Shown piece after piece: positions 1 through 64,000 of a stretch of DNA of 64,000 nucleotides. The stretch spans positions 258,111-322,110 of the forward strand of contig CBDBPW010000001.1 in assembly GCA_965209045.1 (NCBI GenBank), in the 5' to 3' direction. The DNA is from Paracoccaceae bacterium (GTDB lineage Bacteria; Pseudomonadota; Alphaproteobacteria; Rhodobacterales; Rhodobacteraceae). The notes beneath the pieces are model-generated. The model had not been told where the DNA came from. It worked only from the letters and a program-made list of their open reading frames with translations, and did no database searches. Within the stretch, counting starts at the first letter, position 1. Each line of letters begins with the position of its first letter. A program made the translations under genes and the position numbers.

Positions 1-463
1 CGCCGTTCTCCTGGTTGGTCAGCGAGATGATGGCATTCGAATGTGTGTGATCGACGTGCTTGTGCGGCAATATCGCGTGCAGGACCGCCTCGATCGAGGG
101 ATTCGGGGCACCGGAATCGAGAAGCAGACGTCGTTGCGCCGCAACCAGGTCCACATCGCGCAGCCGCGGAATGCGCGCCAGCGCGGCCAAAGGAGCCAGT
201 TCAACCGCCGGCAGGCCGGCGGGTTCGATCGTGCCCATGTCCCAGCCCGAGCCCTTGACACAGAGCACCTCGTGCACGACGCCGAGCGCATCCGCCATCC
301 GCGTCTTTACCGAGGTGTTGCCGCCGCCATGCAGAACGAGCCGGGGCTCCCGCCCCAGAAGACGCGTGGTATAGGTCCGGATCGCAAGGTCTTCGTTGAC
401 TCCCTTGCCGACGTAGCTTGAGGTCAGTGCCCGCAGTTCCGAGTCATCCCAGCGTGATTGCAT
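1..463 (-). CDS. bifunctional class II aldolase/short-chain dehydrogenase (RhaD-like fusion family), N-terminal part only; 3' end lies beyond the window
   Basis: Absent from the ORF track because it runs off the window. My translation from ATG 463 (GGAGGG just upstream) is stop-free to base 1: MQSRWDDSELRALTSSYVGKGVNEDLAIRTYTTRLLGREPRLVLHGGGNTSVK..VKGSGWDM..HTHSNAII. This is the typical N-terminus of the aldolase/SDR fusion family. Confidence 0.8.
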   Translation of the reverse strand, partial: MQSRWDDSELRALTSSYVGKGVNEDLAIRTYTTRLLGREPRLVLHGGGNTSVKTRMADALGVVHEVLCVKGSGWDMGTIEPAGLPAVELAPLAALARIPRLRDVDLVAAQRRLLLDSGAPNPSIEAVLHAILPHKHVDHTHSNAIISLTNQENG

Positions 464-494
464 GTTGCCCTCCAGATGCGTGCCGCTTTGGTTC

Positions 495-1169
495 TCATGT
501 CCGGTCGGGCAAATGTCGTTCATCTTCATGCGTGCCATGCACGGGCATCTGCGGCTCCTTGCATCGCAACGCAATCGTCAGCGTGTCGCGCACGAAGGCG
601 ATATGGGCCGTCTCCTCAATGAGCTCGGCAAGGTACTGTGCGGCCATCAGTGTCCTGCCGACCCCGATCGTGCCATGATTGGCAAGCACCGCGGCCTTGA
701 CCGCCGGGTCGTCAAAGACCGGCCCGATCTGCGCAGCAGTCTGAGGTCCGCCGTTCTCGGACAATGGGATCAGGGGGATGCGCCCGACCTTCTCGACCGT
801 CTGCACCGTCAGGCAGGGTATTTCCAGGCCCGTGCTTGCGTATCCTGTTGCCCAGGGGCTGTGGCAATGGACCACGGCATCTACGTCGTCGCGGCGCCTG
901 TAGAGATCAAGATGAAATTCCAGATCCTTGGACGGCTTTAGATCCAATGCCGTGGGCAGAATCGTCCCGTCCAGCATTGCAACCTGCAGGTTCTCCCGGG
1001 TGCATTCGTTGAAGCCGACGCCCGAGGCCTTAATGATGATCGCATTGCGGTCTGCTAGCCGAACGGAGAGGTTGCCGCCTGCATTGGTCTGCAGGCGCAG
1101 GTCAAAGCAACGTTTCGCGATGGCGATCAGGTCATCCTTCTTTGTCGCGAGGTCAGAATTTGCCGACAT
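495..1169 (-). CDS. class II aldolase/adducin family protein
   Basis: 224-aa ORF with HCHSPWATGY and ANHGTIGVG motifs typical of the class II aldolase fold. Tightly packed with its neighbours. Confidence 0.85.
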   Translation of the reverse strand: MSANSDLATKKDDLIAIAKRCFDLRLQTNAGGNLSVRLADRNAIIIKASGVGFNECTRENLQVAMLDGTILPTALDLKPSKDLEFHLDLYRRRDDVDAVVHCHSPWATGYASTGLEIPCLTVQTVEKVGRIPLIPLSENGGPQTAAQIGPVFDDPAVKAAVLANHGTIGVGRTLMAAQYLAELIEETAHIAFVRDTLTIALRCKEPQMPVHGTHEDERHLPDRT

Positions 1170-1178
1170 GCCAGGCCC

Positions 1179-2312
1179 TCAGAGATATGGTTTCAGGAGT
1201 TCGAGCACGCGTTGCGCCGTTGGCGGCTCGTTGATGTGATGCGGTATGGACTCGACTTCGTAGTGGCGAGCTCGCGCGACTAGCATCTCGAAGCAAAGGA
1301 TGCGCAGCGCCTCGTCCTCGATTTCGCCGCTAGGGCAGTCGCGGTGCGAGAACCCGCCCATTGGGACGATCACATGCACCGGCGAATTGGCGTCGTTCAA
1401 ATGTCCGGCGAGAATCTCGCACGCCTCCGCCATTTCCTCGGGCAAGACCTTGACGTGAGTGAATTGCTTCGAATGCTGATAGTGCGGCCGGGCGCTGTGG
1501 GCCGGCTCCAAGGTGTCGACAGGCCCGAGCCCGAGAAAGTTCAGACCGCCGGGAAGAACGATCTGCGGCAGATCGGCGGCAGCGGTGAACCTGTTCTTCA
1601 TGGAAACATGGTCGCCTGCAAAGAGCAGCCGGTTCAGTTCGTGGCAGGTCAGGTCTACCACTGCCTTGAAGGCGCCTTCCTCGGCAAATCGCGCAAATCC
1701 CGCCCCACCGAACCCGTTGGCGTGAAAGACCGCGCATGCTTCGCCCCGGTCCCGCAGCCCGGCCTCAATGCTGGCCACCGCGACGCCGGTCGCACCGAGT
1801 GCGGTCAGTCCGATCATCGGCTCCGCCAATTGCGGCGCTGGCACGGGCTGATTGCACACGCCCGCGACCACTGCTGCTGCCGCCTCGAGGGTCTGCCGCA
1901 GCAAGTCGTTCAGGCCGAGTATGTCCACGAGTGTCGGCACGATGATGAACACCTTGTCCGCCAGCGCCGGACGCGGATCGAATGGCAGTGGCGTAATCAG
2001 GATCTTGGGATGCAGGGCCGGAAGCGCATCGAAGACCTGCAGCACGATCTCGCCGCCGGTTCCGCCCCCGATGCCGACCACGACACCGATCTCCTCTGCC
2101 CGCTTGCCGGCGAGATCGTGACCTATGTGCGCAGCGACCTCGGCCATGCGGCGCTTCTTTTCGTCGCCGTCGAGGGTGGATGCCCCGGCATGGAGGGAAA
2201 TGTCGACAAGCTTCACGGACACGCCCAGCTGCACCATTGCGGCGCGCAGGAAGCTGGCCTCCGCCTCCTTCGTCGTCAGCGTGGCGAGGAGGGTTGCCCT
2301 TGCCGCCATCAC
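1179..2312 (-). CDS. Tm-1-like ATP-binding domain protein (UPF0261 family)
   Basis: 377-aa ORF with GIGGGTGGEIV, FHANGFGGAGF and VLPGGLNFLG segments characteristic of UPF0261. Confidence 0.75.
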   Translation of the reverse strand: MMAARATLLATLTTKEAEASFLRAAMVQLGVSVKLVDISLHAGASTLDGDEKKRRMAEVAAHIGHDLAGKRAEEIGVVVGIGGGTGGEIVLQVFDALPALHPKILITPLPFDPRPALADKVFIIVPTLVDILGLNDLLRQTLEAAAAVVAGVCNQPVPAPQLAEPMIGLTALGATGVAVASIEAGLRDRGEACAVFHANGFGGAGFARFAEEGAFKAVVDLTCHELNRLLFAGDHVSMKNRFTAAADLPQIVLPGGLNFLGLGPVDTLEPAHSARPHYQHSKQFTHVKVLPEEMAEACEILAGHLNDANSPVHVIVPMGGFSHRDCPSGEIEDEALRILCFEMLVARARHYEVESIPHHINEPPTAQRVLELLKPYL

Positions 2313-3014
2313 CTAGCCCTTGACCGCACCGGCAGTCATGCCGGTGATGATCTGACGCGACGCAAACAGCGTGAACAGTATGGGCGGCACCGCCAGCAAC
2401 ATGCAGGTGGCCATGATGATGCCCCACTCGATGCTGAATTCTCTGGTGTTGTTCACGATCAGGATCGGAACGGTATTGGCGTCCCGGCCTGCCAGCGCGG
2501 AAGCCAGGAGACACTCGTTCCACGCAATTAGAAACGTGAAGATGGCGGCAGCGGCCAGTCCCGGATTGATCGGCGGCATCACGATCCGCCTGGACACATG
2601 GAACGGACCTGCGCCGTCGACGCGTGCGCCCTCTCTTGGCGAATGCGGAACCAGCAGAACTGCAGGCGGGACCATGCGCACGGCAAGCGTGGCAAGCGAG
2701 ACGCTGTCGCGCCCAATGAACCGAAAGCGGACGAGCGCGTAGGCTGTCATGCAGCCAATGTAGAGCGTCAGCGCCGTGGAGATCAGCGCAATTGTGATCG
2801 AGTTGATGAAGGCCCCGCCGAAACGGATGGCGCAGAAGTCCAGATGATCGGGTTCGTACCAAAGTATGTCGCAGAGTGCGGTGCCATGGTTCTGTACGGA
2901 GGGCATGAAGAAAAGAGCGCTGGCCCCGGAAATGATCTCGATGTCTGTCTTGAACGAGTTCGAGAACATCAGGAACACGGACCCGACTGACATGAATGCC
3001 AGCGTCACGAGCAA
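2313..3014 (-). pseudogene. carbohydrate ABC permease (MalG-type) remnant, N-terminally truncated and with an in-frame internal deletion
   Basis: The C-terminus ...FASRQIITGMTAGAVKG matches the intact permease at 8673-9512. About 40 residues between MVPPAVLLVP and EGARVDGAG are missing compared with that paralog and with smoG (TM segments and the start of the EAA loop). The first TM segment is missing too. Confidence 0.7.
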
Positions 3015-3112
3015 GGCGTAGGACGCAAGGTGCTGACGATCGCCGTGATGGCGTGCAGGACCTCAACGGCGCCGTAGCGCTTGGCGACCTTCGACAGGCG
3101 AATTTCAGGCAT
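3005..3112 (-). pseudogene. ABC transporter ATPase N-terminal stub (about 26 recognisable codons)
   Basis: ATG 3112 is preceded by GGAGGAG. MPEIRLSKVAKRYGAVEVLHAI is a canonical ABC ATPase start. The sequence then diverges before the Walker A motif and stops at 3005. Confidence 0.6.
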
Positions 3113-3143
3113 CGAATCCCTGCTCCTCCATAATGCCGCAATT

Positions 3144-3180
3144 TTGCATACAAAAAGAAAAGAAAGTATGCAAGTTTGCA
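3144..3180. promoter_or_regulatory. candidate operator palindromes in the divergent region upstream of the GntR gene
   Basis: TTGCATAC (3144-3151) and GTATGCAA (3166-3173) are perfect inverted repeats. TGCAA-GT-TTGCA (3169-3180) overlaps them. Confidence 0.35.
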
Positions 3181-3231
3181 TTTCCGTCTCGATGAGTGTA
3201 CTGAGCCCGGAAGCGGAGGACTGGGACAGGC

Positions 3232-3897
3232 ATGTTGAAGAGCGCCGCAAACCGCGCCGACAGCCAGAGACACTCGATGGCACAGCGCATCGAACAGGCA
3301 CTCTTGGAAGAGATAGGAACGGGCGACCTCAGGCCGGGACAAAGACTGGACGAGGTGGGCCTCGCAAGGCGATTCGGGGCTTCGCGAACCCCTGTGCGCG
3401 AGGCGCTGTCCCGCCTGGCCGCGCAGGGCATTCTTGTCCAGGGCGAGAGACGGGGTGTCTTCGTTGCGGAATATAGCCGTGAAGAGCTCAGCCAGATATT
3501 CGAGGCCATGCACGAAATCGAAGCCGCATGTGCAAGGATCGCCTCGCAGCGACTCACGTTCCTGTCGAGGTCGGAAATCGAGGCGGCGCAGGCTGCCTGC
3601 GTGGCCGCTGCGGAAGATGGCGACCGACCGAGATACCTGCGCGCAAACGAATCATTACACTTGGCCATCTACCGAGCCACGGGAAATCCGTACATCGCCG
3701 AGATCGCTTCCGAGTTCCGTCGGCGCACCGGCCCCTTCCGGGAAAAGAAGTTCGACACCCGTGACGATCTCCTGGCTTCTGCCCGGAGCCATGAGGAATT
3801 GATAAATGACATTTTCTCCGAGGATTCGGCAACGGCATCCCGAAGCATGCGCAGCCACATGACCGCGAGTTTCCTCGAAACGCTCAAGGCGAACTGA
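3232..3897 (+). CDS. GntR family (FadR/FCD-type) transcriptional regulator
   Basis: Winged-helix segment LDEVGLARRFGASRTPVREALSRLAAQGIL followed by an all-helical FCD-like C-terminal domain. Alternative start ATG 3277 (MAQRIEQ). Confidence 0.85.
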   Translation: MLKSAANRADSQRHSMAQRIEQALLEEIGTGDLRPGQRLDEVGLARRFGASRTPVREALSRLAAQGILVQGERRGVFVAEYSREELSQIFEAMHEIEAACARIASQRLTFLSRSEIEAAQAACVAAAEDGDRPRYLRANESLHLAIYRATGNPYIAEIASEFRRRTGPFREKKFDTRDDLLASARSHEELINDIFSEDSATASRSMRSHMTASFLETLKAN

Positions 3898-3989
3898 CGC
3901 CGAGGGGTGCCGGAGAATAGCATTGTAAATGTGTCCCTTTTCATACTTTTGTGCACAGAATTGGAAACACTGAACTACGGAGCGACCCC

Positions 3990-4922
3990 ATGACCGTTGC
4001 AGAGACGAGAATCTACCCCATAAACACAGGCTGGCTTCATGGGGACCTTGGAACCTACATTTTCTGGAAGGGCCCCGCAGGCAAGAAGAAGTGGCAGCCG
4101 GTCTATTGCCACTTCGTCGACACCGGCGAGCACAAGATCCTGATCGACACCGGGCTGCCGGATCAGGAACGCGCCAGCAAGTATCACCACAACTGCGAGA
4201 AACGCGGCTGCCTGCAGGTCCACGAGCACCTGGAACAGGAACTCGGCCTGCATCCCGACCAGATCGACGTGATCATCTTCACCCATCTTCACTGGGATCA
4301 CGTGCAGAACATGAAGGAGTTCAGGAACGCTCGCTACATCGCTCCGAAGGCCGAGCTCGAGATGGCATACAATCCGCTGCCGCTCTACTACCGCACCTAC
4401 GAGTGCGGCATTCTTGGCATCGAGCCAGCCTATGCAGGATGCGTCTTCGAGGCTGTGGACGGCGAGTGCGAGGTGCTGCCTGGCATCACGATGTTTCCGA
4501 CGCCGGGACACTCAGTGGGACACATGGCCGTGAGTGTCGCCACCAGTGCGGGCGACATCGTGGTTTGCGGCGACGCGATCTTCGAAGAGCGCAACCTGGA
4601 ACCGAATCCAGCCGAAATGTGGCGCTACTGGGTGCCCGCAAGGTTCGTGAATTCCTATGACGGCTGGAAGTCGGTCGAAGAGCTGGACAAGCGCGCAGAC
4701 TACGTCCTGCCGTGTCATGACCATGCAGCGAATGCGCGCTCGAAGGTCTTTCCCTTTGAAGGCATGCCGATTCGCAGGCGGCGCCAGGCGATTCCGGGCT
4801 ACCAGTTCTATTTCGGTGACATGCCCGCCGGCGCAGCCGGAAGGGAGGCGCCCGCGATGGCGGCCGAAGACGTCGATGCTTACGTTTCGAGCCTCGCCAG
4901 ACCCGAAGACATGGAAGACTGA
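3990..4922 (+). CDS. MBL-fold metallo-hydrolase (lactonase-like)
   Basis: HLHWDH (HxHxDH) metal motif and downstream PTPGHSVGH. ATG 3990 has GGAG 9 nt upstream; the track ORF begins earlier at 3951. Confidence 0.8.
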   Translation: MTVAETRIYPINTGWLHGDLGTYIFWKGPAGKKKWQPVYCHFVDTGEHKILIDTGLPDQERASKYHHNCEKRGCLQVHEHLEQELGLHPDQIDVIIFTHLHWDHVQNMKEFRNARYIAPKAELEMAYNPLPLYYRTYECGILGIEPAYAGCVFEAVDGECEVLPGITMFPTPGHSVGHMAVSVATSAGDIVVCGDAIFEERNLEPNPAEMWRYWVPARFVNSYDGWKSVEELDKRADYVLPCHDHAANARSKVFPFEGMPIRRRRQAIPGYQFYFGDMPAGAAGREAPAMAAEDVDAYVSSLARPEDMED

Positions 4923-4928
4923 CCCCCG

Positions 4929-5768
4929 ATGACCCGTGCCATCAGGAGCGTCCTGGAGGTGGCAATGGGATACGACGCCATCATTCTGGATCAATGGGGC
5001 GTGCTGCACGATGGCAGCGAACCGTATCCCGGCGCGGTGACTGCGCTTGAAGCGCTGCGGAGCGCTGGCGCACAGCTTGCGGTCCTGTCCAATTCGGGGA
5101 AGCGGGCATCGGAAAACGAGACACGGATCGCGGCAATGGGGTTCCCCCCTGGTCTGTTCAACGTGGTAATGACAAGCGGTGAGGCGCTTTGGCTGGACGT
5201 CAGGTCCGGTCGCGTGCCTGAACGGCGGTACTTCGCCGTCGAGCGGGTGCAAGGCGACGCGGATACATGGGCCGGCGGCCTGGATGTCACGATCTGTGAC
5301 GTGCCGGAGGCTGCCGAGGCGATCCTGATCATGGGGCTTCCCGAGAGCGCTGCCGCTGAGGATTGGCAGGATGTCCTGGATCACGCGATGACGGCGAACC
5401 TTACGGTCTATTGCTCGAATCCCGATCGCGCCAGCCCGCGCTCAGGGGACCGCAACACGCTGGCTCCCGGCGCGCTTGCTCACATGCACAAGGAGAATGG
5501 CGGCAACGTGGTCTTCTATGGCAAGCCTCATCTTCACGTGTTCGAGGCGATGGAGCGTTCCCTAGGGGGACCACGCCGGTTGATGGTCGGAGACAGCCTG
5601 GAACACGACATTGCAGGGGCACATGGTGCAGGCTGGGACAGCGTGTTCGTGCAAGGCGGTCTCCTGCGCCAGAATTTCACGGCTGGCGATGCGGCGGACA
5701 CCCTGGCCAGACTCTGCGCTGTAGAGGGCGTTCGGGCGCCCACATACCGAATGGAGCTACTTGCATGA
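4929..5768 (+). CDS. HAD superfamily hydrolase, subfamily IIA (TIGR01459-like)
   Basis: YDAIILDQWGVLHDG N-terminal motif and MVGDSLEHDI motif IV. Stop overlaps the next start (ATGA). Confidence 0.85.
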   Translation: MTRAIRSVLEVAMGYDAIILDQWGVLHDGSEPYPGAVTALEALRSAGAQLAVLSNSGKRASENETRIAAMGFPPGLFNVVMTSGEALWLDVRSGRVPERRYFAVERVQGDADTWAGGLDVTICDVPEAAEAILIMGLPESAAAEDWQDVLDHAMTANLTVYCSNPDRASPRSGDRNTLAPGALAHMHKENGGNVVFYGKPHLHVFEAMERSLGGPRRLMVGDSLEHDIAGAHGAGWDSVFVQGGLLRQNFTAGDAADTLARLCAVEGVRAPTYRMELLA

Positions 5769-6742
5769 GCGCATACCTCGCACCTCCGGATTCAGAGTTC
5801 CGCGCCCTCTCTGCCCGTCTTGGCAAGGATCCGCTTCAGGTCCAAGGCCCTGGAGGAAACACCTCCTTGAAAGACGGCGATGTCATGTGGATCAAGGCCT
5901 CAGGCACGGAACTGGCGCATGCGGAACGACAGGACATCTTCGTCGCCGTAAGTCGCGCGGTAGCGCTGGCGGAAACGCACGGGTCCGCAGGAGACGGGAG
6001 TTGCCAGGCAGCCGTTCTCGACCCGCATTCCAAGCTTCGACCGTCGATAGAGACGACGTTTCACGCCGCACTCGATCATACGGTCGTAGTGCATACACAT
6101 TCGGTCGCGACCCTGACGCATGCAATCAGCCCCGAAGGTCGTGCCGCCGCACGCGACAAGCTTGGAGGCCTGCCCTTCGTGATGGTGCCCTATGCCAAGC
6201 CCGGCCTGCCGTTGACCAATTCGATCATGTCAAGGGTGACGGCGGAAACAGCCGTGGTTGTTTTGCAGAACCACGGACTGATCTGCTGCGGCAGTTCAGC
6301 GTCGGAAGTTTCCGAACTGCTCGGCGAAGTGGAGGAAAGACTTGCCATGCCGCTTCGCGGGGCACAGTACACTCCCCCGGAAGCAAGTCCGGAATCCGGC
6401 ATGGAATGGGTGAGCGAGGGGTGGATGGCACAGCAACAGCGCACCTGCACATTGGCGATGTCCGGTTCGTACTATCCCGACCACGTCGTCTTTCTCGGAC
6501 CAGGAGGACTTCCTGCCAGCGGGCAAGAAGGCGCATGGCCAGCCAACCTTTCCGAGGGCGTCGGCATCGCGCTTCGTACTGACGCGTCATCAAGCCAACG
6601 AGCCATGCTGCGATGCCTTTCGGACGTGCTTGGGCGACTTCCGGAGGAGTGGTCTGCAAGTCCCATCGGACCAGAGGCAGAGGCAGAACTTCTGAACTGG
6701 GATGCCGAAAAGTACCGGCAGGCACTGGCTTCGCGCCCATGA
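5765..6742 (+). CDS. class II aldolase/adducin-domain protein, a stand-alone paralog of the N-domain of the aldolase/SDR fusion
   Basis: The real start is ATG 5765, inside the longer track ORF 5363-6742. VQGPGGNTSLKDGDVMWIKASGTEL and VVVHTHSVA mirror the motifs of the gene at 1-463. Confidence 0.8.
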   Translation: MSAYLAPPDSEFRALSARLGKDPLQVQGPGGNTSLKDGDVMWIKASGTELAHAERQDIFVAVSRAVALAETHGSAGDGSCQAAVLDPHSKLRPSIETTFHAALDHTVVVHTHSVATLTHAISPEGRAAARDKLGGLPFVMVPYAKPGLPLTNSIMSRVTAETAVVVLQNHGLICCGSSASEVSELLGEVEERLAMPLRGAQYTPPEASPESGMEWVSEGWMAQQQRTCTLAMSGSYYPDHVVFLGPGGLPASGQEGAWPANLSEGVGIALRTDASSSQRAMLRCLSDVLGRLPEEWSASPIGPEAEAELLNWDAEKYRQALASRP

Positions 6743-8046
6743 GCCTGGCGCTAGGAATCGACGTGGGCACGAGCGGCATTCGAACCGCCGTCGTGGACGA
6801 ATGCGGGGAAGTCCTGTCGAAGGCCCGATCGACGCATCTGCCCCTGGACCAGGATCGCATTGACGCGGAGAAGTGGTGGCAGGCGGTGGAAGCCTGCATG
6901 TTGCTCCAGGTCTCGTCACTGAACGAATCCGGTCGCAGGGGAACGGAGATTTCGCGGATCGCAGTTGACGGCACTTCGGGCAGCATGGTGCTGTGCGACG
7001 CCGGGCTGCGTCCGGTCGGCCGGGCATTGATGTATGATTCCGGCGGCTTTGAGACCGAGGCGGCGCAGATCGCCATGCACGCCCCGCGATCCCACATTGC
7101 GCGAGGACCGAATTCCGCGCTCGCGCGCGCCATGCGCCTCGTTGCGGAAGACACGGACGGGCTTGCCCGCCATCTTCTTCACCAGGCCGATTTCATCGCC
7201 GCCAAACTGATAGGCTGCGGCGGACATTCCGATCACAACAACGCCCTGAAGACCGGCCTGGATCCCGCGACTGGAACCTGGCCAGACTGGATCGGCAATG
7301 TCATTGACACTGCCCTGCTGCCACTCGCCCACGCGGCAGGAACTCCGGTCTCGGAGATCGAGCCCGATCTCGCCAACCGGATTGGATTGGCATCGAGTGC
7401 CGTTGTCTGCGCCGGCACCACCGACAGCATCGCGGCATTCCTCGCGGCAGCTCCTCCCAAGGCCGGAACGGCCGTGACCTCCCTCGGCTCCACCCTGGCA
7501 GTAAAGATGCTCGGTCACGAGCGAATCGACGATCCTGCAATCGGGCTTTATTCGCATCGACTCGGCGATTCCTGGCTGGTCGGCGGAGCGTCCAATTCCG
7601 GGGGTGCGGTACTCGCACAGTTCTTTTCGTCCGAGGACATTGCCCGCCTGAGCGCCGGCATTGACCCGAGAGCACCATCCGGCCTCGACTACTATCCGTT
7701 GATCCGTGCCGGAGAGCGATTTCCGGTCAACGATCCTAATCTTGCGCCGCGTGTTGCGCCCCGCCCCGCCGACGACACGACTTTCCTGCACGGCCTGCTG
7801 GAAGGCATCGCGCGAATCGAGGCGCAGTGCTATCGTGAAATAGAGAGTCGAGGCGGCGGTTTCCCGCAGGCAATCTACTCTGCAGGCGGAGGCGCAAGAA
7901 ACACTGCATTCACTGAAATCCGGGCCAGGACGCTTGGCATCCTGCCGGCATGTGCAAGGAACGTGGAAGCCGCGATCGGCGTCGCGCGAGTTGCGGCGGG
8001 CATGTCCCGAAAGTCAGGCGGCGCAGCGACGAACGTCAAGACCTGA
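6739..8046 (+). CDS. FGGY-family carbohydrate kinase
   Basis: MSLALGIDVGTSGIRTAVVD N-terminal actin-fold motif and GGGARN near the C-terminus. Start ATG 6739 overlaps the upstream stop (ATGA). Confidence 0.85.
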   Translation: MSLALGIDVGTSGIRTAVVDECGEVLSKARSTHLPLDQDRIDAEKWWQAVEACMLLQVSSLNESGRRGTEISRIAVDGTSGSMVLCDAGLRPVGRALMYDSGGFETEAAQIAMHAPRSHIARGPNSALARAMRLVAEDTDGLARHLLHQADFIAAKLIGCGGHSDHNNALKTGLDPATGTWPDWIGNVIDTALLPLAHAAGTPVSEIEPDLANRIGLASSAVVCAGTTDSIAAFLAAAPPKAGTAVTSLGSTLAVKMLGHERIDDPAIGLYSHRLGDSWLVGGASNSGGAVLAQFFSSEDIARLSAGIDPRAPSGLDYYPLIRAGERFPVNDPNLAPRVAPRPADDTTFLHGLLEGIARIEAQCYREIESRGGGFPQAIYSAGGGARNTAFTEIRARTLGILPACARNVEAAIGVARVAAGMSRKSGGAATNVKT

Positions 8047-8672
8047 CGCGACCCGCGAAGCACACATCGAATTACGGCGGCAGAAGACAATCTTCCCGAT
8101 GGCCGAGTGCCTGGCTGGATGTAGGGTTGGCAGCAGCGAAGACTCAGTCCGCCGACGTCTCGGCGAGTTCGGCCCATTCACGTCTCTCGAAATGACAAGG
8201 CAACGAATTAGGTCCGGAATCCTTGAACTCTCGAACGGGTTGCGCGCCCACATCCCGACATGGAGGCTGCGCCGCGGATTTCGCGCACGCTCCAGAACGG
8301 GGACAGCAGTGCTGCCGCATCGGGTCGAGGCCAATGCTGGTCTTCGCGTTCCAACAGCGGAAATTCGACGTGCTGATGGTTGCCGTCGCGAAATTTCGCC
8401 TGTGCTTGTCCGGCCGCGCATACAGGGACAGTTTCCTTCGCGACGCCACAGACCTTCGCACCTCCAGAAGTCCGGGCAATCCCGTTGCGAAGAATGACCG
8501 TTGCTCGACCGCAGGAATTGCGGGGTGCCGATTCCGCTCGTCACAACCAGGCGCGGGACCGTCAGGGCGGAAGCCACGTCCCTGCCCATCAAATGCCTGT
8601 GCCGGCAGGCGAGATGTCTGGCGCCTTCGACGCAGATGCTGACGTGACCAAAGCCCGCAAAGTGCGCCTGTG
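8047..8672 (-). pseudogene. probable decayed gene downstream of the permease; no intact ORF
   Basis: My three-frame minus-strand translation gives protein-like, GC3-rich stretches in different frames, each cut by stops or lacking a start. Examples: ..FAGFGHVSICVEG..LVVTSGIGTP.. and ..ATVILRNGIARTSGGAKVCGVAKETVPVCAAGQAQAKFRDGNHQHVEFPLLERED.. I could not assign a family. Confidence 0.3.
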
Positions 8673-9512
8673 TCACCCTTTCACGGCCCCTGCGGTCATG
8701 CCCGATATGATCTGGCGTGCGGCAAAGAAGGTGAACAGGAGCGGCGGGATCACGATCAGTGTTCCCATCGCCATGATCCGGCCCCATTCGACACCCGTGT
8801 CCGTAATGAACCCGGCCGCGCCAACAGGCAGGGTGCGCGTGGTCCGACCCGTAAGCAAAAGCGCGAGAATGAACTCGTTCCAAGCGATGCGGAACGTAAA
8901 GATCCCGGCGACTGCGTAGCCTGACTTCATGAGCGGCAGGAGCACCCTGAAGAACACCTGCAAGGGAGTGGCGCCGTCAACAATGGCCGCCTCTTCCAGC
9001 TCGACCGGGATCTGCTTGTAGAATCCAAAGAGCAGCCAGATGGCAAAGGGGAGGTTCAGCGCCGTGTAAAAAAAGATCAGCACCGCCAGATCGTTGTCGA
9101 GGCTGAAGTTCAGCACCATCGCGAAGGCCGGCACGGCAAGCACGGCCGGTGGCACCATGCGGACCAGAAGCGTGGAATTCGCGACCAAAACGCGGCCCCG
9201 AAACTCGGTCCGGGCCAGCGCATAGGCACAAAGCCCACCCAGGAACAACGTCAGGAAGGTGGCCACTGTCCCCACGATGACGGAATTCCAGAGGTAGCGA
9301 TCGAACTTGCCACGTGTCATGATGTGTTCATAATTGTCCAGCGTCGGCACGAAGAAGAACCAGATCGGCTCTTTCTGCTGAACAATCACGTCGTCCTTGA
9401 AACCTGTGGCCACCATGATCCAGATCGGCGCGAGCGTGATCAGGGCCAGCAGGATCAGCGCCGCGTAATGACCCGAGACGTGAAGCGGATTGTTGATCTG
9501 TCTTGCTGCCAT
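8673..9512 (-). CDS. carbohydrate ABC transporter permease (MalG-type)
   Basis: 279-aa ORF with six hydrophobic segments and EAA loop ELEEAAIVDGATPLQVFFRVLLP. Confidence 0.9.
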   Translation of the reverse strand: MAARQINNPLHVSGHYAALILLALITLAPIWIMVATGFKDDVIVQQKEPIWFFFVPTLDNYEHIMTRGKFDRYLWNSVIVGTVATFLTLFLGGLCAYALARTEFRGRVLVANSTLLVRMVPPAVLAVPAFAMVLNFSLDNDLAVLIFFYTALNLPFAIWLLFGFYKQIPVELEEAAIVDGATPLQVFFRVLLPLMKSGYAVAGIFTFRIAWNEFILALLLTGRTTRTLPVGAAGFITDTGVEWGRIMAMGTLIVIPPLLFTFFAARQIISGMTAGAVKG

Positions 9513-9513
9513 C

Positions 9514-10443
9514 TCAGATGTCCGCCTTCTCCTTCAACGGGTTTCCCATCTTCAAAATGCCAAAGCTCAGGAAGAAGACGATCACGATCAAGAGCACCGA
9601 GATCGCCGAAGCGTAGCCCAGCTGCTGTGTGTCGAAGGCCCGGTTGTAGATATGTAGCGACAAGAGTTCAGTGGCACGTCCTGGCCCCCCGCCTGTCAGG
9701 ATGTACATCACCTCGAGCGCGCGAAATACATCGATCAAGCGCATCAGAAGCGCGATCAACAGGATTGATCGGATCATCGGCAGCTTGACAAAGAGAATGT
9801 GCTGCCACCAATTCGCTCCGTCGATCTTGGAAGCTTCCAACACCTCTGACGGCAGGGCCTGCAGGCCGGCGATCACGATGATGAAGATAAAGGGCGTCCA
9901 TTGCCAGATGTCGGTGAAAACGATGGCAAAGAAGGCAAGATCGGCATCCCCGAGCCAGACCTGCGGCTCGATGCCGATCTGGCCAAGGTAGTAGTTGATC
10001 CAGCCGATCCGCGCATCGAAGAGATAGCGCCAAATCAGGCCGACCACCACGGGCGACACCATCAGCGGCAGGATGAAAATCGTGCGAAAGACCGACGCGC
10101 CACGAATGGGCCGTTCGAGCAGGAGCGCCAGCGACACGCCCAGGAGCATCTCGATGGAGATGGTCCAGAAGCCGAACTTGAGCGTGACCCAGATCGATTC
10201 CCCGACGTTTTCGTCCCCAATCATCCGGATGAAGTGCCGCAATCCTACGTAGGGGGCATCGTCGAAATCGGTACCGATCTTCCAGTCATAGAAGCTGAGG
10301 TAAAAGGCCTGGATCACCGGATAGACCAATCCCGCCAACATCACCGCAACGGCAGGCAGGATGAAGAAATATGGCCCCAACATCGAAAGATCCCAAGGCC
10401 GCGTTGCAGCAACGGGGACGATGTTTTCGGCGGCATCAGGCAT
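9514..10443 (-). CDS. sugar ABC transporter permease (MalF-type)
   Basis: EAA loop LEASKIDGANWWQHILFVKLPM. The track ORF starts at TTG 10452; the first ATG is 10443. Confidence 0.9.
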   Translation of the reverse strand: MPDAAENIVPVAATRPWDLSMLGPYFFILPAVAVMLAGLVYPVIQAFYLSFYDWKIGTDFDDAPYVGLRHFIRMIGDENVGESIWVTLKFGFWTISIEMLLGVSLALLLERPIRGASVFRTIFILPLMVSPVVVGLIWRYLFDARIGWINYYLGQIGIEPQVWLGDADLAFFAIVFTDIWQWTPFIFIIVIAGLQALPSEVLEASKIDGANWWQHILFVKLPMIRSILLIALLMRLIDVFRALEVMYILTGGGPGRATELLSLHIYNRAFDTQQLGYASAISVLLIVIVFFLSFGILKMGNPLKEKADI

Positions 10444-10509
10444 ATCAGCCAATCTTGATGAGGGACCGGAGGGGCGGTTTCCCGCCCGCTCCTACTGTTT
10501 TCCGAACGT

Positions 10510-11847
10510 TTATTGCGCGGCTCGGTAGTCGGCCCAAGTGTAGTAGCCCTCGCGTTCCATGATGGCGCGCAGCTCTTCATTTGCCTTGTCCATGATCGGC
10601 TGGATCGGATCATCAGTGGTGATGACCTGCGTGAGAGCCTGGCCGAGGACGTCGATGTTGATTTCGTTCCATTCCGGAATCAACGGGCGCCAGTCCGGGT
10701 CGGCGCAGGGAAGCTGATCGGCCACGATCGGGTAATCGTCGAACCCTTCCGTGTTGTTTTGAAGCGTCGATATGCGAACCGGATCGCCTCCGAGTTCGAC
10801 CATGCGCTGGTCGCCGGCCTTGTTGGTCATGTACTGGATGAAGAGGAACGCCGCCTCCCTGTTTGGCGCGTTTGCCGGGATGCCCATGGCGAATCCGCCG
10901 GTTTCCGAGCCGCAACGGGTTCCCACCGGATGGAGGGCGTAGCCGACCTTGCCATCGATCTTCGACAGGTTTGGATTGCGCGACATGGCCGCGATCTTGA
11001 GCGTGTCCAGATGCATGGCGGCATCGCCTTGCAGGAAGGCTGCCGCAGCTTCACCGAAGCCGAAGGTCTCGATGCCGACCGGCCCGGTCTTGGCGACGTG
11101 ACGCATGAATTCGGCAGCCTTCACGGCCTCGGGCGAGTTTACGACCGGGTTCCACTCGTCGTCAAAGATCTTGCCGCCCAACGGGGCGAGATGCAGCAAC
11201 CAGCCTGCGGTCACCTGGTGACCAGTCTTCCCGCGCGAGGTCAGCGCCGGAATGCCCGCGTCATGCAGCTTGGTCATCGCTGCGGCCAGTTCGTCATAAG
11301 TAGTCGGCACTTCGATGCCCTGCTCTTCGAAGATGTCCTTGCGGTAGGCAAGGATCGAGGTCTCGGCCCCGAACGGAATGCCGTAGAGAGCGCCGGAAAC
11401 CCCAGGCATGTATCCCTTCTTGCCACCGACAACGCCGCCGTTCTGCAAGTAGGCGCCGGCAACATCATCGATGTCATATTGCGGATCGACAAGCGAGCCA
11501 GACGTGAAATACTGGCTGAGCGGGGTCAAGAGGCCCTTCGATACGTACTCGCCCTTCCACATGACCACCCAGGAAACGACATCGTATTCGCCCTCCGGCT
11601 TCGACATCTCGAGGATCTGGCGGTCACGCAGCTTGAGATATTGCAACGCATCGATCTCAACTTCGATACCGGTTTCCTCTGTGAATTCATCCACTAGTGC
11701 CTCCGCCGCACTGAAATGCGCAAGCGCGGGCCAGCTGACCACGAGCGTAGTGCCCTCGTATTTCTCGTACGGGTTGGCAAATGACGCGGTTGCACACAGA
11801 AGCGCCGCAACAGTGGCCGTCGTCTTCTTCATTAGTCCATATGACAT
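10510..11847 (-). CDS. ABC transporter extracellular solute-binding protein (sugar family 1)
   Basis: AAAGGAGGATACC precedes ATG 11847. Signal peptide MSYGLMKKTTATVAALLCATASFA. Confidence 0.9.
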   Translation of the reverse strand: MSYGLMKKTTATVAALLCATASFANPYEKYEGTTLVVSWPALAHFSAAEALVDEFTEETGIEVEIDALQYLKLRDRQILEMSKPEGEYDVVSWVVMWKGEYVSKGLLTPLSQYFTSGSLVDPQYDIDDVAGAYLQNGGVVGGKKGYMPGVSGALYGIPFGAETSILAYRKDIFEEQGIEVPTTYDELAAAMTKLHDAGIPALTSRGKTGHQVTAGWLLHLAPLGGKIFDDEWNPVVNSPEAVKAAEFMRHVAKTGPVGIETFGFGEAAAAFLQGDAAMHLDTLKIAAMSRNPNLSKIDGKVGYALHPVGTRCGSETGGFAMGIPANAPNREAAFLFIQYMTNKAGDQRMVELGGDPVRISTLQNNTEGFDDYPIVADQLPCADPDWRPLIPEWNEINIDVLGQALTQVITTDDPIQPIMDKANEELRAIMEREGYYTWADYRAAQ

Positions 11848-11880
11848 GGTATCCTCCTTTGTGTCATTCAATGGAATTCC

Positions 11881-12981
11881 TCAGGTGACGGTATCACCCG
11901 TCGTCTTGTCGAACAGGTAGATTCGATTGGTATCGAACATGTACGTTCCGCTGGTCAGCGGTGCGCTGTCCGGGCCAACCTCGATTGCGGCCGAGACTTG
12001 TCTGCCGCCGATGTCTGCAGCCAGAAACTGGCTTGAGCCGATGTATTCCGCAACTTTCACGTCCAAGTCGACCGGTGCGAGAAAAGACGCCTCGGTCCCG
12101 CCGTCGGCGGGCCGGGCTGCGAAATGCTCAGGCCGAAGGCCAACGATGACCTGGCGCGCCCCGTGCCCCTGCGCGGCCTTGTGCAAACGCGGCGGCAAAG
12201 GCAGGTCGAAGCCCTGTCCCATGACGCGCAGTCCGTCGCCCTGCAACTCCGCGTCGAGGAGATTCATCGAGGGCGAGCCGATGAAGCCCGCGACGAACAG
12301 GTTCCTGGGACTGTTATAGACTTCGCGCGGTGTGCCGACCTGTTGAACGTGCCCCTTTTCCATGATCACGATTCGGTCGGCCATGGTCATGGCTTCGATC
12401 TGGTCATGGGTCACGTAGACCATCGTGCGGTCGAGCCTTTTGTGCAGGATCGCCAGCTCGGTCCGCATGGTCGAACGCAGCTTGGCATCGAGATTCGACA
12501 AAGGCTCGTCGAACAAGAAACAATACGCATCGCGCACGATGGCACGTCCCATGGCGACACGCTGACGCTGCCCACCCGACAAGTCCTTGGGCCTGCGTTC
12601 CAGAAACTCCGTCAGTTCCAGCATCTCGGCCGCGGCCCGGACCCGGCGCGCGACCTCTTCCTTCGACGTACCCGCCAGCCGCAACGCAAAGGACATGTTT
12701 CCAGCTACATCCATATGGGGGTAGAGCGCATAGGACTGGAACACCATGGCAATGTCGCGCTCCTTGGGTCGAGCCCAAGTGACGTCCTTGCCCGCAATCT
12801 GGATCGTGCCGCTGGTCACCGGCTCAAGCCCCGCGATCATCCGCAGCGTCGTTGACTTGCCGCAGCCAGAGGGTCCGACAATGACGACGAACTCACCCTC
12901 GTCAAAAGACAGGTTCAGCGGCGGAATGACATTCACCGTGCCGTAGAACTTGGTCACGTCAACAAGTTGCACACCGCTCAT
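11881..12981 (-). CDS. ABC transporter ATP-binding protein (MalK/UgpC type)
   Basis: Walker [10 protein letters not shown], signature [14 protein letters not shown], Walker [12 protein letters not shown], and a TOBE-like C-terminal domain. Confidence 0.95.
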
Positions 12982-13958
12982 CAGCTTTCCTCTTCGGACG
13001 GTCGTCCCGCCTCTGCGCCCCGATTGAACTTGATCCGCCGAATGATCTCCTCGTCACGCCGACGCTTGAAGGCCTCAGCGTCCCGTACGGTCCAGTCATA
13101 AAACCCCCGGCCCGACTTCATGCCCAGTTTGCCGTTGCTGAACAATTCGCCGACCGGGGTATCGGCGGGGTCGGCGACGGTTGACAGGTCGGCCCAAACC
13201 GCCTTGGCCGCGTCTGAGTTGATCAAGTCCAGTCCGGCAAGGTCAGCGTGCTCGAATGCCCCCATGGCGGGAAGGCGCGATGCGTAGCCGACTTTCAGGA
13301 TCGTGTCGCAGGCCTTTGGGGTCACCAGATCCCGGCCGACGAGTGATGCAAACTCGCGCAGCACCGCATGCTGGATTCGCGACCACAGAAAGCCTGGAAT
13401 GTCCGGGCATGTGACCGGCGTCTTGCCAGTTTGCGCCAAGAGCGCGGTTGTGGCCGCGACGGCACTGTCCGAACTGCCGCACCCAGGCACCACCTCGACA
13501 AGCTCGACCAGATGGGCGGGTTGGGCATAATGGGCAATGCAGAAATTCTGCGGGCGCCTGAGGTTGGATTGCAGAGCGCTGGCACTCAGGGCGGAAGTAG
13601 TGGAGGACAGGACTGTCGTCACTGGTGCAGCCAGTTCTGCCTCACCCAGCAACGCCCGCTTCAACGTGAGATCCTCCGCTATCGCCTCAATAACAAAGCC
13701 TGCATCCACGACGGAATTGGCAAGGTCGGCCCGAGGCGTGATCCGTTCCAGAACCGCCGTGCGGTCCCCGGCATCAGTCAACCCATGTCCCACGAGAAAG
13801 TCAAAGTCTTCTGTACAGCGATCAAGCGCGGGACCAAGCGCCTCGGCACGACGTCCCCAGAGCGTCACATGCGCTCCTCCCAAGGCAAGGGACAGGGCGA
13901 TCTGCCCGCCCATTGTACCCGAGCCCAGCACGGCGCATCTCGGTAGGTCAGCCGACAT
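12981..13958 (-). CDS. 3-hydroxyacyl-CoA dehydrogenase family NAD-binding protein
   Basis: Rossmann start [20 protein letters not shown] and C-terminal [14 protein letters not shown]. The track ORF starts at TTG 13988; I prefer ATG 13958. Confidence 0.8.
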
Positions 13959-14898
13959 AGTGCCAGCCACCGTCGCGCTGTTCGGCAAGCCCCTTCGCGA
14001 CGAAGTCCTTCAGGCTGGCGTCAATCGACACCAGCGCGCGCCATTCGCGGACCACGTTCTGATCGTCGCAGCACTTGTCGCGAAGTTCCGAAAAGGAAAT
14101 GCCCGGGTTCGTCTTCATGTGGGTGATCATCGAGGTCTCCACCTTGTCCACGCGACGACGGCAATCGTCGACCAGTTCCAGGGTTTCGACGACGGTCTTC
14201 GCGTCGTCATGGGCCAGGAGAACGGACTGCACGTCACGCTCGATCAGGAAGTTCTCGATCTTGCCGAACGTGGCACGCATCACGTTTGGATCCTCATAGA
14301 GATAGAGAACCGGATTGAATGGTGGCAACAGCGGGTCGGCCAGGACCAGCGTCTTGGTCGAAAGCTCAAAATAGCCCACCTCGCACATTGAATGGCCGAA
14401 CACTTCGACGACCTCCAAAGCGACACCGCCGCCTAGATCGATCACGTCGCCATCCTTGATGAAATCCTCGATCGGGCCTTCGGTCGGGCCCATCCAGTCG
14501 AGATATTCCGTGTTGAGGTCAAATTGTTCGCCCTCGGGGAATGCGTGCACGATTGTCTTGGCGTTCAGCAAGTTGTCGGCCACGCGATCCGCGCGGGCGC
14601 GGTGACCGAGAATCCTGCAGCCCGTCTCGGCCTTGAGCCAGCCGTTGTTGCCGACGTGATCCATGTGCTCGTGGGTCAGGAGCAGGAAGTCGAGGTCCCC
14701 GCGCGCGATGCCAAGCTCTTCGAAAGCTTGCTTGAGCGCCGGCAGGCCGCCGTAAAGGCCGCTGTCGATCAGGCCGATCCTGTCGGCGCCGCGCACAAAG
14801 AAGACCCGGGTTGCCGTCTTGCCTTCGTGATCCCCGGGCAGTCCCATCGAAACGGTGGAAAACGGGCCAGACCGATAGCTGATGACCGACTTTTCCAT
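13948..14898 (-). CDS. MBL-fold metallo-hydrolase
   Basis: LTHEHMDHVGN (HxHxDH). GAGGAGGAACCGCA precedes ATG 14898 (MEKSVISY); the longer track ORF extends to 14997. Confidence 0.85.
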   Translation of the reverse strand: MEKSVISYRSGPFSTVSMGLPGDHEGKTATRVFFVRGADRIGLIDSGLYGGLPALKQAFEELGIARGDLDFLLLTHEHMDHVGNNGWLKAETGCRILGHRARADRVADNLLNAKTIVHAFPEGEQFDLNTEYLDWMGPTEGPIEDFIKDGDVIDLGGGVALEVVEVFGHSMCEVGYFELSTKTLVLADPLLPPFNPVLYLYEDPNVMRATFGKIENFLIERDVQSVLLAHDDAKTVVETLELVDDCRRRVDKVETSMITHMKTNPGISFSELRDKCCDDQNVVREWRALVSIDASLKDFVAKGLAEQRDGGWHYVG

Positions 14899-14911
14899 TG
14901 CGGTTCCTCCT

Positions 14912-15552
14912 CTATTGTCCCTTGAAGGCGGGAGCGCCCTCTTCCATGAAGACGATGATGCCTTCCTTGCCGCCCTCGGTTCCAGAGACGGCGTCAAGCA
15001 CGCAATGTACCCGCGTCAGCCCGACATTGAGCACCGCATCGAACCCATTTTCAACGACACGCCTAGCTTCCCGCAAGGCTACCGGCGCAATTTCGGCCAG
15101 TGCTTCGGCGAACTCCATCGTCCGCGACATCAACGCGTCATGTGCGCCGGTCTCCAACGCCGCGCCGGTCTCGACTGCTTCGGCGGCCGGCATCGCCTGT
15201 CCCGTCATCAGGATATCAATGGCCCTCATCGACCCTGGCACATGGGGCAGGCACCGTGCCCCGCTACCTCCCGGGATGAGGCCAAGCTTGATTTGCACGT
15301 GCCCCAGCTTGGCCCCTTCGCTGACGAAGGCAAGGTCGCAGCGCATCACCAGTTCGAGTCCGCCACAAGGCGCGTAGACGCTGGCCGCGCAGACCTTCGC
15401 TCGGGGCTGCCCCGCAGCCGGGCCAAAGGTCTGGTGCGAACGGCGCTGGAGTCCATCAAGCACGGTCTGCCCTACATCGTGACAACCCACGATATCCGCA
15501 TCCGCCACAATTGCGCGCCCGGTACCGGTCACGACCAGGACCTCGTCCGGCA
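14912..15552 (-). pseudogene. enoyl-CoA hydratase/isomerase (crotonase) fragment lacking about 45 N-terminal codons
   Basis: ..DEVLVVTGTGRAIVADADI..CGGLELVMRCDLAFVSEGAKLGHVQIKLGLIPGGSG..MTGQAMPAAEAVETGA follows the crotonase fold, but there is no N-terminus and the oxyanion and catalytic positions are degenerate. Confidence 0.7.
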
Positions 15553-16013
15553 GCCTGAATGGGTCGGTTCAGCAAGTCCCGCCCCATCCCCTGTCTGGCC
15601 TGCCAACTGCCGGTGCTTCGACCCGATCGCCTGGCATAGGTGAACTTCGAGTTGACCGACTTGAAGTCCTCATGGGCCAACCCCAGCCGATCCGTCACGC
15701 CAGTCCGGAAATTCCCGGTCACGACATCGCAGGCATTGGCCATCGCAAGAAGCGGGACGCGACCATCCCGGGGCTTCAGATCGATCGTTATCGACCGTTC
15801 GTTCCGATTGAAGGTGTGGAACGCCGCGCCTTCCTTGCCAACGAATCCCCCGATCATGGGCATCGACCTTCTCCACCCGCCCTTGCCATGCCGTTCGATC
15901 TTCAGAACGACGGCACTCGTGTCCGCACTCGTTTGCGTGCAAGGCCGACCGAGCATCATTTGCGCGACGTCAGGGACCCGGATGCCATCAAAGACACCAG
16001 GCACGTCGGTCAT
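15553..16013 (-). pseudogene. family III CoA-transferase (CaiB/BaiF) N-terminal fragment of about 150 codons
   Basis: FDGIRVPDV..VVLKIE..FNRNERSITIDLKPRDG..CDVVTGNFRTGVTDRLGLAHEDF matches the first third of CaiB-type enzymes. It then runs out of frame into the crotonase fragment. Confidence 0.7.
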
Positions 16014-16154
16014 TCCGGCGTCCTCCCAAGGATTGCGAGAAAACAGAGTTCCTCTCAGATGATTAAGCGCGTTACCATACAGAACTTGCCATTAAAACAA
16101 AAAAAGGATCCCAAATCGAAGCGAGACTGGAAGGGGATTGCCGACATTGCGACA

Positions 16155-16912
16155 ATGGCGGAAATCGCGAGGAAGGTCGGCGTGTCTCAATGGGTCGTCT
16201 CTCGCGTCCCAACAAGGACCGAACCCTCAGGATCAGCAAAGAAGCGCGGGCACGCGTCGAAGACACGTTAATCGAATTGGGCTGCTCTCCTAACGTTGTG
16301 GCGCAATCCCTTGCCTCGTCACGTTCTGGCACAATTGCCGTCGTCGTGCATGACATTTCCGATCCAAAGAATGGTGCAGTCCTGCGTGGAGCCCAGCAAG
16401 AGACCGCCCGGCAGGGCATGGCCGTGCTTCTGGGCGATGCTTCCACCGGGACCGAGAGCAATGCACGATTGGCACGGATGATCCGCGGCGGCGGGGTCGA
16501 CGGTCTCATCCTGCAAGGCGCTGGTGAGAATTCTGACTCCCAGATTGCCGCCGCCGTCCGCAAGGCCGTTCCGATTGTGCTCTTGCACGCAGACATGGAA
16601 ATCGACGCGCGTCTCGTTTGCCTTCCCGACAAGGAAGCCGCGTTGCTTGCGACGGGTCACTTGCGCGATCTTGGTCATCAGTGCATCGGGTGCCTGGCGA
16701 CCGAGTCGGGACTGACGTGCACCGACGCCCGACTGTCAGGCTGGCGCCAAGCGACGGGGACGGATGCAGACGACTCCCTCATCGTGCACGCCTCCCCAAA
16801 TGCCACCCAGGGCGAACTCGGGATGCAGGAACCGCCCGAACGCCGCTCCGGCATCACCGCCGTCGTCTGCTTCAATGTCGTTTCGGCGGTCTGCGCGTTG
16901 CGTCAGATCTAG
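16155..16912 (+). pseudogene. LacI-family regulator, 5' part (frameshifted, then interrupted by an IS)
   Basis: The HTH MAEIARKVGVSQWVVSRV is in one frame and ..NKDRTLRISKEARARVEDTLIELGCSPNVVAQSL.. continues in another (1-nt shift near 16207-16212). The periplasmic-binding-fold core runs to ..AVVCFNVVSAVCALRQI, followed by TAG 16910. Confidence 0.85.
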
Positions 16913-16913
16913 T
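16908..16913. repeat. target-site duplication TCTAGT, left copy
   Basis: Identical hexamer at 18915-18920, each directly abutting the terminal inverted repeats. Confidence 0.7.
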
Positions 16914-18914
16914 CGGAACTTCACTGACCTGAAAGACGGTTTTGGCCAAGCGTGACTGGGTTTTTGCCGGATTCAGCCTGTCACGCTTATGTAAGCATCC
17001 AGGTCCGCGCCGAGCAGCCCGAACGCCTTCGCCTGCAGTTCGGTCGGCTCCGTGGCGATCCGGAACAGGCTGTCGGGCCGTCCCGGAAGCGAGGCGTCGT
17101 TCAGCGTCAGCGTGCCGAGGTCGTCGAGCAGGGTGCGGAAGCTGTGGACCGGCAGCCCGTCGGGGGTCCGCTTCGTGTCGGCCTTTGCCTTCGCGCTCTT
17201 CGAGACCTCGGCCTTCTCCACCGGCGAGCTGCGCTGCGTCCGGGCGCCCTCGCGGTCGTCGTCCTCGAACAGCATCGGCGCGAGGCGCCGGCGCATGTGC
17301 CATTCCACGTGGAGCGCGAGCATGCACATGAACACGTGCGCCTTCACGTGGTCGGCCGAATACACGTAGACAGGACGGATGCGCAGGTCGGTCTTCGCGT
17401 TGCGGAACGCGCGCTCCACGCCCGCGAGCGACTTGTACGCATCGACCGCGGCCGCCGTCCCCATGGCCTCCGGTCCCAGGCTGGTGCGGATCACGTAGAC
17501 GCCGTCGAGCCTGGCCTCGGCGGCGATCCGGTCCTCGCGGCGGCGCCAGGCGATGCTGCCGTCGGCGACGTCGACCTCGAGATGCTTGCCCACCTTGCGG
17601 CGGTTCACGTCCCGGCCCACCCGGCGGTCGATCGCCGCCCGGCCCTTGAGCCGGCCCGAGCGCACCGACGCCGCGATCCCGTGCAGCGCCTCCTCCGTGG
17701 CCTTGAGCAGGTCCTCGCGCTTGCGCCGTCTCTCCTCGCGGAGCCGGGGGTTCAGGCAGACCATCAGCCGCTCGCCGGGGAAGTCCGGGCCCGTGACCTC
17801 CGCCACGGCGTCGGGCACCAGCGCCTCGGGCACGAGCGGCGCGGGCGCGCCGTCCGGGCCCTCCCTCAGCAGCTTGCGGATGTCCGCCGTCTTCAGGGCC
17901 GAGATCCAGTCGAGCCCCGCCGGCTCGAGGTCCTCGCGGATCCGGGCCGTGGTGAGCATCCCCCTGTCGCCCACCAGCGCGACGCGCCCGATGCCGAAGC
18001 GCTTCCGGACCTTGTCCACCTGGCTTGAGACGGTGGAGGGGTCGGACGCGTTGCCGGGGAAGACCTCCACGGCGACGGGACACCCGTCGGAGGCGCAGAG
18101 CATCCCGAACACGATCTGCCGCTTGCCCTTCTTGCCGTCGCGGTTGTGGCCGAAGGCCGCGAGCGTGCACTTCGAGCCTTCCAGGTAGCTGGAGCTGACG
18201 TCGTACAGGATGAGCGTGCCGTCCTTCAGGTACCTGTTCGCGAGGCTCCGCTCGATCCAGGGCTGGCGCTTCAGCAGCCAGTCGAGCATGTCCAGCACCT
18301 CGTTGCCGGAGACGGGCCCGAGCCCGAGCAGGGATCCGAGGCTCGTCGAGGCGGTCTCCGGGTCCAGCGCCCGGGCCGTCGCGAGCTTCGAGGCCGGGCC
18401 GATGATCCGCGCGGCGACGGCGGCGAGCGCGAGGTCCCGCATGCGTTCCGCCTTCCGGCCGAGGATCCTCGCCATGCCGAGCGAGCGCATCGTGCCCAGC
18501 ACGGCGGCCACGTGGCCGTGGGGAAGGGAGCGGCGGATGGCGAAGGCCTTGCGGGGGTCGTCGAGGACGACCCCGCCCCTGAGCACGGCGCGGAAGCCGT
18601 CGACGACGGCGGGATCGAGGCCGGAGAGGTTGGCGACGGTCTTGTGGCGCACGCGCCGTCCCTCGCACCATGTCTTCCTGAGGAGGACGGCCCTGGTTCC
18701 GTACTGGTTGGGGATCACGTCGATTCGGATGGACATCCGCTTATGTAAGTTGTTTCCTGCCTGTCATTCCGCAAATAAGGCAAGGGATCGGCGATGTCAA
18801 CGAACTTCTTATGTAAGTTGGAATCCCGCACCGGGCGCCCCGTGACCGGCAAGAGGCCGTTGCGTTTCAGTGCGTTGTGCGGGATGAGCGGCCGATCAGG
18901 GGCTGGAAGTTCCG
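16914..18914 (-). mobile_element. complete IS element, IS4-superfamily (best guess IS1634 family), about 2.0 kb
   Basis: Terminal inverted repeats CGGAACTTCACTGACCTGA (16914 inward) and CGGAACTTCCAGCCCCTGA (18914 inward): the first 9 nt are identical, and a further CCTGA aligns at the same offset. Flanked by the 6-bp direct repeat TCTAGT. Single 587-aa transposase ORF. Confidence 0.85.
16973..18736 (-). CDS. DDE transposase (IS1634-like)
   Basis: 587-aa intact ORF with LYDVSSSYLEG..RDGKKGKRQIVFGML..VALVGDRGM..YKSLAGVERAFRNAK segments typical of IS4/IS1634-type DDE transposases. Confidence 0.85.
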   Translation of the reverse strand: MSIRIDVIPNQYGTRAVLLRKTWCEGRRVRHKTVANLSGLDPAVVDGFRAVLRGGVVLDDPRKAFAIRRSLPHGHVAAVLGTMRSLGMARILGRKAERMRDLALAAVAARIIGPASKLATARALDPETASTSLGSLLGLGPVSGNEVLDMLDWLLKRQPWIERSLANRYLKDGTLILYDVSSSYLEGSKCTLAAFGHNRDGKKGKRQIVFGMLCASDGCPVAVEVFPGNASDPSTVSSQVDKVRKRFGIGRVALVGDRGMLTTARIREDLEPAGLDWISALKTADIRKLLREGPDGAPAPLVPEALVPDAVAEVTGPDFPGERLMVCLNPRLREERRRKREDLLKATEEALHGIAASVRSGRLKGRAAIDRRVGRDVNRRKVGKHLEVDVADGSIAWRRREDRIAAEARLDGVYVIRTSLGPEAMGTAAAVDAYKSLAGVERAFRNAKTDLRIRPVYVYSADHVKAHVFMCMLALHVEWHMRRRLAPMLFEDDDREGARTQRSSPVEKAEVSKSAKAKADTKRTPDGLPVHSFRTLLDDLGTLTLNDASLPGRPDSLFRIATEPTELQAKAFGLLGADLDAYISVTG

Positions 18915-18920
18915 TCTAGT
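18915..18920. repeat. target-site duplication TCTAGT, right copy
   Basis: See 16908-16913. Confidence 0.7.
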
Positions 18921-19153
18921 CGGCAGGCCTCGGAGTACCTGACAACTCTTCGGTGATCGCCATTCACGATTTGCAGTTCGCGCCCGACCTCAGCGTCCCA
19001 TCGACCGTGCTCGCGATGCCGCTTTCGGAAATGGGTGAACCGGCCGCAAAGTCCATCTGTGTCCCGTAGCCGTCGGCCAGGACATGTACTGTATTCAGCC
19101 AACGGCCTGAACTTATCGTTCGAAAAGGTGCCGCACCCCCAATTGCGACCTAG
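18920..19153 (+). pseudogene. LacI-family regulator, 3' part
   Basis: Removing the IS and one TSD copy restores the reading frame: ..ALRQI*SAGLGVPDNSSVIAIHDLQFAPDLSVPSTVLAMPLSEMGEPAAKSICVP*PSARTCTVFSQRPELIVRKGAAPPIAT*. This is a typical LacI C-terminus with in-frame TAGs at 16910 and 19067. Confidence 0.85.
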
Positions 19154-19354
19154 CGCGCTGTCCCAAGATTGCCGAGGCGGTCGCGTTCGACGCCAACATC
19201 GTCGAACCTTGCAAATGTGATTGAATGCCGAGCGTCGCAATTGGTCAATGCGAAATCCGGGACAAGTCTGAGGTGGCGCTGAAGCCTCTCAGGCCAGCCA
19301 TCGAGCGCAACACGACATCCACGTAGCGCCCGCAATCGGCTTCTTGGCAACGAC

Positions 19355-19946
19355 TGGAGATGGGGAGAGGTGCGAAATTCAAGAACGATGGCCCCGCATT
19401 CCTGCTTCCCAGATCGTGCTTTCAAACAGGGAACCGCCCAGTCATGCAGAGGCCAGGAACAGTTTTCGGCCGCCATTGCCCTGAACCGTCGCAGCACACT
19501 TCGTGATGCGGACGAAAGACGCCACGCGGTGGCTCAACCGGAATAGAGGATGGATCGCCGAAACTCCATCGAGTCTCCCTGCGTTGGAGACGCCCGAGTC
19601 CCCAGAAATTTCGATCGGGCCTCCGTCCGCCTCGTCAAACGGGCCACTGCTCGAAGACCTTGGGCAGGTGGCTCGAACCACGAAGAATTCCGACGTCGTG
19701 GGCCGTGACATCTCCGGCTTCGGGCCAAACAGGCGATCACGCCTGATCGAAGTGAAGACCACCAACGGATGGGAACGAACGCCCTTCTTCATTTCCCGCA
19801 ACGAGTTTGCCGTTCCGGAAGAGCGCCGCTCCGAATTGTGCCTTATCCAGCTGTGGAGCTGCTGTCGCGCACCGAGGGCGTTCAAGAATTGCCCGCCGCT
19901 TGAAGTCCATGTGTCGCTGATGGCAACGGCGTTCCGGGCGGACTTT
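19355..19946 (+). pseudogene. DUF3883-domain protein (restriction-endonuclease-like fold), degraded
   Basis: GRDISGFGPNRRSRLIEVKTTNGWERTPFFISRNEFAVPEE..PPLEVHVSLMATAFRADF matches the DUF3883 core. The expected upstream part (..EMGRGAKF..) is in another frame with stops. There is no proper stop after the domain, and the ORF reads on into the creatinase gene. Confidence 0.45.
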
Positions 19947-20209
19947 CGCGAAGCGCGCGAACCTCACGCCAAAGAGGCGCTGCAAGATCCAAATTCGAGA
20001 CTGGAGTGGGAGTCGGCTCCCTATCGTGGCTTCTCGATGGATACGTGGCCGCGCAACCCATCGCTGAGGCCGCAGACATATTGCGTGCCCGAACGAGTCG
20101 ACCTATTGTCCCGACTGACTGCAGCGATGGCGTCGCTGCCCCGGCGGTGGTCCGGGTCCAGGAGATCATGGCCCTGTACGCCGGGGCGATGGCCAGAGGA
20201 GAGACCGCC

Positions 20210-21424
20210 ATGGCTGACACGCGCCCCGAATTCCTTGTTCTCGAAAGCGGCGAAAAGGCCAAACTGCCGTTTGCCTCCGAAGAATATGCCGCGCGTCTGG
20301 CAAGGCTTCGCGCCGTCATGGAGCAAAGAGACGTCCCGGTCGTGCTGCTCACGTCGATGCACAACATTGCCTACTATTCAGGCTTTCTTCATTGCGCCTT
20401 TGGTCGTCCCTACAGCTGCATCGTGACCAAGGACCGCTGCACGACAGTCTCGGCAAACATCGATGCCGGCCAGCCTTGGCGGCGCTCGATCGAGGACAAC
20501 CTCATCTACACGGACTGGAAGCGCGACAACTACTGGCGCGCGGTGAAGTCCGTCATCGGCGCCCCCTCCAGGCTCGGGATCGAGGCAGATCACCTGACTC
20601 TTGCCGCCGACCGGACATGCCGCGAAATGCTGGGCGCCGACGAACTGGTCGATGTCGCGCCGGACGCGATGCGACTCCGGATGGTCAAGTCGCCTGAAGA
20701 AATCGCGCTCATCAAGGAAGGGGCCCGTATCGCGGACATTGGAGGCTGGGCGATCAAGGAGGCGATCAGCGAGGGCGTCCGCGAAATCGATGTCGCAATG
20801 GCCGGGCGAAACGCGATGGAAATCGCGATCGCTGATGCCTTCCCGGACGCGGAATACCGCGATACCTGGGTCTGGTTCCAGTCAGGGATCAACACTGATG
20901 GTGCGCATAACCCTGTCACCGGACGGCGGCTTGAAACCGGCGATCTCCTGAATCTCAACGCGTTTCCGATGATCAACGGGTACTACACAGCGCTCGAACG
21001 CTCGCTCTTTCTCGGGGAACCCGATGCCGAAACGCTCAGGATCTGGCGAGCCAACGTTTCAGCGCACGAACTCGGTCTCTCGCTCATCAGGCCGGGCGCG
21101 ACGTGTTCCGGAATCTGCACGGAGATCAACAGGTTCTTCGAAGACGAAGGGCTCCTGCAGTTCCGGTCCTTCGGATATGGCCACTCCTTCGGCATACTTA
21201 GCCACTACTACGGACGGGAGGCCGGGCTGGAACTTCGCGAAGACATCGACACGACCCTGGAACCGGGCATGGTGGTCTCCATGGAGCCCATGCTGCTGGT
21301 TCCCGAAGGCCGGCCCGGGGCCGGCGGGTATCGCGAACATGACATTCTTGTAGTTGACGGCGACCGCGCAACCAACATCACTGGATTTCCTTACGGGCCG
21401 GACCACAATGTCATCGGAGCCTGA
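20210..21424 (+). CDS. creatinase (creatine amidinohydrolase, M24 family)
   Basis: 404 aa from ATG 20210. It appears collinear with my recollection of Pseudomonas creatinase: ANIDAGQPWRRS, WFQSGINTDGAHNPVT, GYYTALERSLFL, FGYGHSFGILSHYYGREAGLELREDIDT, PGAGGYREHDILVV. Confidence 0.9.
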   Translation: MADTRPEFLVLESGEKAKLPFASEEYAARLARLRAVMEQRDVPVVLLTSMHNIAYYSGFLHCAFGRPYSCIVTKDRCTTVSANIDAGQPWRRSIEDNLIYTDWKRDNYWRAVKSVIGAPSRLGIEADHLTLAADRTCREMLGADELVDVAPDAMRLRMVKSPEEIALIKEGARIADIGGWAIKEAISEGVREIDVAMAGRNAMEIAIADAFPDAEYRDTWVWFQSGINTDGAHNPVTGRRLETGDLLNLNAFPMINGYYTALERSLFLGEPDAETLRIWRANVSAHELGLSLIRPGATCSGICTEINRFFEDEGLLQFRSFGYGHSFGILSHYYGREAGLELREDIDTTLEPGMVVSMEPMLLVPEGRPGAGGYREHDILVVDGDRATNITGFPYGPDHNVIGA

Positions 21425-21686
21425 TGCCGGGCACGTCCGACATCCTTGCCCCCGCGCTGAACGGACCAGCGATCGGTTTGCCCCCGGCGGCCGCGCGCCG
21501 GCAGGTTGCTGCCACAAGGGCGGGAGCTGCGTGCGGGCAGGCCGCCGACGGCGCGCCAGGTCCTGCACGGCAATCTGCCCGTGCAGCTTAGGCGCCTGCG
21601 TCACCGACCCCAGGCGTTGCTCCCTTCCCATGAATTCTCAGGCCCCTCGACTTGCGGGGCAAATCGACCAGGGATTCTTGTACACC

Positions 21687-23180
21687 TCAGTGGGGACAGC
21701 CTGCTGCGCTCGAATCTCGATTCAGGTATTGGCAAATGACAGACTCGATGCCGTCGCGATAAATCAGGGTCAGCCATCGCTCGAATGCCGAGGAGAATCT
21801 CGGCGCGTCAGAGAGGTCACCGTAGATTTCGCGCATCTCAAGCCAAGTGTGCGGGACCTCTCGGGCACGGGCCGCATAGGCCGTCAGGTCATCCCAGAAC
21901 GGATCATTCGACTCAATGCGGCTGCCGTCCTCGCGCGTCCCCTCACACATCCGTGCCCACAGCGCCTCGACCAGGCTCAACCCCTCGACTGAACCACCCG
22001 CAGCCAGCGCCTCTCGCAGAATGGGCAGGACAAAGCGGGCGTGCCGCGATGATCCGTCGAAAGCGACGCGTCGGGTGGTGTCGACAATCTCAGGGTTGGA
22101 GAAGCGGCGCTCGACCAGTTTCTTGTAGTTCGCTGGCGTCATGTCGGGCACCGGGTGCACGTAGGGCGCGATCTCCTCGGCCTGGACCTTGCGAAACAGC
22201 GCCGCGATCAACGGGTGCTCCATGCAATCAGCGATCGTTTCAACCGACAGGAGCTCGCCCGCGTTGGAGAGCACCTGATGCCCGGCGTTCAGCATCCGGA
22301 TCTTCATCGTCTCGTAGTCGTGCACCGCGTCGGTGAAGGTGGCACCGACTTCGTCCCAGTCCGGCCGCCCGGCGCAGAAATCGTCCTCGATTACCCACTG
22401 ACGGTAGTTCTCGTGAGTGACGGGCGCGGCATCGTCGATCCTGAAAGATCGCGCAAGGGCAATTTCCTTGGGGCCGGTCGCCGGCACAATGCAATCCACC
22501 ATCGAATTGGGAAAGCTGCAATTGCAATCGATCCAGTCGGCAAGACCTGGATCGCTCAGGCGGGCGAGCGACACGACCGTTTGGCGCAGGATGGCGCCGT
22601 TGCCTTGCAGATTGTCGCAACTTTGCCCGGTGAATGGCCCATGCCCAGCGGCGCGGCGCAGCTTCAGTGCCGCTATCATGGCGCCGAAGGCGGTGCGTGG
22701 ATTGTCCGGGTCTTGGGCGTCGTGGGCGATATCGGCGTGTGCGGCGTCGAACCTGCCGCTTGCGCCGGTGTAATATCCGCCCTCTGTCACGGTCAGAGAG
22801 ACGATGCGGACTTGCGGATCGGCCATGGCACGGATCAAGGCGCCGTTGCCGCCCTCGACCGGCACGTAGTCGACCATGGGCCCGATGACCTCGGCGCTCG
22901 CGCCGGAGGGGTCAAGTTCGATCAGCGTGGTCAGGCAGTCCTGCGCCAGGAGCCTTTCACGCATCGCTGCGTCGTAAGGCCTTACCCCTGCGCCAATGAT
23001 GGCCCAGTCCAGCGCGCGGCCGACTTGCATCAACCGGTGCAGATACCATGCCTGATGCGCGCGGTGGAAGTTGCCCAGTCCGATGTGCACGATCCCGGGC
23101 GTCAGGTTGCCTCGGTCGTAGCGTGGGCGTTCGATGCCCTCGGGAAGGCTCGACAACGTGTCATTGCCGAGTTTTTTCAT
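21687..23180 (-). CDS. mtlK: mannitol 2-dehydrogenase (long-chain mannitol dehydrogenase family)
   Basis: GIVHIGLGNFHRAHQAWY N-terminal motif. Last gene of the smo polyol operon, as in Rhodobacter. GGGGGAAG precedes ATG 23180; the track start is 23198. Confidence 0.85.
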   Translation of the reverse strand: MKKLGNDTLSSLPEGIERPRYDRGNLTPGIVHIGLGNFHRAHQAWYLHRLMQVGRALDWAIIGAGVRPYDAAMRERLLAQDCLTTLIELDPSGASAEVIGPMVDYVPVEGGNGALIRAMADPQVRIVSLTVTEGGYYTGASGRFDAAHADIAHDAQDPDNPRTAFGAMIAALKLRRAAGHGPFTGQSCDNLQGNGAILRQTVVSLARLSDPGLADWIDCNCSFPNSMVDCIVPATGPKEIALARSFRIDDAAPVTHENYRQWVIEDDFCAGRPDWDEVGATFTDAVHDYETMKIRMLNAGHQVLSNAGELLSVETIADCMEHPLIAALFRKVQAEEIAPYVHPVPDMTPANYKKLVERRFSNPEIVDTTRRVAFDGSSRHARFVLPILREALAAGGSVEGLSLVEALWARMCEGTREDGSRIESNDPFWDDLTAYAARAREVPHTWLEMREIYGDLSDAPRFSSAFERWLTLIYRDGIESVICQYLNRDSSAAGCPH

Positions 23181-23201
23181 GGCTTCCCCCGAATTCATCG
23201 C

Positions 23202-23419
23202 TCAACTCATCCTCTGACCGCCATCAAACCTGCGGGTCCGAGCGACGATGCGGTCGACCACGCCGGGGAAATCCGTTCTGGCGATTTGCGCGCCCACGCG
23301 ACGTCGATATCGGCAAGAACGGCACGAGCGCCTTCCGCCACACGGGCTTCCGCACAGGCGCGCCCGATACTGCGCGCCGTGCCGAAAGTCATTGCGGTCT
23401 TGCCTTCGAGCCGTTTCAT
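23202..23419 (-). pseudogene. smoS: sorbitol dehydrogenase (SDR) remnant with a large internal deletion
   Basis: The N-terminal ~50 codons [53 protein letters not shown] resemble SmoS. A second frame preserves the extreme C-terminus ..DRIVARTRRFDGGQRMS*, with its stop at 23202. About 185 codons are missing in between. Confidence 0.75.
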
Positions 23420-24420
23420 TCCATCCGGAGCCCCTTCGCGTCGAACTTGTGAAGATGCTCGGTGCGTGGCGTCAGGTGGACCTCGGCGCCGTATTCGAGT
23501 GCCATCTCACCCGTGGCCCGCACCGTGAGCGGCTCGTGCGAGGCGTTGCACTGGACGTGGAAGAAGGTGTCGGAGCCTAGGTGTTCCGACACGCCCACGG
23601 TGCCATGCCAAACTCCCTCTTCCTCGTTGATTTCGATGTGCTCGGGGCGGATGCCGATCGTCGCGGCGCCGTACTTGTCGGCCCCGGGCCCTTGGATCAG
23701 GTTCATCTTCGGGCTGCCGATGAAGCTCGCCACGAAGGTATTGCGCGGGCGCTGGTAGAGTTCGAGCGGTGAGCCGACCTGCTCGATCACGCCCGCATGC
23801 AGCACAACGATCTTGTCGGCCATGGTCATGGCTTCGACCTGGTCGTGGGTGACGTAGATCATCGTCGTCTTGAGGCGCTTATGCAGCTCAGAGATCTCCA
23901 GTCGCATGCCCACGCGAAGGGCGGCGTCGAGGTTGGAGAGCGGTTCGTCGAACAGGAATGCGGCCGGTTCGCGCACGATCGCGCGACCGATGGCGACGCG
24001 CTGGCGCTGCCCACCCGAAAGCTGGCCAGGGCGCCGATCAAGGTAGTCGGTGAGGTTAAGCACCTCGGCTGCCTGCGCAACGGCCTTGTCCTGCCGGGCC
24101 TTGTCAAGACCTGCCATGCGCAGAGGGAAGGCGATGTTCTTGCGCACCGACATGTGCGGATAGAGCGCGTAGCTCTGGAACACCATCGCAAGGCCGCGCT
24201 TTGCCGGCACGACTTCGGTTGCATCCTGGCCATCGATCGTGACGTGGCCTTCGGTGACGTCCTCGAGGCCGGCGATCAGGCGCAGGAGCGTGGACTTCCC
24301 GCAGCCCGACGGGCCGACGAACACCACGAACTCGCCATCTTTGATGGTGAGGTCGAGCGGCGGAATGACCTCGACACTGCCGAAACTCTTGGATACCTGG
24401 TTGAGTTGAATCTGTCCCAT
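23416..24420 (-). CDS. smoK: sorbitol/mannitol ABC transporter ATP-binding protein
   Basis: [24 protein letters not shown].., [34 protein letters not shown]. The real start is ATG 24420, inside a 598-aa track ORF. Confidence 0.9.
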
Positions 24421-24431
24421 GTCCGTTCCCC

Positions 24432-25262
24432 TTATTTCACGGCGCCGAAGGTCAGGCCGCGGACAAGTTGTTTCTGGCTGAACCAGCCCATTATCAGGAT
24501 TGGTGCGATGGCCATGGTCGATGCCGCCGAGAGCTTGGCGTAGAACAAACCCTCCGGGCTCGAGTAACTGGCGATGAAGGCCGTAAGCGGGGCCGCCTTG
24601 GCCGCAGTAAGGTTGAGCGTCCAGAACGCCTCGTTCCAGGCGAGGATGACGTTCAGGAGCAACGTCGAGGCCATGCCCGGGATCGCCATCGGCGTGAGCA
24701 CGTAGAGGATCTCTGCGTGCAATGTGGCGCCATCCATCCGCGCCGCCTCCAGGATCTCGCCGGGGATCTCCCTGAAGTAGGTGTAGAGCATCCAGACGAT
24801 GATCGGCAGGTTGATCAGCATCAGTACGAACACGAGCCCGGCGCGGCTGTCGAGAAGTCCGAGCCGGATGAACAGAAGGTAGATCGGGTAGAGCACGCCG
24901 ACGGCGGGCAGCATCTTGGTCGAGAGCATCCAGAGGAGGATGTCCTTGGTGCGTTTGGAGGGCACGAAGGCCATCGCCCAAGCTGCGGGCACAGCGACAA
25001 GAAGGCCCAGGAGAGTCGAGCCGAAGGCCAGGATGACCGAGTTTGCGAAGTGCCGCGAATAGTTCGAGCGCTCCTGCACGACCCCGTAGTTTTCCAGGGT
25101 CCATGGCGCAGCGAGCACTTCCAGCGGGGCCTTGATCGCGTCGCCCTCGGCCTTGAACGACATGACGAAGATCCAGAGGATCGGGAAGAAGATCAGCAGG
25201 CCAACCGCCCATGCGGCAAGGGAGTTGATCGTCTTTTGGCGGGTAGTGACGGCACGGGCCAT
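24432..25262 (-). CDS. smoG: sorbitol/mannitol ABC transporter permease
   Basis: 276 aa from ATG 25262, with EAA loop [22 protein letters not shown]. Confidence 0.9.
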
Positions 25263-25273
25263 GGTCGTTCCCC

Positions 25274-26152
25274 TCACGCGTCCAAGTTCTTGCCGACGAT
25301 GCGCATCAGGAAGATCGCAACGATATTGGCGAGGATGATGGCATAAACGCCACCGGCGGAGCCGAGGCCCACGTTCTGGCTCTCCAGCACGCGCTGGTAG
25401 ATCAGGTAGGTCAGCGTCTTGGTGCCGAAGGAGCCCTGGGTGGTGACGAAAATCTCTGCGAAGATCGACAGCAGGAAGATCGTCTGGATCAGGAGCACGA
25501 CGGTGATCGCGCGGCTCAGGTGCGGCAGAACGATGAAGACAAAGCGCTGCGGCCAGCGTGCGCCATCCATCTCGGCGGCTTCGAGCTGCTCCTGGTCGAG
25601 CGACTGAAACGCCGTGAGCAGAATCAGCGTCGCGAAGGGCAGCCATTGCCAGGACACGATGAGAATGAGCGAGGGCAGCGATGCCTGCGAGAGCCATTCG
25701 ATCGGTTCGGCCCCGACACTTCGCCAGACATGGGCAAAGAAGCCGTTCACCGGGTCCATGAACATGTTCTTCCACACCAGGCCCGACACGGTCGGCATGA
25801 CGAAAAATGGAGCGATGACCAGGATGCGGACAACCCCCTGACCCCACATCGGCTGATCAAGCAGGAGGGCGAGGAAAATCCCGAGGATCACCGTGATCAC
25901 CAGTACCCCGCCGACGATGACAAGCGTCGCGTAGACACTTGGCCAGAACGAACTCGACGTCACAAATCGTGAGTAGTTGGCGAACCCCACCCAATCCAGC
26001 CCGTTGGCCAGCGAGTCGCCACGCATCGGCAGGTATTTCTTGAAGGAGAAGTAGAGCGTCATCGTCAGCGGCACGAGCATCCAGCCGAGAAGAAGGACCA
26101 CCGCCGGGGCCATCATCAACCGGGCTGCGGATCGGGAGTGCTGGGTTGCCAT
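25274..26152 (-). CDS. smoF: sorbitol/mannitol ABC transporter permease
   Basis: AGAGGAGGTACGTCC precedes ATG 26152. EAA loop [21 protein letters not shown]. Confidence 0.9.
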
Positions 26153-26267
26153 GGACGTACCTCCTCTGATGACAGCCTGACTCGGCTGCCCGGAATGATA
26201 ACGCAACGGGATCGCTTTGGCAGGTCTCAGGGGGCGACCATGGCCGCCCCCTGACGGGGAGGATAGC

Positions 26268-27569
26268 CTAGTAGCCGGCCGCTTCCATTGCGTCGGTGGT
26301 CAGCGCTTGCGCCTTGGCCAGCGCCTCTTCCACGGATTGCTGGCCTGCGTAGACAGCCGAGAACTCCTGGCTGACTTCCGTTGCAATGCCGGCAAACTCG
26401 GGAATGGCGACAAACTGGATCCCGACATAGGGCACCGGCTTGACGGTCGGGTTGTTGGGATCCGCAGCGTTGATGGAATCGAGAGTCATCTTTGCGAACG
26501 GCACCGCCTGGTAATCCGGGTTCTCGTAGAGCGAGGTACGGGCACCCGGCGGCACGTTGGCCCAGCCTTCGTTCGCCGCGACGAGCTCGATATACGCCTT
26601 CGAGGTGGCCCACTCGATGAACTGCTTGGCAGCCGCTTCTTTCTGGGTGCCAGCAGGGATCGCCAGGGCCCAGGCCCAGAGCCAGTTCGAGCGCTTGCCG
26701 AGCCCGGTGTCAGGCGCCAGCGCAAAGCCGACACTGTCCGCGACGGTCGAGTCGTTGGGGTTGGTCACGAAGGACGCCGCAACGGTAGCGTCGATCCACA
26801 TGCCGCACTTGCCCTGCTGGAACAGCGACAGGTTCTCGTTGAAGCCGTTGGTGGCGTAGCCCTGCGGGCCGTAGTCGTTCATCAGGTTGACGAAGAAGGT
26901 CAACGCTTCGTTCCACTCCGGCTGATCGAACTGTGCCTGCCAGTCTTCGTCGAACCAACGCGCGCCGAACGAGTTGGCCGTGACGGTAATGAAGGCGCCG
27001 CCTTCACCCCAGCCGGCCTTGCCGCGCAAGCAGACACCGTTGATGTCGTTTTCGGGGTCATCCATGGCCGCGGCGGCTTCCCGGATGAATTCCCAGGTCG
27101 GCGCATCCGGCATCTCCAGGCCGGCCTTTTCCATCAGGTCGGTGCGGTACATGATCATTGAACTTTCGCCATAGAACGGCGCAGCGTAGAGCGTGCCGTC
27201 ATGCGACAGACCGCCTCGCATGGCGGGCAGGATGTCGTCGACATCGTATTCGGCCGACAGATCGTCCAGCGGCACCAGCCAGCCGTTGGCACCCCAGATC
27301 GGGGTTTCGTACATGCCGATGGTCATGATGTCGAACTGGCCGCCCTTGGTCGAAATGTCGGTGGTCACGCGCTGACGCAGCACGTTCTCCTCGAGGGTCA
27401 CCCATTCGACATCATGGCCGGTCTTGGCGGTGAAGTCGTCTGTATATCCTTGCATGCGGATCATGTCGCCGTTGTTGACTGTGGCGATGGTTATGGTTTC
27501 CGCATAGGCGCTGCCGGCTGCGATAAGCGACAGTGCAGTGGCCGTGCGGAGTGCGTTCTTGAGAAACAT
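26268..27569 (-). CDS. smoE: sorbitol/mannitol ABC transporter substrate-binding protein
   Basis: GGGAGGATTCGA precedes ATG 27569. Signal peptide MFLKNALRTATALSLIAAGSAYA. Confidence 0.9.
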   Translation of the reverse strand: MFLKNALRTATALSLIAAGSAYAETITIATVNNGDMIRMQGYTDDFTAKTGHDVEWVTLEENVLRQRVTTDISTKGGQFDIMTIGMYETPIWGANGWLVPLDDLSAEYDVDDILPAMRGGLSHDGTLYAAPFYGESSMIMYRTDLMEKAGLEMPDAPTWEFIREAAAAMDDPENDINGVCLRGKAGWGEGGAFITVTANSFGARWFDEDWQAQFDQPEWNEALTFFVNLMNDYGPQGYATNGFNENLSLFQQGKCGMWIDATVAASFVTNPNDSTVADSVGFALAPDTGLGKRSNWLWAWALAIPAGTQKEAAAKQFIEWATSKAYIELVAANEGWANVPPGARTSLYENPDYQAVPFAKMTLDSINAADPNNPTVKPVPYVGIQFVAIPEFAGIATEVSQEFSAVYAGQQSVEEALAKAQALTTDAMEAAGY

Positions 27570-27601
27570 TCGAATCCTCCCTAGGGTTAAATCGCAACGC
27601 A

Positions 27602-27629
27602 ACACTAGCAAGAATCCAGCGCGTGTCAA
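27602..27629 (-). promoter_or_regulatory. candidate sigma-70 promoter of smoE
   Basis: On the minus strand: TTGACA (27629-27624), a 16-nt spacer, then TAGTGT (27607-27602), about 30 nt upstream of the smoE ATG. Confidence 0.4.
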
Positions 27630-27653
27630 TAACAATTTTACGCGTGATAACTT

Positions 27654-28685
27654 TTATGCTGATGCTCGAAGCACGAGACGCGCCGAGAACAGGGTTTCGG
27701 TCCGGTCGTCGAACCGGCCGCCCGCCTCGATCAATCTGAGCAGCGTTTCGGCACCGCAATCCGACACCATGTCGTATTCGTGAGCCACGGTGGTCAGGGG
27801 CGGGCAGGTGAAGCGCGAATAGGGATGGTCATCGTGGCCGGCCACACGCAATGCGCAGCCGCTTCCGCGTCCGATGCGCAGCCCCTTTTCGTAACAGGCG
27901 GCCAAGAGCCCGATGGCAAGACGGTCGTTGCTGCAAAGGACCGTGTCGGTGGGGAACGAATGCTCCTGGAGTGCGCGCATACCCCCATGGTAGCCAATTT
28001 CTTCAAGGTTCCAGCCTTCGCCTTCCACTTGGACAAGCATCGGCTCCAACCCGTGACTTTCCATTGCTTCGATGTAGCATCGATGGCGCGCGAGCGAGTT
28101 CGGGTTGCCCGGGTTCCTCATCTCGAAGAAACACGGCGGCTCCCCGGTCCGTGTAAGATAGTCAACGCTCTGCGACACGAAGCTCTGATTGTCCGAACCG
28201 ACAAACGCTTCTCCGATTCCAGCAATGTCTCTGTCCAGCAGGACCGTCGGAACCTCTTCGCAAAACCGGGCAAGATGATCCCGGTCGGAACTCCGGCCGA
28301 GCGGGGCCAGAAGCACACCCGACGGACGCAGTGACCTAAGGTTGTTCAGAGCCTCGCCTTCGAGTTTCCGCTCGCCGTGCGAACTGAACAGCGTCGCGTG
28401 GAAACCGGCTTCGATGCAGCGGCGTTCCAGGGTTCTTGCAATCTCTGCAAAGACAGGGTCAGCAAGGTATGGAACGATGATGCCTACGCTCTTCGTGAGC
28501 TGGCGGTTCTGGTTCATCGCGTAAATGTTCGGGCGATAGTCGTACTGTTCCAGTGCGGCCTCAATCCGCTCACGGGTCGACTTGCGGACACTTCCCGGGT
28601 CGTGAAAGTATTTCGAGACAGTCGGGCGCGAGACTCCGCTTGCCGCTGCGAAGTCTTCCATGGTTCTGATAGTCGGCTCTTTCAA
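27654..28685 (-). CDS. LacI-family transcriptional regulator, likely polyol operon regulator
   Basis: HTH PTIRTMEDFAAASGVSRPTVSKYF followed by a periplasmic-binding-fold core. AGGAGA is 7 nt before TTG 28685; the track ORF extends to 28823. Confidence 0.8.
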   Translation of the reverse strand: MKEPTIRTMEDFAAASGVSRPTVSKYFHDPGSVRKSTRERIEAALEQYDYRPNIYAMNQNRQLTKSVGIIVPYLADPVFAEIARTLERRCIEAGFHATLFSSHGERKLEGEALNNLRSLRPSGVLLAPLGRSSDRDHLARFCEEVPTVLLDRDIAGIGEAFVGSDNQSFVSQSVDYLTRTGEPPCFFEMRNPGNPNSLARHRCYIEAMESHGLEPMLVQVEGEGWNLEEIGYHGGMRALQEHSFPTDTVLCSNDRLAIGLLAACYEKGLRIGRGSGCALRVAGHDDHPYSRFTCPPLTTVAHEYDMVSDCGAETLLRLIEAGGRFDDRTETLFSARLVLRASA

Positions 28686-28888
28686 CCTAGAATCTCCTAT
28701 GTGCGCCGACTCCGGCCAGTTTGCGGCGAATGCGGACGAATCTTCGACACCGGTGGTGCCAGCCTTCACAAAAAACATGACGCGCGCAAAGCAATATTTT
28801 ACAGTACTGGGGTCCTTTGACAATCGGGTTGCGATTCTGGCGGATCGATGCCAATCCGTGCCTCGATGACCGCCGGAACGGCGGCACG

Positions 28889-28910
28889 GGCTAGACCAGG
28901 GCTAGACCAG
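28889..28910. repeat. perfect tandem duplication of an 11-mer (GGCTAGACCAG x2)
   Basis: Read directly from the sequence at 28889-28899 and 28900-28910, in a roughly 490-bp gene-free stretch. Confidence 0.8.
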
Positions 28911-29312
28911 CAGGTGGCCAGTCAGCGACCCCTCCCAGAATGGAGGGGCATCTTGAGCGGCGCAAGCCCCGAGAGCCCATGCTGACCGGCACGAGAAGGG
29001 AGACTTCCATCCGATCCGCCTTGCACCATGCGTCCAAGACCCGCTCCGGAACGCTTCCTCCGTCCCGGACCCTGGAAGAGTCGCCTGCATGCACGCCAGG
29101 TCGGGCAAAACACGGGGCGATTCCAGGCGCGGTGGTGCAAGATGTGCGAGGGGAGCCCGGCTCCGGCCAGCGATTGCATGATCCTTCCGTGCGGTTCTTG
29201 ACTCGCGATGCACCTCGCGCCCACGAATTGATCGCCGCGCCGGAAACCGCGATGCCGAACCGGCCACATCATCGCGTTGGAGACCGAAATCAGGACCTGG
29301 AGAACCTGGGCC

Positions 29313-30092
29313 ATGACGTGGACAGTCCAGCCGCGGTCTGAGGCCAGGGGCATCAGCTTCATTCGTGTCGGCACGGGCTCCAGGCTGTATCTGGTGCACG
29401 GCGTGGGCCTGCGAGCGGAGGCATGGATGGCGCAAGTCAGCAAACTGTCGGCGACGCTGCACTGCCGTGCCTTTGACCTCCCGGGCCACGGTGCGAGTCG
29501 CGCCCTGCCGCGCCCCGCGACGCTGACGCAGTTCACGGACCGCATCGCGGCTGCAATCGATGCACCGGGAGTCGTTGCCGGACATTCGATGGGCGCGATG
29601 ATCGCGCTCGACCTGGCGGTCCGCCATCCACAACTGGTCCAGGGCGTTGCTGCGCTGAACGCCATCTATTGCCGCAGCCCGAAAGCCGCAGAGGCGGTGC
29701 GACGACGCGCGGCGGACCTGTCCACCACGGAACTGGCAGATCCGGAAGCGACCCTGACGCGCTGGTTTGCCGATCAGGACACCGCCGAGCGGCGTGCATG
29801 CCGGAAGTGGCTGACCGGAGTGGCCACTGAGCACTACAGGACGGCCTATGAGGTGTTCGCGGCGGAGAATGGACCTGCAGATGCGGATCTGGCCCGCGTG
29901 ACATGCCCGGGGCTGTTCATGACCGGCGGCAGTGATCCAAACTCGACCCCGGCGATGAGCGAAGCGATGGCACGGATCGCACCGAATGCCCGTGCCGTCA
30001 TCGTTGCGGGGGCGGCGCACATGATGCAAATGACGCATGCGGGAAAAGTGAACGCCGCGCTTGAAGACCTGATCCGGGAGGCGACCCGATGA
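29313..30092 (+). CDS. alpha/beta-fold hydrolase
   Basis: Nucleophile elbow GHSMGA and C-terminal ..GAAHMMQMTH. GGAGAA precedes ATG 29313. Confidence 0.8.
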   Translation: MTWTVQPRSEARGISFIRVGTGSRLYLVHGVGLRAEAWMAQVSKLSATLHCRAFDLPGHGASRALPRPATLTQFTDRIAAAIDAPGVVAGHSMGAMIALDLAVRHPQLVQGVAALNAIYCRSPKAAEAVRRRAADLSTTELADPEATLTRWFADQDTAERRACRKWLTGVATEHYRTAYEVFAAENGPADADLARVTCPGLFMTGGSDPNSTPAMSEAMARIAPNARAVIVAGAAHMMQMTHAGKVNAALEDLIREATR

Positions 30093-31003
30093 CTCCGCCC
30101 GATCGCCGCGCCCTGCGGGATGCCTTTGGCGGGTTCATGACCGGCGTGACCGTCGTGACGACGCGGGAGCCTGACGGGTCGGCCCTTGGATTCACGGCCA
30201 ACTCCTTTTCTTCGGTCTCCCTGGAGCCGCCGATGCTGTTGGTCTGCTCCGGCCGGTCGCTGTCGAGCCACGACGTCTTCGCGACTTGCGCTCACTTCGC
30301 CGTGTCGGTCCTGGCCGAGGGGCAGGAAGACGTGTCGAACGTCTTCGCCAGCTTCAAGGGGGACCGGTTCGCCCGGATTGCCCATGCCCCCGATGCCAAT
30401 GGCATCCCTGTGATCGACGGCGCTGTCGCCAAGTTCTCCTGCCGCAGGGTGCGATCCATCCCAGGGGGCGATCACACCATACTTCTGGGGGAGGTCACCG
30501 GCTTCACGCACAGTGACGGGTTGGGTCTTGGCTACGCCCGGGGGCGATACTTCAGCCTGGGCCTGGAACGCGCCGCGGTGTTTGCCGACAGCACCCGCCG
30601 GATAGTGGCTGCTGCCCTGATCGAGCAGGACGGCCATGTCCTGCTGGAAGAGGGCCAGGGAGGACTGCGTCCCCCGCAGTTCGAGTTCGAGGCTCAAGGC
30701 AATCTTCGCGCCGCAATGGAGGCACGACTGGCCGGATCCGTCATTCTGGGAAGCGCCTACTCCATCTTTGACGACAGGCAGACCAACACCCACTATACGT
30801 GTTTCTTGGCGCAAGCCACGCAAGGCTGCGCGCTGGCGGGAAGGCTTGTCCCGATCGACGATCTCGCAGGCTTGACCTTCGAGACGCCGGCGATTGCCGC
30901 GCTGTGCACTCGATTCGCCCTCGAATACGGCACCCGGGACTTCACCCTTTATGTCGGCGACGAGGCGTCCGGAGACCGGCACGAGATCAGCAAGGAGCCT
31001 TGA
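30089..31003 (+). CDS. flavin reductase domain protein with a C-terminal extension of about 140 aa
   Basis: LRDAFGGFMTGVTVVTT..GFTANSFSSVSLEPPMLLVC is an HpaC/RutF-type flavin reductase domain. Residues ~165-304 form an extra domain. Start overlaps the upstream stop (ATGA). Confidence 0.8.
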   Translation: MTPPDRRALRDAFGGFMTGVTVVTTREPDGSALGFTANSFSSVSLEPPMLLVCSGRSLSSHDVFATCAHFAVSVLAEGQEDVSNVFASFKGDRFARIAHAPDANGIPVIDGAVAKFSCRRVRSIPGGDHTILLGEVTGFTHSDGLGLGYARGRYFSLGLERAAVFADSTRRIVAAALIEQDGHVLLEEGQGGLRPPQFEFEAQGNLRAAMEARLAGSVILGSAYSIFDDRQTNTHYTCFLAQATQGCALAGRLVPIDDLAGLTFETPAIAALCTRFALEYGTRDFTLYVGDEASGDRHEISKEP

Positions 31004-31005
31004 CC

Positions 31006-32040
31006 ATGGAGTTTTCGCTGTTTTCCCATATGGAACGCCTGACGCCAGAACAGTCGCATGCGGAGCTGTACGAGGACTTCGTTTCGCTGTGCCAAATGGC
31101 TGACGAGGGCGGGATGCGGGCGATCTGGACCGGTGAACATCACGGAATGGAGTTCACGATCGCGCCCAACCCCTTCCTGTCGCTCATGGACCTGTCACAT
31201 CGCACCAGGAATGTCCGGTTGGGTACCGGCACCGTCATCGTGCCGTTCTGGCATCCGATCAAGCTTGCCGGCGAAGCTGCCGCGACCGATCTGATGACCG
31301 GCGGCAGGCTGGAACTGGGAATCGCCCGCGGCGCCTATTCCTATGAGTACGAGCGTCTCATGCCGGGGCTGGACGCCTGGGAGGCCGGACAGCGAATGCG
31401 GGAAACTGCGCCACTGCTGCGCCAACTGTGGCAGGGCGATTGCGCCCATGACGGAAAGTACTTCAGCTTCCCGGCGTCCACGTCCTCGCCCAAGCCGGTG
31501 CAACCTGGCGGCCCGCCCATCTGGGTCGCGGCCCGCGACCCCAACAGTCACGAATTCGCGGTGCAAAACGGCTTCAACGTGCAGGTCACGCCCCTTTGGA
31601 AGGGCGACGAAGAGATCGATACGCTGATGGGCCGCTTCAAGGACGCCTGCGCGGGCCATGACGGGCCGCGCCCAAAAGTCCTGCTGCTGCATCACACCTA
31701 TGTCGGAACCGATGCCGGGGACATCGATCAGGCTGTGCAGGACCTGACGCGGTATTTCGCCTACTTCGGGGCGTGGTTCCAGAACAAGCGACCCGTGTCA
31801 CAGGGCCTGATCCAGGCGCTTGGCGGAGAAGAGGTTGCCGCCAACAGGATGATCTCTCCCGAAGCGATCAGGCGCGACCTGACCATCGGGACCGCGCAGC
31901 AGGTGATCGACCGGCTGAAACGCTACGAGGACCTGGGATACGACGAGTTTTCGCTTTGGATCGACAGCGGCATGACGATAGACCGGAAGCGTGCCTCGCT
32001 GGCACGCTTCATTGACGACGTGATGCCCGCATTCGCATGA
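31006..32040 (+). CDS. LLM-class (luciferase-like) flavin-dependent monooxygenase
   Basis: MEFSLFSHMERL..IWTGEHHGMEFTIAPNP..GRLELGIARG are typical LLM motifs. Starts at ATG 31006, inside a longer track ORF. Confidence 0.85.
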   Translation: MEFSLFSHMERLTPEQSHAELYEDFVSLCQMADEGGMRAIWTGEHHGMEFTIAPNPFLSLMDLSHRTRNVRLGTGTVIVPFWHPIKLAGEAAATDLMTGGRLELGIARGAYSYEYERLMPGLDAWEAGQRMRETAPLLRQLWQGDCAHDGKYFSFPASTSSPKPVQPGGPPIWVAARDPNSHEFAVQNGFNVQVTPLWKGDEEIDTLMGRFKDACAGHDGPRPKVLLLHHTYVGTDAGDIDQAVQDLTRYFAYFGAWFQNKRPVSQGLIQALGGEEVAANRMISPEAIRRDLTIGTAQQVIDRLKRYEDLGYDEFSLWIDSGMTIDRKRASLARFIDDVMPAFA

Positions 32041-32047
32041 GGCTGCC

Positions 32048-33526
32048 ATGACCGAAAGGCCGCACTTTCAGCTGTATGTCGACGGGGCATGGACCGAAGG
32101 ATCTGCCGCCAAAGTCATGAAGTCGCAGAAGCCGGCTGACGGGCAGGACTGGGCGACCTTCGCCTGCGCGGCACCCGAAGATGTCGATCACGCCGTGACT
32201 GCCGCCCGGCGGGCCCTCGAAGATCCGGCCTGGCGCGACTTGACCCAGACGGCGCGAGGGCATCTCTTGTTCAGGCTTGCCGACCTTGTGGAGCGGAATT
32301 CCGAACGGCTCGCGCGGCTGGAGACCACCGACAGTGGCAAGCTCCTGGCCGAAACCGCGGCCCAGACAAACTATGTCGGCAGCTACTACCGTTACTTCGC
32401 CGGGCTGGCCGACAAGATCGAAGGCGCTGTGCTTCCGATCGACAAGCCCGGCATGCACGTCTTTACCCGCCGCGAACCGATTGGAGCGGTTGCGGCCATC
32501 GTGCCGTGGAACGCGCAGATGTTCCTGGCGGCAACCAAGCTTGGCCCGGCGCTTGCCGCCGGGTGCAGCGTTGTCCTGAAGGCGTCAGAGATCGCGCCTG
32601 CCCCGATGCTGGAATTTGCCCGGCTGGTCGACGAGGCCGGCTTTCCGCCCGGCGTTGTCTCGGTCATCACCGGGGACGCGGAAAACTGCGCCATTCCGCT
32701 GACGCGCCATCCAGATGTGGCACGCATCGCCTTCACGGGAGGGCCAGAGACTGCGCGCCACGTGATAAGGAATTCGGCCGAGAACTTTGCCGTAACGACG
32801 CTGGAGCTGGGTGGCAAGTCACCCATCCTCGTGTTCGACGACGCCGACCTGGACAGCGCGACCAACGGATTGATCGCAGGGAACTTTGGTGCATCGGGCC
32901 AAAGCTGCGTCGCTGGCTCGCGCGGCCTGGTGCAACGGGGCATCCTTGAGTCGCTGGTCGCAAGGATTGCAGAGAGGGCCGGCAGCATCACTGTCGGCGA
33001 CCCGCTTGATCCTGCGACCCATGTCGGGCCGCTTTGCACAAGGGCTCAGATCGAGAGAATCGAGGCGACCCTGGCGCAGGCCGTCAGCCAGGGCGCCACC
33101 ATACACTTCGGCGGAGCGCCGCTCGACCGGCCCGGGAACTACATGCAGCCGACGCTGGTGGAATGTCCCGGACCCGACATAAGCACACTTGAAGTGGAAA
33201 TGTTCGGTCCGGTCATGTCGCTCCTGCCCTTCGACACCGAAGAAGACGCGATCCGGCTGGCGAACGACACGGACTTCGGGCTGGGATCAGGTGTATTCAC
33301 GAACAGCCTGGCCCGTGCCCACCGCGTTTCCTCGCGCCTCCGGGCCGGAATTTGCTGGGTGAACACGTACCGCGCGATTTCGCCGATTGCACCCTTTGGC
33401 GGCTTCGGTCACTCTGGATTCGGCCGCGAAGGCGGGATCGAGGCAGTCCTGGACTACACGCGCACCAAGACGACCTGGATCAACACGGCCGATGCGCCGA
33501 TGGCAAACCCGTTCACCATGCGGTGA
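32048..33526 (+). CDS. NAD(P)-dependent aldehyde dehydrogenase
   Basis: 492 aa with ELGGKSP, the GQSCVAGSR catalytic Cys motif and PFGGFGHSGFGRE. Confidence 0.9.
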   Translation: MTERPHFQLYVDGAWTEGSAAKVMKSQKPADGQDWATFACAAPEDVDHAVTAARRALEDPAWRDLTQTARGHLLFRLADLVERNSERLARLETTDSGKLLAETAAQTNYVGSYYRYFAGLADKIEGAVLPIDKPGMHVFTRREPIGAVAAIVPWNAQMFLAATKLGPALAAGCSVVLKASEIAPAPMLEFARLVDEAGFPPGVVSVITGDAENCAIPLTRHPDVARIAFTGGPETARHVIRNSAENFAVTTLELGGKSPILVFDDADLDSATNGLIAGNFGASGQSCVAGSRGLVQRGILESLVARIAERAGSITVGDPLDPATHVGPLCTRAQIERIEATLAQAVSQGATIHFGGAPLDRPGNYMQPTLVECPGPDISTLEVEMFGPVMSLLPFDTEEDAIRLANDTDFGLGSGVFTNSLARAHRVSSRLRAGICWVNTYRAISPIAPFGGFGHSGFGREGGIEAVLDYTRTKTTWINTADAPMANPFTMR

Positions 33527-33846
33527 GATGCAAGAAGTTGCATTGGGCGGCTCCCGCGGCCGGCGCCAACTGCAGCAACGCCTTCGCGATGCCCGCATTC
33601 CGGCATCGAGACAGTTGCCTGTCCTTGCGCCGCCAATCTGTCATCCGCGACATTGCTGTCTCGGGTTTCCTGCCAGTCGGCGCACCCGCGGCAGCGCGGC
33701 CATGGCCGCGCCATTGACGACAGGCGTCAAATCTCCAATCTTGGCTCGATTCGAAGTTCAAAAGATCCGGACACACGCCCTTAACTGTTGAAATTGCGAA
33801 CTTGCTGGTGTTGGGTGCAAGTTGACAAGTCCTCGGGGGAGACCAC

Positions 33847-34947
33847 ATGGGCGCATCGCAGACCGCCGACAACTTCGTGGTGTTCGAGAAGGTCCAGAAG
33901 AGCTACGACGGCGAAACGCTCGTCGTCAAGGATCTGAACCTGGCCATCGCAAAGGGCGAGTTCCTTACCATGCTGGGGCCTTCCGGTTCGGGAAAGACAA
34001 CCTGCCTGATGATGCTCGCGGGCTTCGAGACCGCGACTCATGGCGAAATCCTCCTCGACGGCAAGCCCATCAACAACATCCCTCCTCACAAGCGCGGCAT
34101 CGGAATGGTCTTCCAGAACTACGCGCTGTTTCCCCACATGACGGTCGCCGAGAATCTCGCTTTCCCGCTTGAGGTTCGCAAGATCGGCAAGGCCGAGCGC
34201 GAGGAGAAGGTGCAGCGCGCGCTCGGCATGGTGCAGATGGGCGAGTTTGGAGGTCGCCGCCCGGCCCAGCTGTCCGGCGGCCAGCAGCAGCGGATCGCGC
34301 TCGCCCGCGCGCTAGTGTTCGAGCCCGAGCTTGTGCTGATGGACGAACCTCTCGGCGCGCTCGACAAGCAGCTTCGCGAGCACATGCAGTTCGAAATCAC
34401 GAACCTTGCGCACGAGCTTGGCATCACCACGGTGTATGTCACCCACGACCAGACCGAAGCGCTTACCATGTCGGACCGCGTTGCGGTGTTCGACGACGGC
34501 CGGATCCAGCAGCTTGCAGCGCCGGACGTTCTGTACGAGGAACCCGAAAACAGCTTCGTGGCGCAGTTCATCGGCGAGAACAACACGCTCTTGGGCAAGG
34601 TGGAATCGATAGAGAACGGGAATTGCACCGTGAGCCTCGATTCCGGCGAGACAATCGACGCCAAGGCCGTGAACGTGTCCTCGGTCGGCGAACGCACGCT
34701 GGTCTCGATTCGACCCGAGCGCGTCGAAATCAACAAGAGCCGCCTGATGGAAGGCGCACATACGCTCAGGGCGGAAGTGCTTGAGTTCATTTACATGGGG
34801 GACGTGTTCCGCACCCGGCTTCGGGTCGCGGGCAAGGACGACTTCGTCGTCAAGACCCGGAATGCCCCGGACCAGGTTCGGCTGGAAGCCGGGAAATTCA
34901 TCGAATTGGGGTGGTTGCCAGATGACTGCCGCGCGCTAGATGCCTGA
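33847..34947 (+). CDS. ABC transporter ATP-binding protein (PotA-like)
   Basis: GPSGSGKTT, LSGGQQQRIALARA, VLMDEPLGALD. Confidence 0.9.
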   Translation: MGASQTADNFVVFEKVQKSYDGETLVVKDLNLAIAKGEFLTMLGPSGSGKTTCLMMLAGFETATHGEILLDGKPINNIPPHKRGIGMVFQNYALFPHMTVAENLAFPLEVRKIGKAEREEKVQRALGMVQMGEFGGRRPAQLSGGQQQRIALARALVFEPELVLMDEPLGALDKQLREHMQFEITNLAHELGITTVYVTHDQTEALTMSDRVAVFDDGRIQQLAAPDVLYEEPENSFVAQFIGENNTLLGKVESIENGNCTVSLDSGETIDAKAVNVSSVGERTLVSIRPERVEINKSRLMEGAHTLRAEVLEFIYMGDVFRTRLRVAGKDDFVVKTRNAPDQVRLEAGKFIELGWLPDDCRALDA

Positions 34948-35050
34948 CTGGCGTGCGTGCAGTGCCATCCGGCACTCCAAATGGGGAGCTCGAGTGTCAA
35001 TCCCGAGACCGGAGTTTCCGCAACGAAGTCGGGAAAGGAGGAAGACTGAG

Positions 35051-36160
35051 ATGAAACTCAAGAAGACAGTACTTGCAGCGGCAGCCCTCGCCCTGTCGGC
35101 GGGGCCTACCGCCGTTTCGGCCGAGCTGGCCGACGACATCACGCTCGTCTCATGGGGCGGTGCGTATCAGAAGTCGCAGCATCGCGCCTACGTGGAGCCT
35201 TACATCGCGGACAATCCCGGGGTCACCGCGGTGTGGGACGAAAGCTCGTACGAAGCGGTGGCCAAGCTGCGCGCGATGAACGAGGCCGGCAACGTCACGT
35301 GGGACCTCGTCGACGTCGTCGCGTCTGACGCCATTCGCCTCTGCGACGAAGGCCTCGCCATGGAAATCAACCATGACGAGCTGCTGGCGCCAGCACCCGA
35401 CGGCACGCCGGCATCCGAGGACTTCGGCGACCTGATCGTCTCGGACTGCTTCATCCCGCAGATCGTCTACTCGACCACCTTCGGCTACCGGACCGACATG
35501 GTCGGCTCGACGCCGCCGACCGACGTATGCGCGGTCTTCGACACGGAGATGTATCCCGGAAAGCGCTCTCTTGAGAAACGCCCCATCAACAACATGGAAT
35601 GGGCCCTGATCTGCGATGGCGTGCCGAAGGCCGACGTCTATGACGTGCTTGAAACGGAGGAGGGCCAGGCCCGCGCCTTTGCCAAGCTCGACACCATCAA
35701 GGACGACGTGATCTGGTGGAGTGCCGGAGCCGACACGCCGCAGCTCCTCGCCGACGGAGAGGTCGTGATCGGATCGACCTACAACGGCCGCCTTTTCTCC
35801 GTCATCGAGGAACAGAACCAGCCGGTCGCAGTGCTCTGGGATGCGCAGGTCTTCGACCTGGATGGCTGGATCATACCGGTCGGCCTGCCTGCGGACCGCC
35901 TTGCGCGCGCCGAGGACTTCGTGAGGTTCGCCACGGACACGCAGCGACTGGCGGACCAGGCCAAGTACATCAGCTACGGCCCGGCACGCATGTCCTCCGC
36001 GCCGCTTGTCGGCCAGCATGCCGACCTTGGCATTGACATGGCGCCGCACATGCCGACGGACCCGGAGAACGCCAAGAACACCTTCCTCTACAACTACGAG
36101 TGGTGGGCGGACTACCGTGACGACCTGGACGCCAAGTTCCAGGCCTGGCTGGCGCAATAG
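35051..36160 (+). CDS. ABC transporter substrate-binding protein (PotD/PotF-like)
   Basis: GGAAAGGAGGAAGACTGAG precedes ATG 35051. Signal peptide MKLKKTVLAAAALALSAGPTAVSA. Confidence 0.85.
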   Translation: MKLKKTVLAAAALALSAGPTAVSAELADDITLVSWGGAYQKSQHRAYVEPYIADNPGVTAVWDESSYEAVAKLRAMNEAGNVTWDLVDVVASDAIRLCDEGLAMEINHDELLAPAPDGTPASEDFGDLIVSDCFIPQIVYSTTFGYRTDMVGSTPPTDVCAVFDTEMYPGKRSLEKRPINNMEWALICDGVPKADVYDVLETEEGQARAFAKLDTIKDDVIWWSAGADTPQLLADGEVVIGSTYNGRLFSVIEEQNQPVAVLWDAQVFDLDGWIIPVGLPADRLARAEDFVRFATDTQRLADQAKYISYGPARMSSAPLVGQHADLGIDMAPHMPTDPENAKNTFLYNYEWWADYRDDLDAKFQAWLAQ

Positions 36161-36172
36161 CGCGAACAGTGG

Positions 36173-36200
36173 AACAGGCCGGATTCCGGTCCGGCCTGTT
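36173..36200 (+). other. intercistronic stem-loop (10-bp perfect stem), possible attenuator or mRNA-stabilising hairpin
   Basis: AACAGGCCGG (36173-36182) pairs with CCGGCCTGTT (36191-36200). No U-tract follows. Confidence 0.4.
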
Positions 36201-36215
36201 TCGACAGGGGGGAAG

Positions 36216-36509
36216 ATGCCGAAGGGCTACATAATTGCGCACATCACCGTTCGCGATCCTGACGCCTACAAGGAGTATGTGGCAAAGGACACGCCCATCC
36301 TGGAAGGGTTGGGCGCAAGGTTCGTCATCCGTGGCGGAAGGTCCAGGCAGGTTGAAGGCGAACTGCACGAGCGACATGTCGTGATCGAGTTCCCGTCCTA
36401 CGAGGATGCGCTCGCCGCCTATCATGACCCAGAGTATCAGGCGGTCGCGGAGATTCGTCGTCGCACGGCAGAGAGCAGCGTCGTGGTCGTCGAGGGCCAC
36501 GACGCATGA
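36216..36509 (+). CDS. DUF1330 domain-containing protein
   Basis: 97 aa: MPKGYIIAHITVRDPDAYKEYV..VVIEFPSYEDALAAYHDPEYQ, the typical DUF1330 sequence. Embedded in the ABC operon. Confidence 0.8.
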   Translation: MPKGYIIAHITVRDPDAYKEYVAKDTPILEGLGARFVIRGGRSRQVEGELHERHVVIEFPSYEDALAAYHDPEYQAVAEIRRRTAESSVVVVEGHDA

Positions 36510-38047
36510 CCGCCATCGATTCTCCCGTCCTGACCGCGGACGGCACGCCCCTCAAGGCGAGCCTCAGACGGGCGCTTCGGCGCGAGAAGGCCCGCGCCTT
36601 CCTGCTGGTGGCTCCGCTGCTCCTCTTCGTTCTGTTGACCTTTATCGCTCCCATCGCGGACATGCTGTTCCGCTCGGTCGAGAACGGGATCGTCCACGAC
36701 ACGATCCCGCGCACGGTCCAGGCACTCCGCAACTGGGATCCGGAACAAGGCGGGGCACCGGGCGACGACGTGTTCGAGGCGTTCTACACGGACATGGTCT
36801 TCGCGGTCGAGCGCAAGAGCCATACGCGGCTCGGCTCCCGGCTCAACTATGAACGGACCGGCCTTGCGTCGCTGTTCCGAAAGTCGGGACGGCGCGTGGG
36901 CAAGTTTGACACCCAGGACTACGCGGATGCGTTCAACACGCTCGACCCGGCATGGAAAGATCCGGCAACCTGGGGCGCGCTGGCAGGTTCCGAGGGTGCC
37001 AGCCTCCCGCGCACCGCTTCCGCCTACGCGACCTGGCGGGACGTGGTCCATGCCGATGGCGACGATCCGCTCGAAGAGGAGCCTTGGGACGTCCTCTATG
37101 CGGCGCTCTATGCCGACCTGCTGCAGGCACCTGCGGGAGGATTCGGCAATCCGCTCCTGAACGACGCGCAGTCCGCAGCGGCCGGGTTCGAGCCAGTCAG
37201 CCTCCGCGAACAGTTCGGGGCAATTGACGAAGACTGGCTGGATCCTGAGGTGTGGCGGACCATACGGACATATGCGGGGCGCTACACCCCCGGCTACTTC
37301 CTGAATTCGGTCGACCTGAAACTGACCGCTGACGGCGTGCAGTACCGCGACGAGGGTGACCGCATCTACATCCTGCTCTTCGGACGCACGCTCTACATGT
37401 CGCTGGTGATAACGGTTTCCTGCATCCTTCTCGGCTACCCTGTGGCGTTCCTCCTCGCCAACCTGCCGCTGCGAACGGCGAACATCTTGATGATACTCGT
37501 GCTTCTTCCCTTCTGGACCTCGCTTCTGGTGCGAACGAGTTCGTGGAAAGTGCTGTTGCAGCAGCAGGGCGTCATCAACGACATTCTCGTGGCGCTCCGG
37601 ATCGTGGACGATGCGAGCAGGCTCATCCTCATCAACAACCAGACCGGCACGATCATCGCCATGACGCATATCCTGCTTCCGTTCATGATCCTGCCGCTCT
37701 ACTCGGTCATGAAGACCATACCGCCATCCTATGTCCGCGCAGCAAAGTCACTGGGCGCAACGGACTGGACAGCCTTCTGGCGCATCTACTTTCCGAACTC
37801 GGTGCCTGGAATCGGCGCGGGATCGGTGCTCGTGTTCATTCTGGCGATCGGCTACTACATCACGCCGGAACTGGTTGGCGGCACGCGCGGCGTCTTCATC
37901 TCCAACCGGATCGCGTATCACATTTCGTCATCGCTCAATTGGGGACTCGCGGCCGCGCTTGGAACGATCCTGCTCTTTGCCGTCCTGATCCTCTACTGGA
38001 CCTATGACAGGATCGTCGGCATCGACAACGTGAAGCTTGGAGGCTGA
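36506..38047 (+). CDS. ABC transporter permease (PotB-like) with an insertion of about 230 aa after TM1
   Basis: 513 aa. One N-terminal TM, a long hydrophilic region, then a canonical permease core with EAA loop YVRAAKSLGATDWTAFWRIYFP. Confidence 0.85.
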   Translation: MTAIDSPVLTADGTPLKASLRRALRREKARAFLLVAPLLLFVLLTFIAPIADMLFRSVENGIVHDTIPRTVQALRNWDPEQGGAPGDDVFEAFYTDMVFAVERKSHTRLGSRLNYERTGLASLFRKSGRRVGKFDTQDYADAFNTLDPAWKDPATWGALAGSEGASLPRTASAYATWRDVVHADGDDPLEEEPWDVLYAALYADLLQAPAGGFGNPLLNDAQSAAAGFEPVSLREQFGAIDEDWLDPEVWRTIRTYAGRYTPGYFLNSVDLKLTADGVQYRDEGDRIYILLFGRTLYMSLVITVSCILLGYPVAFLLANLPLRTANILMILVLLPFWTSLLVRTSSWKVLLQQQGVINDILVALRIVDDASRLILINNQTGTIIAMTHILLPFMILPLYSVMKTIPPSYVRAAKSLGATDWTAFWRIYFPNSVPGIGAGSVLVFILAIGYYITPELVGGTRGVFISNRIAYHISSSLNWGLAAALGTILLFAVLILYWTYDRIVGIDNVKLGG

Positions 38048-38048
38048 A

Positions 38049-38903
38049 GTGTCTGGCCTTCCTCCATATGCCTCCTTCACCCAGAAACTCTGGCACTACG
38101 CGTTCCGCGTGATCTGCGGCATTGTCTTCTTCTTTTTGATCGCCCCGATCATCGTGATCATTCCCTTGAGCTTCAACGCACAGGACTTCTTCACCTTCAC
38201 GCCCGAGATGCTTGCCCTTGATCCGGACGGATATTCGCTGAAGCACTACAATGACTTCTTCACCAATCCGGACTGGCAGCAGGCATTGTGGAACTCGATC
38301 CGCATTGCACCGATGGCCACGCTCCTCTCCGTGTCATTCGGGACCTTGGCCGCAATCGGCCTGAGCCAGCCGCACGTGCCCTTCCGGCGGGCAATCATGG
38401 CAATGCTGATCTCTCCGATGATCGTGCCGCTGATCATATCCGCGGCCGGCATGTATTTCTTCTACAGCCGAATCGGACTTCAAGGCTCCTACTGGGGCGT
38501 CGTGCTGGCCCATGCAGCGCTTGGGATCCCCTTTGTCATCATCACGGTGACGGCAACGCTGGTCGGCTTCGACCGGAGCCTCACTCGCGCCGCTGCCAGC
38601 CTGGGCGCGAACCCGGTCACGACCTTTGCCAAGGTCCAGATGCCACTCATTCTGCCTGGCGTGATATCAGGCGGGCTCTTCGCCTTCATCACGTCCTTTG
38701 ACGAGGTCGTCGTCGTGCTCTTTGTCGGTTCGGCGGGTCAGAAGACGCTGCCCTGGCAAATGTTCACCGGGCTCCGCGAACAGATCAGCCCCACCATCCT
38801 TGCGGTTGCCACGATCCTCGTGACGGTTTCGGTCGTCCTGCTTGCCACGATCGAGATTCTCCGTCGCCGCTCCGAGCGGCTGCGAGGCATGTCGCCAGGC
38901 TGA
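38049..38903 (+). CDS. ABC transporter permease (PotC-like)
   Basis: GGAGG is 5 nt before GTG 38049 (track start TTG 38037). EAA loop LTRAAASLGANPVTTFAKVQMP. Confidence 0.85.
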   Translation: MSGLPPYASFTQKLWHYAFRVICGIVFFFLIAPIIVIIPLSFNAQDFFTFTPEMLALDPDGYSLKHYNDFFTNPDWQQALWNSIRIAPMATLLSVSFGTLAAIGLSQPHVPFRRAIMAMLISPMIVPLIISAAGMYFFYSRIGLQGSYWGVVLAHAALGIPFVIITVTATLVGFDRSLTRAAASLGANPVTTFAKVQMPLILPGVISGGLFAFITSFDEVVVVLFVGSAGQKTLPWQMFTGLREQISPTILAVATILVTVSVVLLATIEILRRRSERLRGMSPG

Positions 38904-38995
38904 GAACGTTCCCTGGCACAGGGGCCCAAGCCTGCCGCGATCGACGGTTCCCGCGACGCACGCCGCATTTCCGGTCGCGATTCCCTCTCCGCCAG

Positions 38996-39027
38996 AAAAA
39001 GACGGGCGGGCCGATTGGCCCGCCCGT
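38996..39027 (-). terminator. rho-independent terminator of phasin gene 1
   Basis: Minus strand: ACGGGCGGGCC-AATC-GGCCCGCCCGT followed by CTTTTTC. Confidence 0.75.
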
Positions 39028-39034
39028 TCCGTTC

Positions 39035-39055
39035 GCCAACAGGGAGGAGGTTGGC
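39035..39055 (-). ncRNA. 3' UTR hairpin with a CCUCCUCCC-type loop (cuckoo/CcsR-like motif)
   Basis: Minus-strand RNA GCCAAC-CUCCUCCCU-GUUGGC, 20 nt after the phasin stop codon and directly before the terminator. Confidence 0.5.
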
Positions 39056-39075
39056 AACAGACCGCCGCTTACCCG

Positions 39076-39519
39076 TTACACGGCCACCTTATCCGCGGCA
39101 GCACTCATCTCTTCGGCGGCTTTCTTGACGGCCTTCGAAGCGTCGCTGCCGAGATCCTTGCCGGCGGCAAGCATCAGCTCGACCGTTTCCATCTGGACCT
39201 TCTTCGCGACCTCGGCGAAGGCAGCCAGCGACTCGGCGCTCATTTCGGCCTGCGCCGACGCGAACTCGGCCATCGCCTTGCTGTAGTCGACGGGATCCTC
39301 CTTGGCGTTGGTGACATTGCCGAACTTTCCAATGGATGCCTTGGCCCAGCCGGCGGAAATCTCGGTGGACTTCTCGGCGGCATCCAGAACGACCTTCGAC
39401 ATCTTGTCGGCAACCGAGGCCTGGTTCTTGAACGCGTCATTGAACGCGCCCGCGTCCACGGGGAACGCACCCATCATTTCCTTCACCATCTTGGTGTATT
39501 CGTTTGCAGTCTTCGTCAT
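39076..39519 (-). CDS. phaP: phasin (PHA granule-associated protein)
   Basis: 147 aa from ATG 39519 (GGAGAGAGAAGAG upstream). All-helical, Ala/Lys/Glu-rich. Adjacent to phaC. Confidence 0.85.
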   Translation of the reverse strand: MTKTANEYTKMVKEMMGAFPVDAGAFNDAFKNQASVADKMSKVVLDAAEKSTEISAGWAKASIGKFGNVTNAKEDPVDYSKAMAEFASAQAEMSAESLAAFAEVAKKVQMETVELMLAAGKDLGSDASKAVKKAAEEMSAAADKVAV

Positions 39520-39572
39520 CTCTTCTCTCTCCGTGCCTTGGGAACGGGCGGTGCCCGATTCGTTTTTCAGAT

Positions 39573-39627
39573 GCAGCATACATAGATGCTGCGGTGCAGC
39601 ATTTCAAGGATTTTTTCTGCACTGCAG
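39573..39627 (-). promoter_or_regulatory. phasin-1 promoter with PhaR-type palindromes
   Basis: Minus strand: TTGAAA (39607-39602), a 17-nt spacer TGCTGCACCGCAGCATC containing TGCTGC-ACC-GCAGCA, then TATGTA (39584-39579). Also CTGCAGTGCAG (39627-39617) and GCAGCAT-N6-ATGCTGC (39573-39592). Confidence 0.6.
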
Positions 39628-39914
39628 CAAATTTCTTTTGCTTTCCTTTCAACGCGATGGATGAACCCAACCGTTCTCGCGCCATGGCACGCACTGCGAA
39701 AACGCAAATCGGAACGCTCTCGGCGGCCCCGGCTCCGCATGCTTCGCAATGCGTCACGACCGCCTTCAGCGGCGCGCCTGCATCCCGGAAAGCGTCTCGA
39801 TGGGCACGGCACCACGCCCGTCCGGTCGATCTGTCGAATTGACGTGCATGCCGACAGCGGGGAAGCAGGTCTGAACGGGAGGGCACCGCCCGGGAACGCC
39901 GCGCGTCGCGCATG

Positions 39915-39941
39915 AAAAAAGGCGGGCCCGTCCGGCCCGCC
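39915..39941 (-). terminator. rho-independent terminator of phasin gene 2
   Basis: Minus strand: GGCGGGCC-GGACG-GGCCCGCC followed by TTTTTT. Confidence 0.8.
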
Positions 39942-39952
39942 AGTTTTGGATT

Positions 39953-39973
39953 GCCAACAGGGAGGAAGTTGGC
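39953..39973 (-). ncRNA. 3' UTR hairpin with a CUUCCUCCC loop, paralog of the 39035-39055 hairpin
   Basis: Minus-strand RNA GCCAAC-UUCCUCCCU-GUUGGC, 13 nt after the stop codon. The stem is identical to the phasin-1 hairpin and the loop differs at one base. Confidence 0.5.
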
Positions 39974-39986
39974 GCTCGCAATCGAA

Positions 39987-40499
39987 TTACTGGTTCAAGG
40001 CCACCTTCTCAACGGTGGAGGACGATTCCTTGGCGGACTTCCTGGCGGCCTTCGAGGCGACTTGCGGCGGCGACGCCGGCTGACCAGATTCGGAACGCGG
40101 CTTCCTGGCCGCCTTCGATGCACCTTTGCCTGGATCCTTGTCCGAGGCAAGCATCAGCTCGAAAGTCCTCACCTGGGCCGTCGTCGCCACGTCCGCCAAG
40201 GCTTCCAAGGACCTGGCGCCCAATTCCGCCTGGGCAATCGCGAAATCACTCATGGCCTTGGTGTAGCCGGAAAGATCGTCCTGGGCATTGGTGACATTGC
40301 CGAGTCCTCCGAGGGTGGACTTTGTCCACGTGGCGGAAATCTCCGTCGACTTCTCGGCCGCCGCCAGCACGACTCTCGACATCTTGTCCGTGATGGAAGC
40401 CTGTTGCCTGAAGGCATTCTTGAACATTCCGGCATCCACCGGAAACTCGCCAAACATGCCCTTCATCACGTTCGCGTATCCATTTGCGTAGTCTGTCAT
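39987..40499 (-). CDS. phaP: phasin paralog with an extended Lys/Ser/Pro-rich tail
   Basis: 170 aa from ATG 40499 (GGAGCTGGAGAGAAG upstream). By eye, clearly homologous to phasin 1 over the first ~130 residues (FPVDAG.F..AF..QAS..DKMS.VVL.AAEKSTEIS). Confidence 0.85.
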   Translation of the reverse strand: MTDYANGYANVMKGMFGEFPVDAGMFKNAFRQQASITDKMSRVVLAAAEKSTEISATWTKSTLGGLGNVTNAQDDLSGYTKAMSDFAIAQAELGARSLEALADVATTAQVRTFELMLASDKDPGKGASKAARKPRSESGQPASPPQVASKAARKSAKESSSTVEKVALNQ

Positions 40500-40549
40500 C
40501 TTCTCTCCAGCTCCTGAGACTGGGGCGCCAGGCCCCGTGATTGTGCAGT

Positions 40550-40585
40550 TGCGGCATAGATATATGCCGCAATGCAGCAATTCAA
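40550..40585 (-). promoter_or_regulatory. phasin-2 promoter with the same palindrome architecture
   Basis: Minus strand: TTGAAT (40585-40580), a 17-nt spacer containing TGCTGC-ATT-GCGGCA, then TATCTA (40562-40557). Also TGCGGCATA-N4-TATGCCGCA (40550-40571). Confidence 0.55.
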
Positions 40586-40633
40586 GGGCAAATTCCGCCT
40601 CGCGGGAACTTTCTTTCCTTCAATGACAGAGGG

Positions 40634-42436
40634 TCAGCCGACTTCCACGACTTCCTTCACGTAAGTGCCCGGCGCCGCGGCGAGAACCGGGTGGCTCTGC
40701 GCGGATCCCGGAACCCGCGCCCCGGTCTCGCTGCCGGACCGCGCCTCCAGCCACCGGTTCCAGGCAGGCCACCAGGACCCTTCGTTGAACGTGGCCGTGT
40801 CCTTCCATGCCGCCGCGTCCGCAGGCAGCCCGTGGTTCGTGTAGTGACCGTACTTGTTTCTGGACGGAGGGTTCACGATGCCCGCAATATGTCCCGATTC
40901 GGACAGCAGGAACGTCTTCGAGTTGCTCCCCATCTGCCGGAAGCCCTCGTAGCAGGACGTCCATGCGGCAATGTGATCGGTCTCGCACGCGACAGAGCAG
41001 GCCGGGACCTTGATGTCCCCGACCCGAACCGTCTCGCCCAGGATCTCGAAGCCTTCGCGCGCGAACCGGTTCTGCTGGCAAAGGCCGCGCAGGTATTCCA
41101 TCAACATGGCTGCGGGCAGGTGGGTTCCGTCGCCGTTCCAGTAGAGAAGGTCGAAGGCCGGGGGTGCCTCTCCCATCAGGTAGCTCCGGATGGCCGGGCC
41201 GTAGATCAGGTCGTTCGAACGGAGGAAGCTGAATGTCCGGCTCATGATCCGGTTCTCCAGGACGCCGGCTTGGTTGCACTGCGCCTCGATGGCGTCCACG
41301 AAATCATCCGTCAGGAACACGGTGAACTCGCCCTGGTCCTTGAAGTCAGTGAGCGTCGTGAAGAACGTCGCGCATCCGATCGACTTGTCTCCCCGCTTTT
41401 CCAGCAGCGCAAGCGCGAGGGACAGCGCGGTCCCCCCGATGCAGTATCCCGCAACATTGATCCGCTTCTCTCCGGTGACAGCCTTCACCTCGTCGATTGC
41501 AGTCAGGAAGCCCTTCTCCACGTAATCTGCCATGCCGAAATCGCGATAGCTGGCATCAGGGTTCTTCCAGGACACGACGAAGAGCGTGTAGCCTTGGTCG
41601 ACGATCCACTTGATCAGGCTGTTCTTCGGTTTCAGGTCAAGGATGTAGTACTTGTTGATCCATGGCGGAAAGACGAGAAGCGGCGTCTCGTGCACGGTCT
41701 GCGTCGTTGGAGCGAACTGGATCAGTTCGAGGATCTCGTTGCGAAAGACGACCGAACCTTCGGTGCTCGCGATGTTGGAACCAACCTCGAACGCCTTCTT
41801 GTCAGCCAGCGTCACCATCAGTTCGCCGTCCGACTCCTCGATGTCGCGCACGAGGTTCTCCAGGCCGTCTACGAGGGACTGCCCGTTGGTCTCCACCGCC
41901 TTCGCGAGAGCTTCCGGGTTCGTGCCGAGGAAGTTTGCAGGGCTCATCATGTCGATGATCTGGCGCGTGAAGTAGCGCACGCGCTTGCGGTCGGTCTCGT
42001 TCAGGTCATCCAGGCCGTCGACAGCGTTCGAGATTGCCTCCGCGGAGATCAGGTACTGCTGCTTGATGAAGTTGAAATAGGGATGCTGGGCCCAAAGATC
42101 CCCGGCAAACCGAGGGTCCGCCGGAGTGTTGTCCTCGGGCGGCTCCAGGCTTCCTTGCATCAGGCTCTTCTGTGCGTCGACAAAGTGCGTCAGGGCCTTG
42201 GTCCAGTACGCAACCTGGGTCTCGAACACCTTTGACGGGCTCTCCACGAGTTCCGCGACATACGCCGAAGCCGCCTTGGCGTAGAGTTCCTGGCCCGGGC
42301 CCTGCAGATCGGGATTGGGCGCCTTCTTCCTGGAAATCGCTACAGCCAGGCGCTCTGACAGCTCCTCGATCCTGGCAAGGTTCTTGTGCAACTCCTCCAG
42401 CTGGTCAGGGTCTTCGTCGCTTTCTTTGGTTGCCAT
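40634..42436 (-). CDS. phaC: class I poly(R)-hydroxyalkanoate synthase
   Basis: 600 aa from ATG 42436. Lipase box GYCIGG, and PPWINKYYILDL and WNGDGTHLP motifs. Confidence 0.95.
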   Translation of the reverse strand: MATKESDEDPDQLEELHKNLARIEELSERLAVAISRKKAPNPDLQGPGQELYAKAASAYVAELVESPSKVFETQVAYWTKALTHFVDAQKSLMQGSLEPPEDNTPADPRFAGDLWAQHPYFNFIKQQYLISAEAISNAVDGLDDLNETDRKRVRYFTRQIIDMMSPANFLGTNPEALAKAVETNGQSLVDGLENLVRDIEESDGELMVTLADKKAFEVGSNIASTEGSVVFRNEILELIQFAPTTQTVHETPLLVFPPWINKYYILDLKPKNSLIKWIVDQGYTLFVVSWKNPDASYRDFGMADYVEKGFLTAIDEVKAVTGEKRINVAGYCIGGTALSLALALLEKRGDKSIGCATFFTTLTDFKDQGEFTVFLTDDFVDAIEAQCNQAGVLENRIMSRTFSFLRSNDLIYGPAIRSYLMGEAPPAFDLLYWNGDGTHLPAAMLMEYLRGLCQQNRFAREGFEILGETVRVGDIKVPACSVACETDHIAAWTSCYEGFRQMGSNSKTFLLSESGHIAGIVNPPSRNKYGHYTNHGLPADAAAWKDTATFNEGSWWPAWNRWLEARSGSETGARVPGSAQSHPVLAAAPGTYVKEVVEVG

Positions 42437-42543
42437 TGCTTCAGCCCCTGCGTATTTGCACTTGCAGCATTTGGGGCAATGTAGCGATGCAGGGCTCGAT
42501 TGGCAAAGCGGCGTTTTGGCCCAGGTGCGCGGGGAGTGCGGAT

Positions 42544-43851
42544 ATGCGATACATGCTGACCTACGACACCATGGAGGCGACCAGAAACACCAGCCAGTGG
42601 GTTGGCGCAACCGCAGCCGCAATGGCATCCTACCCTGTCTGGGGTGCCGTGCCGAATCCCTGGATCGGGCTCATGGCCGCATGGGGTGAAGTCACGGAAC
42701 GCAGCTTTGCAAGGATGGCTGCCCGACCCGACTGGGGCATTGATTCCGTGGTCGGTGAGGACGGTCGCGATCATCTTGTCGACATCGAAACGGAAGTCGC
42801 CCGCCCGTTCTGCGACCTGATTCGCTTCCGAGTCCAGGCACGACCGGAACGGCGGCGGCGCATCCTGCTGGTCGCCCCGATGTCAGGACACTATGCAACG
42901 CTTTTGCGCCCAACCGTGCACAGCCTGCTGCCCGATGCCGAAATCTGGATCACGGACTGGCACAACACGCGCGACATCCCGGTCAGCGCCGGGAAGTTCG
43001 ACATCGAGGACTACACTCTCTACCTGTCCGAGTTCATTCGCCATCTCGGCCCGTCGATCAACGTGATCGCCGTGTGCCAGCCCGCTCCGCTGGCGCTTGC
43101 CGCGACGGCCTATCTCGCGGCGGAAGCTCCCGAGGCCCAGCCGCGCACCCTGGCGCTGTTCGGCGGGCCGGTGGATCCGGATGCCGCACGCACCGAGGTC
43201 ACGGATTTCGGGCGCCGCGTGACCATGGGGCAGCTCGAACAGTTCATGATCCAGCGCGTGGGCTTCAAGTATGCGGGCGTCGGGCGACTGGTCTACCCGG
43301 GGCTCCTGCAGCTCGCTTCCTTCATGACCATGAACACGGAGACTCACGTGCGCGCCTTCACGAACCAGATCGTGCTGGCCGCAAAGGGAGAGGCGGCGGA
43401 CCACGACAGGCACAACCGCTTCTACGACGAGTATCTCGCGGTCATGGACATGCCTGCCGAGTTCTATCTGTCCACCGTCGAGCGCGTGTTCAAGAACCGG
43501 GAAATCGCGCGAAACAGGTTCACCGTGAACGGACGCCGTGTCGATTTCGGCGCAATCACCGACGTCGCGGTCAAGACGGTCGAGGGCGAGCAGGACAACA
43601 TCTCCGCCCCGGGACAATGCCTCGCGGCCCTGGACCTGCTCACGGGATTGCCGGCTTCCAAGAAGGCCTCGCATCTTGAGCCTGGCGCCGGCCACTACGG
43701 AATCTTTGCCGGCAGGAGCTGGCGCGACAACATCCGACCCCTGGTTCTGGATTTCATCGATCAGAACGCGCCCTCCCGGCATCGCGCAGCTGCCCGTGAC
43801 GCGCATGGCGGCCAGGAGCCTGCAGAGGGCGCGTCCATCACGTCCAGTTGA
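42544..43851 (+). CDS. phaZ: intracellular polyhydroxyalkanoate depolymerase
   Basis: Divergent from phaC. Has the typical PhaZ N-terminus (Y..ME..R), LLVAPMSGHYATLLR and VCQPAPLALAA. ATG 42544 or 42553. Confidence 0.9.
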   Translation: MRYMLTYDTMEATRNTSQWVGATAAAMASYPVWGAVPNPWIGLMAAWGEVTERSFARMAARPDWGIDSVVGEDGRDHLVDIETEVARPFCDLIRFRVQARPERRRRILLVAPMSGHYATLLRPTVHSLLPDAEIWITDWHNTRDIPVSAGKFDIEDYTLYLSEFIRHLGPSINVIAVCQPAPLALAATAYLAAEAPEAQPRTLALFGGPVDPDAARTEVTDFGRRVTMGQLEQFMIQRVGFKYAGVGRLVYPGLLQLASFMTMNTETHVRAFTNQIVLAAKGEAADHDRHNRFYDEYLAVMDMPAEFYLSTVERVFKNREIARNRFTVNGRRVDFGAITDVAVKTVEGEQDNISAPGQCLAALDLLTGLPASKKASHLEPGAGHYGIFAGRSWRDNIRPLVLDFIDQNAPSRHRAAARDAHGGQEPAEGASITSS

Positions 43852-44125
43852 CTTGTGCGCCTCCCGGCAGCGCGGCACGTGCACGGAGGGGAAAGTCGCC
43901 GGCATATCCTGCCGCCTTGCAGAAGCCCTGCACCCAGGCATCGTCCATCAGCAGGAAGTCCAGCACCGAGGCCAGGAATTCGAGATCCTTCGAGCGCTGC
44001 CGCAGGTCCGACTCCGTGGCGCCCGTTGAACCGAGAAAGACGGGCAGAAGCTCGTCATCGCCGACCAGCCATGACAGGGCCTTGATCGCGAGAATCTCTG
44101 CAGCGTCCTTTGGCAGCGGCGTCAT
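43838..44125 (-). CDS. DUF3572 domain-containing protein
   Basis: AAEILAIKALSWLVGDDELLPVFLGSTGATESDLR..EFLASVLDFLLMDDAWVQGFC matches the DUF3572 pattern. Its 3' end overlaps phaZ convergently by 14 nt. Confidence 0.7.
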   Translation of the reverse strand: MTPLPKDAAEILAIKALSWLVGDDELLPVFLGSTGATESDLRQRSKDLEFLASVLDFLLMDDAWVQGFCKAAGYAGDFPLRARAALPGGAQVNWT

Positions 44126-44258
44126 GTCCGGCCCCGTCCCAAGCAACAACGCCATTACAGGAATTCGACGGTTGCCAAAACGGGAATCCTCTGGTCGGGA
44201 GAGTTTCCGGGGCGGCGCACGCGGACCTGTCCCGATGCAAGTCGGCGCAACGCCCGGT

Positions 44259-44747
44259 TCAACGACGCTTGAATCGCTTCAGGGAACGCTCCAGCCGGTC
44301 GGCATAGGCTGAACGCTCGTCGGGGCTCATCGCTTCAAGCCGTTCGAGCAGCAACGCCTCCCCAAGCAACTGGCGTTCCTCGGCAACTCCCCGTTGCTCC
44401 TGCAGGATGCGCCTCACCTCGTCCGGGCCGAACGGTTCCGCCCGGAGCGCCACCAACAGTTCATCAAGCAGGTCACGCAACCGGCCGCGACTCGCCTGGA
44501 GATGAGGACGCTTCCCTGTCAGCTTGTCATGAAGCGCCCCCCGGTCTCCAGGACCCAGCGCGTGCGCGAAGGGCTCGCCGATCACGCCCCGCACAGGTCC
44601 CGCGACACCGTCGCCCCAGCGCGGGCGGTCTGGCGCAAGGGCGCGTCCCACGAAGGCGCCAATGACAACGAAATTCAGTGCCAGCGACACGAACAGGAGC
44701 GGCTTCACCCAGGAACGGCGCCGGCGTGATGCAGCGTTCTCATTCAT
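44259..44747 (-). CDS. periplasmic Spy/CpxP/ZraP-like stress or heavy-metal sensor protein
   Basis: N-terminal TM/signal anchor KPLLFVSLALNFVVIGAFV, then a helical Arg/Glu/Leu-rich domain. Third gene of the ECF module. Confidence 0.6.
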   Translation of the reverse strand: MNENAASRRRRSWVKPLLFVSLALNFVVIGAFVGRALAPDRPRWGDGVAGPVRGVIGEPFAHALGPGDRGALHDKLTGKRPHLQASRGRLRDLLDELLVALRAEPFGPDEVRRILQEQRGVAEERQLLGEALLLERLEAMSPDERSAYADRLERSLKRFKRR

Positions 44748-45084
44748 CGAGGATCGCCTCAAGGTCGGTCCCGGGAAGGAAGGTCGCCAGCGCGACCGTG
44801 TCGTCACTCCCGAGCGTCAAGGCATCTATTGCATCCGGCATCGCAAACCCGATCCAGACTCCGAGTGCCGCAGCCCCGGACAGTCCGGACGCGGCGAACG
44901 CCCGACCCAGCCAGGCGAACCGCAGGACCGGAAGGCCGGCAGGAGCGGGCGCGGGCCTGGCGGTCCCTGCATCGACGCTTGCCGCAAGGCGTTCCAGGAA
45001 TTCGCCGGAGGGCGACGGCCTTTCCGAGCGACCCGCTGCAAACAGCGTCTCAAGCGCATCGTCGTCACGGGCGTTTCCGGTCAT
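44740..45084 (-). CDS. putative anti-sigma factor or membrane protein
   Basis: Overlaps the sigma gene stop. Short cytoplasmic N-terminus, one TM (ASGLSGAAALGVWIGFAM) and a short periplasmic tail. Confidence 0.55.
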   Translation of the reverse strand: MTGNARDDDALETLFAAGRSERPSPSGEFLERLAASVDAGTARPAPAPAGLPVLRFAWLGRAFAASGLSGAAALGVWIGFAMPDAIDALTLGSDDTVALATFLPGTDLEAILDE

Positions 45085-45682
45085 CCTCAAACCCCAGTTC
45101 TTCCCTCTTGCCGTACAGCGCCTTCTTGAGGGCGCGCTTGCCCCGTGCAGTCAGACTTTCCACCGCCTCCACGCCGATGTCCATTATCTCGGCGATCTCG
45201 GGATTCGAGAATCCCTCGATGTGACGCATCACCACGGCCTGCCTTTGCCTGGCAGGAAGGGCAGACAGGGCGGCATCCAGAGTTTCGGATCTCTGCCTTG
45301 CGGTCATGACGTCGACCGCGCTTGCCAGGTCTGCGGCCGGTTCGGCGATGGAATCCAGCGCAATCTGCGGCCCGACCCGCCGCCTCCGAAGTCGATCAGT
45401 GCAGAGATTCATCGCCACCCTGCAGGCCCAGGTCGAGACCTTTGCGTCGCCCTGCCGCCAGTCCGGTGCCATCTTCCAGAGCCTCAGCATGGTCTCCTGC
45501 ACGACATCCTCTGCTTCGGAATGGTCGCCGAGAACCCTGGCCGCGCAGCCGAAGAGCATTGGTCCGAGCCGCGCGACCAACTGCTGGCCAGCCTGCGCAT
45601 CGCCATTTGCAAACGAGACGAGAAGCGCCGAGTCCGGCACTTCGCCTGCATGAGGGGCGACAAGAGCGGCATTGTCTTCCAT
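45065..45682 (-). CDS. ECF-type RNA polymerase sigma-70 factor
   Basis: Region 2 AEDVVQETMLRLWK..STWACRVAMNLCTDRLRRR and region 4 LPARQRQAVVMRHIEGFSNPEIAEIMDIGVEAVESLTARGKRALK. Confidence 0.9.
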   Translation of the reverse strand: MEDNAALVAPHAGEVPDSALLVSFANGDAQAGQQLVARLGPMLFGCAARVLGDHSEAEDVVQETMLRLWKMAPDWRQGDAKVSTWACRVAMNLCTDRLRRRRVGPQIALDSIAEPAADLASAVDVMTARQRSETLDAALSALPARQRQAVVMRHIEGFSNPEIAEIMDIGVEAVESLTARGKRALKKALYGKREELGFEDDRKRP

Positions 45683-45737
45683 CTCCGACCGGACCTAGAG
45701 CCGGACTGCCGCAAGGGCAATCCGGCACGTTTCGGCG

Positions 45738-46229
45738 TCAGTTCCGCCAGAAGCCCCACCAGCGACCCCCCTTGTCTCCGCGGCGGCCGCGATGGCGACC
45801 TGCGAATCGCTCCATCCCGGCCTCGAATTCCTCCGCACTGACTCCGCCGGAGTCGTCGGAATCGAGCCGCATGATCCCCCGGAGCCGGCCACCATGATGT
45901 CCGCGGGCCGCCAAAGCGTCCTGGCTCAGCACGCCATCGCCATCGGCGTCAAGGCGCGCGAACATGCGGGCGGCCGCCTCGCCCGCCCGCGCCCGCGCGG
46001 CAGCCACGAACTCAGCTTCGCTGATGTCACCGCTGCCATCGGCGTCCATTTCCGCGAAGCGCGCTCCGGGCAGCATTTCCAGGTCTTCGCGGGTGATTTC
46101 CCCGCTGCCGTCAACATCCAGCTGCTCGAAGGTCACGTGGACCCTTGCCTGCTCCAGGGCAAGTGCGGCGCCTGTTCCGGTCGCAGTCAGCGATGCCGCC
46201 GCAAGGATCGAGAGTCTCGCAAGTTTCAT
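45738..46229 (-). CDS. exported EF-hand calcium-binding protein with four EF loops
   Basis: Signal peptide MKLARLSILAAASLTATGTGAALA. EF loops DVDGSGEITRED, DADGSGDISEAE, DADGDGVLSQDA and DSDDSGGVSAEE. Confidence 0.8.
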   Translation of the reverse strand: MKLARLSILAAASLTATGTGAALALEQARVHVTFEQLDVDGSGEITREDLEMLPGARFAEMDADGSGDISEAEFVAAARARAGEAAARMFARLDADGDGVLSQDALAARGHHGGRLRGIMRLDSDDSGGVSAEEFEAGMERFAGRHRGRRGDKGGRWWGFWRN

Positions 46230-46447
46230 TTCCTGGTCTCCGTCGTTTTGTGTCTACGGCAACTTGAACGTGGCGCGGCGGACTTTCCGTCGATTCCATC
46301 TCGGCAAGCCGCGCCGAGCGCCCGCGAAATCAATGACCGGAAGCTGGCGGGCCGTTTCCGCATCAGGGGCGGCGAGCGCCCGAACGTCTCAGGTTCACGC
46401 AGAGATTCCCTGCATGTTCGTCAATGCGTCAAGGATTCTCGGGGCGG

Positions 46448-46738
46448 CTACATCAAGGAGCGCGCAAGATCCGGCAGCACGATGTCGCGGAGAATGATGA
46501 TGATGAGGAAGGCCACGAGCGGCGTAAGGTCGAGCGCGCCGGTGTTCGGAAGCACACGCCTGATTGGCTGGTACACGGGCTCCAGAAGCCGGCAGAGGCC
46601 GTCCCAGATCGATGCCACCATGGGCTGGCGCAGGTTCAGGACGTTGAAACTGATCAGCCAGCTCAGGATGACGTGCACAAGCACGACCATGAAGGCGACG
46701 TCCAGCAACAGGGAGATAATCTGCAAGATCGAATTCAC
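46448..46738 (-). CDS. yggT: YggT family membrane protein
   Basis: 96 aa with two TM segments. ..VILSWLISFNVLN..P..LLEPVYQPIRRVLP..GALDLTPLVAFL is the YggT signature. Confidence 0.85.
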   Translation of the reverse strand: MNSILQIISLLLDVAFMVVLVHVILSWLISFNVLNLRQPMVASIWDGLCRLLEPVYQPIRRVLPNTGALDLTPLVAFLIIIILRDIVLPDLARSLM

Positions 46739-46936
46739 GAACTGTCCTCAATTGCTTCAGGCATTCACCTAAGGCCCCATGCAAGTCCGTGCAAGCCCCG
46801 AACTCGTGACCTTGCACGGCTCGGGCCGCGATTGCGCGATGCGGCGCCCCCTGCACGAAGTGCTTTCGCATGGCAGAACCAAGGTTGCGTACGGTTTCCC
46901 GTCCGGCTTAAGTCTGCGAAAACAGGGACGGTCCAA

Positions 46937-48331
46937 ATGCAGACAGCGGTTCTCAGGAAACGAATTTGGGGGTGGTTCTTCTTTGACTGGGCCAGCCAAC
47001 CCTATCATACGCTGCTCGTGACCTTTGTCTTCGGCCCGTATTTCGCCGCCGTTGCCACGCAGCACTTCATGGGGTCAGGCCTGCCCGAACAGGCTGCGGA
47101 TGCGCGGGCGCAATCGCTTTGGTCACTTGGCCTGACCGTCTCCAGCCTCGTCGTGGGTCTCGGCGGCCCGGTCCTGGGCGCGCTTGCGGACGCAGCCGGA
47201 CGCCGCATGCCATGGATCATCGTGTTTTCGGCGCTGTGCGTCCTGGGTTCAGGCTCACTCTGGTGGGTGATGCCCGACGGATCGAACCTCGCGTTCGGGC
47301 TCATCGTCTTCGGGATCGGCTTCATCGGGGCCGAGCTCGCGCTGATCTTCACCAACGCGCAGCTTCCCTCCCTCGGCCCGACCAAGGAGATCGGGAAGAT
47401 CTCCGGCTCGGGATACGCCTTCGGATATCTCGGGGGGCTGGTCTCGCTTCTCATAATGCTGGCGCTGTTTCTCGAGCAGGCGTCGGGGACCACGATCGTC
47501 GGCCTGGCGCCAGCCCTGGGCCTTGATCCGGAAGCACGCGAGGGCACGCGCTTCGTCGGACCCCTTGCTGCGGCCTGGTTCGCGGTCTTCATGGTCCCGT
47601 ACTTCCTTTGGGTGCGCGAGGAACCGGCGCTGCGGAAGCGCGCTCATGCCGTCGAATCGCTGAAGCACCTGCTAGACAGGCTGCGCGCGCTGCCAAGGCG
47701 CCCGAGCCTCGCTTCGTTTCTTGGCGGCTCGATGCTCTACCGCGACGGCTTGAACGGGCTCTACGCCTTTGGCGGCACCTATGCGGTCCTCGTCCTGAAC
47801 TGGGAGATCACGCAGGTGGGAATCTTCGGGATCATCGGCCTGATCTCGGCAGCCGTCCTGTCGTGGATCGGTGGAGGCCTTGACCGCCGCTTCGGGCCGA
47901 AGCCGGTCATAACCTTTTGCGTCCTCGCGCTCATCGTGGTCTGCGCCACGATCATGTCGGTGCGCCCAGACAGCATTTTCGGGCTGCCTGTCGCGGCATA
48001 TTGCGGAGCCTCGGGTGCCATTTGCCAGGATCTCCCGCAACTGGTCTTCATGGCCTGCGGCGCCCTCATCGGCGGCCTTGGAGGCATCCTGCAAGCCGCG
48101 AGCCGCACGCTCATGGCGCGCCATGTCGACCCGGACACGGCGACCGAAGCCTTCGGCCTTTATGGCCTTGCAGGGCGGGCCACCGCGTTTCTTGCACCCC
48201 TGCTGATCGGGATCGTTACCGCCATGACCGGCAGCGTGGCCTTGGGCATGACGCCCATAATTGCACTTTTCGCTTCAGGCGCCGTCCTGCTACGATGGAC
48301 CAACCGTGACGGAGATCGAGCAGAAAAATGA
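46937..48331 (+). CDS. MFS transporter (UMF1/Atg22-like family)
   Basis: 464 aa from ATG 46937, about 12 TM segments, N-terminus WGWFFFDWASQPYHTLLVTFVFGPYF. Confidence 0.85.
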   Translation: MQTAVLRKRIWGWFFFDWASQPYHTLLVTFVFGPYFAAVATQHFMGSGLPEQAADARAQSLWSLGLTVSSLVVGLGGPVLGALADAAGRRMPWIIVFSALCVLGSGSLWWVMPDGSNLAFGLIVFGIGFIGAELALIFTNAQLPSLGPTKEIGKISGSGYAFGYLGGLVSLLIMLALFLEQASGTTIVGLAPALGLDPEAREGTRFVGPLAAAWFAVFMVPYFLWVREEPALRKRAHAVESLKHLLDRLRALPRRPSLASFLGGSMLYRDGLNGLYAFGGTYAVLVLNWEITQVGIFGIIGLISAAVLSWIGGGLDRRFGPKPVITFCVLALIVVCATIMSVRPDSIFGLPVAAYCGASGAICQDLPQLVFMACGALIGGLGGILQAASRTLMARHVDPDTATEAFGLYGLAGRATAFLAPLLIGIVTAMTGSVALGMTPIIALFASGAVLLRWTNRDGDRAEK

Positions 48332-49185
48332 ACACCCGGATTCTCAAGGCTTTCGCCATCGCATGTGCGCTTTCCGCTCCTGCGTCCGCCGAACCGATCG
48401 CGAAGGAACTCTTCGGTGCAATGAAGACGCCGTCGGCCGAAGGCAGCGCCCCCATCGGCGGTTACGCCCGTGGCTGCCTGGCCGGGGCGAGCCAGTTGCC
48501 CGAAACAGGTCCGACCTGGCAGGCGATGAGGCTGTCGCGCAACAGGAACTGGGGCCATCCGGAACTGATCGACTTCGTCACGAAGCTCTCGCGGTTCGCC
48601 GCGACGCAGGAAGGATGGGCCGGGCTCTATGTGGGCGACCTCTCGCCGCCTCGCGGCGGTCCCATGTCAGGGCATCGCAGCCACCAGATCGGGCTTGACG
48701 CCGACATTTGGATGCTGCCGCCAATGCGGCTCGACCTCTCGCGGCAGGAGCGGGAGGACCTGTCATCGATTTCGACCCGGCGAGCCAAGGGCGCATACGT
48801 CAACGACAACTGGACGGCCGAGCATCACGCTATCCTCCGCACCGCCGCCGAGGACGAGCGAGTCGCGCGAATCTTCGTGTTTCCCGGTGCCAAGGTTCAG
48901 ATGTGCAACGACGAGACTGGTGACCGGCGGTGGTTGCGGAAGATCCGTCCGTGGTGGGGCCATCATTACCACTTCCACGTTCGGCTGACCTGTCCGGACT
49001 ATGCGACAGACTGCGTGAACCAGGCGCCACCGCCAGAGGGCGACGGATGCGCAGATGCGGAGACCTGGGTCAGGAACATCCTCAACCCGCCGCCGCCGGA
49101 CCCGGACGCACCGCCCCCGAAGCCGCGGCCGGAACTCATGCTCGCCGACTTGCCGGAACGGTGCGCGACGACGTTGACGCGTTGA
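48328..49185 (+). CDS. mepA: penicillin-insensitive murein endopeptidase
   Basis: Signal peptide plus SGHRSHQIGLDADIW and WWGHHYHFHVRL metal-binding motifs. Confidence 0.85.
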   Translation: MNTRILKAFAIACALSAPASAEPIAKELFGAMKTPSAEGSAPIGGYARGCLAGASQLPETGPTWQAMRLSRNRNWGHPELIDFVTKLSRFAATQEGWAGLYVGDLSPPRGGPMSGHRSHQIGLDADIWMLPPMRLDLSRQEREDLSSISTRRAKGAYVNDNWTAEHHAILRTAAEDERVARIFVFPGAKVQMCNDETGDRRWLRKIRPWWGHHYHFHVRLTCPDYATDCVNQAPPPEGDGCADAETWVRNILNPPPPDPDAPPPKPRPELMLADLPERCATTLTR

Positions 49186-49362
49186 CTGAAGGCCTCGCGG
49201 CAGAACTGCCGCCCAAGCCACGCTTCGGACCTGGCTCACCGCTGCGCTTGCCGAGCGGCGTTCCGGGTCGCTTGACCGGCGGGATCTCGAGCGGTATTCG
49301 CCCCGCGTTCCCGTGCCGCCGGGAGCCAAGTCTCCGCAACCTTGCAAAAACGGATTCATCAC

Positions 49363-49986
49363 ATGTCCCGCATCCTGCCCGGCATCCTCTGCATGGCCGC
49401 CATCGTCGTGGCATCCAACATCCTTGTGCAGTTCCTGTTCGGTCAATGGCTGACGTGGGGCGCGTTCACCTATCCGCTGGCATTCCTGGTGACCGACGTG
49501 ATGAACAGGCTCTACGGGGCCGCAATGGCGCGCCGCGTCGTGGTGGCAGGGTTCGCGGTCGGCGTGACCTGCTCCATTGTCGGGACGCAGATCGCAGGAG
49601 AATTCGGACCGCTCGTGACATGGCGGATCGCGGCCGGATCCGGTCTTGCCTTCCTGACCGCGCAATTGCTGGACGTGGCCGTGTTCGACAGGTTGAGAGA
49701 CGGGGTCTGGTGGCGCGCGCCGTTCGTTTCGTCGCTGATCGGCTCGGCGGTCGACACGGCAATCTTCTTCACGGTCGCGTTTTCGGCATGGCTTGCATTC
49801 GTCGAGCCCGGAAACGACGTGAGCTGGGCAAACGCCTTTCTGCCGTTGCTGGGGCTTGGGCCCGCCCTGCCGCTCTGGGTGTCGCTTGCGCTGGCCGACT
49901 GGGGCGTCAAGCTTGGAATCGCCGTTCTGGCACTGGTGCCATTTCGCCTCATTGTCGAGAAACTGGGCGGACAAGACGCAAAATAG
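49363..49986 (+). CDS. yhhQ: queuosine precursor transporter (YhhQ/Vut family)
   Basis: VASNILVQ..FTYPLAFLVTDVMNRLYG..DTAIFFTVAF are the typical YhhQ motifs. First ATG is 49363 (track TTG 49342). Confidence 0.8.
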   Translation: MSRILPGILCMAAIVVASNILVQFLFGQWLTWGAFTYPLAFLVTDVMNRLYGAAMARRVVVAGFAVGVTCSIVGTQIAGEFGPLVTWRIAAGSGLAFLTAQLLDVAVFDRLRDGVWWRAPFVSSLIGSAVDTAIFFTVAFSAWLAFVEPGNDVSWANAFLPLLGLGPALPLWVSLALADWGVKLGIAVLALVPFRLIVEKLGGQDAK

Positions 49987-49991
49987 TTTGA

Positions 49992-50106
49992 CAGCTGCGG
50001 ATTCCGTGCCAACCTCCCCGCAATCGAAACAGGCGAAAGGAGGTGGTCCAGTGTCCAGAGCGATATTGGAGAGAGGTGTCCGGACAGTCGGGAGACCCAT
50101 CAGCTG
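49992..50106 (+). ncRNA. candidate structured leader or riboswitch-like RNA (family unassigned; weak cobalamin-like features)
   Basis: CAGCUG (49992-49997) can pair with CAGCUG (50101-50106). CCAACCUCC (50009-50017) pairs with the SD GGAGGUGG (50039-46). It contains CCCCGCAAUCGAAA, CAGUG-hairpin-GAGAGG and AGUCGGGAGACCC (50086-50098), which resembles a B12 box. Confidence 0.3.
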
Positions 50107-50187
50107 AAGGGCAGACCCTTCGCACAAGCACTCCTGATTGGGCCGCCGGTCATCCCGGTCCCTAACTGGCCCATCTCCAAGACACTC

Positions 50188-50224
50188 GGAAGGGTCGCCT
50201 CGTCGGCGGCCCTTCTTCTTTCCT
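50188..50224 (+). terminator. rho-independent terminator
   Basis: GGAAGGGUCGCC-UCGUC-GGCGGCCCUUCU, a 12-bp stem including two G-U pairs, followed by UCUUUCCU. Confidence 0.7.
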
Positions 50225-50289
50225 GAATGGCCGCGATCCGGCGGTTCCGTGGCGCCGGCGCGGCCTGAATCATCGAAGCGAGCAACCCT

Positions 50290-50709
50290 ATGTGGATCAC
50301 GCCTGACATCGAGCTTGGAGAATGGGAAATCTCAGAGCAGTTTGTCCGCGCTTCAGGTCCGGGCGGACAGAACGTGAACAAGGTTGCGACGGCCGTAGAG
50401 CTGCGCTTCGCAGCTGCGCGTTCGCCCTCATTGCCCGAAGCTGCGAAGCGGCGGCTCAAGCACATTGCCGGCCAGCGCTGGACACGGGACGGAACAGTCG
50501 TGATCCAGGTTTCAGAGACCCGGAGCCAGGCCAGAAACCGCACCATCGCGCGCTCAAGGCTCGCGGACATGATCCGGCGATCACTTGCCAGACCGAAGCC
50601 GCGCGTGAAGACCTCCGTGCCGCCGCGCCAAAGGCGCAAGCGCCTCGAACAAAAGAAACGCCGGAGCGCGATCAAGGCGCTCCGGCGATCTGGCGAAGAT
50701 CCAGACTAG
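50290..50709 (+). CDS. arfB: alternative ribosome-rescue factor ArfB (class I release-factor-like peptidyl-tRNA hydrolase)
   Basis: 139 aa with the GGQ motif in RASGPGGQNVNKVATAVELRF and a basic C-terminal tail. Confidence 0.9.
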   Translation: MWITPDIELGEWEISEQFVRASGPGGQNVNKVATAVELRFAAARSPSLPEAAKRRLKHIAGQRWTRDGTVVIQVSETRSQARNRTIARSRLADMIRRSLARPKPRVKTSVPPRQRRKRLEQKKRRSAIKALRRSGEDPD

Positions 50710-50711
50710 GA

Positions 50712-53006
<2,295 letters not shown>

Positions 53007-53017
53007 CTAGGCTCTTT

Positions 53018-53590
53018 ACCCAAATTTTGACATTCCTGGCTGATTTGTCACCGTCGCCAAAGGCAGTTCACAAGGAGTTCGAGGCATGAGGGGCGACCGG
53101 CACGACATGAGCGACGCGGAGCGGGAAATCCTCCGCCCTGTCCTTCCCCGGAAGCACCAGGGCCCGCGACGGGTGCATGACCGGAGGGTGATGAACGGCA
53201 CCTTCTTCGTGCTTCGCACCGGCACGCCCTGGCGCGACCTCCCGGAGCGGTACGGGCCGTACACGACCTGCTTCAACCGCTACAACCGGTGGAGCGGGAA
53301 CGGCACCCGGGCGTCGATCATGGAGCGGCTTCAAGGCGTGCGGGCAATGACGGCGGGGACGACGACGGCCCGCCCGGCTCGGTTCGACTGCGCATGGTGG
53401 ATTCGTCTTCGGTGCGCGTACACAGGCGTCACGCCGTGGGTCTCCCGGGCCAGTCGGTCGGCTGCAGGCAGGCCAAGACGTTTTTCGCCGGCCTTGAGCG
53501 TGACGAGACGGTGGTCGGCGACCGGACCTCTGACACCGACGCCTTACTTGAACTGATCGGAGAGGTCGGCGCAACCGCCGCGCCTGCGAC
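53018..53590 (+). mobile_element. IS5-family (IS427-group-like) element, left end plus a degraded 5' two-thirds of the transposase; truncated at its inner side
   Basis: MRGDRHDMSDAEREILRPVLP..RRVMNGTFFVLRTGTPWRDLPERYGPYTTCFNRYNRW, then a frame change to ..MVDSSSVRVHRRHAVG... It ends abruptly at about 53590 with no catalytic C-terminal part. Confidence 0.8.
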
Positions 53591-53599
53591 CAGGCTGGT

Positions 53600-54295
53600 T
53601 CAACTCTCTGCCTCTTGCATTCTGGCCATTTTTTGCAGCCTTCGGACAACAAGATGCACACGTGTCGAGGGGTTCTCCTGAAAGGGTGGCTGCCCCTCCT
53701 TGGACGCCTCTTTTAGAGCTTTGTCCGCGCGCGAACATGCTTCGTCTCGCAAGGGCATGATCTCGTCGTAGAACGCATCACAAGTCGCCTTGTCGTACGA
53801 AGCAATGCAGCCGTGGGACGCCTTAAGGTCCTGGATCAGATCTTGCGTTGGTGATCCGGCACCCTCACCGATTGAATAAGGTCTGCGCTCGCCAGAGACG
53901 TGGAATAGATTCCAGATCTCGAAGCTGGGAATGGATGGAACGGCCACGATGGCTTGCCCTCTTAGGGCTTTGCGAGGTTTGAGTGTCGCGGCTTTGGCGA
54001 TGGCTTCATCGTAGGTGGCGTGCCTGTCACGGTCAAAGACGAGGAACACGTGCTCAAAATCAGGATCGTCCGCCAAGAGACCTTCGGCGAATTCAACGAC
54101 ACTGATCAGGGCCGAGCCCCCGTCTCCGGTAATTGTGACACTTGCCGTGGTGAGGCCCAGTTCCCGGATCATGCGGCGGAAGTACTCGGGTTCGGTCTTG
54201 CTGCCTTCGGTGACGATCATGGCGCGTTCCCGCTCTTCGCGGCACGCGGGCCGCCGCCGGGTGTCCCGAGGTGACTTGCCACGTCTCCTGACCAT
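53600..54295 (-). CDS. RloB-like (Toprim-fold) protein, AbiLii-like
   Basis: 231 aa. MIVTEGSKTEPEYF (conserved Toprim Glu in the RloB N-motif) and HVFLVFDRDRH (DxD). Its start is 5 nt after the ATPase stop. Confidence 0.8.
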   Translation of the reverse strand: MVRRRGKSPRDTRRRPACREERERAMIVTEGSKTEPEYFRRMIRELGLTTASVTITGDGGSALISVVEFAEGLLADDPDFEHVFLVFDRDRHATYDEAIAKAATLKPRKALRGQAIVAVPSIPSFEIWNLFHVSGERRPYSIGEGAGSPTQDLIQDLKASHGCIASYDKATCDAFYDEIMPLRDEACSRADKALKEASKEGQPPFQENPSTRVHLVVRRLQKMARMQEAES

Positions 54296-54300
54296 GTCTG

Positions 54301-55557
54301 CTACCCTGTCAGGCGCGGCACCGCCCCGTACCGTCCCTGCAGGTACCCCTTTCGGAAGGGCCGCTCGTCACGTGTCCTGTAATCCGAAAAAGGAATCAGT
54401 CGGGAGGCAAGGTCGTCGCCCTTCTCGACAAGCCAGATCTGATCGCGCCCGATGCAATCTTCTTCCGTGACGGTGGGGTCATGGGTGGTGAAGATAATCT
54501 GGGCATTGTTCGGGTTGGTTTTGGACGAGCAAAACATCCGAATGATGTGGCGGAAGGCGAGGGGGTGCAGGTGTGTGTTGAGTTCGTCCACGACAAGCGT
54601 GTAGCCCTCATCGAGAGTGTCCATGACCGGGCCAATGAGATCAAACAAGGCGCGGGTGCCTGTAGATTCGTCATCGAAGTCCAAACGTGCCTTTGCCCCA
54701 GTCTCGTCCTTGCGATAGGTATAGACTTCCAAAATCCTCATCTCCTTTGGAAATAAGGACTTCAATCGGTTCTGCCGTTCCCTGGGCAGGCTCTTGAAGT
54801 CGTCAGTTTCAAAGGCGCTCCGCTCTTCGGCATTCACGTCTTCCAGCCGCAAGTCAGTATCCTCCAGAATTGCCATCACCCGTTCCTTCCAGGCATCTTC
54901 GTCAAGGCGGCTGGCAGTGTATGGCCCGATTGATTCAACATCGAGATTCGTTTGCAACCCTTCGCTCAGCCAACTGAAGGGGCGCTCCAGGGACTCGGCG
55001 TTGAGCTGTATGGCGGTGCTGAGAATGAGGGCATTTTCGCGTGTTTGCGCTTTCCAGCTTTCACGTTCGCCTTTGAGATGTGTCGCACTTGTCTCCCACT
55101 GGTAGGCGTCACTTTCGGAATCATATTCGCGGGTGAAGATCTGGCGCTGCTTTCGCGTTGCGGATGGGCGTTCGAAGAGCCATTCCTCCCAGATTCGTTC
55201 GGCATCGTAGGCGAAGCCGTACTGGAACAGGCTGCCGCTATGCAGGAAGGTCACCTCGAACTCTGTCGGTGCGTTCCGCCATTTGGAATGAAAGAGATGC
55301 GGCTCGTATTCCTCGATGAGCTTTTCTTCGTTCTTGAACGAGTCTCGGACGAGGGCGCGGACCGTCCTCATGCTCCCGACAAGTCCGGACTTCCCGGACC
55401 CGTTGGCCCCAAAGAGGCAAGCCTGCTGCAGCACGTGTGGCGCACCGTTGTTGCCGGTAGCCACGGCGTTTGGTGTTCCGCTGTTCAACGCGGTCATCAG
55501 GAACCTTTGCCTGTCCCGGAAGGATCGGTGGTTCTGGACTGAAAATTCGACGAGCAT
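54301..55557 (-). CDS. AAA/ABC-type ATPase (AAA_15/AAA_21 class), AbiLi-like
   Basis: 418 aa from ATG 55557. Typical N-terminus MLVEFSVQNHRSFRD, Walker A GANGSGKSG, Walker B-like TLVVDELNTHLHP and IIFTTHDP. Confidence 0.85.
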   Translation of the reverse strand: MLVEFSVQNHRSFRDRQRFLMTALNSGTPNAVATGNNGAPHVLQQACLFGANGSGKSGLVGSMRTVRALVRDSFKNEEKLIEEYEPHLFHSKWRNAPTEFEVTFLHSGSLFQYGFAYDAERIWEEWLFERPSATRKQRQIFTREYDSESDAYQWETSATHLKGERESWKAQTRENALILSTAIQLNAESLERPFSWLSEGLQTNLDVESIGPYTASRLDEDAWKERVMAILEDTDLRLEDVNAEERSAFETDDFKSLPRERQNRLKSLFPKEMRILEVYTYRKDETGAKARLDFDDESTGTRALFDLIGPVMDTLDEGYTLVVDELNTHLHPLAFRHIIRMFCSSKTNPNNAQIIFTTHDPTVTEEDCIGRDQIWLVEKGDDLASRLIPFSDYRTRDERPFRKGYLQGRYGAVPRLTG

Positions 55558-55639
55558 AAGAGACGATCCAAATATGCACCATGTTTCTGACAGAAGTTGC
55601 AAATATAGGCACTTATTTTCGATGCAAAGCGAAAGACAC

Positions 55640-56038
55640 TCTCATTCGCAGAAAATTTCCAATTTGGCAGCGGGATCGAACGGCTGGTTTGCGAACCTGA
55701 GGAGCGGCACACGGCCAGCCATCGGATTGCGGCCGCGATATGCACCTTGCACTCGGACAGCAGTCGGCTTCGACTGCGTCATCGTCAAAGGCGCCGCGCT
55801 CGTATTTCTCGATCCAGATGCGGATGAGCCTGCGGCAAACATCATGACGTTCGCTCTGGGTCCGGAGCGCCTCACCATGCAGGTAGGCCTCGACCACCTC
55901 GCTTTTCTTCCCGGTGCTGTGTCTTCGGTGTCTCTCGGTCATGGAATCTCCTTGCAGAAGGCCCCGGGTGGGGGAAAATTGAATCGCCAATTTTTCCAGC
56001 CGGAGGGGCGCACTCCAATAGTGAGCTACTTTGTCAAT
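55640..56038 (-). mobile_element. IS3-family element stub: left end plus a frameshifted, truncated orfA
   Basis: AAGGAGA precedes ATG 55942. MTERHRRHSTGKKSEVVEAYLHGEALRTQSERHDVCRRLIRIWIEKYERG resembles an IS3 orfA HTH protein. The coiled-coil part continues in another frame. No orfB is present. Confidence 0.65.
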
Positions 56039-56250
56039 GCCTATTGACAGAAAATGCCGTTCATCGCGCTCCCGTCCTGCTGCCATTCCGGCTCCCGATG
56101 CTTGTGTGGAAGAACCAAGCGGAGAATTTCCCGCTCCGCGTCGCGCATGTCGCGCCGGTCGCCGCTCACGCCTCGAACTCCTTGCAAACCGTTCTCGGCA
56201 AAGTTGGCAGATCAGCCCCGAATGTCGAAGTCTGGGTGAACGGCCTAACG
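56039..56250 (-). mobile_element. second IS5-family copy, outer end plus the first ~42 transposase codons, inverted relative to the 53018 copy
   Basis: The reverse complement of 56247-56163 aligns without gaps with 53018-53102 at roughly 75-80 percent identity by my count. It encodes (V)SGDRRDMRDAEREILRLVLP..MNGIF, then breaks at the IS3 end. Confidence 0.75.
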
Positions 56251-56434
56251 GCTTAACTTGTCCGGCTTCCCGTTGACAAGGAAGACCGAAGCGGTTCGGC
56301 ATGCCCGGCGCGGTCCTCATCCTTGCTGAACAAGTCCGCCTTGCACCTGGCCCTGCTCACCGGCCTTTCGGATGCCTTGACATTGCCCCACGCAACGCTG
56401 GCGCCATCAGGGTCCCGTCCTGCCCGGCACGTGG

Positions 56435-57061
56435 TCAGACGATGGACGCCTCGGTGGCCGCCCGGATCTCGTCGCGGCTGACATCCGGCGCGGTCTCGAG
56501 AATGTGCAGCCCCTTGTGGCCGACTTCGAGAACGCCGAGATTGGTGATGATCAGGTCCACTACTCCCTTGCCGGTCAGTGGAAGGGAGCACTCCTTCAGC
56601 AGCTTCGACGCCCCGTGCTTGTTCGTGTGGTCCATGACGACTATCACGCGGCCTACCCCGGCCACGAGATCCATGGCGCCGCCCATCCCCTTGACGAGCT
56701 TTCCGGGGATCATCCAGTTCGCCAGGTCGCCCGCTTCGCTGACTTCCATCGCTCCAAGGATGGCGACGGCGATCTTGCCGCCCCGGATCATCCCGAAACT
56801 CTGCGCGCTGTCAAAATACGCCGTGCGCTTCAGTTCGGTGATCGTCTGCTTGCCCGCGTTGATGAGATCGGGATCCTCTTCGCCCTCGAACGGAAACGGA
56901 CCCATGCCAAGCATTCCGTTCTCGGACTGGAGCGTGATGTCCTTGGCACCGACATAGTTCGCGACCAGCGTCGGAATGCCGATGCCGAGATTCACGTACA
57001 TGCCGTCTTCGAGTTCCTGGGCGGCGCGCTCCGCCATCTGGTTCCTGTCCCAAGGCATCAA
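56435..57061 (-). CDS. scoB: 3-oxoacid CoA-transferase subunit B
   Basis: 208 aa with YVNLGIGIPTLVANY and SENGMLGMGP motifs. Confidence 0.9.
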   Translation of the reverse strand: MMPWDRNQMAERAAQELEDGMYVNLGIGIPTLVANYVGAKDITLQSENGMLGMGPFPFEGEEDPDLINAGKQTITELKRTAYFDSAQSFGMIRGGKIAVAILGAMEVSEAGDLANWMIPGKLVKGMGGAMDLVAGVGRVIVVMDHTNKHGASKLLKECSLPLTGKGVVDLIITNLGVLEVGHKGLHILETAPDVSRDEIRAATEASIV

Positions 57062-57762
57062 GCGGTCTCCTTCTTCTGCACCGTGCGCTGTTCAATCCGC
57101 TTCTCATGCTCCCCCTGGATCAGCCGATGCACGTAAATCCCGGGCAAGTGGATGTGGTCAGGATCGAGGCTCCCCGTGGGCACGATCTCCTCGACCTCCA
57201 TCACGCAGACCTTCCCGCACATGGCGGCGGGCGGATTGAAATTGCGTGCCGTCTTGCGGAAGATCGCGTTTCCGGTCTCGTCCGCCTTCCAGGCCTTCAC
57301 GATGGAGAGATCGGCGAAAATGCCTCTCTCCAGGATGTATGTTTCGCCGCCGAATTCCTTGTGCTCCTTGCCCTCGGCGACCTGCGTGCCGACACCGGTT
57401 CTCGTGTAAAAGCCAGGAATGCCGCAGCCGCCAGCGCGCATCCGCTCTGCAAGGGTGCCTTGGGGATTGAATTCGATCTCAAGCTCTCCTGACAGGTATT
57501 GCCGCATGAACTCGTCGTTTTCGCCGACGTAGGAACTCATCATCTTCCTGACCTGTCTGGTCTCCAGCAGGATTCCGATTCCGAAATTGTCGACGCCGGC
57601 ATTGTTCGACGCGAACGTGAGACCCTTGACCCCGCTGACCTGGATTGCCTGCAGCAGGAGTTCAGGTATTCCGCAAAGGCCGAACCCTCCCGCGGCAATC
57701 AGCATGTCGTCGCGCAGGAGCCCGTCGAGCGCTTCGGTCGCGTTCGCAAAGATCTTTTTCAT
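57058..57762 (-). CDS. scoA: 3-oxoacid CoA-transferase subunit A
   Basis: 234 aa with MLIAAGGFGLCGIPE. Overlaps scoB by 4 nt. Confidence 0.9.
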   Translation of the reverse strand: MKKIFANATEALDGLLRDDMLIAAGGFGLCGIPELLLQAIQVSGVKGLTFASNNAGVDNFGIGILLETRQVRKMMSSYVGENDEFMRQYLSGELEIEFNPQGTLAERMRAGGCGIPGFYTRTGVGTQVAEGKEHKEFGGETYILERGIFADLSIVKAWKADETGNAIFRKTARNFNPPAAMCGKVCVMEVEEIVPTGSLDPDHIHLPGIYVHRLIQGEHEKRIEQRTVQKKETA

Positions 57763-57817
57763 GGATCGAACCCCTTCGTAAGAACCGCTGCGGTTCTGCC
57801 CCCGCGCCCGGACAAAG

Positions 57818-59314
57818 TCAATTGCTGCGTTGCGGCACTGCCGGTCCCGTCATCACGGATCGGACTCCTGCATAGAGCGCGCGGTATCGCGCCAGGTTTT
57901 CTGCATGATAGCTCGCCATGCCGGGATCCGGGTCGATCGTGCCAACAACGCCGACCGGTGCGCAGACTTCCTGCGGGTCGGCGCCTTCGGACGCCGCCAT
58001 GCCCAGGCGCGCGGCACCGAAGGCGGCACCGGAGTCGCTCACAACCGGAATGGAGAGCGGCAATCCGGAAGCGTTGGCGATCATCTGGACCCAGGATCGG
58101 GATCGCGCGCCGCCGCCGATGGCATGGACAAGATCCGGATCGGTGCCGGCCGAACGCAGCGCTTCGACGCAATCGACAAATGCATAGGCCACGCCTTCCA
58201 TTGCGGCACGCACCAGGTCGCCGATATCCGTCGCCTGACTCATTCCTGCCAGAACGCCGCGCGCACCGGCGTCGTTATGCGGCGTTCGCTCGCCGGAAAG
58301 ATACGGCAGAAACGTGAGCGGCTCGCCTGCAGGTCGCGCCGGGTCGATTCCTGCAACCAGGGCGGCGGGATCACGTCCGGCGACGCGACCCAGCCAGTTG
58401 AGCGTGTCGGTCGCCGAGAGGATCACGCCCATCTGGTGCCACGTGCCAGGAACTGCGTGGCAGAAGGCATGAACTGCGGCGTCCACGTTGGGGGCGAACC
58501 CGTCGGTGGCGACAAACAGCACGCCGGAGGTGCCAAGCGAAACGAATCCCGTTCCCGGAGCAACCGCGCCGACGCCAGCTGCCGAAGCCGCGTTGTCGCC
58601 TCCGCCACCGGCAATCACGGGCGGCGCTGCCATGCCCCATCGATCCGCAAGTTCAGGCCTGAGCCGGCCCGCCTGTTCCGAACCCTCGACCAGGTCCGGC
58701 ATGTGATCCTCCGAAAGACCCGTCGCGTCCAGCAGTTCGCTCGACCAGCAGCGACCGCCCACGTCCATCCAGAGCGTTCCGGCGCTGTCGGACATGTCCG
58801 AAAGATGCTCTCCCGCAAGGCACAGCCTCAGCCAGTCCTTCGGCAACAGGACTTTCGCCACCCTTTCGAAGATGTCCGGTTCGTGGGTCCGCACCCATTC
58901 GATCTTCGGCGCGGTAAAGCCAGGCATGACCAGGTTGCCGCCTATGCCGGCAAAATCGGCGCGGGCGTCCAGCGCGGCGCACTCCGCCTCCGATCTCCCG
59001 TCGTTCCACAGAATGCATGGCCGCAGCACCCGATCATTCGCATCAAGAAGCGTCGCGCCGTGCATTTGCCCCGAAAGACCGATGCCGCGCACCTGAGCCA
59101 TCTCTTCCCCGTGTGCGCCCGCCAGTTCGTCAAGGGCTGACTTGACCGCTGCCCACCACCAGCGCGGATCCTGTTCGGACCAGCCGGGCCTGGGTCGGGA
59201 AACATCGAGTTTCGCTTGGCGCAAGGCGACGGCTTCCTGCACGGCGTTCATCAGGAGCACCTTGACGCCAGAGGTTCCCAGGTCGATTCCAAGCCAATGG
59301 CCAGCTGCCTTCAT
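57818..59314 (-). CDS. xylB: xylulokinase (FGGY family)
   Basis: LGIDLGTSGVKVLL..GWSEQDPRWWW..GLSGQMHGATLLD are typical XylB motifs. Confidence 0.8.
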   Translation of the reverse strand: MKAAGHWLGIDLGTSGVKVLLMNAVQEAVALRQAKLDVSRPRPGWSEQDPRWWWAAVKSALDELAGAHGEEMAQVRGIGLSGQMHGATLLDANDRVLRPCILWNDGRSEAECAALDARADFAGIGGNLVMPGFTAPKIEWVRTHEPDIFERVAKVLLPKDWLRLCLAGEHLSDMSDSAGTLWMDVGGRCWSSELLDATGLSEDHMPDLVEGSEQAGRLRPELADRWGMAAPPVIAGGGGDNAASAAGVGAVAPGTGFVSLGTSGVLFVATDGFAPNVDAAVHAFCHAVPGTWHQMGVILSATDTLNWLGRVAGRDPAALVAGIDPARPAGEPLTFLPYLSGERTPHNDAGARGVLAGMSQATDIGDLVRAAMEGVAYAFVDCVEALRSAGTDPDLVHAIGGGARSRSWVQMIANASGLPLSIPVVSDSGAAFGAARLGMAASEGADPQEVCAPVGVVGTIDPDPGMASYHAENLARYRALYAGVRSVMTGPAVPQRSN

Positions 59315-59459
59315 GCATTTCTTCCTGGCCGGACCGGCAACGGCAGCCAGCCGACGGCGAGGCTCGGTTTCCGCTCGCCCCTGATCCGGACCGACGTCAC
59401 GCCAGTTCGGTCACCGCGCGTCTGCGGCACATCCATTGCCGGTGTCCCGTCCACCAGAA

Positions 59460-60278
59460 TCACCTGAGCCCGAGCACGTCCAGCATGTCGTAGCGTCCCG
59501 GTGCCTGTTCGAGACCCCAAACAGCTGCCTTGAGCGCGCCCCGGGAGAATATCCGGCGGTCGGTCGCGAGATGACGCAGCACGATGCGCTCGCCGTCCGC
59601 GGCAAATATCACGTCATGCTCGCCAACGACATCACCGCCCCGCAATGCCGCGAAGCCGATGTTCCCCTTTTGCCGTGCGCCTGTCATGCCGTCACGGCCC
59701 CGCTCGGAAACGCTGCCCAGTGAAACGCCGCGGCCTTCCGCCGCGGCCTCGCCCAGCATGAGCGCCGTGCCTGAAGGCGCATCCACCTTGTGTCTGTGAT
59801 GCGCCTCGACAATCTCGATGTCGAAATCCTCGTCGAGCGCCGCCGCCGCCTTGCGCGTGAGTTGCACGAGAAGATTGACGCCCAGGCTCATGTTGCCTGC
59901 CCGAATGACGGTTGCGTGCTTGGCGGCGGCATCGATCCTCTTCAGGTCGTCGTCCGAAAGGCCTGTCGTGCCAATGACGTGCACGCATCTTGCCTGTGCC
60001 GCCAGTTCTGAAAGGGCGACCGTCGCGCCTGGCGTCGTGAAGTCAATCACGACCCGGGCGTTGACGATTGCCTCGATCGGATCATCCGTGACGGTCACGC
60101 CCAGGGCGGCCCTTCCCATGGCCTCGCCCAAGTCCGCTCCGATCCAGTCATGCCCCGGCCGTTCGGTGGCCCCGGCCAAGCTCAACTTGCTCGAATCCAG
60201 CACCTCTCCCAGAATCATGCGGCCCATCCGGCCTGAAACGCCGGCAATGACAACACCTGGCTGTTCCGTCATGTCCAA
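59460..60278 (-). CDS. dapB: 4-hydroxy-tetrahydrodipicolinate reductase
   Basis: [13 protein letters not shown]-terminal Rossmann motif and [16 protein letters not shown]. Confidence 0.9.
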
Positions 60279-60331
60279 CCTCCCGTTCCCGACTTCCTTA
60301 CGCGCTTGCCCGCAGGCTCGCCAGCACTTAG

Positions 60332-60739
60332 ATGCGGGACATGTCGCGTTCCCGCCTTCATGACGGCCCAGGTCCCTCCCAGCGCCAGCTTCGGGTCGCA
60401 GAACTGATCAGGCGACGGCTCTCGGACGTCCTGATCCAGGACGATGTCCACGACCCGGAACTCAATTCCATGTCGATCACCGTTGGTGAAGTCACCTGTT
60501 CGCCGGACCTCAAGGTTGCAACCGCCTACATACTGCCTCTGGGCGGAAACAACCGGGACGAGGCGCTGGACGCCCTTCGCCGCAATCGCTCGGACATCAG
60601 GCGCATCGTCTGCAAGGGCCTGCAGCTGAAGTTCTCGCCGGAAATCCGGTTCCGCATTGACGAAACCTTCGACCGCCTTGATGACACCCGCGCCATGTTC
60701 GCCAATGAAAACGTTCGCCGCGATCTTGACACTGGCTAG
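60332..60739 (+). CDS. rbfA: ribosome-binding factor A
   Basis: [52 protein letters not shown]. Confidence 0.9.
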
Positions 60740-61436
60740 CGTCACGCTGGGTACAAGCGCCCTCGCCGCAGAATGCTGGAGCCTCGACTTCGAGAACGTG
60801 CCGTTCACGGCCTGCGAGATCGACCAGGCGGAGGAGGACGTCCGGCTGTTTCTGAACGACGCCGACGACAGGCTCTTCGGCACCTTTGAGAACGTTGCGG
60901 CACATGTCGGTGCGCAAGGCCGCCAGCTGGTCGTTGCCATGAACGGCGGCATGTACCACCCGAACCGGAACCCGGTCGGCCTGTACATCGAGGACGGGAT
61001 GGAACTCGCGCCCATCGTCACCAGTGAGGGGCCCGGAAACTTCGGGCTCCTTCCCAACGGCGTGCTCTGCCTGAACGACGGCTCCGCGGGCATTGCCGAA
61101 TCCCGCAGCTTTGTCCGGTCCGGAACCACCTGCAGCTTCGCCACCCAGTCCGGCCCGTTGCTTGTCATTGACGGACAGCTTCATCCTCGCTTCCTTGCCG
61201 ACTCGCCGTCCCGCTTCATCCGCAACGGAATCGGGGTGGCGGAAGACGGACGCATCGTGGTCGCGATCTCGGACCAGCCCGTCAACTTCCACCGCTTTGC
61301 CCGGCTGTTCCGCGACGTGTTCAAGACCCCCGACGCGCTCTTTCTCGACGGCAAGGTCTCTCGCCTGTACGCGCCGATGATCGGGCGTCACGACTTCGGC
61401 TTGCCCATGGGGCCGATCCTCGGCGTCACGAGGTAG
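60705..61436 (+). CDS. phosphodiester glycosidase family protein (DUF2233)
   Basis: Signal peptide [60 protein letters not shown] is the DUF2233 pattern. Overlaps the rbfA 3' end by 35 nt. Confidence 0.75.
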   Translation: MKTFAAILTLASVTLGTSALAAECWSLDFENVPFTACEIDQAEEDVRLFLNDADDRLFGTFENVAAHVGAQGRQLVVAMNGGMYHPNRNPVGLYIEDGMELAPIVTSEGPGNFGLLPNGVLCLNDGSAGIAESRSFVRSGTTCSFATQSGPLLVIDGQLHPRFLADSPSRFIRNGIGVAEDGRIVVAISDQPVNFHRFARLFRDVFKTPDALFLDGKVSRLYAPMIGRHDFGLPMGPILGVTR

Positions 61437-61623
61437 ACGCCGCTGCAACCGTGCCGCCGGGGCGGTTCCGTCGCGCGTGAGGCAGCGCGCGTTCAACACC
61501 CGCATGGGCGGCTCGGCACGACCGCCCGGGGCGGTGCACGGGCCTGCCTTCGTAGCGCATCGCATCGATTGACAGTCTCGCTCTTTCGGGGCTAGCACCC
61601 TTCCCTCTCGGAAAGGAACCCAG

Positions 61624-62529
61624 ATGGCACGGAGGAAGAAGGGGCGCAACATCTCCGGCTGGCTTCCGGTGGACAAGCCTCCCGGACCGACGTCGACGGC
61701 CGTGGTCAACAAGATCCGATGGGCGCTCGATTCAAGGAAGGCCGGTCACGCGGGCACGCTCGACCCGGCGGCCTCCGGCCTGCTCGCGGTAGCTTTCGGC
61801 GAAGCCACGAAGACCATTCCCTATGTCACCGACGCTTCAAAGGCCTACAGGTTCACGATACGCCTTGGCCGGGCGACCGACACGGGCGACGCGGAAGGCG
61901 AGGTCATCGCCACATCCGACGTGCGGCCTGACGACGAAGCATTGCTGGCCGCGCTGGCCGCGCTTGAAGGCGGCATCGAGCAGGTGCCGCCCGCATTCTC
62001 CGCGATCAAGATCGACGGGAAACGCGCGTATGACCGGGCCAGGGCCGGCGAGGACGTGCAGGTCGCGCCAAGACCCGTCCATGTCGAAAGCCTCAGCCTC
62101 GTCGATCGACCGGATTCCGAACATGTCACTCTGGAAATGGTCTGCGGCAAGGGAGTCTACGTGCGCTCCGTCGCGCGCGACCTCGGCCACGCACTCGGCA
62201 CCGAAGCACACGTTGTCCGGCTGCGCCGCACATGGTCAGGGCCCTTTCACGTCGATCAGGCCGTCGCGCTCGACCGGATCGAGGCGCTGGCACGGACCCC
62301 GGAGATCGATGCACTGATCCTCCCGCTCGAATCCGGCCTTGCGAACCTGGCGCAAGCCCAGGTCTCGGAGCAAGCGGTCGTCCGCATCCGCAACGGCTCT
62401 CCTGGGCAGGTCATCGCCACGGACGCCGCATTCGGCGAAAGGTGCTGGGCGGCGCATCGGGGAAGTCCGGTTGCCATCGGCACCTACTTGTCGGGCGAGT
62501 TTCATCCTGACCGCGTGTTCCGGTCATGA
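61624..62529 (+). CDS. truB: tRNA pseudouridine(55) synthase
   Basis: [28 protein letters not shown] contains the catalytic Asp motif. Confidence 0.95.
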
Positions 62530-63089
62530 ATCTCGTAACGCGGCGCCACGAAGACGGGCGGCAGGTCAGCGAGGCGGTCTATTCGAAGTGCAGGAAGTAC
62601 CGCTATTCGTTGACGCGCGTCTGGGACCACCACGACCGTCGTCTTCTCTACATCATGCTGAATCCTTCGACGGCAACCGAGCTTGCGAACGATCCCACCA
62701 TCGAGCGATGCGAGCGGCGCGCCCGCATGCTTGGCTACGGCGGGTTCCGGGTCTGCAACCTGTTTGCCTTCCGCGAAACCGATCCGCTGCAGCTCAAGCG
62801 GGCACCCACGCCTGAAGGGCCGGACAACACGGAACAGATTCTTGCCGCCATTGACTGGGCGGACGACATCCTGTGCGCCTGGGGCATTCACGGGGCACAT
62901 CGCAGACAGGGACGGTCGGTGCTCGAACTCCTCCTCGCGTCATCGAAGCCCGTGCTTGCCCTTGGCGTGACCGGTTCCGGACACCCCCGGCATCCACTCT
63001 ATGTCCCCTACCGATCACGGCCCAAGCCTTGGCGCGAACACGCTGGTCGGGGACAGGGGGGTTCGTGGCAATCCGTTCCCTTGCGGTAA
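62526..63089 (+). CDS. DUF1643 domain-containing protein
   Basis: [35 protein letters not shown] matches the DUF1643 signature. Its start overlaps the truB stop (ATGA). Confidence 0.75.
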
Positions 63090-63247
63090 GGCCGGACACG
63101 CGACTGATTCCTGGGCGGCTTGGCGAGTGCTGCGTCGAAGATTCCTCTTTTCATCCACCGTGGCGCCGACTATATGCGCGCATCCGACCTCCACGGGCCC
63201 TGCTGGACGACATCCCGGCTTGCGCCATGACCCGAAAGGAGACCCCG

Positions 63248-63517
63248 ATGTCGATCACCGCTGAAGAGAAGGCACGTGTCATCAAGGAATATGGCACGAA
63301 AGAGGGCGACACCGGATCGCCCGAAGTGCAGGTTGCCATCCTTTCGTCCCGGATCACGACCCTGACCGAGCATTTCAAGACCCACAAGAAGGACAACCAT
63401 TCGCGCCGCGGCCTCCTGAAACTTGTCGCGCAGCGCCGAAGGCTTCTGGACTACGTGAAGCGCAAGGAAGAGTCGCGCTACCAGGATCTCATCCAGCGAC
63501 TTGGCCTGCGCCGCTGA
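63248..63517 (+). CDS. rpsO: 30S ribosomal protein S15
   Basis: 89 aa: [57 protein letters not shown]... AAAGGAGA precedes ATG 63248. Confidence 0.95.
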
Positions 63518-63687
63518 CGCGCCGCTGCAGCACGGCATTGACGGCATCGGCAGGCAAGGGAGCGGCACGACATTCGCCATGCATGGCCCGCCGTGAACCG
63601 GGGCATGCAATTTCGCCCGGATACCTGGCAATCTGGATCCAATCCAGGAGGCCGTTCAGACGACGCTCAGCCGGCAAGCGCCTGACA

Positions 63688-64000
63688 GTGACCCGCCTCG
63701 ACTTCCGGGTGCCGCTTGACACGGTCTGTTTCATCATCGCCAAGTCGCGAGACTTCGATGTCAAGACGGCATCTTCCGACCCGATGCATCGCCGCTGGAC
63801 GATGACGACATCGATGCTGCTGTCCTTGAGGACCGGCCATCGGATCCCGTTGAAGCCGAATTGAAGTCCTTCATCTCGGATCTGTCGGACGGCGCCCAGG
63901 TCGATCTCGTCGCGATCATGTGGATGGGGCGCGCCGAAGGCCCGGACAGCTGGACCGAGGCGAAGGAACTGGCATTCAGCCAGCAAAACGATCGCACGGC
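63688..64000 (+). pseudogene. DUF3775 domain protein, apparently frameshifted; 3' end beyond the window
   Basis: (GTG 63688) TRLDFRVPLDTVCFIIAKSRDFDVKTASSDP is in one frame. DASPLDDDDIDAAVLEDRPSDPVEAELKSFISDLSDGAQVDLVAIMWMGRAEG.. follows in the -1 frame. The switch is at GACCCGATGCA (about 63779-63785), consistent with loss of 1 nt. Confidence 0.55.

Follow-up and report, generated by a model that had tools for sequence, protein, structure and literature searches.

A conserved hairpin and terminator module with an anti-Shine-Dalgarno-type loop follows phasin genes in Paracoccaceae and may give rise to a small RNA

In bacteria that accumulate PHB, phasin mRNAs usually rank with the most abundant transcripts. 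Among the described RNAs with an anti-Shine-Dalgarno (anti-SD) motif, the cuckoo RNAs are defined by two to four adjacent hairpins, each with the motif, joined by linkers of at most 10 nt, and in Rhodobacteraceae they are found only beside an OG1 (DUF1127) gene (CIN1) (Reinkensmeier and Giegerich, 2015; PMC4615179). Displayed in a loop, CCUCCUCCC serves as the anti-SD sequence in sRNAs of the CcsR and NfeR1 type, and CcsR is cut from a 3' UTR by RNase E (PMC4615179; PMC8034643). NfeR1 and NtrBC form a double-negative loop, a precedent for an anti-SD sRNA and its controlling transcription factor repressing each other (PMC10746234). In S. meliloti, PhaR recognises the motif YGCRNYGCR in a two-box layout and controls phaP1/2 as well as mmgR (PMC12542648), and loss of the MmgR RNA leads to higher phasin levels (PMC7143759; PMC12542648). 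Besides, an RNA termed 0381_3' was reported in 2014 from the 3' terminus of the R. sphaeroides phaP (RSP_0381) mRNA, including its Rho-independent terminator: its length was 88 nt in RNA-seq and ~75 nt on northern blots, its half-life was 28 min, the sequence directly upstream showed no promoter activity, and the RNA accumulated in RNase J and RNase III mutants, in which its level and half-life were altered (PMC4179960). This accumulation in RNase mutants also fits a decay intermediate. The authors termed the origin of 0381_3' "mysterious", and their text contains 0 occurrences of 'Shine' or 'CCUCC' and gives neither conservation nor a function for this RNA (PMC4179960); our searches of the literature found no later follow-up on 0381_3' and no description of a phasin 3'-UTR or anti-SD element.

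We analysed a 64-kb stretch of DNA (hereafter the window, 64,000 nt in full) that contains two phasin genes, phaP1 and phaP2 (Table 1). The encoded proteins are 55% identical, and that of phaP2 ends in a K/S/A-rich tail. Both remained below the reporting thresholds in Pfam and NCBIfam scans, and PF09361 (Phasin_2) is present in many phaP relatives; we regard both as phasins because of their named homologs (those of phaP1, 72-77% identical, are called 'phasin, PhaP' by NCBI) and their pha gene context, with phaC and phaZ adjacent. The true start of phaC is probably internal to its ORF (MATKESD...), and the start of the phaZ ORF is over-extended. The sequence-only reading had described near-identical hairpins with GCCAAC/GUUGGC stems, each followed by its own terminator, behind the two phasin genes, and a check of the sequence recovered all of them in place. 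Its accompanying remark that the surroundings have diverged was also correct, since the proteins differ as given above and the likeness of the UTRs is limited to the hairpin and the terminator stem. The window has exactly two copies of the degenerate 21-mer of the hairpins, where 0 were expected from 100 shuffles, and in folds of the phaP1 and phaP2 3' UTRs (z = -3.5 and -3.1) the motif is unpaired in the loop. The short motif YTCCTCCC alone is not enriched in the window (5 seen, 5.7 expected); the signal is motif, hairpin, terminator and phasin context together. Each element shares its 3' end and terminator with the mRNA, in a structured stretch between stop codon and terminator as in 3'UTR-derived sRNAs, and its position 13-20 nt past the stop codon is not that of an independent, MmgR-like gene; no sigma-70-like promoter was found within 38800-40750. 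An 11-mer at 50007-50017, which had been put forward as related, is indeed present, but it is not kin to the phasin hairpins: its CCUCC is paired with a downstream AGGAGGUGG, and this different structure, an SD-sequestering leader hairpin, was rejected as the same element.

Table 1. Positions in the window of the phasin 3' elements, their host genes and neighbouring pha features
Feature	Coordinates	Strand	Basis and remarks
Element 1 (anti-SD hairpin, linker and terminator)	38999..39060	-	Model R1 62.6 bits, E = 1e-13; predicted 3'UTR-derived RNA module
Hairpin 1, GCCAAC-CUCCUCCCU-GUUGGC	39035..39055	-	Sequence, fold, 21-mer search; 20 nt past phaP1 stop
Intrinsic terminator 1, 11-bp GC stem and U-tract	38997..39027 (stem 39027-39002)	-	
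phaP1 CDS, 147 aa phasin	39079..39519	-	ORF and homologs; host gene of element 1; stop TAA 39078-39076
phaP1 promoter region, two PhaR-type boxes	39579..39630	-	TGCAGTGCA at 39618-39626 and TGCACCGCA at 39590-39598; they flank a CTTGAA -35-like hexamer
Element 2 (anti-SD hairpin, linker and terminator)	39915..39978	-	Model R1 62.1 bits, E = 1.3e-13
Hairpin 2, GCCAAC-UUCCUCCCU-GUUGGC	39953..39973	-	Sequence, fold, 21-mer search; 13 nt past phaP2 stop
Intrinsic terminator 2, 8-bp GC stem and U-tract	39915..39941 (stem 39941-39921)	-	
phaP2 CDS, 170 aa phasin paralog	39990..40499	-	Host gene of element 2; stop TAA 39989-39987
phaP2 promoter region	40541..40606	-	Aligns to phaP1 promoter; variant boxes CCGCGAGGCGG and TGCATTGCG
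phaC (PHA synthase)	40637..42628	-	PF07167 PhaC_N, E = 4e-73; upstream of phaP1 and phaP2
phaZ (intracellular PHB depolymerase)	42172..43848	+	PF06850 PHB_depo_C, E = 1e-85; divergent from phaC

Selection on the hairpin itself, which had been proposed from the two copies in the window, is borne out by its retention in the 3' UTRs of phasin orthologs throughout Paracoccaceae. Of 78 phasin loci drawn from diverse members of the family, 65 have CCUCCC no more than 90 nt past the stop codon, compared with 2.0% of background windows; this core is enclosed by a perfectly paired stem of 6 bp or more in 67% of cases versus 14% with shuffled flanks (the observed mean was reached by 0 of 200 shuffle sets), and MFE folding placed the core in a hairpin loop in 58 of the 78. 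Across 62 elements the loop core CCUCCC is the sole invariant part, and the stems vary with compensatory substitutions. When the pairing of the window elements was imposed on a structure-blind MAFFT alignment, 82.5% of the cells paired, versus 38-47% when the partners were slid, and covariation was seen at all 17 pairs of that alignment, which none of 500 shuffles matched; an alignment fitted by covariance model (CM) held 167 double-sided changes, with 54 expected. MAFFT combined with RNAalifold on trimmed elements recovered the terminator helix alone, because the variable loop length puts the first stems out of register. Our first hairpin parser, which allowed loops of up to 13 nt, undercounted (53/80) and was superseded by MFE parsing, a relaxed scanner and the CM. 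The covariance model R1, built from phasin 3' elements and with a strong match set at 37.5 bits or more, gave 62 such matches, every one directly past a phasin stop codon, and its best match away from phasin stops reached 21 bits in ~470 kb searched; a separate motif scanner run over 939 kb gave the same picture. The element is missing from about 10-12 of the 78 loci, as well as from the second tandem phasins of L071, L074 and L076, and is therefore dispensable in some lineages.

Compared with its orthologs in loci L001 and L002, phaP2 is 90% identical in the 3' UTR, 80-81% in the CDS and 60-62% in the intergenic sequence past the terminator, and its 3' UTR appears to be under purifying selection. 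These observations also bear on the reading that the hairpin has no specific function and is the accessory half of a terminator made of two hairpins, a repeat element or a DNA palindrome bound by a regulator. Such a reading would suit a hairpin that lies directly upstream of a terminator and is palindromic as DNA; yet the asymmetric loop is invariant and the arms vary with compensation, a pattern opposite to that of a DNA operator and unneeded for termination, neither the window nor 470 kb of loci yielded copies of the element beyond phasin 3' UTRs, and phaP2 is better conserved in its 3' UTR than in its CDS. We regard this reading as extremely improbable. The phasin 3' module has no entry in Rfam 15, is strongly supported by covariation, and defines a new structured RNA family.

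Membership of the hairpins in the cuckoo/CcsR family, to which the sequence-only reading had likened them on account of the loop motif, was not supported. No match was obtained with Rfam at gathering thresholds over the whole 64-kb window, and the sub-threshold matches (CcsR1, ar14, SorX, SorY and suhB) served as leads only. For CcsR1 (RF02791; gathering 65.3) the phaP1 UTR reached 24.4 bits (E = 1.6e-4 in a 96-nt search) and the phaP2 UTR 11.0 bits, matches to ar14/NfeR1 (RF02344; gathering 58.8) scored 19.4, 15.7 and 11.9 bits, those to SorX (RF02784; gathering 46.6) 19.0, 16.4 and 15.5 bits, and suhB/MmgR (alpha-r8, RF00519; gathering 41) gave 14.8 bits for the phaP2 UTR and 11.6 bits for the phaP1 UTR, in an alignment that did not place the window motif on the motif of the model. 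The phaP1 hairpin contains CCUCCUCCC, but the first C of this sequence is the closing base of the stem, and phaP2 has CUUCCUCCC, in agreement at 8 of 9 positions. Taken with its closing base, the phaP2 loop reads CUUCCUCCCU and agrees at 9 of 10 positions with what we take to be the MmgR 10-mer. This common loop motif, together with the weak Rfam matches to CcsR1, ar14, SorX and suhB/mmgR, is what a diverged cuckoo/CcsR (or MmgR/alpha-r8) member that landed beside phasin genes, and hence an already-described family, would leave behind. We consider such an origin very unlikely: all scores are far below gathering, one motif hairpin is present instead of two to four, the second hairpin being a plain GC terminator without the motif, the host is a phasin in a phaZ-phaC-phaP cluster with no DUF1127 neighbour, and the MmgR model has its motif between hairpins and not in a loop.

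The R. sphaeroides RNA is closely tied to this module. In a Cereibacter sphaeroides assembly (L081), model R1 matched positions 3478-3542 with 50.6 bits and a loop CUUCCUCCCU, and a span of 88 nt counted back from the U-tract starts ~8 nt past the stop codon and therefore covers the hairpin and the terminator. Judged from this comparison, made via L081 (the strain of the paper is 2.4.1), 0381_3' is very probably the same element as that of the window, although it belongs to another genus, with a single phasin gene and phaR immediately downstream. The stable phasin 3' fragment that had been predicted is already on record, by northern, for the orthologous R. sphaeroides phaP mRNA, as a discrete and long-lived 3' RNA (PMC4179960). 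We propose, with a probability of roughly 0.6, that the phasin 3' module is a 3'UTR-derived anti-SD sRNA from PhaR-controlled phasin transcripts. Each phasin mRNA ends in a conserved module of ~62-64 nt, consisting of the anti-SD loop hairpin, a short linker and its own intrinsic terminator, which would presumably be processed in the window's organism too and most likely persists as a stable 3'UTR-derived sRNA of ~70-90 nt, while also being displayed on the full-length mRNA. The loop probably acts in trans by pairing with GGGAGG/GGAGG-type SD regions of other mRNAs, which would lower their translation. Ribosome sponging, another of the suggested roles, is mechanistically unlikely because the loop resembles the 16S anti-SD tail and would bind the SDs of mRNAs.

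The unusual stability of 0381_3' and the shifts of its level and half-life in RNase III and RNase J mutants may also point to a protein-recognition or stability element, the CCUCCC loop of which would bind an RNA-binding protein (DUF1127/CcaF1-like, Hfq or an RNase) and thereby control the half-life or 3' processing of the phasin mRNA, or titrate the factor, with no base-pairing to targets. CcaF1 binds CcsR RNAs that have the same loop motif (PMC8034643), and hairpins recognised by proteins, too, typically combine an invariant loop with a stem that varies. We think this rather unlikely as the explanation, since SD pairing is the accepted mode for the motif in related sRNAs, but the two modes are not mutually exclusive.

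Our preferred reading, an anti-SD sRNA released from phasin transcripts, would place the RNA under PhaR. The two phaP1 boxes, 28 bp apart, are two of just seven TGCRNYGCA sites in the 64 kb, and these predicted PhaR-type sites belong to the promoters of the host phaP genes and not to one for the RNA alone. Their presence there makes the earlier suggestion of a link between PHA granules and translational control plausible. The RNA, having no promoter of its own, would ride on PhaR-controlled phaP transcripts, and its level should therefore rise when PHB granules titrate PhaR. Granule formation may thereby be coupled to post-transcriptional control, by analogy with the stand-alone, PhaR/AniA-repressed MmgR of Sinorhizobium.

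Which mRNAs the loop would pair with was approached through duplex predictions. Pairing of the RNA with its own phasin transcript in cis would be in line with the GGAG in phasin translation initiation regions (TIRs), which can pair with CUCC, and with the raised phasin levels in S. meliloti upon MmgR loss (PMC7143759; PMC12542648); autoregulation by 3'UTR sRNAs is an established mechanism (PMC7398697). Nevertheless, duplexes between the loop and the own phasin TIR averaged -7.7 kcal/mol versus -8.1 for cross-genome permutations, with 4959 of 5000 permutations at least as good, and they were weaker than those with background genes (median -9.0) and much weaker than those with phaR (median -13.45). 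Moreover, 0 of 81 phasin TIRs contained GGGAGG, which is exactly complementary to the invariant core, and autoregulation in cis is unlikely in our view. The same hexamer is present in the phaR start regions of 33 of 58 loci, namely 26 of the 40 with the element and 7 of the 18 without it (Fisher p = 0.09, uncorrected for phylogeny), and the loop x phaR duplexes of own versus permuted pairs did not differ significantly (621/5000). We take GGGAGG at phaR as a suggestive lead to a target, nothing firmer; no phaR gene was found in the window or in loci L001-L011. A scan of the window TIRs returned several GGGAGG-type SDs and no unique target. An anti-SD loop fits almost any strong SD, and complementarity is therefore weak evidence for specific targets. 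Tentatively, and with more doubt than belief, we entertain the idea that the RNA corresponds to MmgR in Paracoccaceae, as a built-in portion of the phasin transcript, and that its main target is the phaR mRNA. PhaR would repress phaP and hence the RNA, the CCUCCC loop of which would pair with the unusual GGGAGG SD of phaR and block PhaR synthesis. If true, this double-negative feedback would make the onset of PHB granules switch-like and would explain 0381_3'.

A regulatory RNA in the 3' ends of phasin mRNAs would signal to the translation machinery that granules are forming, with no need for a separate gene. The module explains, at the level of sequence, an R. sphaeroides RNA left unexplained in 2014 and places it in the context of the whole family. 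It also suggests, for Rhodobacter-type bacteria, a solution to the problem of PhaR–sRNA–phasin control that differs from the stand-alone MmgR of rhizobia. The possible circuit, with PhaR as the repressor of phaP and thereby of its 3' RNA, and with phaR perhaps repressed by the RNA in turn, is directly testable in a genetically tractable model organism and would be relevant for the engineering of PHB yield and granule number.

Among the known systems, CcsR1-4 and the cuckoo RNAs resemble the phasin element in displaying a pyrimidine anti-SD motif, in their case CCUCCUCCC, in hairpin loops on variable stems, in the derivation of R. sphaeroides CcsR from an mRNA 3' UTR, and in their range, the Alphaproteobacteria including Rhodobacteraceae. 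They have two to four motif hairpins, often in tandem clusters, a DUF1127 neighbour and an RpoHI/HII promoter, whereas the phasin element has one motif hairpin followed by a plain terminator, CCUCCC alone as its invariant part, and a link to PhaR. NfeR1 (alpha-r14) likewise presents CCUCCUCCC anti-SD loops but has three motif hairpins and is a nitrogen-responsive, independent gene. SorX of R. sphaeroides is 3'UTR-derived and has in common with the window elements the string CCUCCCUGUUGG followed by a GC-rich terminator; its host, however, is the gene of an OmpR-type regulator, it is stress-responsive, and its motif is not modelled in a hairpin loop. The icaR 3'UTR anti-SD of S. aureus and OppZ and CarZ of Vibrio are also 3'UTR-encoded, pair with SD/TIR sequences and control translation of the parent transcript, yet they pair specifically with their own mRNA, unlike the phasin element, the own-TIR pairing of which is weak and without co-evolution. 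MmgR/SuhB, studied in Rhizobiales and Sphingomonadales, is an anti-SD sRNA in which a UUUCCUCCCU-type motif precedes the terminator; mmgR mutants over-accumulate PHB and phasins, and its promoter is bound and repressed by PhaR/AniA, the regulator class of the predicted boxes at the window phasins. MmgR differs in being a stand-alone gene with its own promoter and, in the Rfam model, with a motif that is single-stranded between hairpins. Our best reading is that the phasin element is functionally parallel to MmgR.

The two hairpins that the sequence-only reading had placed behind the phasin genes phaP1 and phaP2 proved exact in coordinates and sequence, and each is followed by a terminator of its own, a GC-rich stem and then a U-tract. 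The hairpin 21-mer has only these two sites in the window, where 0 are expected by chance and the short motif without the hairpin is not enriched, and both 3' UTR folds beat their shuffles (z = -3.5 for phaP1 and -3.1 for phaP2) with the motif unpaired. The observation is confirmed and lies far beyond chance. The phasin proteins share 55% identity; a Pfam/NCBIfam search with both gave no match at the thresholds used. NCBI names their close homologs "phasin, PhaP", and PF09361 is found in many relatives. ABC-transporter permease genes converge on the phasin genes from the opposite side. The longest phaC and phaZ ORFs, both over-extended at the 5' end, overlap by ~450 nt; PhaC_N begins at residue 171 of the former, and translation of phaC may plausibly begin at the MATKESD methionine, which has GGAG ahead of it. 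PhaP2 carries a K/S/A/P-rich C-terminal extension of ~25 residues (39990-40100, minus strand; …KPRSESGQPASPPQVASKAARKSAKESSSTVEKVALNQ) that is absent from PhaP1 and kept in length in L001 and L002, the loci of the window's two closest relatives.

Coordinates of the pha genes, the hairpins and other features in the window
Feature	Position	Strand	Description
phaC	40637-42628 (longest ORF, 40634-42628)	-	PhaC_N, E = 4e-73
phaP2	40499-39990	-	170 aa phasin paralog, 3' of phaC
phaP1	39519-39079	-	147 aa phasin paralog, 3' of phaC
phaZ	42172-43851 (longest ORF)	+	divergent from phaC; PHB_depo_C, E = 1e-85
Hairpin 1	39055-39035	-	RNA GCCAAC-CUCCUCCCU-GUUGGC, 20 nt past phaP1 stop
Hairpin 2	39973-39953	-	RNA GCCAAC-UUCCUCCCU-GUUGGC, 13 nt past phaP2 stop
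phaP1 TGCRNYGCA boxes	39618-39626; 39590-39598	-	flank -35-like CTTGAA
TTGACA box, then hairpin	49985-50215	+	CCAACCUCC (50009-50017) pairs with AGGAGGUGG (50042-50050)

Conservation was assessed at 80 loci from Paracoccaceae reference genomes and MAGs (genera including Boseongicola, Silicimonas, Tropicimonas, Roseovarius, Paenirhodobacter, Rhodobacter, Dinoroseobacter and Shimia), anchored on the phasin protein alignment, the motif not being used for retrieval. CCUCCC lies at most 90 nt past the stop codon in 65 of the 78 evaluable loci, compared with 2.0% of all 90-nt windows of the same loci. A perfect stem of at least 6 bp surrounds this core in 67% of phasin 3' UTRs versus 14% with shuffled flanks, none of 200 shuffle sets reached the observed stem mean, and MFE folds place the core in a hairpin loop in 58/78. 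Stem sequences vary among genomes (GCCAAC/GUUGGC, CACCGG/CCGGUG, GACGCCGAU/GUCGGUGUC, CGCGCCC/GGGCGCG), the loop core CCUCCC being invariant across them. When the pairing scheme of the window was imposed on a structure-blind MAFFT alignment, 82.5% of cells paired versus 38-47% with slid partners, and double-sided changes were seen at 17/17 pairs, equalled by 0/500 shuffles; an alignment of 62 elements fitted to the covariance model, biased towards structure by construction, gave 86% pairing and 167 compensatory cells where 54 ± 7 would be expected. The claim that the hairpin itself is under selection is thus upheld in orthologous phasin UTRs. Among the window, L001 and L002, the phaP2 3' UTR is 90% identical (CDS, 80-81%; post-terminator region, 60-62%) and the linkers specific to each paralog are kept, which favours purifying selection over recent gene conversion.

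Searching the window and the 80 loci with R1, our covariance model of hairpin, linker and terminator, returned 62 matches of at least 37.5 bits, every one directly past a phasin stop codon. Among them are the two copies of the window and, in L001 as well as in L002, an additional copy of the phaP2 type. Away from phasin stops the top score was 21 bits (~470 kb searched). An independent rule-based scanner for a motif hairpin plus terminator agreed over 939 kb, counting both strands. We conclude that the element is a genuine RNA module, structured and conserved, that is specific to the phasin 3' UTRs of Paracoccaceae. It is absent from about 10-12 phasin loci, e.g., in Haematobacter, Mesobaculum and Tranquillimonas. 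Where phasins stand in tandem, the window, L001 and L002 carry it on both paralogs, whereas L071, L074 and L076 carry it on the upstream gene, the second phasin (L071 3156-3533, L074 3154-3531, L076 3148-3564) having no anti-Shine-Dalgarno (anti-SD) hairpin. The 3' UTRs of Rhodobacter xanthinilyticus and Paenirhodobacter (L084 3476-3484; L072, L021, L028) hold two anti-SD motifs, an unpaired UUCCUCCCG directly past the phasin stop and the loop motif. In Celeribacter (L041, L047) there is no separate motif hairpin, and CUCCUCCU sits inside the terminator hairpin (GGGCUCCUCCU...GGGGAGCCC); this could be the element in merged or degenerate form. The 11-mer at 50007-50017, previously thought related to the phasin hairpins, turned out to be the 5' arm of a hairpin sequestering a long SD-like sequence. 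The stretch CGAAAGGAGGUGGUCCAG is complementary to almost the whole 16S rRNA 3' tail, which would make it a 'super-SD'. This region matches Rfam RF01867 (Caulobacter sRNA CC2171) weakly (28.2 bits; gathering threshold 75). Its probable identity is a leader or sRNA that sequesters an SD, and it has no relation to the phasin element.

A second protein search extended the sample to named relatives. The element is carried by a Cereibacter sphaeroides assembly (50.6 bits at L081 3478-3542, with loop CUUCCUCCCU) and by R. xanthinilyticus (48.8 bits), and C. changlensis gave a weaker match below the cutoff (30.8 bits) that keeps a UCCUCCC loop; at all three loci the genes stand in the canonical arrangement phaZ / phaC-phaP-phaR. 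In R. sphaeroides, an RNA named 0381_3' has been reported that represents the 3' end of the phaP (RSP_0381) mRNA (PMC4179960). RNA-seq puts its length at 88 nt and northern blotting at ~75 nt; it is scarce in the wild type, with a half-life there of 28 min, and RNase J and RNase III mutants build up large amounts of it (PMC4179960). It is enriched by TEX treatment, yet no promoter activity lies directly upstream, and the way it arises is described by the authors as "mysterious" and "obscure"; nowhere does that paper bring up CCUCC or a Shine-Dalgarno motif (PMC4179960). In L081, a stretch of 88 nt ending at the U-tract would start ~8 nt past the stop codon, so that 0381_3' very probably spans hairpin and terminator. 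The stable 3' fragment that the sequence-only reading asked for is thereby seen, for an ortholog only. A non-exhaustive literature search turned up no later work on 0381_3' and no report of the motif in the UTRs of phasin genes.

We consider the element most likely (probability about 0.6) to be a 3'UTR-derived anti-SD small RNA from PhaR-controlled transcripts, a role as protein-binding or stability element being rather unlikely. Autoregulation in cis appears improbable: duplexes of the loop with its own phasin translation-initiation region (TIR) are weak (mean -7.7 kcal/mol; cross-genome permuted pairs, -8.1) and GGGAGG occurs in 0/81 phasin TIRs, which speaks against a specific mechanism of the icaR or OppZ type. 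The TIR of phaR carries GGGAGG in 33/58 cases (background genes, 2/81); where phaR follows phaP this extended SD, GGGAGG(R), is usual, and its GGGAGG can pair with all six bases of the invariant CCUCCC. Median loop duplex energies were -13.45 kcal/mol for phaR, -6.6 for phasin (paired p = 2.5e-5) and -9.0 for background genes (n = 81, best candidate start per gene). Where present among L012-L084, GGGAGG(R) precedes the phaR start codon by ~25 nt (e.g., L081 3585-3605), and a PhaR-type box (TGCACTGCA-like) directly upstream of the TIR suggests a very short phaR leader. However, the phaR TIR also pairs strongly with the 16S tail (-11.0 kcal/mol), so that phaR may simply have a strong SD; own versus permuted loop pairing with phaR did not differ significantly (621/5000), the association between element presence and phaR GGGAGG is weak (Fisher p = 0.09, phylogeny-uncorrected), and an adjacent phaR is absent in the window and its closest relatives. 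For these reasons, phaR mRNA as target of the loop is a tentative candidate reading, kept out of our main conclusion.

The promoters of phaP1 and phaP2 align well; the phaP1 boxes are 2 of just 7 TGCRNYGCA sites in 64 kb, and variant boxes stand at the corresponding positions of the phaP2 promoter. This arrangement matches the PhaR motif (core YGCRNYGCR) and two-box layout of S. meliloti phaP1/phaP2, and PhaR binds the same motif at the mmgR promoter (PMC12542648). Through the element, PhaR would therefore come to control an anti-SD RNA by a putative route that differs from that of MmgR/SuhB, an alphaproteobacterial anti-SD sRNA limiting PHB and phasin accumulation. A predicted PhaR-binding motif also lies upstream of S. 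meliloti SMc02051 (PMC12542648 Table 3), a DUF1127 gene whose 5' UTR is the reported source of CcsR/cuckoo RNAs (PMC8034643); neither paper draws this link, and the anti-SD RNAs controlled by PhaR may belong to more than a single class.

The cuckoo/CcsR likeness pointed out in the sequence-only reading did not extend to family membership. In an Rfam 15 search of the whole window no score reached the gathering threshold, and narrow searches gave best scores of 24.4 bits for CcsR1 (RF02791; gathering 65.3), 19.4 for ar14 (RF02344; 58.8), 19.0 for SorX (RF02784; 46.6) and 14.8 for suhB/mmgR (RF00519; 41). Cuckoo RNAs are defined by 2-4 adjacent hairpins with CCUCCUCCC in each and in Rhodobacteraceae stand beside a DUF1127 gene only (PMC4615179), and CcsR RNAs have two motif hairpins (PMC8034643), whereas the phasin element has a single motif hairpin and an ordinary terminator after a phasin gene. 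Membership in CcsR1, ar14, SorX or suhB/mmgR was rejected because of the sub-gathering scores, the one motif hairpin and the phasin context. What the element shares with CcsR1, ar14, SorX and MmgR-type RNAs is the display of an anti-SD loop. It forms a family of its own, not described before, within a known kind of RNA.

Follow-up and report, generated by a model that had tools for sequence, protein, structure and literature searches.

AbiL was described from the Lactococcus lactis plasmid pND861 (Deng et al. 1999), where a gene for an AAA_21/Rad50-like ABC ATPase is followed by one for an RloB-family protein. The system has been grouped with those that combine an ABC ATPase with a TOPRIM protein (PMC11464382, PMC13064643, PMC12409363, bioRxiv 10.64898/2026.07.10.737580), and an anti-phage phenotype is known for the lactococcal prototype only (review). 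According to reviews published in 2024–2026, its mode of action is still unknown (PMC13064643, PMC11464382), in line with the initial annotation of the locus studied here, which had called the mechanism uncharacterised in this lineage. AbiLii of F. nucleatum is toxic by itself in E. coli and was not neutralised by AbiLi supplied in trans, whereas lactococcal AbiLii is not toxic in the same host (Dy et al. 2014, PMC3985639). AbiL/RloAB is one of the ABC-ATPase plus Toprim-like defence families for which neither a mechanism nor a structure has yet been solved. It is also abundant: homologues number in the thousands, and 166 plasmid records, which include mobilisable Klebsiella and Enterobacter plasmids of 3.8–10 kb, and a few phages carry it.

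A pair of this kind is found in the window (the whole 64-kb stretch of DNA that was analysed), in the katG-scoB intergenic region of a Boseongicola-like Paracoccaceae lineage. Both genes lie on the minus strand, the ATPase gene first. Its open reading frame spans 54301..55602; all relatives begin with MLVEFSV, and the start is therefore placed at the ATG at 55557, which gives a 418-aa product (abiLi, rloA-like; 54301..55557) ending with the TAG at 54303..54301. The second gene (abiLii, rloB-like; 53600..54295) starts with the ATG at 54295, 5 nt after the stop codon of the first, and encodes 231 aa; this start is favoured over that of the 206-aa database annotation, since the basic N-terminal 25 aa are kept in relatives. 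The ATPase matches AAA_21 (PF13304; E 1.5e-24, 88 bits against a cut-off of 27 bits) and the PADLOC AbiLi model PDLC02335 (E 4.2e-82), and its partner matches RloB (PF13707; E 5e-25, model positions 2–195 of 195, i.e. the full model) and the PADLOC AbiLii model PDLC02337 (E 1.5e-19). The two adjacent, co-oriented minus-strand genes separated by 5 nt, their motifs and the AbiL type had all been proposed in the initial annotation and are borne out, both Pfam matches being far above the cut-offs. Judged by these PADLOC and Pfam profiles, which are the basis for its assignment to AbiL, the pair is an intact two-gene member of the known AbiL/RloAB family.

The putative sensor or regulator, AbiLi, contains the motifs GANGSGKSG, TLVVDELNTHLHP and IIFTTHDP. 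In the alignment, its invariant residues are those of Walker A (G50-x-N52-G53-x-G55-K56), a signature-like S298-x-G300 and Walker B (D324-E325), and the H-loop residue H359 is near-invariant. The AlphaFold2 model (pLDDT 88) matches Rad50, Smc1, the OLD nuclease (6p74) and Septu PtuA in Foldseek searches with E values of 3e-10 to 1e-8. Motifs and modelled fold together identify AbiLi as a predicted ABC ATPase of the Rad50/SMC type that has both Walker motifs, the signature and the H-loop. The description of PF13304 mentions AbiEii, and an AbiE type IV toxin-antitoxin system was considered and rejected: the protein is an ABC ATPase and its partner is RloB rather than AbiEi.

AbiLii carries MIVTEGSKTEPEYF and FLVFDRDRH, keeps each of the 17 positions that are invariant among 38 aligned sequences, among them E30, D88, D90 and E126, and could be a Toprim-like nuclease effector. 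The label previously given to the pair, a split OLD with a Toprim partner, fits the motifs, the topology and the literature; the assignment of AbiLii to Toprim was not recovered by the structural and profile comparisons. With the AlphaFold2 model of AbiLii (pLDDT 88) as a query, Foldseek gave no match below E 0.015 in the PDB, and the sole match in BFVD was another RloB protein. An hhalign comparison with P2 Old gave no match, and sequence searches retrieved no solved relative.

The two genes are bracketed by pieces of insertion sequences. The element spans 53010–56245 (3.24 kb), which corrects the 53018–56250 of the initial annotation. Its termini are left ends of two diverged IS5 copies, inverted relative to each other, and each has a TA beside it (53008..53009 and 56246..56247, directly outside the left and right inverted repeats). 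The inverted repeat, 53008–53206 against 56049–56247, is 199 nt long and 76% complementary, and both of its arms are IS5 left ends. The full-length IS5 of a related locus (L009) has the same TA at either end; because all IS5 ends of this type have TA next to them, it is uninformative and no proof of a one-step insertion. The left remnant (53010..53579, plus strand) consists of the outer inverted repeat GGCTCTTTACCCAAATTTTGACATTC... and a degraded 5' part of the transposase gene, and is truncated on the cassette side. An open reading frame within it (53086–53556) matches DUF4096 (E 1.7e-22) and the IS5 transposase model NF033580 (E 3.8e-24, model positions 2–84 of 258). The transposase of the L009 IS5 covers the piece with aa 1–174 only, with frame breaks (tblastn), and at the nucleotide level the piece is 72–78% identical to the full L009 element, of which ∼520 nt are missing on the inner side (blastn).

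On the right, the outer (left-end) piece of the second IS5 copy (56050..56245, minus strand), with the inverted repeat GGCCGTTCACCCAGACTTCGACATTC on the minus strand, also aligns with the inverted repeat of the L009 IS5. It is followed inwards by an IS3-type 5' stub (55763..56049, minus strand; tblastn and blastn), which begins with the outer end TGTCAATAGGCATTGACA on the minus strand and continues into the N-terminal 60 aa of orfA (55942..55763). Homologues of the stub are annotated 'transposase' in 35 plasmids (tblastn), one of them, in a Leisingera plasmid, lies directly before an 'IS3 family transposase', and the stub is 72% identical to the left end of the IS3 in locus L087 (blastn); the dissenting match, to the IS66 ISRel24 TnpA of NCBIfam, is weak and below the cut-off (E 1.5e-4). 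The initial annotation had recognised an IS5-family outer end with a degraded 5' part on the left and a diverged, inverted second end on the right, both as found here. It had also recognised the IS3 stub, placed at 56038–55640; the IS3-type orfA N-terminus stands, but the outer end lies at about 56049 and the transposase homology ends at about 55763.

Between the stub and the cassette, 55666..55760 (minus strand) is a probable inner (right-end) remnant of the right IS5 copy, robust at 55672–55705 and tentative beyond. In an alignment anchored on the adjoining cassette, this 34-nt block is identical to locus L001 at 27 positions and to L013 at 29; a stand-alone blastn-short search gave a weak match of 21 nt to L013 (E 0.007). 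In tblastn, the matching stretch of L001, L010 and L012 codes for the last 30–59 aa, at the C-terminus, of an IS5 transposase (E 6e-5, 1e-6 and 4e-13). The right IS5 copy keeps ∼200 nt of its 5' end and probably this short 3' remnant, so that the earlier statement that all three pieces are truncated on the side facing the cassette is probably incorrect for this copy. IS5 sequences are also found at the cassette borders in relatives: a full IS5 in the same orientation lies downstream of AbiLii in L009, IS5 C-terminal fragments adjoin the cassette 5' region in L001, L010 and L012, and this junction can also be aligned in L013 and in the window. This shared arrangement points to an ancestral IS5 composite transposon that would have carried the cassette.

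The chromosomal flanks are katG (catalase-peroxidase; 50712..52877, minus strand) on the left and scoB with scoA (3-oxoacid CoA-transferase subunits; 56435..57762, minus strand) on the right, so that the module indeed lies between katG and scoAB. The former was identified from its translation, 93% identical to P0241, in which PF00141 is present, and from synteny with loci L089 and L091–L094; the latter were identified from annotated plasmid matches and from PF01144 in the syntenic loci. All five of these relatives share the gene order dapB-xylB-scoA-scoB-katG-arfB-vut1 and flanks of ∼89–90% nucleotide identity to the window, and in each the katG-scoB site is empty: L089 has 23 nt where the window has 53003–56260, and a short sequence is present in all five. 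The comparison of this junction, suggested in the initial annotation, therefore shows an insertion, and the alignments indicate that this single lineage received a 3.24-kb element at its katG-scoB junction. Insertion in one step as a composite transposon would be the parsimonious reading, although the two IS5 copies are only 76% alike. The proposed horizontal acquisition agrees with the empty site and with the occurrence of the same cassette in unrelated contexts elsewhere. The element was also said to be immobilised, and no intact transposase is present within it and no other IS5 copy in the 64-kb window; both outer IS5 inverted repeats, however, are intact and resemble that of a full-length IS5, and the element may be mobilisable in trans. 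The cassette is AT-richer than its surroundings, as stated before (57% GC against 64% in the flanks; a recount at 54721–54780 gave 25/60, or the reported 42%), and 55001–56000 is the lowest-GC 1-kb bin of the window, although the dip is modest, with GC3 of 0.65–0.70 in the cassette and 0.72–0.83 in neighbouring genes.

Pairs 67–85% identical to this one are present in many Paracoccaceae and sponge-symbiont MAGs, in unrelated chromosomal contexts. The order abiLi-abiLii is found in most of the genome loci recovered, with AbiLi alone as the query, and at 83% identity the lengths of 418 and 231 aa and the 5-nt gap are unchanged. Some relatives are annotated as RloA or RloB family proteins in public records. 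The homology common to the relatives is limited to the two genes and ∼110 nt upstream. This conserved AT-rich 5' region (108 nt; 55558..55665, minus strand) can be aligned among 15 relatives with protein identities as low as 67%, in which TTTACA, TATAAT/TATATT and CATAAT blocks are kept. In the window, it contains TTTGCA (55628..55623) and TATATT (55607..55602) separated by a 15-nt spacer, and a second promoter-like hexamer, CATATT, at 55576..55571. A strict sigma-70 consensus scan called no promoter in 55558–55665, missing the candidate because of its 15-nt spacer; no consensus RNA structure was found in the aligned relatives and Rfam gave no match. Given the conserved blocks, we infer that the region acts as a promoter, and both genes are probably co-transcribed from it. 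Purifying selection on both genes is indicated by dN/dS values of 0.17–0.24 for abiLi and 0.27–0.41 for abiLii, which were measured between lineages and do not prove a current function here.

We therefore consider it likely that the locus carries an intact anti-phage pair of the AbiL/RloAB type, the cargo of a degraded IS5 composite transposon (53010–56245) inserted at katG-scoB, for which PARIS, P2 OLD and Gabija provide a working mechanism by analogy. AbiLi would oligomerise and hold AbiLii inactive until a phage-derived cue, sensed via the ATP cycle of AbiLi, releases or activates it; with its acidic E...DxD...E centre, AbiLii would then cleave nucleic acid of the host or the phage as a metal-dependent nuclease, and growth arrest or abortive infection would stop phage growth. 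As AriB and P2 OLD are tRNases, tRNA would be the leading candidate substrate. The effector role of AbiLii is putative, backed by the toxicity of the F. nucleatum protein and by the state of AbiLii in relatives, where about 8 of 19 close ones have lost it or keep a frameshifted or shortened copy, and AbiLi is full-length in most of those. Simple sequestration may be the wrong model, considering that AbiLi did not neutralise its partner in trans and that lactococcal AbiLii is non-toxic.

The same toxicity, the frequent inactivation of AbiLii, which suggests a fitness cost, the abundance of the family on very small mobilisable plasmids and the transposon that the pair rides here would also suit a toxin-antitoxin-like addiction module that mainly stabilises its mobile carrier, with a secondary or absent effect on phages. 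We regard this as unlikely: AbiLi was no antitoxin in trans in the single published test, a 418-aa ABC ATPase is atypical as a labile antitoxin, a chromosomal copy offers no obvious benefit of this kind, and the founding AbiL was isolated through its anti-phage phenotype (Deng et al. 1999, as cited in review). More improbable still is a silent relic, in which the reading frames are intact and expression or function was lost when the surroundings were remodelled by insertion sequences. Every flanking IS is decayed, the start codon has the IS3 stub and deletions within ∼200 nt of it, the promoter scan made no consensus call and AbiLii is often decayed in relatives; yet both reading frames are full length with every invariant residue kept, and the 108-nt upstream region is intact and alignable with relatives. 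That the pair assists a restriction-modification system, in the manner of Campylobacter RloA/RloB within type I hsd loci, as the naming of RloB after restriction-linked ORFs (Miller et al. 2005, as cited in review) and a weak NCBIfam match, far under the cut-off (E 5e-5), to 'restriction system-associated AAA family ATPase' might suggest, is hardly credible, since no hsd or other restriction-modification genes lie in the element or beside it (the neighbours are katG, scoAB, xylB and dapB) and the shared homology stops at the two genes and their upstream region.

A wider reading can be offered, albeit tentatively and with more doubt than belief: this AbiL clade may spread in sponge-associated Paracoccaceae on an IS5 composite 'defence transposon' that occupies differing sites in sister genomes, and its RloB effector may be a costly toxin cleaving tRNA or other nucleic acid, a diverged Toprim variant beyond the solved structures. 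Such a cost would account for the repeated inactivation of AbiLii in relatives in which AbiLi mostly remains full-length. The link to IS5 and the recurring decay of AbiLii give a hint of the way these modules spread and of the cost they carry, and the locus offers a compact, intact alphaproteobacterial pair with a defined insertion history and a native 5' region suited to cloning. Current understanding is left unchanged by this tidy, ordinary specimen of a known defence family.

Among the known systems, Tn5/Tn10-type composite transposons likewise have two inverted IS copies bracketing a cargo, and the intact outer repeats, TA ends and empty site lead us to infer that the element transposed as a unit; here, however, the similarity between the IS copies is only 76%, neither has kept its transposase and one is interrupted by the IS3 stub. 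Septu PtuA and the ATPases of retrons Ec78/Ec83 rank among the nearest relatives of AbiLi with a solved structure, by profile (9n69, 9e8z, 9vkz, 8ee4) and by fold (8eea, 8sux); their effector is the HNH nuclease PtuB, not RloB, and the locus has neither a retron nor a reverse transcriptase. P2 OLD and Gabija GajA have a head fold like that of AbiLi (6p74; Foldseek E 3e-9, PDB profile search E 2.5e-4) and follow the logic, predicted in the present case, of coupling an ABC ATPase to a metal-dependent E/DxD nuclease, but they are single chains, whereas two separate genes are found here and AbiLii has no sequence or fold match to the OLD Toprim. PARIS, with which AbiL is grouped in the literature, is likewise split into an ABC ATPase (AriA) and a small acidic-centre effector (the Toprim tRNase AriB), and serves as the mechanistic template for the release of a sensor-held effector. 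The PADLOC AriA model PDLC02980 also matches AbiLi (2e-27), and AriA is absent among its top 50 Foldseek matches. Membership in PARIS was rejected, as AbiLii matches RloB only, with no match to AriB or DUF4435 in Pfam or PADLOC, and AbiLii superposes poorly on the AriB structure (review). RloA/RloB of Campylobacter jejuni type I restriction-modification loci belong to the same Pfam RloB family and have an AAA ATPase partner, but the present module stands alone. The lactococcal AbiL has the same gene order as this pair and, like it, resides on mobile DNA, which in this marine sponge-associated alphaproteobacterium (∼57–64% GC) is a decayed IS5 composite transposon in the chromosome.

The two genes proposed in the initial annotation are real, as judged from the ORF listing and direct reading, and all of the motifs quoted for them are present. 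The ATPase gene abiLi (55557..54301, minus strand) encodes 418 aa and its RloB-family partner abiLii (54295..53600, minus strand) 231 aa, the two being separated by 5 nt (TAG-cagac-ATG). A 433-aa form of AbiLi initiated at TTG was dropped, since the protein begins with MLVEFSV in all relatives. In Pfam, AbiLi matches AAA_21 (E 1.5e-24; 88 bits vs the 27-bit cut-off) and AbiLii matches RloB over the entire model (E 5e-25), while the top matches in the PADLOC library are to the ATPase and the partner of the AbiL type (E 4.2e-82 and 1.5e-19, respectively), as anticipated. AbiLi keeps all invariant columns of the alignment, namely Walker A (G50-x-N52-G53-x-G55-K56) and Walker B (D324-E325), as well as the signature-like S298-x-G300 and the near-invariant H359. 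AbiLii likewise carries all invariant columns of its family alignment, among them E30, E35, D88, D90, E126 and W128. The identity of the pair as an AbiL family member and the integrity of the module are thereby established; AbiL/RloAB itself is already known, and the pair represents it in an under-studied host group. The database entry P0121, annotated as a 206-aa protein starting with MIVTEG, matches AbiLii without a difference across the 206 residues that the two have in common. Because the 25 N-terminal residues of AbiLii are basic and conserved in relatives, with R14 near-invariant across the family, the 231-aa start is preferable, and the public annotation of P0121 probably starts too late.

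The element that contains the pair (53010–56245) lies between katG on the left and scoB-scoA on the right. We compared five loci whose KatG proteins fall into one cluster at 90% identity (the KatG of the window shares 93% identity with the representative, P0241). The named members of this cluster are 'Boseongicola sp.' MAGs, which suggests a Boseongicola-like host. All five are fully syntenic (dapB-xylB-scoA-scoB-katG-arfB-vut1-mepA), their flanks are 89–90% identical to the window at the nucleotide level, and their scoB-katG spacer measures only about 330–340 bp. The counterpart of 53003–56260 is a short sequence in each of them (23 nt in locus L089). Therefore, the 3.24-kb element is an insertion specific to the lineage of the window, and the empty-site comparison bears out the horizontal acquisition initially proposed. 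A more distant Silicimonas MAG (L090, KatG 83% identical) has a divergently oriented, possibly OxyR-like regulator gene of the LysR family at the same site (9001–9882 of that locus); the gene is missing from the window and its closer relatives, and the intergenic site is variable.

The cassette is also AT-richer than its surroundings, as had been noted (57% GC vs 64% in the flanks), and the bin 55001–56000 has the lowest GC content of all 1-kb bins in the 64-kb window, though the dip is modest. A megablast search of 52000–57500 against plasmids matched only scoAB and katG, leaving the cassette unmatched.

Two large contigs of similar coverage come from a single metagenome (ERZ25072384). One, ctg341686 (54x coverage), carries the empty site of L089; the other, ctg341692 (52x), carries locus L001 with an 83%-identical AbiL pair, located next to ftsB/pdh and accompanied by an IS5 end fragment. 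This suggests that sister genomes hold the IS5-AbiL unit at different sites. Judging from coverage only, the two contigs may come from one genome, in which case the unit would occupy different sites in sister lineages.

The description of the flanking insertion sequences as inverted IS5 ends plus an IS3-type stub proved largely right and can be extended by a probable inner fragment of the right copy. The segments 53008–53206 and 56049–56247 are the arms of a 199-nt inverted repeat (76% complementary). Both arms are outward-facing left ends of IS5-family elements, in which the inverted repeat leads into the first part of a DUF4096/NF033580 transposase gene, with TA directly outside each. The left copy ends at 53579 and keeps approximately the first 174 transposase codons, which contain frame breaks. 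Beside the right arm lies a 5' stub, the end of which starts TGTCAATAGG... at about 56049 and which retains orfA codons 1–60 (55942..55763). An IS66 identity for this stub (ISRel24 TnpA) was set aside in favour of IS3 as the more likely assignment, because the match is weak and below cut-off and, in a Leisingera plasmid, a homologue of the stub is followed immediately by an IS3 family transposase.

Related loci carry IS5 pieces as well. In L009, an Amylibacter MAG locus, a full-length IS5 lies directly downstream of abiLii in inverted orientation, like the left copy of the window. In L001, L010 and L012, a fragment coding for the last 30–59 residues of the IS5 transposase lies directly upstream of the 5' region of the cassette. 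Both observations are new. The window and L013 align to the IS5 fragment: in a cassette-anchored alignment, a 34-nt block of the window (55672–55705) is 27/34 identical to L001 and 29/34 identical to L013, a match that is weak when taken on its own. On these sequence comparisons, the most economical reading is that the ancestor was a composite transposon, IS5-abiLi-abiLii-IS5 (inverted). In the window, the right copy would later have been hit by IS3 and have undergone an internal deletion, and the left copy would have been truncated from the inside. The TA outside the two ends of the element does not discriminate between a one-step and a multi-step origin, because every end of this IS type, including both ends of the intact L009 IS5, has TA next to it. 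The L009 element (12250–13200) is an IS427-like IS5, the transposase ORF of which reaches the very end of the element, where the flanking TA completes the stop codon TAG; it could be the reference against which the remnants in the window are read, and could provide transposase to them in trans. The insertion history of this AbiL pair is unusually well documented. A second mobile element in the window, unrelated to the pair, is an apparently intact IS1634-family transposase gene (16973–18736, minus strand; 587 aa; NF033559, E 1.2e-89, above cut-off), located in the kilobase with the highest GC content (17001–18000, 72.8% GC).

Database searches with AbiLi returned >5000 homologues. Paracoccaceae/Rhodobacteraceae MAGs account for most of the closest ones (67–88% identity), and many of these MAGs are sponge-associated. 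Although only AbiLi was used as the query, an RloB gene directly follows it in most genome loci. The 83%-identical relative has the same architecture (418 aa, 5-nt gap, 231 aa) in a wholly different neighbourhood, with ftsB/pdh genes on one side and a C39-ABC exporter on the other. Nucleotide homology between the window and its relatives is confined to the two genes, ∼110 nt upstream and ∼10–30 nt downstream; therefore, the unit comprises exactly two genes. Pairwise dN/dS values (five relatives) are 0.17–0.24 for AbiLi and 0.27–0.41 for AbiLii. Downstream of the AbiLi match (about 11250–12000 in locus coordinates), abiLii is frameshifted in L007, L012, L018, L022, L025 and L027, absent from L014 and L016, and cut off after about 40 codons in L021. 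Overall, about 8 of 19 close relatives have such a defective or missing abiLii, whereas AbiLi is a single full-length reading frame in most of them. Assembly errors may contribute to this count, even though several of these loci are Illumina assemblies. This decay looks like recurrent loss of a toxic effector and fits one that is costly to its host.

Upstream of the abiLi ATG, a stretch of 108 nt that reaches to the IS5 remnant is conserved in 15 relatives. It includes TTTGCA and TATATT separated by a 15-nt spacer (55628–55602), and a second hexamer, CATATT, 14 nt before the ATG. A standard promoter/terminator scan, the overall counts of which were no higher than in shuffled sequence, made no call upstream of abiLi because the spacer is short; the conserved region is a putative promoter. 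Neither an Rfam match nor a consensus structure indicative of a regulatory or antitoxin RNA was found in this leader. A tRNA-derived attachment site upstream of abiLi, suggested by a TTCGA-like motif, was also rejected: ARAGORN detected no tRNA in the window or in 10 related loci, and the motif proved to be the terminal part of an IS5 transposase gene.

Recent work groups AbiL with PARIS, OLD, Gabija and MADS among the systems combining an ABC ATPase with TOPRIM, and still expressly lists its mode of action as open (PMC11464382, PMC13064643, PMC12409363, bioRxiv 10.64898/2026.07.10.737580). Lactococcal AbiL acts after phage transcription. AbiLii of Fusobacterium nucleatum was toxic by itself in E. 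coli, a sign that it is the effector, and AbiLi gave no rescue in trans (PMC3985639). We infer that AbiLi would be an ATP-driven sensor and scaffold restraining AbiLii until a phage cue comes, upon which AbiLii would use an E/DxD/E metal centre to cleave nucleic acid, with tRNA as the leading candidate substrate by analogy with AriB and P2 OLD. The same toxicity, along with the abundance of the family on small plasmids, makes it possible that the pair is purely an addiction (toxin–antitoxin-like) module, but this fits the founding phenotype and the chromosomal setting less well. It might also be a silent relic, although it retains two intact ORFs and an intact 5' region. That it is an accessory of a restriction–modification system is unlikely, since no such genes are nearby. 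Overall, the reading of the pair as an acquired AbiL-type defence module is supported, with small corrections only; it will hardly surprise specialists, and its value lies in offering a clean candidate for working out AbiL.

AlphaFold2 gave a confident model for each of the two proteins (mean pLDDT 88 each). The FLVFDRDRH motif that led AbiLii to be called Toprim-like is present, but no link to a known Toprim domain emerged from Foldseek (PDB, BFVD), from hhalign against P2 Old or from a PDB profile search. Foldseek matches of AbiLi are to the heads of Rad50 and SMC, the Thermus OLD nuclease and Septu PtuA (E 3e-10 to 1e-8), and its nearest solved relatives by sequence profile are PtuA-type ATPases (retron- and Septu-associated) and an OLD nuclease.
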